Below are positions 1 to 33,520 of a stretch of 33,520 nucleotides of DNA, piece by piece (position 1 is the stretch's first letter; each line of letters opens with the position of its first letter). The position numbers were made by a program, and so were the translations under genes. The notes beneath the pieces were generated by a model. It was not told where the DNA came from. It ran no database searches and worked only from the letters and a program-made list of their open reading frames with translations. This DNA comes from a virus (taxonomy: Duplodnaviria > Caudoviricetes): the IMG/VR virus record IMGVR_UViG_3300048574_000224, positions 1 to 33,520 of that record. The stretch is one strand, 5' to 3'.

Positions 1-15
1 CCATAGTTGCAATGA

Positions 16-1749
16 TTATGTTTCTAATGCAGCCAATCTTGCTTCAAGATTTTTAAGTTTTGCAACCAACTCAAAATTACCATTACCAGGGGTTCTACTT
101 ACAAAATCAGCTCTATTGCTATAGGGATAATATCCCGATTTATATAAGATATAATCAGCACTGACCGTATAAGGGAATCCATCAGGATAATCAGTAGCAT
201 AGTATGGATAAAAATGTGCTGGTTGTATATGTCTTGTGACAAGTTGATTATCTTTGATTTCAACCTCACAGAATCCCCAAAGATTATTCTGGTATCCAGT
301 TGCAGGCCATTCGTGTGTAGGGTCTGTAAACGATCCGGGATTAAGTTCAAAGTGATCCCCATTTCGAGTTGCACTGTAAATATGGGAATGACCAAACATC
401 AACCCTATTACTTTTTGTTGTGTTCTTACCCATGCAAAAAAAGTAGCATCCAATGTAGAATCAAAATAATGACCACAAATGATTAATTTCTTATCCCCAG
501 ATATCGCGATTATATCTTCCATCCAAGTAAACTCTTCAGTCGTAACAGGTGAATACATTTGTGGAGGATTAGCCCCAAACTGAATATTTTTATATTTATC
601 AAGCATGATAAATATAAAATCATCTGTTTCAAAAGTATATTGTGCTGGCCTACCAATTTTAGCTTGCCAAACACTTCTTTCACACCCATCATGATTTCCA
701 GGTACTGGATAAATGGGTATTCCAATTTGATATGCAAAATCATTTAGCCAAGTATCAATGGACGAAGTATCTTCTACAGAAGACATAGAGATATCGCCAA
801 CTACGATAATAAAGTCATATGCTTTTTTTATATTCTCTACTCCAACATCATCAACAAATTTTTGTAACCGCTGCTTTGCAGTTAATCCTCCGTTTGTAAC
901 CGGAGTTTCGTCAGTAGTATGCACATCTCCACACACAAGAAACCTTAACGGAGATAACAGCCTTTTTAAAACACTATTTGTGTTTGAATATATTCCCTTG
1001 TTTAAATATTCTCCGTAAGGCTCAAACGGTGTTGGCTTAGTTGCTGTAGCCTCAACCTCTTCAAGCATAATATCAAACTCAATATTTGCAACACCGCCAG
1101 AGCCGATATAAAATCGCATCTTGTAATAGTTATAGATTGTAGAAGTAGTAAAAATAGTGTGGTTAGCTTCTGCAATATATGTACTAACATTTACAAGATT
1201 ATCCCAAGGTGTGCCTCCAGTATCAGAATGTACTATAGCGGGAGCATTTATTGGAGAAATATACTTTATGTTCTGAAGGCTTAAACAGTACGTTTTCCCA
1301 ACTTCAAATAAGCCTGAAAGTGTATCTGTCAAATCGAGATTAACCCCTGCTGTTGCTGTGCCAGTGATCTTAACATGATTCTTGTTGATATCAATTGTGA
1401 TTCCGCTATTTGTATAGGATGATTTCATTTTTAAAAGATTTTTGCCTTTTGCCAAGAAGTCTGTTTTTACTCTTGTTATAGCTCCATCTGCTACTGCTGT
1501 AGCTTGGTATGTTCCACCTGCTATCCATGCTGATCCGTTCCAGTAGTACCATTTACCATCAGCAGTTACCACATAAGCTCTCTTTTTACCTTCTGTAGTG
1601 TTTGCTGTAGCGTCAGCACCCAATGCCGTTGTGGTAGCAAATACCGCAGCAGGAGCACCGTTTTCTATATCCTTAAACTGTTGCGACAAATCTGCCGATT
1701 TTGCATTTGCCATGGCCGCAAGCCCGAGCGTTGTCATTTCATTAGACAT
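16..1749 (-). CDS. Probable virion-associated protein: phage N-terminal anchor-type motif plus calcineurin-like metallophosphoesterase domain
   Basis: N-terminal YVVTADGKWYYWNGSAWxAGGxYQ motif seen in Firmicute phage tail/appendage proteins; MPE motifs GDVH, GD, GNHD, GH, GHSH; C-terminal coiled coil. Confidence 0.75.
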   Translation of the reverse strand: MSNEMTTLGLAAMANAKSADLSQQFKDIENGAPAAVFATTTALGADATANTTEGKKRAYVVTADGKWYYWNGSAWIAGGTYQATAVADGAITRVKTDFLAKGKNLLKMKSSYTNSGITIDINKNHVKITGTATAGVNLDLTDTLSGLFEVGKTYCLSLQNIKYISPINAPAIVHSDTGGTPWDNLVNVSTYIAEANHTIFTTSTIYNYYKMRFYIGSGGVANIEFDIMLEEVEATATKPTPFEPYGEYLNKGIYSNTNSVLKRLLSPLRFLVCGDVHTTDETPVTNGGLTAKQRLQKFVDDVGVENIKKAYDFIIVVGDISMSSVEDTSSIDTWLNDFAYQIGIPIYPVPGNHDGCERSVWQAKIGRPAQYTFETDDFIFIMLDKYKNIQFGANPPQMYSPVTTEEFTWMEDIIAISGDKKLIICGHYFDSTLDATFFAWVRTQQKVIGLMFGHSHIYSATRNGDHFELNPGSFTDPTHEWPATGYQNNLWGFCEVEIKDNQLVTRHIQPAHFYPYYATDYPDGFPYTVSADYILYKSGYYPYSNRADFVSRTPGNGNFELVAKLKNLEARLAALET

Positions 1750-1768
1750 TTCAGTTCACTCACCCTTC

Positions 1769-1963
1769 TTAGTACGATATAAATGCAGTTCCCGTCGATA
1801 TATAAATTGCCGTAACTTTTTTCGTGCCAGCGTCAAAAACGGTGAAGGAATCGAAAGCATTTCCGAATTTACCGGCAGCCTCGTTTGCGGCGTGCTGGGT
1901 TGTGGTAACCAGGTAGTCGACGGTCCCTTTGGCCAAATTGCTTTGTTTTGCGGTATACTGCAT
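1769..1963 (-). CDS. Small hypothetical late-region protein (64 aa)
   Basis: AGGAGG RBS before ATG; same strand as structural genes. Confidence 0.7.
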   Translation of the reverse strand: MQYTAKQSNLAKGTVDYLVTTTQHAANEAAGKFGNAFDSFTVFDAGTKKVTAIYISTGTAFISY

Positions 1964-1996
1964 ATAAAATCCTCCTGACGGTTATTTTCAAAACGT

Positions 1997-2019
1997 AAAA
2001 GGGGCATATTACAGCCCCT
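1997..2019 (-). terminator. Putative intrinsic terminator
   Basis: Minus strand GGGGC-8nt-GCCCC-TTTT right after the 2023 stop. Confidence 0.5.
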
Positions 2020-2022
2020 GCA

Positions 2023-2382
2023 TTACGGTTTCTGCCGAATATATATGTTGACTACGCATTGGGTGGCCGCACTGAAGTCGTCGAATACAATTGAAATGTC
2101 GCTTTCGTTTGTGATGCTGGCGCTGGCGGTCTTCAGTTCGTACCCATTCAGGTCATCGGTGCAGCTTGCGACCGTCGTCGTACCTGCTTTGATGTCAATA
2201 CCAGCAGATGCCCCAAGGGCGGCGCCAGTGGCAAAGGAAACCGCTACGATCTCGCCGTGATACGGGAAGCGCCCTACCTTTACCGTTACATTGTCGAAAC
2301 TGCCGGATACTGTGATCGGAACCACTACGGGGTTATCGTTGAGCCTGTAACCTTCCTTGTCCCTGATGTTCAAATCGATCAT
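2023..2382 (-). CDS. Hypothetical beta-rich structural protein (start uncertain)
   Basis: Directly after the capsid gene; Ala/Gly/Thr/Val-rich. Confidence 0.65.
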   Translation of the reverse strand: MIDLNIRDKEGYRLNDNPVVVPITVSGSFDNVTVKVGRFPYHGEIVAVSFATGAALGASAGIDIKAGTTTVASCTDDLNGYELKTASASITNESDISIVFDDFSAATQCVVNIYIRQKP

Positions 2383-2394
2383 CCTTTCCAAATG

Positions 2395-2428
2395 AAGAAA
2401 GGGGAAGGGCACCGGGTCCCGTCCCCTT
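2395..2428 (-). terminator. GC-rich hairpin after the major capsid gene
   Basis: AAGGGGA..GGG..CCC..TCCCCTT followed by TCTT on the minus strand. Confidence 0.5.
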
Positions 2429-2457
2429 GCATCTGATAAGCCGTTGTTTTACCGCTG

Positions 2458-3360
2458 TTACGCGGCTCCGCCCTTGCTGGACACATGCCCGAAACCAGGG
2501 TTGATATGTGCCGCCTTGCGCCTTTCTGTTACCTGGAAGTAGGTATTCAAGGTGTCCTTTTTGTCTACCGTATAACCGTACTTTAAGCCCCTCCGGATCT
2601 GCATGATGACCGACTCAATGTCCTCGTCGATCAGATGATAGTACTTCTGGTTGATGTACCTGTTCCAGATCAGACGCAGTTGGGGTACGGTATTCTTGGT
2701 GTTGCTCTGTTCCATCGCTTTCAGGTTCGAAGCAAGGATCGCCTGCCAGGTTGACATATTGTCTTTGTGAAATAAAATCGCGGCGGCGTCGGTGTCGAAC
2801 AACTCACCGTTATGCCTGTAAATGTGGTTGAATTTGTTGCTGGCGTTGATCAATGCATCCGGTGAAGGAGCAACATTTTCGGCAAGGTTGTCATTGTACA
2901 GCCCAGCGTTATTCTTCAGCGGATGGGTTGCGCTGGCGTAATACACGCCGTCGGCGCCGGTTGTGGTAAAAACGCCATCCCATTGTTCGGCGATATGCTT
3001 TTCCCGGAGCGTCTGCATTGTCCTGGGGAGCTCCTTCTGCTGACCTTCATCGACAACGGCGTAGAGGTCATCCTCCTCTGCTTCCATGGAGAACCAGTAC
3101 CCATTTGCATAAGTCTCGTTCACCACGGTCGTCTGGTATGCCTGTTCCAGTTTGCCGTACTGGATGGGGGCCTCCTCTTCCTTCAGGTGCGCCGGCTTAA
3201 GGTTGCCTATGCTATCATAGGTTTCCTTTGCCTTCTTGGAATCGGTTATCGAGGAGCACGATCTCCACTGTTCCTTTTTGGCCGGTTTGAGGTTCGCCCG
3301 GAAAATTTTTGCCTGCCCTGCTGCAAGCATACGGGATATATCGGATCGTCTCATTGCCAT
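2458..3360 (-). CDS. Major capsid protein (Mu gpT-like / HK97 fold)
   Basis: 300 aa after scaffold and decoration genes; TYANGY.FSMEAEEDDLY and TGADG...SATHPL motifs typical of this capsid family. Confidence 0.8.
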   Translation of the reverse strand: MAMRRSDISRMLAAGQAKIFRANLKPAKKEQWRSCSSITDSKKAKETYDSIGNLKPAHLKEEEAPIQYGKLEQAYQTTVVNETYANGYWFSMEAEEDDLYAVVDEGQQKELPRTMQTLREKHIAEQWDGVFTTTGADGVYYASATHPLKNNAGLYNDNLAENVAPSPDALINASNKFNHIYRHNGELFDTDAAAILFHKDNMSTWQAILASNLKAMEQSNTKNTVPQLRLIWNRYINQKYYHLIDEDIESVIMQIRRGLKYGYTVDKKDTLNTYFQVTERRKAAHINPGFGHVSSKGGAA

Positions 3361-3397
3361 GATTCATTCAGTCTCCTTCCTTGCGTATTGATTCCTC

Positions 3398-3796
3398 TTA
3401 CCAGTACATTGCGGCTCTGGGAATCACAAAGTCGATTGTGCTGTTCGAATTGTCGTAGCCCTGGCACACGCAGATACCGCCGGTCGTATCGTCCAGGTTA
3501 ACATCGTTTTCGTCGGAAAGGTCAAACACTTTCCCGATATCGGCGTCCGCCAGCGATGTCTTTGTGGATCCAACGTAGTGGGATCTGATCAGGGCGCCGG
3601 GTTCAGGAACTGCTATTTTCGCTTCTGCCGCCGCGTCAACGGTTTCCAGAAAAATCCCGAGTACCGTCGCCGCCGAGGGAGCCGCTGCCGCTTTAACCGC
3701 CGTCGCCGAGCTCACGACCGCCAGGTCCCCTTTGACGCCCCCGCCTGTGCCGGCTATCATCCTGCGTATGTTGTAGCCCTTGGATATGACTTCCAT
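3398..3796 (-). CDS. Probable capsid decoration/cement protein
   Basis: 132 aa, Ala/Gly-rich, KGDL.V....AVKA.....VLGIF pattern; lies between scaffold and capsid. Confidence 0.6.
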   Translation of the reverse strand: MEVISKGYNIRRMIAGTGGGVKGDLAVVSSATAVKAAAAPSAATVLGIFLETVDAAAEAKIAVPEPGALIRSHYVGSTKTSLADADIGKVFDLSDENDVNLDDTTGGICVCQGYDNSNSTIDFVIPRAAMYW

Positions 3797-3810
3797 AATA
3801 TCACCACTCC

Positions 3811-4785
3811 TTACCTGTCGTAAAAATCACCCATGATGCTTGCGAAAGCTTTCCTTGTAAAGGAAGGATCCTTCCTCCGCATCTCTTTGAAAATCCTTTC
3901 GTCCTGCTTCGAAAGCACAATGGAATCCTCTTTCTTCGAGGTTCCTGCAGCCGTGGCTGGCGCCGGCTTTCTTTCGTTCTTTTTTTGTTTGTCCAGGAGC
4001 GCGAGCTGCTCATCGTTCGTCCGACGCTCCTTAGCCTTCGGCTGTCCGTATTTTGCCCGATACGCCTCTTCCAGGGTAAGGCCAGCCCTCTGGGCAATCG
4101 GTTTGAGGATGGAAAGTTTGCTGCGGATATCGGTGTATCCCTTTTCCTCCAGACGCTCGACCTGGATGTCAAAATCCCTATCGGACGCCTTCCTCGCTTC
4201 GATTTTCTCTTCCGCCATTATCCTGGCCCGCCGCTTGGCTTTTTCCTCGTCAATGCCTTCCTCAATCAGCTCAGCCTCGATCCGGGCGGCAAGCTTGTCG
4301 GTTTCTGTCTCGTACTCGCGTTCCCTCAGGCTCCTTTCAAAGGAATCAAGCCGGGCCTTCAGTTCCTTGTTCTCGTTCTTGAGAGCAATGATCGCGCCCG
4401 TCTTTTTATCCTTCTCTGCCGGCTTTGCGCCGGAATCTGCGCCCTTCTTACCGTGCGAATCCTTCCGGCTCTTTTTGTCTTCCGGTTCATCGCCATCGTC
4501 GTCGGGATCTTCAGGATCTTCATCATCGTCAGGGTCCGGATCCTCTTCTTCCTCCTGATCCGGATCCACCTCAATGTCGTCCTTCTCATCATCCGGATCT
4601 TCGTCATCAGAGTCCTCGTCATCGTCATCGTCCTCATCGGAATCCTCTGCGTCGTCATCATCATCCGAACCGGAATCAAGGTCCAATTCATCCCTTAACG
4701 CCTTAAGTTCCTCCGCGGACAGACCATCGGCCTTATCCCTTTTCTTTTTTCCGAAGAGCTGCAGATTTATTTTCCAAAGTGCCAT
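3811..4785 (-). CDS. Capsid scaffolding protein with N-terminal NLQLF motif
   Basis: Very acidic low-complexity N-terminal half, coiled-coil C-terminal half, position upstream of capsid, AAGGAG RBS. Confidence 0.8.
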   Translation of the reverse strand: MALWKINLQLFGKKKRDKADGLSAEELKALRDELDLDSGSDDDDDAEDSDEDDDDDEDSDDEDPDDEKDDIEVDPDQEEEEDPDPDDDEDPEDPDDDGDEPEDKKSRKDSHGKKGADSGAKPAEKDKKTGAIIALKNENKELKARLDSFERSLREREYETETDKLAARIEAELIEEGIDEEKAKRRARIMAEEKIEARKASDRDFDIQVERLEEKGYTDIRSKLSILKPIAQRAGLTLEEAYRAKYGQPKAKERRTNDEQLALLDKQKKNERKPAPATAAGTSKKEDSIVLSKQDERIFKEMRRKDPSFTRKAFASIMGDFYDR

Positions 4786-4945
4786 AGGAACACGCTCCTT
4801 TGTTTTATAGTAGAGTTGTCTCTCTCGAAGAATGGCCGTATCGTGGCCTTCGGTATACGGTTATATCGCAGCGTTGTCTCGCTCCAGGTGGCTATTGCCA
4901 CGTTTCACTATCATTGTAGCATGGGTTAAAAAAAGCAGTAAAAAA
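4786..4945 (-). promoter_or_regulatory. Putative late promoter (TG-c-TACAAT, -10 at 4913-4918) and multi-hairpin leader of the scaffold gene
   Basis: Extended -10 preceded by two T-tracts; hairpins at 4888-4901, 4870-4883, 4826-4852 and 4812-4825. Confidence 0.55.
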
Positions 4946-4963
4946 GCCCCGCCGAAGCAGGGC
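4940..4963 (-). terminator. Intrinsic terminator
   Basis: Minus strand GCCCTGC-TTCG-GCGGGGC-TTTTTT. Confidence 0.8.
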
Positions 4964-4976
4964 CGAAAATGCGGAA

Positions 4977-5366
4977 CTATCCAATTATGTCGGTTGCGTA
5001 TGTCCGGATATATTCCAAAAGCTCCTTCCTTGTAGCTTCATCCGGAATATTAAGCCTGGCCTCCAGCTCCTCCCGGCTGTCGGCCGGTGCGCTGGCAATC
5101 GCCTTTCTTTTGACGGTCTCCGCGATATCCCGGAGGGTCCTGGCGACCGCCTTTACGCTGTCGAGATCAACAAAAATGTCAATCACATCCTCCTGATTCT
5201 GCTCCATGCAAAGAAACAACCCATCAGCTGTCCGGCCGAACCTCGTCACTCTCCCCCCATAAAACCGGTCCGCCGGGAATGGGCAAGCAACCACTCCCCT
5301 TGTGACATCATTGTAAGAGTACTTTTTTCCACCCAGCACGGTGGTGTTCATAAGAATCCCTTTCAT
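4977..5366 (-). CDS. Hypothetical phage protein
   Basis: GGAGG RBS; in operon. Confidence 0.7.
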   Translation of the reverse strand: MKGILMNTTVLGGKKYSYNDVTRGVVACPFPADRFYGGRVTRFGRTADGLFLCMEQNQEDVIDIFVDLDSVKAVARTLRDIAETVKRKAIASAPADSREELEARLNIPDEATRKELLEYIRTYATDIIG

Positions 5367-5377
5367 TTGAATCCTCC

Positions 5378-5839
5378 TTATCGTGAAATTATTATATCTT
5401 CCGGGCCAGGTTCCGCATCGTCCCCGTTTTCCTCGATGACAATCCGGTCAACTGCCCCAGTGTAATCAATCCCCTGCCGGCGGAGCGCTTCATAAATATT
5501 CCGGATTTTGAGCTCCTTTTCGAACCACTCCTCGACGGTGACGGGCTCCGCGGTTACTGTTCCACAGTACCAGCAGTACGCACTCCCCGGAGGGATATGG
5601 TGCCAACTCGCCCACCGTTCGCAATGGCTGCATACAGGAAGCTCAAACGGATCCCCGGACATGGCATAGGCATTCTTTATAAATGCCAGCAGTTCCGCTT
5701 TTTGCATCAAGAGGTGTTGCTTAACGTTCTTTGCCGTCGGGGATATTTCCTGGAGTTTATCCAGCATGAGCATGTGGGTGTGATCCGGCTTCTCCCAATT
5801 GTGTTTTACCCTGTGCTTCCGTGGTATTTTATACAGCAA
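5378..5839 (-). CDS. Hypothetical protein with CxxC...CxxC zinc ribbon
   Basis: CSHC and CWYC; overlaps the portal stop. Confidence 0.7.
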   Translation of the reverse strand: MLYKIPRKHRVKHNWEKPDHTHMLMLDKLQEISPTAKNVKQHLLMQKAELLAFIKNAYAMSGDPFELPVCSHCERWASWHHIPPGSAYCWYCGTVTAEPVTVEEWFEKELKIRNIYEALRRQGIDYTGAVDRIVIEENGDDAEPGPEDIIISR

Positions 5840-7913
5840 CCCGGTTCCCTCCTATCGTCTCACCAGGCACACTCGGGCTGTTATTCACCTGCCGCGGGCC
5901 TCCCTGCTGTGCCTGCCCCATACCGCCCTGGGCCATAGTCTGCCGAATCATGTTCATAAATTGCTGTTCCTGCGGGTTCTGCGTCGGTCGGTCATCGTCG
6001 AGGTCGATACCCAATAGGTCGGAAAGCATTTTCTTGACCTTTTCATATGTCAGGACGGACCGGGGCATTCCGGTCATTTCATCCGGTACCTGAAGTTTGG
6101 CCAGGGACAAGATGATGTTGTACAGGGCAACCTTGTTCGTCGGAAGGCCTTCCCCGATGGAACAGGTAATGTCGAATTCCACCTGCTTGTACTGTGGAAT
6201 CCTTTTTTTGAGCTTTCCGGTGCCGGGCTGCTCGTTTTCCAGATCCTCTTCCCCTTCAGGTGCCGTATTCTCTTCGCGGTGCAGCTGCATGAACCGCGGG
6301 GGCTTCACTTCGCCGATCTGCTCCAATCCGGAATCAATCCTATGCTGTCGCTCCGCTTTCCAGCTATCGACATAATTGCTGTCGGCCGGAACAAGCACGG
6401 GTACTCGGGAAAGCTCCCTGGCGTCGATCCACTCGAAGTCGTCATTCTCGGACACTCGGAAAGCCTTTGCTGCATCCCACTTCTCCATCATGAGGCATAG
6501 ACTATACTCTCCAACGTCGGCCAGAGTGTCGGACAAGTCCGCCTTTTTGTCATCCATGCCGCGCTCCGCTTCCTGCATTTCTATGCCTGCCTGCCGGGCG
6601 GTCATATCGCGGCCGGTATTGGTCCCCGTCTTAAGAGAGGAAAAGCGTACCACACGCTGGGCCTCCTGAATAACAAGGGCGATGAGGTTGAATACTACGG
6701 AATTCATTCCCTTTCCGGCGGATTCTTTTATATTTGTGTTCGGGTTTCTGGCCGGTATAGGATTCCTTGGATCGCGCTTGCCGGCGGCGAAGTCGTCAGG
6801 ATCAACCTGAGCGCCTGGATCGATGAATGTGGCTGTCTGTGCCGAATGCCGGCAGGCAATAACGCATTCGTTCCACAGATTATTCAAAAGATACTGCAGG
6901 CGCATCAGAAGTTTTCCATCGCTGAAGCCGTATATGCTGCCCTCGCTTTCGTATAGAACAGTTAGCATATAAGGATATTTGTTTCGCACCATGCCATAAT
7001 ACGGTTTCATGGGATCGCTCTCCGTGATCATGATCCCACATTTGCTCAGCTCAATTAGTTGCAGGTATCCATTTTTATTGTTGCGGCTCCAGATGTGCAG
7101 CAGGGTGAAGGAATCCTGATCATCTCCGCTGATCTCGCCGTCGAAGTCTGGTTCGCTATTGCCAAGCTGGATCGCATCTGCAATATTGTCCATGGTGAAC
7201 TTGCTGTTTACCGGCTTGCGCTCCGTATCATGCCGGAGGGCCATGATGGACACCAGGCCGATTTCCTCAATAATAAAGTCGGCTTCCTGGATGCGCATGA
7301 AATCTTTGATCTTTCCGTCTACAAAAACTTTGGTCGGAGAAGGGCAGGTGATCTTCGGCATGCCGAATCCGTCCAGAGCCGCCGGATCCCATACTACTTT
7401 GAACCACGCTGTTCCGATGTACCCGCGGCGCCGGCGCTCGTGACGCTTGATCAGCTTCCGGATCTTGTTCTGGCGAAAGGCCCAGGTAGCGAGGATCTCG
7501 CCGGTCCTTGCAAATTGGTGGTCGCTGTATCCCTGTCCCTTGCAAGTAACCTGGGGATCAATGTCAAGCGTTTGGATCTGTCCCTCCACGGTAGGGTTGA
7601 TGATTGGAATGAAGCAGTTCGGGTCGTCGTCGTTTTCCGGAATGTCAGTGTCCGCTCGGTAAAGCTTCTGGAGCTCCTCCCATTCCTCTTTGCGCTCTCC
7701 CATCTCCGCCACGAGGGTATTGTAGTGTTCCAGGTAGAAATCGGCGCGCTTGATCTGTTCGGGTGTCATGATCTCCTGGCGGAGGTCGGTAAAGCCCTTG
7801 TCCGTATTCTGCTCGTATTTGTCCTCGTATATCTCATCCTGCTTTTCGTATCTGGAGATAACCCGGGACGTTTCCGCCGCCTTGCTCCGTCCGTTGTTAA
7901 ACCACAGTTTCAA
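5829..7913 (-). CDS. Portal protein (large, P22/podovirus-like)
   Basis: 694 aa between terminase and scaffold; PIINPTVEGQI and G.AWFKVVWD patterns, TAR...MQEA, Gln/Gly-rich tail. Confidence 0.8.
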   Translation of the reverse strand: MKLWFNNGRSKAAETSRVISRYEKQDEIYEDKYEQNTDKGFTDLRQEIMTPEQIKRADFYLEHYNTLVAEMGERKEEWEELQKLYRADTDIPENDDDPNCFIPIINPTVEGQIQTLDIDPQVTCKGQGYSDHQFARTGEILATWAFRQNKIRKLIKRHERRRRGYIGTAWFKVVWDPAALDGFGMPKITCPSPTKVFVDGKIKDFMRIQEADFIIEEIGLVSIMALRHDTERKPVNSKFTMDNIADAIQLGNSEPDFDGEISGDDQDSFTLLHIWSRNNKNGYLQLIELSKCGIMITESDPMKPYYGMVRNKYPYMLTVLYESEGSIYGFSDGKLLMRLQYLLNNLWNECVIACRHSAQTATFIDPGAQVDPDDFAAGKRDPRNPIPARNPNTNIKESAGKGMNSVVFNLIALVIQEAQRVVRFSSLKTGTNTGRDMTARQAGIEMQEAERGMDDKKADLSDTLADVGEYSLCLMMEKWDAAKAFRVSENDDFEWIDARELSRVPVLVPADSNYVDSWKAERQHRIDSGLEQIGEVKPPRFMQLHREENTAPEGEEDLENEQPGTGKLKKRIPQYKQVEFDITCSIGEGLPTNKVALYNIILSLAKLQVPDEMTGMPRSVLTYEKVKKMLSDLLGIDLDDDRPTQNPQEQQFMNMIRQTMAQGGMGQAQQGGPRQVNNSPSVPGETIGGNRVAV

Positions 7914-8104
7914 TCGTCTTCATCCTCCTCGCCATTGTTACGGTACCGTATCATGTTCCGATAGGAAAGCAGCCCGTCCTTGCCTTCCAGGGGACTCTTT
8001 TCCGTCCTGCTCGCGCCGATCCGCCGCATTACGATGTCCAGTTGTGTCCCAACCAGCACGCCGGCAGCAAATATGGAAGCACCCACAATCATTGCTATAG
8101 CCAT
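7910..8104 (-). CDS. Small protein with N-terminal hydrophobic helix
   Basis: GAGGTG RBS; MAIAMIVGASIFAAGVLVG. Confidence 0.6.
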   Translation of the reverse strand: MAIAMIVGASIFAAGVLVGTQLDIVMRRIGASRTEKSPLEGKDGLLSYRNMIRYRNNGEEDEDD

Positions 8105-8111
8105 AAGCACC

Positions 8112-8303
8112 TCACGTATTTTCCGCAGCGTCCTGTAGGGCCTTGAGCTGCTCATTGATTACCGTCTTTGCCCGTTTCAGGCGCTTCTTGTCCTTCCGGA
8201 TCTCCATTGCCTCCCGGAGGGTGCGGGCATCGCTCTCCGCTTTCCAGCGCTCTTCATCCTTTATGTACTGAGCTTTCGCATACCTGGCCGATGTCTTCGC
8301 CAT
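8112..8303 (-). CDS. Small basic helical phage protein
   Basis: W.AESDARTL.EA.EI..DK.RL pattern; in operon. Confidence 0.65.
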   Translation of the reverse strand: MAKTSARYAKAQYIKDEERWKAESDARTLREAMEIRKDKKRLKRAKTVINEQLKALQDAAENT

Positions 8304-8351
8304 GTCTCTCATCTGCCTTTCTTTTTAACTTTCTTCGGGATCGCTTCAGAC

Positions 8352-8789
8352 TTACACAGCATTCTGCGGTGCCTCCTCCGGGAAGAAATGGGTAACAGGA
8401 TATACTTTGCAAAAAATTCTCGCGAGATTATCGGTAGCTTGTTCGTAATATGCTGTCAACATGTTTTCTTCCTTGTTGTTTGCCGCCTCATCTTTCACAT
8501 AATCAAGCATCGATCTTGCATGATACCGCCAGTCATTAGTGACAAGGTGGTATAACTCATGAACAAGAGTTTCATACCATTCATTAATCTGGTCGCTGTC
8601 TTTGTTTATATAGATGTGCGCATAATTGACCTGTAGATTGTTGTCGCAGGCTCCTACATTCTCGCCGCCCGTCAGAACTTTCATCCGGTACTTGTCGCAG
8701 TAATCAAATTCTATCTCCCAGTTCGATATTCGCAATATCGGCTGGAGCTCTCTAATCATTTCATTGATCTTTTCTCGGGATGGTAGCAT
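8352..8789 (-). CDS. HExxH metallopeptidase-like protein
   Basis: TLVHELYH; GGAGG RBS. Confidence 0.65.
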   Translation of the reverse strand: MLPSREKINEMIRELQPILRISNWEIEFDYCDKYRMKVLTGGENVGACDNNLQVNYAHIYINKDSDQINEWYETLVHELYHLVTNDWRYHARSMLDYVKDEAANNKEENMLTAYYEQATDNLARIFCKVYPVTHFFPEEAPQNAV

Positions 8790-8799
8790 AGCGCCCTCC

Positions 8800-9072
8800 T
8801 CAGTTTTCTACGATGATCTTGCTCTTGGGGTTGTAATAGGTGATACTCACGATAAAGTTGGGATTGATCTCCACCCGGTCGGCAAACTCGCCGTTGCACA
8901 GGGGATGCTCCAGGACAAGCGTCTCCTCCGTGTCCAAGGTAACGCCGGTGTCGTCCGTGAAAATATGGTCCTTTAATGTGTTGATGATGGCCCCGCCACG
9001 CTCCCGGATATACTGGTCCATCATCGACTGCGTGGGCTGCCTGCCATTGAAGTGATCGTAAACCTTGCTCAT
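8800..9072 (-). CDS. Hypothetical phage protein
   Basis: ATGA-type coupling to the terL stop. Confidence 0.7.
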   Translation of the reverse strand: MSKVYDHFNGRQPTQSMMDQYIRERGGAIINTLKDHIFTDDTGVTLDTEETLVLEHPLCNGEFADRVEINPNFIVSITYYNPKSKIIVEN

Positions 9073-10622
9073 AGCACTTGTCCCCTCTCTCTCATTTCGC
9101 GTATTTCGGCCTTGGTGAGGCCCATATCTTCCAGTTCGTCCACCGTGTACTGCCCCTGCAGCTTTTTCTTTGGTTCCTTCGCCGGCTCCGGCCGGCTCAT
9201 CACGAAGTACCGGTCCACGTCCTGGGGGTGATGCTCGCTCTTTTTGCTGATGTCCTCCGGGTTGCTCTCGCTCTCTTCACAGCTTGGGTATGTCCGGATC
9301 GTGTTGGCGCAGTCCCCGGTGAAGGTAAGTAGCGCCGTCTTTTTCCCGTCGGGCCCGTCGTATGGTTCAAGCCACTCATGCAGCCTGCGCCAGCCGTTTT
9401 CAAGGCTCTTTGTCGCCTGGGCCATGTGCAGCCCGTGATCCGCAAATACCTCCGCAGTACTCTTGCCGCTGTCTCGACTGGGTGTCCATGCGTCGGTGTC
9501 GGCTACAATATAATCGAACCTCATCGGTTTATTACCGGAATTATAGTACACGCTGCGCCTGAGAATATCCTCGGCCTGCTGCCGATCCGTGACCTTATGC
9601 GGGTAGTACTCCCGGAAGCACCGACACCATCCATCCGGGGAAATCGCATACCATTTGAAACAGGCATGGGTTGCGAATCCAGGATCGTATGCTCCGGCTA
9701 TCAACCATCGCGGATTATTCGGAGGCTCCCAACTCCTGACCGGTACATGTACTTCCTCATTCCACTCTTCAAAGAAAGCGCCCTCCCCTACTGAGAAAGC
9801 ATCCGGTATGCTGGCTGGGTACTGGGACCGGTAAGTATTGCGGAGCTTTACCTTTGTCCTCTCATACCAGGCGTCATCTCTTCGAGGATCCGACCTCCAT
9901 CCAAGGAAGATCATCCGGAAACCGTTTATACCAGCTGCGGCGTCATTGCATATCTCCTCAAACAAGGTATTGCGTCGGCCGGTGGATAGCCCGATGATTT
10001 TTCCTGAGAAGTCAGCCCTGTTGATGGTAGGAAACGCACCGGTCCATATCGCCCGATCGAAAGGGTGTAAAGCCCACTCATCCAGGATAACGCAGTTTGC
10101 CGTAAAGCTATGGGCTGTGTCCGGGGAGGCAGGAAGCGTCATGAACTTGCTTGGCTCTCCGTCCGGCCTGTATATAGTAACCTCATGATCGTTAGCCTCA
10201 TAAGTGAATCCGCTCCAGTTGCGGGTTGCGCTGGTCCTCTCCCGGATCAACCATTTAGGAAGATATCGGATCATAAGCTGTATTCTCAAACTGAGCGCAA
10301 TGGCGTCAGGATCGTCTCGCTTGCTGATCGCTATTACGGCGTATCCCTTGTAGCTGATCATCATCCACAGCGCCCATGCCAGCACCAACCATGTAAGCCC
10401 AAGCTGTCTCGCCTTAAGGATTGCTAAAAACTGATTGTCAATGATCTCCTGAAGGGCTTCCCGCTGTTTCGGCCAGAGAGTAAATCTGCTTACGCCGTCC
10501 CGGCTGCTCTTGTCCTCTATGAATACATACTCCTGACAAAAGTACAGGCAACTGCTGGTGATGTCTTTTATCTCACGTTCTATGGCGTACTCGGCGGCGC
10601 GGTCCCTCTCTGATATTTGCAC
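9069..10622 (-). CDS. terL: Terminase large subunit
   Basis: Walker A LKARQLGLT, Walker B VILDEWA, coupling motif LST, RNase H-like YDPG and H..D..RY. Confidence 0.93.
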   Translation of the reverse strand: MQISERDRAAEYAIEREIKDITSSCLYFCQEYVFIEDKSSRDGVSRFTLWPKQREALQEIIDNQFLAILKARQLGLTWLVLAWALWMMISYKGYAVIAISKRDDPDAIALSLRIQLMIRYLPKWLIRERTSATRNWSGFTYEANDHEVTIYRPDGEPSKFMTLPASPDTAHSFTANCVILDEWALHPFDRAIWTGAFPTINRADFSGKIIGLSTGRRNTLFEEICNDAAAGINGFRMIFLGWRSDPRRDDAWYERTKVKLRNTYRSQYPASIPDAFSVGEGAFFEEWNEEVHVPVRSWEPPNNPRWLIAGAYDPGFATHACFKWYAISPDGWCRCFREYYPHKVTDRQQAEDILRRSVYYNSGNKPMRFDYIVADTDAWTPSRDSGKSTAEVFADHGLHMAQATKSLENGWRRLHEWLEPYDGPDGKKTALLTFTGDCANTIRTYPSCEESESNPEDISKKSEHHPQDVDRYFVMSRPEPAKEPKKKLQGQYTVDELEDMGLTKAEIREMRERGQVL

Positions 10623-10625
10623 ATG

Positions 10626-11000
10626 TTAACCCTCCTGGTCTCCAACTAAAAGCCGCATGTATATACGTTTGTAGAAAAATCTCTCTGTAATGTTGGATAC
10701 TTCGTCGGGATCCAAATAGCCTATTTCACAATATGGAAACTTTCTAAGCCAGACCTTTGTGTCTTTATTGTCGCTGATAATCTGTTTGCAAGTGCGCAGT
10801 GTGTCAATAATAGATTTTAAAAGGCTTTGCTGCAATGAGCCGGGATGAGATGCTTCCCCTTCTCCCTTGATGTATCCGTTGCATATTGAGTAATTTGTAC
10901 GGCCGGCAAGGCAATTGGTACGGGGCAATTTTAAGAGAATTGGAGTGAATACCACAAACAACACAAGATTCCATAGCCATGATCTAATTTTATTCCGCAT
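10626..11000 (-). CDS. Hypothetical protein between terS and terL, N-terminal hydrophobic segment
   Basis: Overlaps the terS stop and ends 3 nt before terL. Confidence 0.6.
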   Translation of the reverse strand: MRNKIRSWLWNLVLFVVFTPILLKLPRTNCLAGRTNYSICNGYIKGEGEASHPGSLQQSLLKSIIDTLRTCKQIISDNKDTKVWLRKFPYCEIGYLDPDEVSNITERFFYKRIYMRLLVGDQEG

Positions 11001-11550
11001 TTTCTTTCCTCGCTTTCTCTGCCTGCTTACGGATCAGGGCCAGCTTGTCCTCTTCTGTCATGCCGTCTGACCGCAGGCCCAGGGATCCGCTGATCTTGTT
11101 GTCAACCTCGGATTTGTGCTTGTATTCATCTGGGAGCTTGTTGGTGAGATAGAATTCAATCGCGCCGTCGCTTGGCACAACGAACTTACGGACCTTCTTG
11201 GTGATGACCATTTTAGATTTCGGCGGATCGCCCTGCTTCTTTCCCGGGACATCCATACGCTCCCTGGTGATCTCCTCGTATTCAAAGCCGTTACATTTTT
11301 TGTACAATGAATTTACAACATTACGGTGGCGATAGTTTTCTCCTTTTTGGAAGGCCTCGGCAAACTCGTCATATTCGTTCTTCCAGTCGTATAGTGTAGA
11401 CTCGTGAATTCCAAGCCTTGCAGCTATCTCATGGTTCACAATTCCATCCTCTACCCACTTCTGGACATCCTCGCACATTTCCGGCCTATAATCTGTCGGT
11501 CTTCCTACCGGCCTTGCCGCCTTATTCTTGGGTTTTCGGCCTCTCGCCAC
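10990..11550 (-). CDS. terS: Terminase small subunit (HTH type)
   Basis: GRPTDY..., HTH EIAARLGIHESTLYDWK, V.NSLYKK..G and PSD.AI.FYL.N motifs; GAGGAGG RBS before GTG. Confidence 0.85.
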   Translation of the reverse strand: MARGRKPKNKAARPVGRPTDYRPEMCEDVQKWVEDGIVNHEIAARLGIHESTLYDWKNEYDEFAEAFQKGENYRHRNVVNSLYKKCNGFEYEEITRERMDVPGKKQGDPPKSKMVITKKVRKFVVPSDGAIEFYLTNKLPDEYKHKSEVDNKISGSLGLRSDGMTEEDKLALIRKQAEKARKENAE

Positions 11551-11574
11551 CTTCCGCCACCTCCTCACAATTAA

Positions 11575-11607
11575 ATGATAGCACCAAATAAAAAAACCGC
11601 TAAAAAC
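11575..11607 (-). promoter_or_regulatory. Putative late promoter upstream of terS
   Basis: TTTTTAGCGG-T7-ATTTGG-TGC-TATCAT, same layout as the motif upstream of the scaffold gene. Confidence 0.55.
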
Positions 11608-11663
11608 GCGTTAATTTTAAATGTTTTTGATAAAATAACTAATAAATAAGTGGAGTAATTTTA

Positions 11664-11897
11664 ATGAAAAAAGTATTTATAGAAATGGTCTGTAAATTTG
11701 ATAAACTCGGCAATGTGATTCCTTTAAGGATTACTTGGCCGGATGGAAGAGTATTCGAAGTCGATAAGGTAATTTCGATTGAACGTGCAGCTGCTTTCAA
11801 GATTGGTGGCTACGGCATCCGCTATACGGTACGGATCCGGGATAAAGAAACCTTCATCTGGCGTGATGGAGACACATGGTTCATGGAAGGAAAATAA
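11664..11897 (+). CDS. Small conserved protein in opposite orientation (moron-like); resembles the family found beside dinB/umuC-like genes in Clostridia
   Basis: GGAG RBS; F...G...PL.I.W.DGR.FE.D.V....AA..K.GG.G.RY pattern; own terminator. Confidence 0.7.
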   Translation: MKKVFIEMVCKFDKLGNVIPLRITWPDGRVFEVDKVISIERAAAFKIGGYGIRYTVRIRDKETFIWRDGDTWFMEGK

Positions 11898-11915
11898 AAG
11901 AGCCCGAAGGCTCTT
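11898..11915. terminator. Hairpin between convergent genes
   Basis: AAGAGCC-CGAA-GGCTCTT. Confidence 0.7.
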
Positions 11916-12161
11916 CTATTCTGGATCTTTATATCTTTCATCTCTTGGTACCTTTTTCATATTGTAGGTACATCTCGATGTCCGAAGCAATTCCCTAATT
12001 TTCATTCCAAGTTCGCTTTTCCATGATTCTTCAAAATGCTGTCTGTCAATCTCTCGCTGATCAATAATTATGAAATTGATGTGAATTTTCCCATCGATGA
12101 TCATTTCAGCACTGATATAAATTTTGCCTTCTTCCATTTTGATTTTTCCATGTGGCCCCAC
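11916..12161 (-). CDS. Hypothetical protein
   Basis: AGGAGG RBS before GTG at 12161. Confidence 0.55.
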   Translation of the reverse strand: MGPHGKIKMEEGKIYISAEMIIDGKIHINFIIIDQREIDRQHFEESWKSELGMKIRELLRTSRCTYNMKKVPRDERYKDPE

Positions 12162-12175
12162 TTTCTCTCCTCCTT

Positions 12176-13378
12176 TTATGCGCTCCTCATTTCCTTCACC
12201 GCCTGCAGCTCCACGATCAGGTTGTCGATCTCTTCCCATGCGATCATGTCCCTGCCGATAGCTACTCCCGCTTCAGTGAATATGTATTCCCGGGCTGTCC
12301 TTGTCCCTCGCATACATACAGGTTTCAATTTCGCCCTGGTCGACGCCAATGAAATACTTCCGGTTTTATTCGCAATTTCTGCATTGATCTCATAACCCGC
12401 TTCCTTTATAGCCTTTTCGATGGGATTCAACTCCCGGATCGCTTCCCGGTCTCTGGCCAGCTGCTCCTGATCCTCGATCTCATCTATCGTCTCCACCTTT
12501 ACACCTTCAGGAAGATTCTTGATGAGATTATCCATTGTCTCTTCAGATACAATTATGGTGTCCTTTATATGCTCTCTCGTCGCAGCTGGTTCAGGAGCAT
12601 TTTGCCCCACTTTATCAATTGAGACGGATTCCGGAACGATTTCGGACTTTTCTGGAACGATCTTTTTCTCTTCTTCCTGATGAATGGTTACTCCAGCGCT
12701 TTCCTCACGGAGCTGCTTCCGGATTCCCCAATCGGTCAGATAAAGATCGATGGATGATGCCTTTAATCCATATTTTCCGGCAATCGCGTTCAGTGCATCC
12801 TTCCCCGTTCCCCTTTCCTTCGCCTCAGCATAAAGCTCTTCCCTGGTAATTTTTGCTTTCATAGCTTCTCTCTCCTTTTCATCCAATTTTCTATGTCGGG
12901 TTATCAAGCCCTTTACGACCCAGTCCGTTGTTTGCAGGATTTTTACAATCTGATCCGGAGTCTTCCCCTGCTCCAGAAGCTCGCTGATTTTGCCCCATGT
13001 TATTGACGTTCCGTTTTTCCTCCTTTCTTCACCTGCCTTTTCGCTTCTTCCGGCCGGCGAGTTCATATATTCTTCGTGGGCTTTCCGTCGCAGCTGCTCA
13101 TCGACAGCCGCCTTATCCGGAAGGGGGGAGAATTTTACTTCCACACCACAGGTTTTGAAGAGGCGATACCGGCGAGTGCGAAAATCAATGATGTCAAACC
13201 TTGTTTTATAGCCACTATCAACAAGTATGAAACGCGGCGTCATCTCAACAATCTTCCCTGTGCAGATTATCCGGTAACCTTTCTGCTGATTTCCGAATCC
13301 TTGGTATTCCCGCTTATACCGATCGTATATTTTTACTTCCTCGCCGATTGCCAGTTCATCCAGAGGCATAGTCACCAT
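12176..13378 (-). CDS. Multi-domain hypothetical protein with two HTH-like segments
   Basis: LLEQGKTPDQIVKILQTT and ALNAIAGKYGLKASSI..YL..WGI. Confidence 0.65.
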   Translation of the reverse strand: MVTMPLDELAIGEEVKIYDRYKREYQGFGNQQKGYRIICTGKIVEMTPRFILVDSGYKTRFDIIDFRTRRYRLFKTCGVEVKFSPLPDKAAVDEQLRRKAHEEYMNSPAGRSEKAGEERRKNGTSITWGKISELLEQGKTPDQIVKILQTTDWVVKGLITRHRKLDEKEREAMKAKITREELYAEAKERGTGKDALNAIAGKYGLKASSIDLYLTDWGIRKQLREESAGVTIHQEEEKKIVPEKSEIVPESVSIDKVGQNAPEPAATREHIKDTIIVSEETMDNLIKNLPEGVKVETIDEIEDQEQLARDREAIRELNPIEKAIKEAGYEINAEIANKTGSISLASTRAKLKPVCMRGTRTAREYIFTEAGVAIGRDMIAWEEIDNLIVELQAVKEMRSA

Positions 13379-13382
13379 CCCC

Positions 13383-14255
13383 CTACAACATGCTCATTTG
13401 TTCGTATCCGTCTATTTCTCCGTGTGACGGCTTCCTTGTTGCTTCCTTCTTCTCCTTTGGCTTCCCCTTTAGGGCGGCTCCACATCCTGACGTGTTCAGG
13501 AGCATTTTTTTCAGGGCGTCCATGGTTCCGAATCCTCCATCTTCCAAGATCCTCGCAAGTTCATCGATCACCGGGAACCCTTCCGGCGTCTCCATGTTCA
13601 AAATATTCGGCACCTCTTCCATAACAAAGGTCTTCGGCTGGATCTCGGTGATCATCCTGGCATATTCAAAAACCAGGCTATTACGAGGATCCATAACGTT
13701 TCTTTTTGAATTCAAAATGCTGTATCCTTGGCATGGGGGACCACCGCATACGCAATCTACATCCCCTTGGCGGAGTCCCAATTTGTCAAGCATGTCCTGC
13801 CCTTTTAGCTTCCGGATATCCCCGAACCAGAAGTTCCTTACCGGTGGTATACTTGGATTGTGCCGGATCCACCCGCTGCCACTCAGCTTACTCCCTATCG
13901 CTGTGTTATATATGCCATATTTTGTATCCCATTTTTTTAAGTTACCTTTTCCGGACGGATCCTTTTTCTCTTCACGATCCTCCCTTTTAATTTGATTTTC
14001 CAATTGCTTATTCAATCGCTCTTTATCTCCGGACCCAATGTAATGGATGTTTACCGGATAACTTCCCAGATTGACCAGATATGTAATTGTTGCATTCGGT
14101 TCCCATTCGTTTGCCGCTACCACCTCAAATCCGGCCTTCATGAACCCTAAGCTGAATCCACCGCACCCGGCAAAAAAATCCATGGCAATAGGCCATTTTC
14201 GTTTTATCTGGGTATATTCAGGTATGTACAATCCGCGGTGATGTACGTAATTCAC
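13383..14255 (-). CDS. DNA cytosine-5 methyltransferase-like protein, N-terminal half only
   Basis: Motif I DFFAGCGG, motif IV GGPPCQG, motif VI EEV; motif VIII, TRD, IX and X not seen. Confidence 0.8.
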   Translation of the reverse strand: MNYVHHRGLYIPEYTQIKRKWPIAMDFFAGCGGFSLGFMKAGFEVVAANEWEPNATITYLVNLGSYPVNIHYIGSGDKERLNKQLENQIKREDREEKKDPSGKGNLKKWDTKYGIYNTAIGSKLSGSGWIRHNPSIPPVRNFWFGDIRKLKGQDMLDKLGLRQGDVDCVCGGPPCQGYSILNSKRNVMDPRNSLVFEYARMITEIQPKTFVMEEVPNILNMETPEGFPVIDELARILEDGGFGTMDALKKMLLNTSGCGAALKGKPKEKKEATRKPSHGEIDGYEQMSML

Positions 14256-14710
14256 TGACCTCCCCTCATTTCTTCCGCTTCCTCCTCTTCCTCCTCTTCC
14301 TTATTCTTTTCACAGATTGACAAATCTTCCCTCACCCTTGCCTTATAGGACCGCTCGCTCTGCAGGCGCGATATTTTTTTGATCTCCTCGTTCGTTTTAT
14401 AAATTTTGTGCCTGAAATTTTCATTTGACCGGAGGAGTTCAACCAAGGGCTGCAGCAACTCATTTTTGATTCGGAGCTGGCGGCGATTTCTACGGATCTC
14501 CCTCAGGATGACATAAAGGCTGTACCCTTTTTCCTGGTCCTGCATTTCCGATAGCTCAATTTCATGGAGAATGTCCTGCTGTTCATTATCGAGCCGGCCG
14601 ATCGCTTCATAATTCTGATCATACTGCTGCGGAGCTCCGGCGAATATTTTTAACAGCGTTTCGCAAATTTCTTCAGCTTCCGTTTTCACCTTAATATCCA
14701 TTTTTTTCAC
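14252..14710 (-). CDS. Conserved coiled-coil phage protein
   Basis: QDILHEIE...LREIRRNRR pattern. Confidence 0.7.
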   Translation of the reverse strand: MKKMDIKVKTEAEEICETLLKIFAGAPQQYDQNYEAIGRLDNEQQDILHEIELSEMQDQEKGYSLYVILREIRRNRRQLRIKNELLQPLVELLRSNENFRHKIYKTNEEIKKISRLQSERSYKARVREDLSICEKNKEEEEEEEAEEMRGGQ

Positions 14711-14845
14711 CTACTTCACCTCCCCTCTCGCATCCTTCAGTTCATTTTCGAGTTTCCTTACGATAACCATTTGCTGCCGTACCAGTCCCTCGAGTTCTCC
14801 GATATACCGTAAAAGCTTTTTGATGGTAATTGTAGCTAAATCCAT
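14711..14845 (-). CDS. Small coiled-coil protein (44 aa)
   Basis: GGAGTGA RBS; ATG at 14845. Confidence 0.55.
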   Translation of the reverse strand: MDLATITIKKLLRYIGELEGLVRQQMVIVRKLENELKDARGEVK

Positions 14846-14871
14846 AAATATCACTCCCTGCTTTTGCGTAA

Positions 14872-15345
14872 TTACCGATTCCATTCCCATAATCCCTGTT
14901 TGCCTTTTGCCGGTATCGGCTCCGGGAGCAATTTCATATTTGCGAATTCCAATGCAAAGCGCCCTGGTCTCCAATCCCCAAACATCAATTCTTTTTGAGA
15001 CGGGTAGTATATACCTTTTTCTGTTTCAAGCCATGGAGCGTCTGTTGAGGATATACCGCGCCCTCCATGCAGTACCATCTTGTGGCATCCGACGAGTTCA
15101 CCTGTGGCGATAATACAACCGTAGGGCAGAAGTATATCGAAGCTATATATATCCGGGAGCTCCAATGCTTCTGCAAAAGGGTGAAGCTCTCTATCCAGAT
15201 ATGAACCTGTGTTGAACGGCTTCTGCGCTGCGTGAATCGCTATCGGGCCTCTGTAAAAAGTTTCCCAACCTCTGGTCTCATATTTTTTGTATTCCTGTCT
15301 GGCTAAAAGAGACGCCCATGGCTGCCATAATGTAATAGCCTTCAC
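14872..15345 (-). CDS. ASCH domain protein
   Basis: KAITLWQPWASL, K.YETR.W, YRGPIAIHAA, PIPAKGKQGLW. Confidence 0.9.
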   Translation of the reverse strand: MKAITLWQPWASLLARQEYKKYETRGWETFYRGPIAIHAAQKPFNTGSYLDRELHPFAEALELPDIYSFDILLPYGCIIATGELVGCHKMVLHGGRGISSTDAPWLETEKGIYYPSQKELMFGDWRPGRFALEFANMKLLPEPIPAKGKQGLWEWNR

Positions 15346-15373
15346 ATTCTCACTCCTTCGCTCTATCCTTCTT

Positions 15374-15664
15374 TTATGAACTTTTCAGTAATTTTTCAGC
15401 ATGTTCCCGGAAGCAATCCGGACACCAGCATTCACCTGTTTTACCATCAAAGATAAATCCTTTTCCGAATTCAAATCGTTCGCTACACTGACAGCAATCT
15501 AAAGGTGAATCGGGTTCAGTTTCCGGCATACATCCGAATTGATCCAGTATGGCGGATGTCGGCACTGGTTTTTTATTCCTCTGATCACACGCCTCCCGAT
15601 AGATTTGCGCCTTTATACGGTCTGTATCCTTGCTCCGCGGCGGCGGGCTTCCTATTGGTTTCAT
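15374..15664 (-). CDS. Hypothetical zinc-finger protein
   Basis: CCQC...CPDC; GGAGG RBS. Confidence 0.6.
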   Translation of the reverse strand: MKPIGSPPPRSKDTDRIKAQIYREACDQRNKKPVPTSAILDQFGCMPETEPDSPLDCCQCSERFEFGKGFIFDGKTGECWCPDCFREHAEKLLKSS

Positions 15665-15688
15665 TCATGACCTCCTTTTATTGCGAAT

Positions 15689-15892
15689 TTAGAATTTTGC
15701 TTTTGGCACAAAGTAATCAAGAATTGAATTCGCCTTTTTCTTGCTTGGCCCATAATATAAAATTGTTCCAGAACGTTTAAAAGAAGCACTTTTGCTCATT
15801 CTAGCCGGAATAGCCCATACTTGATACTGTGCAGTATTTTCATCTAATTTAACTTGAATTCTGTGGGTTTCGCCTGTAAATGTCTTTGTCAA
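15689..15892 (-). CDS. Hypothetical protein
   Basis: AGGAGGT RBS, TTG start. Confidence 0.6.
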   Translation of the reverse strand: MTKTFTGETHRIQVKLDENTAQYQVWAIPARMSKSASFKRSGTILYYGPSKKKANSILDYFVPKAKF

Positions 15893-15920
15893 TTAAAACA
15901 ACCTCCTTCGCCTATTTTCC

Positions 15921-16076
15921 CTATTGCACAACAACTTCAAGATCGCTCAGCTTATACGGTACCCGTTCGCCGGGTCTACTCACCAAAAGCAGATACGCCG
16001 TGTCAGCGATAATAAAGTCGATCAGCCCTCCAGTTTGTGTACCCTTAATCAATACCAGGTCTTTTACTTTCATCAT
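15921..16076 (-). CDS. Small 51-aa protein (not in ORF track)
   Basis: GAGGGG RBS; MMKVKDLVLIKGTQTGGLIDFIIADTAYLLLVSRPGERVPYKLSDLEVVVQ. Confidence 0.6.
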   Translation of the reverse strand: MMKVKDLVLIKGTQTGGLIDFIIADTAYLLLVSRPGERVPYKLSDLEVVVQ

Positions 16077-16314
16077 CGGTCCCCTCTTCCTCATTGGAAT
16101 CTTTGATTACTTTGGGCCTCCAATGGCTCATAAAGTGATCGCATACCACACATGGATCCTCGTAATTCAGTTTATCTTCGTAAAGACAATTCCAGCATGA
16201 GAATCCGTGGCGGGCATCCTTTTCTGTATCCTCTCTATGCTTCTTTCCGGAAAACGTTAATATAAAAATAATTCCCAGGAGAACCAACAACAAAATGATT
16301 TCAGTAGTTCCCAT
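16045..16314 (-). CDS. Membrane-anchored Cys-rich protein
   Basis: N-terminal TM helix; CWNC...CVVC. Confidence 0.6.
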   Translation of the reverse strand: MGTTEIILLLVLLGIIFILTFSGKKHREDTEKDARHGFSCWNCLYEDKLNYEDPCVVCDHFMSHWRPKVIKDSNEEEGTDDESKRPGID

Positions 16315-16318
16315 TTCC

Positions 16319-16915
16319 TCACACTCCATTCTTAAAAACCCATACATCAAGGTTCCTTACGCCAAATTTCATACAGTCGGCTCCGTTCCGCATAAAAACA
16401 TCGATTTCCCCAGCCTTGATCCCGCCGCCGCGATCCTGCACCACAAACAATCCCCTGTTGGGCTTGTCCTTAAAATACGGGATATATATCTTTGTGCCGA
16501 AAGGGATATCCGTGCCGGCCGCCACCGTGTACCAATCCCTGGCCGGTTCACCGCTTGCCGTTATCCCGTATGCCGGATGCCCCGGAAGCTTTCCGCATGA
16601 TTTGAAGGAAAGATCATATGCCGTAATTCTCATGTTCTGCTTTTCCGGCCGGTCGCCGGCGCGATCCAGGAAGTCGGTCCTCTGACGGAGCTGCTTCTGA
16701 TCCTGTCGAATAGAATCAATTTGGGATTTTACCTCGACATATTGTCCCGCCAGGGATTTGTTCAATTCCGTCAGTTCCGCTATTTCTCCCTGAAGAACGT
16801 CGTTTTGGTCTTTTAACATCCGCAATTCATCAGAATAGTAATGGCCGTTTGACAAAAGACCTGCTAATATGCCAATTAAAGTCCCTACCGAAACAGCTTT
16901 TATAAAATCCTTCAT
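16319..16915 (-). CDS. 3D-domain (MltA-like) cell wall protein with membrane anchor and coiled coil
   Basis: ITAY, GITASG, IPFGTKIYIP, VQDRGGGIK, IDVF. Confidence 0.88.
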   Translation of the reverse strand: MKDFIKAVSVGTLIGILAGLLSNGHYYSDELRMLKDQNDVLQGEIAELTELNKSLAGQYVEVKSQIDSIRQDQKQLRQRTDFLDRAGDRPEKQNMRITAYDLSFKSCGKLPGHPAYGITASGEPARDWYTVAAGTDIPFGTKIYIPYFKDKPNRGLFVVQDRGGGIKAGEIDVFMRNGADCMKFGVRNLDVWVFKNGV

Positions 16916-16961
16916 CTAAAACCTCCAAGATACAGATAAGGGAGGGCCGCTGGCGGCAGCC

Positions 16962-17474
16962 TTATCCCTCGGTACCGGTTTTCTTATTGTCGAACATGGA
17001 AACCTGCTCGTGCTCATGGTGGGCGTTGATAGCAAGACGAAGATCCTGCGACCAGAGACCGTATCGACGAATAATCGAGTTGAAATCCTCCACGGAATGG
17101 TCCATGATATAGAACTTCGCATTACCTTCTTTGTCCTCATCCTTACCGCAATGTGTCAGTTCGTGATCCAGGATAGCCTTCTTGACATCCTCATCTGCTG
17201 TTGCATTCCAGGCCCTGAGGCCAATGGTGATTACGATGTCGAACCCGGAAAGCTTCTTGTGCTTCTTGGACACAATTTCCGCCGATCCATAGACATCCTT
17301 TCCACGCTTCTTCCAATCACCGGTCCTGACCAGGTAACAGATCTGAGCTTCTGCGAGGCTCCCATGGAATTCATCGATAAGCCTGGCTGCTATGATCTTC
17401 AGATCCTCTGGTGCGTCTCTAAATTCCACCTTTTCCTTCTTCGGTTTGCTTGAAAAGCCTTTTCTCCTTGCCAC
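16962..17474 (-). CDS. Putative phage metallopeptidase
   Basis: LDHELTH, DHSVEDF..II.RYG. Confidence 0.75.
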   Translation of the reverse strand: MARRKGFSSKPKKEKVEFRDAPEDLKIIAARLIDEFHGSLAEAQICYLVRTGDWKKRGKDVYGSAEIVSKKHKKLSGFDIVITIGLRAWNATADEDVKKAILDHELTHCGKDEDKEGNAKFYIMDHSVEDFNSIIRRYGLWSQDLRLAINAHHEHEQVSMFDNKKTGTEG

Positions 17475-17486
17475 TTCGATCCCTCC

Positions 17487-17903
17487 TCATTTGACGATTT
17501 TTAGTATCAACTCCGGGTATTTCGCCCGGAACAGATCCGCTTTCAGTTTGAACTCCGGTGTTTCAAACCCTTTCACGTCTTCGACTTCTATATGCCCGTC
17601 CGGATAGATGACTTCGAAGTCCGCTTCATAGCTGTGGTTCTCGCTTACCCTGTACCTTGGATGAACCTTGAACGAGCTGATTACCTTCGCCAGAATCAGC
17701 ATGTTCAGCTCGCCGTACCGTTCCATTTCGGCCTGGCTGTCGAAGTATATCCCGTCCAGGTACCCCGGCTTGGCATGGAACTTGTGCTCCTTTTTGGATT
17801 CTTCCAGCCCCTCGAGCTGCTCCATGTCTTCCTTCCGGATCCGGATTGCCGGATTCTTTCGCATAAGATCGATCAGTTCCGAATAGCTCATGCTCAACCC
17901 CAT
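17487..17903 (-). CDS. DUF1064-like PD-(D/E)xK nuclease (probable resolvase)
   Basis: DGIYFDSQAE..RY, YEADF, VEDVKG..T..F.LK. Confidence 0.85.
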   Translation of the reverse strand: MGLSMSYSELIDLMRKNPAIRIRKEDMEQLEGLEESKKEHKFHAKPGYLDGIYFDSQAEMERYGELNMLILAKVISSFKVHPRYRVSENHSYEADFEVIYPDGHIEVEDVKGFETPEFKLKADLFRAKYPELILKIVK

Positions 17904-17907
17904 GAAA

Positions 17908-18483
17908 TCACTTCCTTGCCTTCCGGAATTGGTCCGCCTTGGTGCAGGTAGAAAAGTGGCTTATCCGCACCAGGACCTCCCCGGGAGTACCGCGCATGGT
18001 CAGTTTTCCTCTCACGCACCTTCCGTCAGGGGTGATTCCTATCGTCCTGCTCATCCCGTCCGGTATGATCGGTACCTCCTGCGGTTCCACCGGCATCGAT
18101 TTTCCGGATTCGGTCAGTATCCACATGATTGTTCTTCCGCAAGCCTTGCATTTGCTCATCTTTCTACCTGCCTGTCCATAGACATTTATGATTTGCCACA
18201 CCATTTTCGGTGTAAGCCCGTAAATCTTTGCGATGTCGTTAAGGGTCCGCTTCTTCCTGAGCCGGAGATACAGCATATTGTAAATGTTTCCAATGGTGTA
18301 TTTCTTGTGCCTGATAAACTGGTATACCCGTTTCCGGTAGAGGGATAAGAAAGCCTCCTCCGGCGTCACTTCCGCCTGAGAAGCGATTATAAGAGCGCAG
18401 TAGTTCTCGGGGTAGAGCTCCAATTTTTTTCTTACTCTTTCCGGATACAACCTAAGCTCTTCTTTCAGCCTCATCTTCAGCAC
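17908..18483 (-). CDS. HTH domain fused in frame to a Cys/His zinc-binding domain (start uncertain)
   Basis: TLNDIAKIYGLTPKMV; internal MSKCKACG...SHFSTC starting at 18159. Confidence 0.6.
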   Translation of the reverse strand: MLKMRLKEELRLYPERVRKKLELYPENYCALIIASQAEVTPEEAFLSLYRKRVYQFIRHKKYTIGNIYNMLYLRLRKKRTLNDIAKIYGLTPKMVWQIINVYGQAGRKMSKCKACGRTIMWILTESGKSMPVEPQEVPIIPDGMSRTIGITPDGRCVRGKLTMRGTPGEVLVRISHFSTCTKADQFRKARK

Positions 18484-19189
18484 CCTTTACGAGAGATTTA
18501 TCAACCATCCGTAGCAGTTCCTCGAAGTCCGTTCCGGAAGGAATATACCCGGCGTCCTTTTTCTTCCGCAGTGCAACGCAGAAGTGGAGCAGTTCAAAGA
18601 CGCTTCTGCTCGTCTGAAATTTGCCTTCCAACGTCTGCATTTCGTCAATGGAGAGGAACACGCCGCCAAATTCCATTTTGTCCACATCAGGCGCGCGCGG
18701 TTGACTATCTTGTAAACTAAAATCTTTATTTATTTCGTTTAGTTTATATATGGGAGCAGTTTGTGGAGTAACTTGTGGAGCAGTTTGTGGAGTAACTTGC
18801 GGAGCAGTTTGCAGTCCAATATGAGCCGCAAACGGTTGTGGTGCAAATTGCGGTTCAATGCGAGCCGCAAATTCTTTAATAGAAGGAAGTATTTTTGCCT
18901 TTTCGACCTCATCAAAAGGAATGACGAGGTACAAAGCGGACTGATTCCCTTTTCGCTCCTTCCAAAGGAGCCTTCCCTTCTGCACCAGATTGTTGCGATA
19001 CCTCTTGACGTCTGAAATGCTTAAACCCGAAACCAATGCAACTGTAGATAGAGGTGCTGTAAACACCACTTGCCAATCGGATATATTGTTAAGGTGCATA
19101 AAAGCGTGCCATAGTGCAATTTCCGATTTAGACGGAGTGCTTATTTTTGACCAACTATAAAAGGCATTAATTTCTGTGATGTAATTCAT
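18452..19189 (-). CDS. Phage replication initiator (winged-helix N-terminus)
   Basis: MNYI.EINAFY.W...LWHA.MH.NN..W pattern; internal DNA repeats. Confidence 0.8.
   Translation of the reverse strand: MNYITEINAFYSWSKISTPSKSEIALWHAFMHLNNISDWQVVFTAPLSTVALVSGLSISDVKRYRNNLVQKGRLLWKERKGNQSALYLVIPFDEVEKAKILPSIKEFAARIEPQFAPQPFAAHIGLQTAPQVTPQTAPQVTPQTAPIYKLNEINKDFSLQDSQPRAPDVDKMEFGGVFLSIDEMQTLEGKFQTSRSVFELLHFCVALRKKKDAGYIPSGTDFEELLRMVDKSLVKGAEDEAERRA
18753..18811. repeat. Five tandem 12-bp iteron-like units (probable phage origin)
   Basis: Alternating GGAGCAGTTTG and GGAGTAACTTG next to AT-rich 18711-18750. Confidence 0.8.
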
Positions 19190-19224
19190 TTCTGACCCCC
19201 GGTATCGAAATTATGTACGTCTAA

Positions 19225-19467
19225 TTACTGCCTTGCTGCCTTTTTCTCTCCCAGTCTGACCAGCTGTCGCTCGCGATTATAGGTATACAGGGTGATCACC
19301 ACGGCCGAAGTCTTCTTCGCATCCTCCTCCCTCTTTTTCTCTTCCGTCCTGATCTGGCACCAGGTGCTCCGCATCCACGGGATCATCCCGAAAAATACGG
19401 CGCATATCCCAGCGGCCACGACGGCACATACGACGGTTACAACGATAAGTCCCAGGATTCTCATCAT
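19225..19467 (-). CDS. Small membrane protein
   Basis: AGGAG RBS; long hydrophobic N-terminus. Confidence 0.6.
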   Translation of the reverse strand: MMRILGLIVVTVVCAVVAAGICAVFFGMIPWMRSTWCQIRTEEKKREEDAKKTSAVVITLYTYNRERQLVRLGEKKAARQ

Positions 19468-19496
19468 GTTCCATGCTCCTTCATGCCTCAACCGAC

Positions 19497-19715
19497 TTAA
19501 TAAAGACTTGTAAAATTACCTTCACCAAGAATACTTCCGATTTTCCGCTTATCTCCGCCAAGTACGGCACATCTGTCTGCAATTAAGCAGCATTCTTCAT
19601 TGAGTATGTTCCAGTATAGGGCGCCTCCCATTTGATCCCGTATAGCAACTCGGCGTAGGAGCATTTCCATTGCATTTTTAAGAGAAACGATATTTAATAT
19701 TTCATTCCGAATCAT
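19497..19715 (-). CDS. Hypothetical protein
   Basis: Coupled to the upstream stop codon. Confidence 0.55.
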   Translation of the reverse strand: MIRNEILNIVSLKNAMEMLLRRVAIRDQMGGALYWNILNEECCLIADRCAVLGGDKRKIGSILGEGNFTSLY

Positions 19716-19993
19716 TGATCGGCCCCCCATTCTATCTCCTGGTTACAGAACGGGCATGCAGGCTCGCTGTATGTCGGTTCCTTGCACCTGGGACACATTG
19801 GCATTGTATATTCCCGATCTACCGAATTTTGAAATGCCTCCATTATGGGTTTCGCCTTTGTCCTCACGTTCCTATATCCCTGTCTACGGCAGGCGTTTGA
19901 ATAATTGTCCATATCCATTATGTCGTTGCACTCTATCGATATATCGTTTTCAGGAACATCACCTTCGGCATAGACCATAAATTTACCGTTCAC
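19712..19993 (-). CDS. Zinc-ribbon protein
   Basis: CPRC...CPFC.Q.I.W; GGAGG RBS. Confidence 0.65.
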   Translation of the reverse strand: MNGKFMVYAEGDVPENDISIECNDIMDMDNYSNACRRQGYRNVRTKAKPIMEAFQNSVDREYTMPMCPRCKEPTYSEPACPFCNQEIEWGADQ

Positions 19994-20011
19994 CTTATCA
20001 TCCTCCGTCCT

Positions 20012-22633
20012 CTATGCTACATTTACCTTGCTTCCCTCCGGCCCCTTCGTCACTTCGATCCTCCGCGGGAAGGCGTCCTTCAGTTCCTCCAGATGGGTAA
20101 TGATGATCACCTTTGCGAAATCCTGGCGGACAGCGTCGATCACGCCAAGGATCTTCTGCCGGCCGGCGGCGTCCAGGGAACCGAAGCCCTCGTCGATTAC
20201 GAGGAGCTTGATCTCAGCCCCGGCCCGGTGGGCCAGGAACTTCGATATGGCCACACGAAGGGAAATGTCGATGATGAACCGCTCAGCTCCGGAGAAGGTC
20301 TGGTACGGCCCGGGCAGGCCTTCGTCCAGGATTGTAATACGGAGAACGTCCTGCATGGTGCCGGTGGTCTTGCCCTCCACCTGGGTGTCCAGCCGAAGCT
20401 GCATCCGGCCGCCGGTGATCCGCGTCAGCATATCGTTGGAAAGACGCTCGATCTCCGGTACCGCATTTTCGATGATCAGCGCCGGGACTCCGGATTTCTT
20501 CCCACAGGCCTGTTCCAAAATCTCACAAGTTGACATTTGGGAACGGAGATCCTTCTCTTCCAGTTCGATTTCCCCAAGAACCTTCCGTGCTTTATCCGCA
20601 TCCTGGATCGTCTGTTCGCATTTCCCGATCTCGTTGCGATAGGCAGCTTCATTCTCCTTTTGCCATCTAATTATGGTCTTCAGTGATTCCAGGGATTCGT
20701 TCAGCTTGTCCAGTTCTGCGATCTGGCTCTTGGTGGTAACGAGCTGAGAATCAAGATCGCACACGGCATTCCATAAGGAATCGTATGTGGCCCGATTTTT
20801 GGAAAGCGATTCCTGCAGTTCCGGTAGAAGCGCCTTTGCGCCATCCAGTTCCTGTTTCAAGGCTGATATTTTTTGTGCTTCAGCGAGGCGGATTCTGAGT
20901 GTAACAAGCTCCTCTTGGGATTCCGTCAAAGAAACGATTTCGTTCACAATCCCGTCAGCTCTCTCCCGATCCGGTGACGGTGCCTGGATCTCCTTTAACC
21001 TTTCCCGGATCTCGGCATCCCTTTTCTCCAATTCAGCCTTTTTGGATTCAGCCACGTCGAGCTTCCCCTTCAGGCAGGATGTCTTTTTGATTTCCTCCAG
21101 GAGATTCCTGCAGGCAGTATGAAGCCCGGGATTGTAGCTTAAAGCGTCCCGTTCGGATACTGCCTTATCATAGGCCGCCTTATGGGGATTAAACTTGCTG
21201 TTTTCCTCCCTGAGCCGTTCATTCAGTGTCACAAGTTCGTCCGCTGCCGCCCTGGCACTGGCCAGAAGAGCACATGCATCCCGGACGGATCCGCTGCATG
21301 GGACAGAAGAAAGCGTTGCAACCAGGGGGCGCTTCGCTTCTATGGAAGATTCAAGAGAAGATATCTCGGAGCGGTGATTGCTATCCCATGCATTTAGTAC
21401 ACGAGATAAAATTTCAATATCGCTGATATACTTCATGTGAAGCGCCGATTTACGTTCATGCTCCTGGAGCTCAAGCTGGAATCGCTTCTCCTGCTCGCAT
21501 GCTTCCAGGATTTCATCCTTCTTCTTCAGGACGAGTTCAAGGTCCATGAGGTCGGCGCCGATGTTGAAGGATTCCGTCTTCAGCTTCTTCGCTGCATCGG
21601 CCGCCGTGTTGATTTTCTCCCGGAGATCCTTCAACTGCTGTTCGAGCAGCGGAAGCGTTGTGAGAGATTTTTCAATAGAGGAGATGTCGTTTGTGAGGTT
21701 CTTCTCCTCCTCAATAGCTTCAAGGACCTTTTCACTATTCCCCAGGATGCTGTTCAGCCGGGCGATCTTCCTCTCCAACTGGGAGATTTCTTCGTACACT
21801 TTCGTACGGTCCTGTAATATTGAATCCTTTTTCCGCATAATATCATCAGCCTGGTTCCGGAGGATCCCCCGGGTGGCCAGCTTGGCATTGACAGAATCCA
21901 TTTCAGCCTGCAGATCTCTCAATTCCTGTTCGCAGTCTGCAAGCTTGTCCCGGGTAGTTTGAAGAAGGTCCTTCGCCGAATTGGCGTTGTCCACTTGGGA
22001 CTGCAGCGGGGCCTTTCGGATTGCCAGATGGGCCAGCTTCTCGTTGAGCTGCTTCAGCTCCTTCTTCACTCGCTCCTGGAGAACATCCCATATGTCAAGT
22101 CCAAGGATCCTGGCCAGGGCGTCCTTTCGTTCGGCGTCGGTCATATCGTTGGTGAAACTGTCGGCCTTCCCCTGAAGGACCAGTGACGAGGATATAAAGG
22201 TGCGATAGTCCATCCGGAGGGTCTTCTCGATAATCTCCTGCGTCTCGGCGATGCCCTTGCCGGATAGTGGCTTCCATGTAGCTTCCATTGCTGTGTCAGG
22301 TCCCTTGTCGTCTCTCGTTAAAACAAAGAATTCCAGCATAGTCTTGTCCTTTGCAGCCGATCGATGGCGGATCACACGGTAAAGGTTTCCATTCAGCCGG
22401 AATTGGAGTTCGACGCGACATTCCTGTTCTCCGCGCTTTACATAATCGTTGAGGTTTCTTTTACCGCCCTTGCTGCCTTCCCCGAAGAGACACCAGGTAA
22501 TCGCGTCGGTGGCCAGGCTACTCTTGCCGGCGCCGTTCTCACCGGTGGCTACGGCAATATCAATGCCGTCAAGGTTGACGGTTTCATCTTTATATGAAGT
22601 GAAATTCTGCAAATGCAATTGAACAGGATTCAT
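20012..22633 (-). CDS. sbcC: SbcC/Rad50-like SMC ATPase
   Basis: Walker A GENGAGKS, Q-loop, long coiled coil, signature FSGAE, Walker B VIDEGFGSLD, ITH. Confidence 0.92.
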   Translation of the reverse strand: MNPVQLHLQNFTSYKDETVNLDGIDIAVATGENGAGKSSLATDAITWCLFGEGSKGGKRNLNDYVKRGEQECRVELQFRLNGNLYRVIRHRSAAKDKTMLEFFVLTRDDKGPDTAMEATWKPLSGKGIAETQEIIEKTLRMDYRTFISSSLVLQGKADSFTNDMTDAERKDALARILGLDIWDVLQERVKKELKQLNEKLAHLAIRKAPLQSQVDNANSAKDLLQTTRDKLADCEQELRDLQAEMDSVNAKLATRGILRNQADDIMRKKDSILQDRTKVYEEISQLERKIARLNSILGNSEKVLEAIEEEKNLTNDISSIEKSLTTLPLLEQQLKDLREKINTAADAAKKLKTESFNIGADLMDLELVLKKKDEILEACEQEKRFQLELQEHERKSALHMKYISDIEILSRVLNAWDSNHRSEISSLESSIEAKRPLVATLSSVPCSGSVRDACALLASARAAADELVTLNERLREENSKFNPHKAAYDKAVSERDALSYNPGLHTACRNLLEEIKKTSCLKGKLDVAESKKAELEKRDAEIRERLKEIQAPSPDRERADGIVNEIVSLTESQEELVTLRIRLAEAQKISALKQELDGAKALLPELQESLSKNRATYDSLWNAVCDLDSQLVTTKSQIAELDKLNESLESLKTIIRWQKENEAAYRNEIGKCEQTIQDADKARKVLGEIELEEKDLRSQMSTCEILEQACGKKSGVPALIIENAVPEIERLSNDMLTRITGGRMQLRLDTQVEGKTTGTMQDVLRITILDEGLPGPYQTFSGAERFIIDISLRVAISKFLAHRAGAEIKLLVIDEGFGSLDAAGRQKILGVIDAVRQDFAKVIIITHLEELKDAFPRRIEVTKGPEGSKVNVA

Positions 22634-23826
22634 CCCTCGAGCACCTCCTTGATCATTTCTGCGGCCACAATCATGAGCCCGTCTTTGAAGCCTCTGCTGA
22701 CTTCCTTTTTATCAAGCCATTTCGATAGGGCGTCCAAGGGGCCGGTTTCCTCGGTAACCGACGCCTCCCGGCTGCGCTCCGACCGGGTGATCTCCGGGAA
22801 TATCCCGGCGATGTATTCCGGAGCGGAAGCTTTCAACAGATCCATGATCTTCGCATGATCCACCAGGGGGGCCAGATCTTCGGTAACCTTATATTTCACC
22901 CGGGCAATTGCTTCCGTGACCGGTATCGTCTTGCAAAACCAATACAGATCCTCCGCGACATCCTCTTCACTGCTTATGGATGCTGATATCGTATGGAATC
23001 TCCTCGCCGGCAGATCGATCCACCCGTAGGTTCCGGCGTCCAGATCGTGTATGTAGCAACCGCGGGGATCGTCCTCCTCGCCAAAGTCAACCCTCTCCAG
23101 TGCGCCGGCGTAACCGATGAAAGGCTTCTCGGAAAGGACCTGAGCTTTATGGATGTGGCCAAACAGGACCGCATCCCATTCCATCGCCTGCAGCTCCGCC
23201 AGAGGGATAACCGGTTCCGTCCCGCCGTAAAGGAGCTGCCCGGAGGAGGCGACGGATCCGGAGATCGTCCAGTGTCCGATGAGGATATTCCGCCGGCCCG
23301 GCCCGTACTCATGGCACTGGACCATGAGGCTGCGGCAGATATCGACCAGCTTTTGAGAAACAAGGGACGCAAGTTCCGCCGGATCCGCTGCCTGATCAAT
23401 AATGCCAGCCGGTTTGATGGAGGGAAGAACCGCGATATTGGCGTCGTCAATTCGGAATACGTCCGGGACGTTGGTGAACTGGACCAGCGAATCATCTCCG
23501 CAGGCAAGGTTAACAAGATCGACCGGCCCGGGACGCCCTGCTCCAACCAGGTCGTGGTTCCCGGGACACCCCACTACGCGGATGCCGTATGCTGCAAAAG
23601 AAGAAAGCAGTTCGGATACGGCAATAATCTGTTCCGGCGACGGGCGGCTGTTTTTAAAGAAGTCCCCCGGGAACACGGCGGCGTCGACATCGTTATCCAC
23701 TGCGGCCTGCAGGAGAAAGCTTGCTGTCCGTTTCCAATCGGTCAGGCGGGAATGCTCCCCAGAAGGGAGCACTTTGCCGTAATTGTCATAAAAGCAGTGT
23801 AGGTCAGGAGCGTGTAATATTTTCAT
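22630..23826 (-). CDS. sbcD: SbcD/Mre11-like nuclease
   Basis: DLH, GDFF, GNHD, GH, FGHIH, DFGE; coupled to sbcC. Confidence 0.92.
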   Translation of the reverse strand: MKILHAPDLHCFYDNYGKVLPSGEHSRLTDWKRTASFLLQAAVDNDVDAAVFPGDFFKNSRPSPEQIIAVSELLSSFAAYGIRVVGCPGNHDLVGAGRPGPVDLVNLACGDDSLVQFTNVPDVFRIDDANIAVLPSIKPAGIIDQAADPAELASLVSQKLVDICRSLMVQCHEYGPGRRNILIGHWTISGSVASSGQLLYGGTEPVIPLAELQAMEWDAVLFGHIHKAQVLSEKPFIGYAGALERVDFGEEDDPRGCYIHDLDAGTYGWIDLPARRFHTISASISSEEDVAEDLYWFCKTIPVTEAIARVKYKVTEDLAPLVDHAKIMDLLKASAPEYIAGIFPEITRSERSREASVTEETGPLDALSKWLDKKEVSRGFKDGLMIVAAEMIKEVLEG

Positions 23827-24893
23827 CCCGTCACCTTCTTATACAGTTTTTGATGGGAGATGCAAAGAAAGCGGTCGTAATATGCCTGACTGTAGTTGAT
23901 CTCCGCTTTTGAAAGGATCTTTCCGCATCCATCGTGGTCGCATTCGATGACGGGATCCGCGTTCGCGTTTCCGGAAGAAGGAGGAGATGCATGATCGGGT
24001 TCCGGGTCTGTGGGATGAGCATGGTCCGCATCATCGCCGTCTTCATACGAATCACCAGTAAAATTGTTGTCGTCGAACTCCTCTTCGGTGAAAACCTGAT
24101 GCGGTACGGCTTCGGTAAGCTGGGGCTGCGGAGCTGCTGCAGCGCCGAATAAATCCGCTGTCGCCCGGAGGCCATGCTCCATAACCATTTTGCGGACCTC
24201 CGGATCCGTGTAGTCCGGACTGAAATCCACATGCGGAACCGCGAAGGGATTCGTTAGTTCCGCGGGACTATACTGCTGTTTAATGGAAAGCAATGCCCGG
24301 ACCACCCGGAGCATCGCGCCGGTCTCCGCTCTCATGAGTTTGTTCTTGCGCCACTGGATCATGGCGCTCTTCGTCTGCGCCGCGGCCCATTGTTCCGGCG
24401 TGGTTCCTTCGAGCTTCTTCCGGTCGGATTCGTATGAGGACTTCTGAAGCTTAAAGGCCTTTTCACGATTTGCCTCGCGTGTTTCCTCCTCGATGATCGT
24501 CAGGTCTATTTCCTTCGATGCTTTCAAGGGGAGCCACTCACCGGACGGTTTCCTGAAGGCCCCAACCGCCTGGTACAAAACATAATCCCTCGTTGCGGTG
24601 ATGACCTTCGTTTCGTTCCAGTTCCACACAATTCCGGCTGCATTGGCGATCTTCATCAAGGCGTTTTTGGATAGGCTCAGCACGTCTTCATAATTATTGC
24701 CGACCTTTTTTGACCCAACTTTAAAGACATCCCCGGCGTCCGGATTCGGGTCGATCTTGACCTCCTCGATCCGGAGCCTATGGAAAGGAGATATCTGGGT
24801 AATTGTCTGCGTCGGGACCAGGACGTTGTATTTTTTATCCCTGTACTGGTCCAGAGTAACAGTTTCGGTTCTCTCAGCAAGTGCGTTGGTCAA
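23823..24893 (-). CDS. Probable recombination/single-strand annealing protein
   Basis: Position before sbcDC; helical core, acidic linker, C-terminal Cys/His cluster; function inferred from synteny. Confidence 0.5.
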   Translation of the reverse strand: MTNALAERTETVTLDQYRDKKYNVLVPTQTITQISPFHRLRIEEVKIDPNPDAGDVFKVGSKKVGNNYEDVLSLSKNALMKIANAAGIVWNWNETKVITATRDYVLYQAVGAFRKPSGEWLPLKASKEIDLTIIEEETREANREKAFKLQKSSYESDRKKLEGTTPEQWAAAQTKSAMIQWRKNKLMRAETGAMLRVVRALLSIKQQYSPAELTNPFAVPHVDFSPDYTDPEVRKMVMEHGLRATADLFGAAAAPQPQLTEAVPHQVFTEEEFDDNNFTGDSYEDGDDADHAHPTDPEPDHASPPSSGNANADPVIECDHDGCGKILSKAEINYSQAYYDRFLCISHQKLYKKVTG

Positions 24894-24905
24894 GCGAATC
24901 CCCTC

Positions 24906-25145
24906 CTATCCCTTAAGAGCTTTCATGCAAGCCGGACAGATGTTCTTCCCCTTGTAGTCGATGGTGTTTCCCGCTTCACCGCAGAAGATGCAGGCCGGTT
25001 CGTACTTCTTCAGAATAATATTGGCGCCATCGACATAGATCTCCAGAGAATCCTTTTCCTCAATATCCATGGTTCTCCTGAGCTCGATCGGGAGCACTAC
25101 CCTTCCAAGCTCGTCCACTTTTCTCACGATTCCGGTTGATTTCAT
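24906..25145 (-). CDS. abrB: AbrB-family transition-state regulator
   Basis: MKSTGIVRKVDELGRVVLPIELRR plus C-terminal CIFC...ICPAC; AGGAGGT RBS. Confidence 0.93.
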   Translation of the reverse strand: MKSTGIVRKVDELGRVVLPIELRRTMDIEEKDSLEIYVDGANIILKKYEPACIFCGEAGNTIDYKGKNICPACMKALKG

Positions 25146-25504
25146 ATAAAAACCTCCTAAAAAAATTTTAGCCTTTCGGCTGGGCCCGGATCAGCTCCGG
25201 GCGGGCTCACTACTCTTCGCTTTCATCGGTTCCATCGGCGTCTTCGACGTCATCATCCTCGTCATGCACGAAAAACTTTCGATCTTTAATAGAATTTAGC
25301 GGCCGGCCGGAAGCCGCTTTTGTCTTGTGTGTATTATCCCGGGATTTCAATCCATCGTGTATCCTGGCGGTAAACCAGGCCATTCCGCTTTATCATCAAC
25401 GGGCCTCTCCATGCACATCTCCCCTGCAGCCTCACCGGCCTGTAATTGGCTACAGCTTCCTCATGCACTTCATTGGGGCCCTTCATCTGGGTTTTTGTAG
25501 GGAA

Positions 25505-25617
25505 TCAGGGCGGGCAAGGATTTACACCATGCATGTGCTTTCTTCGTCCCATTAGATTAAGGCAATTGGTAACACTAGAATTGCCACAAGCGTCTACCTA
25601 TTCCGCCACCGCCCTGA
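25505..25617 (-). ncRNA. tRNA-like RNA with non-canonical anticodon region
   Basis: Acceptor-like stem TCAGGGCGG/CCGCCCTGA, Leu/Ser-type D arm TGGCGGAATAGGTAGACGC, T-like arm GCATGG-TGTAAAT-CCTTGC. Confidence 0.7.
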
Positions 25618-25625
25618 AAGTAAGA

Positions 25626-25859
25626 TCAAGTGTTCTCCGTGATATAGTCCACCAGCTCGCCTACCGTGCTGAACGTGTCAGCAAAAGCACTGGAGATTTC
25701 GATTGCGAACTCCTCCTCGGCCGCCATGACGATCTCGAGTATGTCGTCATCAGATGCGCCAAGATCGCCCTCCAGTTTACTGTCGGGGCCAATCGCTACT
25801 TCCAGTTCGTCGATGTCCAACTGCTCCACAATGATTTTTTTGACCTTATCGAATACCAT
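25626..25859 (-). CDS. Acyl carrier protein-like protein lacking the canonical DSL serine
   Basis: MVFDKVKKIIVEQL...DLGASDDDILEIVMAAEEEFAIEI...TVGELVDYI; AGGAGGT RBS. Confidence 0.88.
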   Translation of the reverse strand: MVFDKVKKIIVEQLDIDELEVAIGPDSKLEGDLGASDDDILEIVMAAEEEFAIEISSAFADTFSTVGELVDYITENT

Positions 25860-25899
25860 ACGGTACCTCCTGTATAATAATTTTATTGCGCCCATCTTA

Positions 25900-26289
25900 T
25901 CAGCACGCCCTGTCGTCATCCGAAAGCTCCGCTTCAGCGACGGATAGCTTGCAGATTGCCCTGAGATTTTCCTGGATATTGACGAGCTTCCGAAGTTCAA
26001 TCCCCTTCGCACCGATCGTCTTTATGCTTTTCTTCAAGGCCCGGTCCATCTGCGGATACTCCTCGCTGCACCGCTTGCGTCTTGCCAGCTCCGCCTGCCG
26101 CTTTGCGTCATTGCTGTACATCGGTTTCCCGTAATCATCGGTAACATTGCTGATTTCATCGATCTGCTCAAACTCCCATTCTCTGAGATTCTGTCTGATC
26201 TCTTCCTGTTCAATTGTGCTGAGCAGCATTTCATGTTCCACGCCAGCGATCATGCCGGGCAACCTGTTCAGTTCTTTCCTTATATCCAT
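25900..26289 (-). CDS. Coiled-coil hypothetical phage protein
   Basis: GGAGGT RBS; GKPMYSND..RQAE. Confidence 0.7.
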   Translation of the reverse strand: MDIRKELNRLPGMIAGVEHEMLLSTIEQEEIRQNLREWEFEQIDEISNVTDDYGKPMYSNDAKRQAELARRKRCSEEYPQMDRALKKSIKTIGAKGIELRKLVNIQENLRAICKLSVAEAELSDDDRAC

Positions 26290-26336
26290 AAAACCACTAC
26301 CTCCGTGAAAATTTTTAGAAAATGAAAACGGCAGCG

Positions 26337-26720
26337 CTATACTACCGTCATCATTGCGGGTTCCGCCATGCGGGTCCGCAGTTTTGCCACCATATTGAAA
26401 TCTCCGCGCTCCCGGGCAGAATCGATTGCTGCGTTTAATGACACAACAACCGATTTTTGGTAATCCGGGATGGAGCCGTCGTATGCCAGGACATTCACCG
26501 TGTCAAAAGTCTTGACACTGCCGTATTCGTAGGGTCTTCTTTCATAAACGACGCCCGGGTAGAAGATAGTGCGCTGCAGGGGGTAATCAATACAGGCGAG
26601 TATTTTGATCCGGACCGAATCGGACAGCTTCGGATGATCTTCCACGAACCGGCCGATGTATCCGCCGTCAAAATCGCTTTTCGCGACAACCAGTTGATCT
26701 ACTGAAAAACTGTGCTTCAT
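26337..26720 (-). CDS. KapB-like protein
   Basis: 127 aa with ordered motifs G.YIG, IKILA, YP.Q, ERR...YG, YDG.IPDY..S matching KapB as recalled. Confidence 0.65.
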   Translation of the reverse strand: MKHSFSVDQLVVAKSDFDGGYIGRFVEDHPKLSDSVRIKILACIDYPLQRTIFYPGVVYERRPYEYGSVKTFDTVNVLAYDGSIPDYQKSVVVSLNAAIDSARERGDFNMVAKLRTRMAEPAMMTVV

Positions 26721-26733
26721 ACGGGAACCCTCC

Positions 26734-26820
26734 TTGCTTTAAGCGTCGTATGTGATATAATAAATATAGGTAATTTTTGCTTTGTAACTGCGGATCCGGT
26801 GATTTGCAGTTACTTTTTTT
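26734..26820 (+). ncRNA. Putative ~55-nt antisense sRNA with its own promoter and terminator
   Basis: TTGCTT-16-TATAAT with TG extension; 13-bp hairpin 26784-26813 followed by T7. Confidence 0.6.
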
Positions 26821-27007
26821 ATCTGGCGTTTTTAAGCTGTTCGTCTACCTCCCCCCCTACCTTCTTCCAGGCTCCGACGAACGCCATATCAACATCCTCG
26901 CCCTCGTCCAAAACAACCGTTGCCTGTGCCTCCGCCGTGATATTCTAGTAGTTTCCAAGGTTCTTCACCCTGCGGACCGAAACACTGATTTCCTTTACCT
27001 TTGACAC
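26819..27007 (-). pseudogene. 62-codon phage gene with an in-frame TAG at codon 21
   Basis: AGGAG RBS; MSKVKEISVSVRRVKNLGNY*NITAEA...; TAG at 26945-26947. Confidence 0.7.
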
Positions 27008-27028
27008 CTTGCCAACTCCTTTCAAAAT

Positions 27029-27244
27029 TTATTGCCTGACCTCGCTTCCCTCCTCTCCGACTATGGCCAACTCCGTTGGATCGTATGGCCTGCTTGCCGC
27101 TATCGGATTACCCGGTATGTAAAGGCCAACCAATCCGAAACGTCCGATCTGCCAAATTGTTCCCGTGAGTCCGCTTGACTTGATCACCACTTCGGTTCCG
27201 ATACCGGCCTGCTTGTCCCCTATTGCTACATAAGCCTGTGCCAC
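27029..27244 (-). CDS. Hypothetical protein
   Basis: GGAGG RBS before GTG. Confidence 0.55.
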   Translation of the reverse strand: MAQAYVAIGDKQAGIGTEVVIKSSGLTGTIWQIGRFGLVGLYIPGNPIAASRPYDPTELAIVGEEGSEVRQ

Positions 27245-27255
27245 CGCTTTCCCTC

Positions 27256-27510
27256 CTACCCCGCCAAAGCATTCCAGAATGCTTCGTCGAATTTTTTTCT
27301 CCACTCAAGGACAACCCATTTCGCTTGCTGTGATTTAATCTTTTGAGGAATAATTATTACGAATTCGAATGGAGTTGGGACCCGGTCGTTCATGTATTTA
27401 CTGAGAGTCCCCTGGCCGATATTCAAAGCGAGGGCCATTTCCTCCTGGGAAATCCGTAGTGCTTCCTGCAGCTCCCTGAGTTCTTTTCCGATGTATACCG
27501 CCTTGCTCAA
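27256..27510 (-). CDS. XRE-family HTH regulator
   Basis: LRISQEEMALALNIGQGTLSKY. Confidence 0.8.
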   Translation of the reverse strand: MSKAVYIGKELRELQEALRISQEEMALALNIGQGTLSKYMNDRVPTPFEFVIIIPQKIKSQQAKWVVLEWRKKFDEAFWNALAG

Positions 27511-27548
27511 CCTCCTTTCCTTTTGGGAATATCTATTCTCAATTTAAA

Positions 27549-27577
27549 TTGAGCCTTTTTAAAGCTTGTCCTATAAT
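27549..27577 (+). promoter_or_regulatory. Putative sigma-A promoter antisense to the early operon
   Basis: TTGAGC-17-TATAAT in an intergenic gap. Confidence 0.5.
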
Positions 27578-27636
27578 GAGAACCATGAAGCACATCAACC
27601 CCGGGCAACAGCCCGTCCTGCCATCCAGTCCAAAAG

Positions 27637-27894
27637 TCACTTCGAAGCAATCTTCCGCCCATTCAGGGCTTTTTTGCTATACCGTACCGTTACCTCGCAT
27701 CCGTAAATGTGACTCAGAACGCGGCCTATCTCTGCAAGGCGCCGTTCGTTTTCTTCCCTGGTGATCTGGGGATTGATGAAATATGCTTTCGTCTTCCCCA
27801 TAATCAGCAACTCGTCATACGGATTGCCCTGTTCATCGATCCCCGGGCCGAACCTCTGTATTTCTTCCTTCGCCTGGACCGGACTTCTTGCCAT
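27637..27894 (-). CDS. Hypothetical early protein
   Basis: GAGGT RBS; IT.EENERRL.EI. Confidence 0.65.
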   Translation of the reverse strand: MARSPVQAKEEIQRFGPGIDEQGNPYDELLIMGKTKAYFINPQITREENERRLAEIGRVLSHIYGCEVTVRYSKKALNGRKIASK

Positions 27895-27950
27895 AACCTC
27901 ACCCCAAATACAGCCTATTCGCCACGGATTTTGTCCCATAACATCATTAG

Positions 27951-28190
27951 TCAGATTACCGACCCGGTAGGCTCCGGAGTAATATACAGATCATTCACGC
28001 AAACTTCCAGCTTGGTAGCTATCAGTGCAAGCCTTTCAGCGGAAATGCCACACCTTCCTGATTCAAGATACGAATACCCTGTTGACGATTTGAGCCCCAA
28101 CAAAATAGCCATATCCATGCCAGTTAATTCTTTGGCTTTACGTAGCGCTTTGATTTTGGACAAATCAACTTTACTCGTAATGTTTTCCAC
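27951..28190 (-). CDS. cro: Cro-like XRE regulator
   Basis: IKALRKAKELT..DMA.LLGLKS..GYS.LESG; divergent from the repressor. Confidence 0.85.
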   Translation of the reverse strand: MENITSKVDLSKIKALRKAKELTGMDMAILLGLKSSTGYSYLESGRCGISAERLALIATKLEVCVNDLYITPEPTGSVI

Positions 28191-28198
28191 CGTTTCAC

Positions 28199-28328
28199 CT
28201 ACCATTTTGGTAACTTTGAGACCATTATATGCTACCTTTTTGGTAGTGTCAATAGGTAAATTACCATTTTGGTAGAATAATTTTACATGAAAGCTTTGTG
28301 TGCTAAAATGAAATTACCATATAGGCAG
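28199..28328. promoter_or_regulatory. Lysis/lysogeny switch: four operators and divergent promoters
   Basis: YTACC-N5-GGYAR at 28199, 28232, 28261, 28314; minus-strand TTGACA-17-TATAAT (28252-28224); plus-strand TTTACA-16-TAAAAT (28282-28309). Confidence 0.85.
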
Positions 28329-28339
28329 AAGGAAAGATT

Positions 28340-28660
28340 ATGTTCAACGGAGATAGGTTAAAGCTATTAAGAGAAGAAAAGAAAATGACACAAGAAGAAT
28401 TGGCAAAGCTGTTCAATGTGACAGACGCGACCATTAATAGATATGAAAAAAATCAGCGCCAACCTGATACCGATGCGCTTAATCGTTTTGCTGATTTTTT
28501 TGATGTAACAACAGATTACTTATTAGGAAGAACAGACAAGCGCAAGTTCAATGATGACGATCTGATATTTGGAATAGATGAAGAAATGATAAAAATCAAG
28601 CTGACAGATGACATTAAAAAAAGGCTGAAGGAAAAAGTTCTTAAAGCTTTTGAAGAATAA
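28340..28660 (+). CDS. cI: CI-like XRE repressor without a peptidase domain
   Basis: RLKLLREEKKMTQEELA...RYE...R.P....L...ADFFDVTTDYLLGR; only 106 aa. Confidence 0.9.
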   Translation: MFNGDRLKLLREEKKMTQEELAKLFNVTDATINRYEKNQRQPDTDALNRFADFFDVTTDYLLGRTDKRKFNDDDLIFGIDEEMIKIKLTDDIKKRLKEKVLKAFEE

Positions 28661-28805
28661 TTTTTTCTCCATTTCCTTGATAATCGATATTATAATATTT
28701 GATTCCTTTATAATAAACGAATTGTACATAATTGAATTCATCGCCTAAGCTTATGCTTTTGGCCTTTGCTCCAGGGTCATTATATGTATCGGCAGTAGAA
28801 TTCAT
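28641..28805 (-). CDS. 54-aa protein downstream of a LexA box; candidate antirepressor
   Basis: GGGGG RBS, own promoter, convergent 20-nt overlap with cI. Confidence 0.6.
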   Translation of the reverse strand: MNSTADTYNDPGAKAKSISLGDEFNYVQFVYYKGIKYYNIDYQGNGEKIILQKL

Positions 28806-28824
28806 AATAGTACCCCCAACAAAA

Positions 28825-28873
28825 AGAACAGATGTTCGCAGAACTATTATATCACCTTTGTATTCAAAGACAA
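28825..28873 (-). promoter_or_regulatory. Promoter with LexA (SOS/Cheo) box
   Basis: Minus strand TTGTCT-16-TATAAT with TG extension, then CGAACATCTGTTCT (GAAC-N4-GTTC). Confidence 0.75.
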
Positions 28874-29008
28874 GCCTCATTTTGATTTTATCGGAAGTGT
28901 TTTATTGAAAAATTTCATTTGCAAGGTTATTTTACCACTAGCTGGATATTTGGGCAATAGATACAATTTCCTATAAGTACACGTAGGACTATTGCCGGAA
29001 AGGAAAGA

Positions 29009-29416
29009 ATGATCGTGGAGGTATATGACGAAGAGAAAATAAAGGAATTAAAAAATACAATAGCAGAAAATAAGAAATTTTTATTTGAAGAATTTATACA
29101 TTTAATTATTACTATCATTGGCATTGCTTATATGATTGCTTTTATAGGCATTGCACCTGTAATAGCTATATTTCATTATACAAAATCACCGTTTCTGATA
29201 AGCATAGTACTTGGTGGATGGTATGGAATCACTTATTTTTTTATATTCGACAAAGAAATAACCAATAATAAAGTATTTGGCTATTTTTCTCAGCATCTAA
29301 TTTTTTGGAAAGAATATTTTTCGGCACAAGCATCTTTGAAAAAAGAAATAAAGTATCTTCGAGCTTATAAAAATATGGACACCCAAGAAAGAATACGATA
29401 CTGGATAAAGCATTAA
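29009..29416 (+). CDS. AT-rich membrane protein (two TM segments), lysogenic cargo
   Basis: Two hydrophobic stretches; AAGGA RBS. Confidence 0.7.
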   Translation: MIVEVYDEEKIKELKNTIAENKKFLFEEFIHLIITIIGIAYMIAFIGIAPVIAIFHYTKSPFLISIVLGGWYGITYFFIFDKEITNNKVFGYFSQHLIFWKEYFSAQASLKKEIKYLRAYKNMDTQERIRYWIKH

Positions 29417-29418
29417 TT

Positions 29419-29631
29419 ATGATCATAAAATTGATTAAAACATTGCTATCATATTTTATAATGCCGGCAGCCGCGATCCTGCTCTACATTCCCCTATCAC
29501 TGGTACTCGGTGCGATCGGCTACCTGTTTGTTATCTTGCTTATGATCAGCCCATTTGTTCGGCTGGGATGCTATATATACGAAAACATTAAAGAAAGACG
29601 CAAATATAACAAAAGAAGCTTTAGATACTAA
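29419..29631 (+). CDS. Small membrane protein
   Basis: Long hydrophobic segment, basic tail. Confidence 0.6.
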   Translation: MIIKLIKTLLSYFIMPAAAILLYIPLSLVLGAIGYLFVILLMISPFVRLGCYIYENIKERRKYNKRSFRY

Positions 29632-29645
29632 AGGGGACGATAACT

Positions 29646-31214
29646 TTGTCAAGGGTATATCAAGACAAATACGCAGGAATACTGAGGGTCGCAATTTACC
29701 TTCGCAAATCCAGAGCCGATGAAGAGCTGGAGCGCGAGCTCGGGAAAGGGGAAACTCTTGCCCGTCATAGAAAAGCTCTCTTTAGAGTTGTTAAGGACCA
29801 CAACTTTTGTATGGTCAGGGTCTACGAAGAAGTAGAGTCCGGCGACAGCATCATCAATCGGCCGGCCATGTTGGAACTCTTGCGGGATATTGCAGCTGGA
29901 CTTTATGACGCCGTGCTTGTCATGGACATCCACCGGCTTGGCCGCGGCGACCAGCAGGACCAGGGGCTCATTATAAAAACCTTTAAGGAATCCGGAACAA
30001 AGATAGTTACTCTGGATAGAGTGTTTGATTTAAATGATGAATTCGATGAAGATTATGTAGAAAATGAATCCTACATGGGACGCAAGGAATACAAATACAT
30101 CAAGCGCCGCCTCCAGGGCGGAAGGGTAAGATCGGTCGAAGAAGGCAATTATATTGGAACAAGGCCCCCTTATGGCTATTCTATCCGCAAGGAAAAACAC
30201 ATCCGGACGCTCGACCCTCACCCTGACCAGGCCGAAATTGTAAAAATGATATTTGACCTGTATGTGAACAAGGGAATTGGTATTCAGGAAATCGCCAATA
30301 CGCTGAATGCGACTGGCATTCCATCATATACCGGTATCCGGTGGGACAGGACCGTCGTTAGCTCGATCATCAAAAACGTGACTTACATCGGAAAAGTACC
30401 ATGGAATAGAAAAAAGACGACGGTGCCAAGAACAGAGACAACCAAACGGTCGGTTAGAACGCGCGATCGCAGCGAATGGATCGTGGCCAACGGGAAGCAC
30501 CCTCCGCTGATCGATGAAGCGACATTCCAGAGGGCCCAGGAAATAATCCGAAGCAAGTATCATGTCCCATACCAGGTTGTGAACGGCGTTAAAAATCCGC
30601 TTGCCGGAATAGTAGTCTGCGGAAAATGCGGTTACATGATGCATCGCCGGCCGTACAAATGCGGTGGGCCCCATCTCCTATGTGTGAACTGTGACAATAA
30701 AAGCAGCCGGCTGGATTATGTCGAGCAGAAACTGCTTGATATGCTAACTCTTCAGTTGAAAGACCTGCTTGCGGATACAAAGACCAAAAAGGCACCAAAT
30801 GAAAGTGCTAACCTAATTTCACTAAGAAAGCATGAAAGCCACCTGGAAAAGGAAATCAGTGAGTTGAACGGGCAAAAGAACAAGCTTCATGATTTACTTG
30901 AACGCGGAGTATATTCCACAGAGACATTTATTGAGCGGTCAAAAGTAATTGCGGACCGGATTGAAGAGATACAAAACTATATCAAGGCCGCAAGGCTCGA
31001 GATCGCAAAAGAAGAAAGGCTTCTGAACACACAAAAAACGGTTATTCCGCATATTCAGAATGTGTTAAACGGATATTGGAAAACCGATGACCCCATCGAA
31101 AAAAATATGCTTCTCAAAAGCGTCATTGAAAAAGTCGAATACGTCAAAACGAAGGACCAGCGCGATGATGATTTTTCGTTGAAAGTGTTCCGGAAGGTGC
31201 TATTTACGCCGTAA
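29646..31214 (+). CDS. Large serine recombinase (SpoIVCA-like integrase)
   Basis: YLRKS catalytic motif, D..RLGR, PPYGY, HPPLID, zinc ribbon CGKCG...CVNC, coiled coil. Confidence 0.95.
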   Translation: MSRVYQDKYAGILRVAIYLRKSRADEELERELGKGETLARHRKALFRVVKDHNFCMVRVYEEVESGDSIINRPAMLELLRDIAAGLYDAVLVMDIHRLGRGDQQDQGLIIKTFKESGTKIVTLDRVFDLNDEFDEDYVENESYMGRKEYKYIKRRLQGGRVRSVEEGNYIGTRPPYGYSIRKEKHIRTLDPHPDQAEIVKMIFDLYVNKGIGIQEIANTLNATGIPSYTGIRWDRTVVSSIIKNVTYIGKVPWNRKKTTVPRTETTKRSVRTRDRSEWIVANGKHPPLIDEATFQRAQEIIRSKYHVPYQVVNGVKNPLAGIVVCGKCGYMMHRRPYKCGGPHLLCVNCDNKSSRLDYVEQKLLDMLTLQLKDLLADTKTKKAPNESANLISLRKHESHLEKEISELNGQKNKLHDLLERGVYSTETFIERSKVIADRIEEIQNYIKAARLEIAKEERLLNTQKTVIPHIQNVLNGYWKTDDPIEKNMLLKSVIEKVEYVKTKDQRDDDFSLKVFRKVLFTP

Positions 31215-31237
31215 AGCGAGAATATGTATAGCCTGTA

Positions 31238-31252
31238 GGTGTAAACGAAATC
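31238..31252. other. Approximate att junction between prophage and sigK 3' half
   Basis: SigK similarity begins abruptly at AAC GAA ATC (31244); in-frame TAG at 31229-31231. Confidence 0.7.
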
Positions 31253-31528
31253 ACGCTGATCGACGTCATAGGGAACGAAGCCGAATCCGTCATAGACGAA
31301 GTCGAATTGAAGATGCAGGTAAAACGGCTCTATAATAAGATGAAGGCTGTGCTTAAAAAGCGCGAAAAGACAGTTCTTGAACTGCGATACGGGCTTTTGA
31401 ACGGCACGAGCAAGACACAGCGCGAGATCGCCGGAATGCTTGGAATATCCCGCTCCTACGTATCCCGGATCGAAAAGAAGGCGATCAAAAAACTGAGCAA
31501 GGAGCTTAAACCCGACAGCTGCCGCTAA
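31244..31528 (+). CDS. sigK: 3' half of interrupted sporulation sigma factor SigK (spoIIIC-like)
   Basis: NEITLIDVIG...REK.VLELRYGL....KTQREIA.MLGISRSYVSRIEKKA; regions 1-2 absent. Confidence 0.93.
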   Translation, partial: NEITLIDVIGNEAESVIDEVELKMQVKRLYNKMKAVLKKREKTVLELRYGLLNGTSKTQREIAGMLGISRSYVSRIEKKAIKKLSKELKPDSCR

Positions 31529-31540
31529 TGCGGCAGTTTT
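31519..31540 (+). terminator. Intrinsic terminator of sigK
   Basis: CTGCCGC-TAAT-GCGGCAG-TTTT. Confidence 0.75.
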
Positions 31541-31555
31541 ATTATGGGTCTGCGC

Positions 31556-32185
31556 CTATATGTGCTTGATATCGATCAATATTTCAGGCTCAAGCCTTCC
31601 CTTTAAAAGCTTCAATTTCCCCTTGTCCGCAAAGTCAACCGGCATATAGGCATTGATGGGGGTCGTATCATCGATGAGTCCCATCGCCAGATAAGTCTCC
31701 GCCACCAGCTCGCTGCAAAAATAGTGGTCAAGCGCTACCCTCTTGTGAAAAATCCGTCCCAGGGCAACCTCCCAGATCATCTCCCAGAAACCGGGATCCG
31801 GTATTCCATGGAGTTTCACGAACAATCCTTCGATGGCCTGCAGCATGGACTCTGTCCGCTCCACCTCCAGCTTCCGGTAGGCAAAATTGGCATTTTCATA
31901 GTGCTTCAGGTCGTCGCCGTAATGCATGAGCCTTTCCTTCAGGTCCACCAGCTTCGGCCCCGGCTTCTGGTCGTGAAACAGCACGTCCGGCAGATTGGTG
32001 AGGGAAGTCGCTTCCCAGATCAGCGGCCCGTCGAAGCCGGAACGACGCACGACCATTCCGACATGGGACCACTCGCTTCCCTCCAGCAATTCAATGAACT
32101 TGCTGCCTTCGTACTTCCCATTGAAAAGAACCAGATCGCCTGTCTGCATGCCTGGCGCCAGGTCGTCAAACGGAATTTTGTTCAT
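31556..32185 (-). CDS. Permuted papain-like NlpC/P60 (YiiX/YebB-like) enzyme
   Basis: GDLVLF, WSHVGMV, FCSELVA. Confidence 0.85.
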   Translation of the reverse strand: MNKIPFDDLAPGMQTGDLVLFNGKYEGSKFIELLEGSEWSHVGMVVRRSGFDGPLIWEATSLTNLPDVLFHDQKPGPKLVDLKERLMHYGDDLKHYENANFAYRKLEVERTESMLQAIEGLFVKLHGIPDPGFWEMIWEVALGRIFHKRVALDHYFCSELVAETYLAMGLIDDTTPINAYMPVDFADKGKLKLLKGRLEPEILIDIKHI

Positions 32186-32196
32186 AAGTCCCCCCC

Positions 32197-33300
32197 CTAC
32201 GCATACACATTATTGCGGCCTTCGCTCTTTACCCGGTATAAAACCTTGTCCGCCTTATCGACAAGCTGCTCCGCCGTATCCCCCTCCCATTTTGCAATAC
32301 CGCAGCTGAACGACAGGCCGATGCCCTCGAAATTCAGTTGCCGGATTTCATCCAGGAGGCGTATGGCGATTTCCTTCGTATAATTTATATTGCTTCCCGG
32401 AAGAATGATCAGGAACTCGTCTCCGCCGTACCGGCCCGCTATATCGTTCTGCCGGATGTTTTTCAAAATGCATTCGGATACTTTTCGCAGAACATCGTCC
32501 CCGGTCTTATGTCCGTAAATATCGTTGACCTGCTTGAAACGGTCCAGGTCGATCAGCATGATCGACAGGGGCTCCGGTTTGATTCTGGCCTGGGATATGG
32601 CGCTTTCCAGCAGCTCATAGATGGCCAGATGGTTGTAAAGGGAGGTAAGGCCGTCATGCCTCGCAAGATAAAGAAGCTCGGAATTTTTTTCGTTGGACCG
32701 CTGTTTGTCCAGGTATTCAATAATGCTGTACCGGAACATCATGAAAGAGATCAGGAAGGCGATGATATTCAGGATCAACCCGTTCATTATGTGAGAGGTC
32801 AAATACTCCGGCTTGCTTTGAAAATGGCGGATTCCAAACAGGAAAACCGCAAGCGCCGTTCCGAAGAGCAGGGCCGTCATCCACGGCCGCATACGGACAA
32901 CTGCTGCAACGGCAACCAGAACCAGAATGTAAATGCTGATATCCGATGTAATGGACTGGGCTTTGAAGGTATTTATCACGGCCCACAGCATTATGACAAA
33001 TACAATGCCGACCAGCGATGGTTCCATCAGGCCCCGGGCGCGGGGGTTGCTTTTGTTTAAAATTTTCAGTTCCGCATACGATATCACGCTGAACAGAATA
33101 ATGAATACTTTTAACAGGATGAGCTCCCGGTCATGAAGAATGCTCCCTTTTCCCGAGATATAGATGACCATTTGAACCGCCTGGAGCGACGCCAGCGCCA
33201 GCAGGACGCTGCAAACCCTGGAGGAACTTTCCGCACTGATCGCCTGATAAAATGTCTTTCTGTCTTCCTTGGGGATTTGTTCCGTGAGATTTTTAATCAT
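32197..33300 (-). CDS. Membrane-bound diguanylate cyclase
   Basis: Multiple TM helices; DGLT.LYN, DLDRFKQVND, RQND I-site, GGDEF; start may be 33336. Confidence 0.92.
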   Translation of the reverse strand: MIKNLTEQIPKEDRKTFYQAISAESSSRVCSVLLALASLQAVQMVIYISGKGSILHDRELILLKVFIILFSVISYAELKILNKSNPRARGLMEPSLVGIVFVIMLWAVINTFKAQSITSDISIYILVLVAVAAVVRMRPWMTALLFGTALAVFLFGIRHFQSKPEYLTSHIMNGLILNIIAFLISFMMFRYSIIEYLDKQRSNEKNSELLYLARHDGLTSLYNHLAIYELLESAISQARIKPEPLSIMLIDLDRFKQVNDIYGHKTGDDVLRKVSECILKNIRQNDIAGRYGGDEFLIILPGSNINYTKEIAIRLLDEIRQLNFEGIGLSFSCGIAKWEGDTAEQLVDKADKVLYRVKSEGRNNVYA

Positions 33301-33414
33301 TCCTCGCCTCCGCCAGCATCTGGATAAATCCATCATATCCTAATAATTGGCACATGGCAAGACGATTATTGATTTTTTACATATTTTTTCCTGGAAACCC
33401 TTTTAAATGCCTTT

Positions 33415-33520
33415 TCACATCCCCCTATCCGTCATTTGCCTTGCGATTTCGGAGAAGACCGGGGCCGCCGCCTTTCCTCCGTACTGGCCGTTTTCAACGA
33501 AAACAACGACGGAATATCTG
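33415..33520 (-). CDS. 3' end of a penicillin-binding protein (transpeptidase domain), partial
   Basis: RYSVVVFVENGQYGGKAAAPVFSEIA. Confidence 0.7.
   Translation of the reverse strand, partial: RYSVVVFVENGQYGGKAAAPVFSEIARQMTDRGM

Follow-up and report, generated by a model that had tools for sequence, protein, structure and literature searches.

An early operon in a clostridial prophage carries disabled likenesses of two host hubs: an acyl carrier protein (ACP) look-alike, here ACP*, in which Asp replaces the phosphopantetheine-bearing Ser, and a tRNA-shaped RNA without an anticodon arm. On balance, we lean toward reading this region as a mosaic of separately exchanged early genes in which ACP* and the RNA are likely decoys, each acting on a separate host protein. 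The reading sets out from what was observed, namely, the genes and their order, the Asp, the covarying stems of the RNA, and the independent occurrence of AbrB, a KapB-like gene, and the RNA. The clostridial set of ACP* proteins, the measured 7/6 geometry of the RNA, and a one-way co-occurrence of the two are new here.

The window (the whole 33,520-nt stretch of viral DNA analyzed) is a 33.5-kb virus contig estimated to be 45% complete. Read from its right end, it carries host genes, then the 3′ half of sigK and a large serine recombinase; a repressor/cro-like switch and the minus-strand early operon come next, followed by SbcD/SbcC and then packaging and head genes. The features discussed are as follows.

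24906..25145, minus strand: AbrB/SpoVT-family regulator (PF04014, TIGR01439, phrog_4681) with a C-terminal CxxC...CxxC
25401..25481, minus strand: second non-coding hairpin, behind the tRNA-shaped RNA, with 19 predicted pairs, 2 of them compensatory (two sequences)
25507..25615, minus strand: tRNA-shaped RNA, with a Leu-type D arm and family covariation
25626..25859, minus strand: ACP*, matched by the PP-binding profile, with Asp at the phosphopantetheine site and the acidic face of helix II kept
25900..26289, minus strand: orf129, a 129-aa protein encoded between the KapB-like and ACP-like genes
26337..26720, minus strand: KapB-like protein of a prophage family, with a predicted KapB fold (SH3-like barrel plus helices) and a profile match below the cutoff
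28224..28252, minus strand: sigma-70-type promoter of perfect consensus (12/12 match, 17-nt spacer), facing the cro-like gene
28340-28660, plus strand: repressor-like HTH gene, divergent from that promoter
29646..31214, plus strand: large serine recombinase (PF00239, PF07508, PF13408)
31241..31528, plus strand: 3′ half of the host sigK, with 94% identity to intact SigK

Profile, structure, and RNA pattern matches thus place within 1.8 kb of the early operon all four host look-alikes (KapB-like, ACP-like, tRNA-like, and AbrB) that an earlier note on this DNA had described there; orf129 and the second conserved hairpin were missing from that note. Its view that the element splits sigK also holds, since the recombinase adjoins a truncated sigK and the junction lies within the gene, at about 31238-31244, at G-N-E-I-T codons, in an alignment with two intact genes. 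The intact 239-aa gene to which the fragment is 94% identical is in genome G204 and passes both SigK models. Only one end of this sigK-intervening element is present, and the 5′ half of sigK is outside the record. A serine recombinase beside a split sigK is also what the known sigK-intervening prophages have, namely, skin, C. perfringens phiS63, and an Alicyclobacillus phage (PMC5025042, PMC3442830, and PMC13141910). The insertion, like a phage-borne abrB, is already known and adds little. In L407, the closest relative of the window, an inverted repeat adjoining the recombinase (positions 470-560) has a center that resembles the sigK junction by eye, which suggests the same target site as that of the window prophage.

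Judged from its consensus, the promoter likely drives the early operon. One early gene of 59 codons (26822-26998, minus strand) has an in-frame TAG; because its L407 homologue, 62% identical, is intact, this is a pseudogene or a sequencing error. Intact SbcD/SbcC genes (20012-23826, minus strand) lie behind the neighboring orf356 and are common to all orf356 relatives fetched, which mostly lack ACP*; ACP has been reported to bind MukB, another SMC protein, in the excerpt available. Below, “host order” means the order of G204 (149 genomes), which was reached by sampling 301 genomes of a clostridial class.

ACP* matches the Pfam PP-binding profile with an E value of 6.8e-9, and its AF2 model has the four-helix fold (pLDDT 88.7; TM ~0.9 to phage ACPs). 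The Ser expected at the start of helix II is absent: the motif reads GASDDD where GADSLD is usual, placing Asp in the attachment column, and a Ser two residues upstream might still be modified. The ATG start is preceded by a ribosome-binding site, CAGGAGG, and was preferred to a GTG-start version of 128 aa, which we dropped. Helix II is the partner interface of ACPs (excerpts of PMC6158461); the window protein retains D39, E42, M45, E48-E50, and F51 there, and part of this face is lost in the P0160 copy. Bacterial AcpP (PF00550, TIGR00517) and phage ACP homologues (phrog_5934, BFVD) have the same fold, size, acidity, and helix II residues. ACP* differs from AcpP in its Asp, in a TIGR00517 score of 67.6 under a cutoff of 70.45, and in the absence of fatty-acid genes nearby, and it is about 50-56% identical to ordinary ACPs, with no other sequence exceeding 56% identity to the window copy. 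A Ser-less ACP that works by binding alone has a precedent in the Plasmodium mitochondrial ACP, which likewise has the fold without a prosthetic group (excerpts of PMC8547962). That protein is eukaryotic, binds the partner Isd11, and has Ser changed to Phe, whereas ACP* is phage-borne and has Asp.

Searches with the window ACP found Ser at this column in 152 of 189 domains. The same was true of 165 of 168 aligned matches from profile and metagenome searches (the three exceptions being the profile's own members, and the 80 metagenome loci all being ordinary ACPs), all 30 top host copies, and the four other phage ACPs fetched. Asp occupies it in the window, L407, L201, G471, P0025, and P0153, at 35-55% identity, and among 12 lower-scoring host-order matches fetched, one was an ACP*. 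The change at the functional Ser, which the earlier note had pointed out in the window, therefore recurs in the early regions of four phage settings: the window, L407, L201, and a prophage of genome G471. Trees group the window copy with P0025 and P0160 (support 96/91 in a tree of 55 of 175 rows; 94/83 without the motif columns) and do not establish that all ACP* copies are one clade. The L407 protein is a long branch that the trees leave unplaced, with three changes needed, so that a repeated origin of ACP* is possible.

The tRNA-shaped RNA of the window has a 7-bp acceptor stem (which extends to 9), a 6-bp T stem with one U-U pair, an unconserved middle with no anticodon arm, and no encoded CCA. 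The Leu-type D-arm pattern matched once in the window and not at all in 100 shuffles. ARAGORN and Rfam (gathering and E-value modes) returned nothing relevant for this RNA, and shuffled versions fold just as well as the single sequence (z 0.07 to 0.61). Its family was reached with one strict pattern (a D arm, then 40-70 nt, then a T arm), which matches an estimated ~500 viral stretches, at least 119 among the matches listed. ARAGORN called none of 120 family sequences, 119 of which had enough flank; 112 distinct sequences made up the covariation set. Across these, acceptor pairs 2-7 are paired in 102-111 members, against shuffle means of 45-58 (the shuffles ignore relatedness); an eighth and a ninth pair are modestly above chance, and later pairs are at chance. 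T-stem pairs 3-6 are paired in 105-109 members and the next pair in 1. Because the D arm, the T loop, and two T-stem pairs are fixed by the search pattern, their constancy is not independent evidence of conservation. The middle is barely structured (median fold z -0.31) and no more alike than chance (identity 0.47 versus 0.46 shuffled), and CCA is encoded in 7 of 112.

Acceptor, D arm, and T arm are thus those of a tRNA, with a 7/6 branch in place of the 7/5 branch and 5-bp T stem, and with no anticodon stem and 7-nt loop; the anticodon arm that the earlier note had called altered is missing from the family. The nearest resemblance is to class II tRNA-Leu, with its Leu-type D arm, U8, A15 with U before the T stem, and 7-bp acceptor (as excerpted); tRNA-Sec has the same 13-bp branch length, whereas allo-tRNAs are 8/4 and 9/3 (excerpts of PMC5389517). 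From all three the RNA differs in its T loop, UG(C/U)AAAU (set by the search pattern), in having no anticodon or variable arm, in rarely encoding CCA, and in a hypervariable middle of 41-70 nt. The branch shapes named in excerpts of the same paper are 7/5, 8/4, 9/3, 8/5, and 9/4, which do not include 7/6, and it states that EF-Tu recognizes a 12-bp branch. In bacterial genomes, the D-arm motif alone matched canonical tRNA-Leu in 110 of 120 cases, and the other 10 include several family members. A guide-RNA role of the middle against the phage itself was considered and rejected, with only one 13-nt same-sense match found.

The L407 RNA sits at the same place and has a middle of ~155 nt, which the strict pattern would miss. 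Similarity between the two relatives continues past the second hairpin to ~25280 (L407 counterpart, 5552-5790). That hairpin (z -1.8 in the window, -2.9 in L407) has no Rfam match and, among 467 sequences, occurs only in these two. In L201, a cloverleaf with the loop GCACAAG and the T loop UCCGACU (2889-2964, plus strand) lies directly before ACP*; it is not called by ARAGORN and is preceded by ~500 nt that are apparently non-coding.

The KapB-like protein falls below the cutoffs of both KapB families, with 24.2 bits against 26.3 for Pfam PF08810 (E 3.8e-5) and 28.9 against 140 for NF052680. It nonetheless resembles Bacillus KapB in predicted fold (E 6e-4 to PDB 1y71; TM 0.80 between its ESM Atlas model and a KapB cluster) and has in common with it the motifs GxYIG, KILA, YP.Q, ER.P, and Y.G.IP.Y. 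The phage protein was found only in prophages of an order in which Pfam KapB matched 0 of 149 genomes (a B. subtilis control was positive). No host gene was thus found for it to mimic, and the earlier suggestion of a host-component mimic gives way to a gene that belongs to prophages. A two-sequence profile found seven further loci in 6 of the 149 genomes, all among phage early genes (two weak matches inside longer proteins, at L420 and L421, are left out of this count). Pfam also missed those six genomes, so that its negative result on 49 AbrB phage records is weak, and the absence of KapB-like genes from AbrB loci given below rests on a nine-sequence profile over ±4-kb loci. The L407 copy is 46-47% identical to that of the window. 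Single-protein locus searches with the KapB-like protein or ACP* found nothing; relatives of both were reached only through alignments and the neighboring orf356. The adjacent orf129 had no significant Pfam, PHROG, or NCBIfam match and has a 43% identical counterpart at the same place in L407. The C-terminal helices of the KapB-like protein (26340-26420, minus strand) resemble an IDEAL motif by eye, and the second ESM Atlas match is an IDEAL-domain cluster, over the N-terminal part only. The link of KapB to KinB is a Bacillus result (excerpts of PMC6011975), and the phage protein probably has a role other than KinB signaling.

The AbrB protein scores above the cutoffs of both family models (PF04014, 48.3 bits; TIGR01439, 32.6 bits), and a relative is encoded by 152 viral stretches, as a common phage early gene. 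An AbrB-type gene on a phage has been listed among phage sporulation genes (Table 1 of PMC10294663, as excerpted); the main text of that paper has no mention of kapB or acyl carrier. The window gene encodes a regulator of the usual phage-borne kind, which may influence sporulation on its own. Two tight hairpins (25165-25215, minus strand; z -3.1) directly precede its ribosome-binding site.

The earlier note had joined the four elements into a coordinated module acting on sporulation or the stringent response. No other locus examined holds all four, and AbrB, the KapB-like gene, and the RNA each occur independently elsewhere, an outcome that the note itself had named as counting against the module. 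L407 (orf356, 62% identical) has, in order, the KapB-like gene, orf129, ACP*, the RNA, and the second hairpin; AbrB was not found in this record, which is 65% complete. Its early region runs collinear with that of the window throughout, so plain descent may account for that order. L201 combines its different cloverleaf with ACP*, a small ORF, and AbrB, with no KapB-like gene within 5 kb. In the prophage region of G471, ACP* is in the early operon and 55 kb separate it from a tRNA-shaped RNA; neither AbrB nor a KapB-like gene occurs in 100 kb, and ACP* and the RNA may be in two adjoining elements. None of the four is present in five other orf356 relatives. The seven other KapB-like loci hold no ACP* and no RNA, and two have an adjacent AbrB. 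Among 80 AbrB loci, none has an ACP or a KapB-like gene and 1 has the RNA; ACP was absent from all 49 whole records of AbrB loci. Conversely, no AbrB, ACP, or KapB-like gene was found within 3 kb at 80 RNA loci, and 49 whole records with the RNA (of 119 loci) held no AbrB and no ACP. Own-record controls for these absence searches were positive. What linkage survives is, in this small sample, one-way: a tRNA-shaped RNA is present in every one of the four ACP* phage settings (adjacent in three, with another scaffold in L201), and the RNA mostly occurs without ACP.

Under the mosaic reading that we prefer, the early promoter would transcribe these genes upon induction or infection. ACP* would adopt the AcpP fold without being loadable at the usual attachment site, and through the acidic helix II that it keeps it would rival AcpP for some ACP-binding protein. 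Nucleases that process tRNAs would release the RNA, which would display an elbow and an acceptor helix like those of a tRNA. With a branch of 13 bp and no anticodon, the RNA would stay out of decoding and so sequester a tRNA-binding protein, most likely a defense enzyme directed at translation. The retention of ACP and RNA in disabled form across phages fits decoys, and to this extent the decoy idea of the earlier note stands; the four-gene module is not supported. That L407 keeps three of the four in the same order, and that an RNA of this shape is found in four of four ACP* settings, amounts to closer linkage than pure mosaicism would predict. If the reading is right, the retention of a Ser-to-Asp ACP by several phages implies that some ACP-binding protein is important in infection, and disabled phage copies of host hubs point to further host targets.

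A less likely alternative, which we entertain tentatively, is that ACP* and the RNA work as a pair to neutralize one host system needing both, for example, an ACP-assisted tRNA-modifying toxin; some tRNA-acetylating toxins use ACP. The four-of-four co-occurrence is what such a pair predicts, as is the adjacency of the RNA in the window and L407 and of a different cloverleaf in L201. G471, moreover, alone among the 149 host-order genomes matches the strict RNA pattern, and no other had an ACP* among the ACP matches fetched. However, the window and L407 are relatives and so not independent, the L201 cloverleaf is a single sequence (z -1.2), the G471 features possibly belong to two elements, and the strict pattern behind the G471 count would miss an RNA like that of L407; the records and loci with the RNA and no ACP (49 of 49 and 80 of 80 within 3 kb) also weigh against it. 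A broader proposal, on which we place a similarly small share of belief, is that temperate phages of spore-forming clostridia use an unloadable Ser-to-Asp ACP and a 7/6 tRNA scaffold whose middle can be exchanged to disarm jointly a host defense that needs both ACP and tRNA; if so, the RNAs would amount to a natural display system built on a tRNA scaffold, across hundreds of phages.

Somewhat less probable again is that the RNA acts in cis, as it could, in the form of an RNase P/Z processing or stabilizing signal that punctuates the transcript, with ACP* redirecting lipid metabolism. At 74 of 80 loci the RNA runs in the same direction as the genes around it; its elbow and stems are conserved while its middle and 3′ end are not, and 56 of the 80 loci have no ARAGORN tRNA within 3 kb. 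Yet canonical tRNAs lie within 3 kb at 24 loci and within 1 kb at 22, the latter as expected of a free RNA product, and simple punctuation would presumably need no fixed 7/6 branch.

The coordinated four-part module, which would act in lytic growth to block sporulation or the stringent response and belong to a prophage that gates sigK, now seems improbable. In its favor are the presence of all four elements within 1.8 kb, the three syntenic in L407, the KapB-like and AbrB genes within 1 kb of each other in L431 and L434, another KapB-like prophage in sigK (L432), and abrB among phage sporulation genes (PMC10294663, as excerpted). Against it stand the absence of a second locus with all four, the 0 of 149 host-order genomes with Pfam KapB, and the finding of a sigK fragment at just one (L432) of the seven other KapB-like loci, within the DNA fetched. 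Firmicute Rel is not known to bind ACP, and an RNA without an encoded CCA or anticodon would be unlikely to activate Rel at the ribosome. Excerpts describe the coupling of ACP to SpoT in E. coli and Pseudomonas, and the title of a cited paper links it to bacteria that have two RelA/SpoT proteins. At L432, the prophage abuts the 5′ half of sigK (13991-14095), and its recombinase is 45% identical to that of the window.

That ACP* and the RNA are merely decaying captures of host acpP and tRNA-Leu, as the long branches of ACP*, the in-frame stop in one early-region gene, and the U-U mismatch in the window T stem might suggest, is very improbable given the same Ser-to-Asp change in four phages with frames and ribosome-binding sites intact and the near-complete compensatory pairing in 112 RNAs.

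A literature search covering mostly open-access papers found no phage Ser-less ACP and no such RNA; the supplements of PMC5389517 on irregular tRNA clusters may bear on the novelty of the RNA. The family of RNAs found with one strict pattern is a large one that neither ARAGORN nor Rfam detects. At L175 (4347-4470, plus strand), a tRNA-shaped family member lies ~120 bases behind a phage abrB. At four loci (L013, L033, L039, and L066), a second D-arm-bearing element lies within 2.4 kb of the first, and some of these have longer middles.
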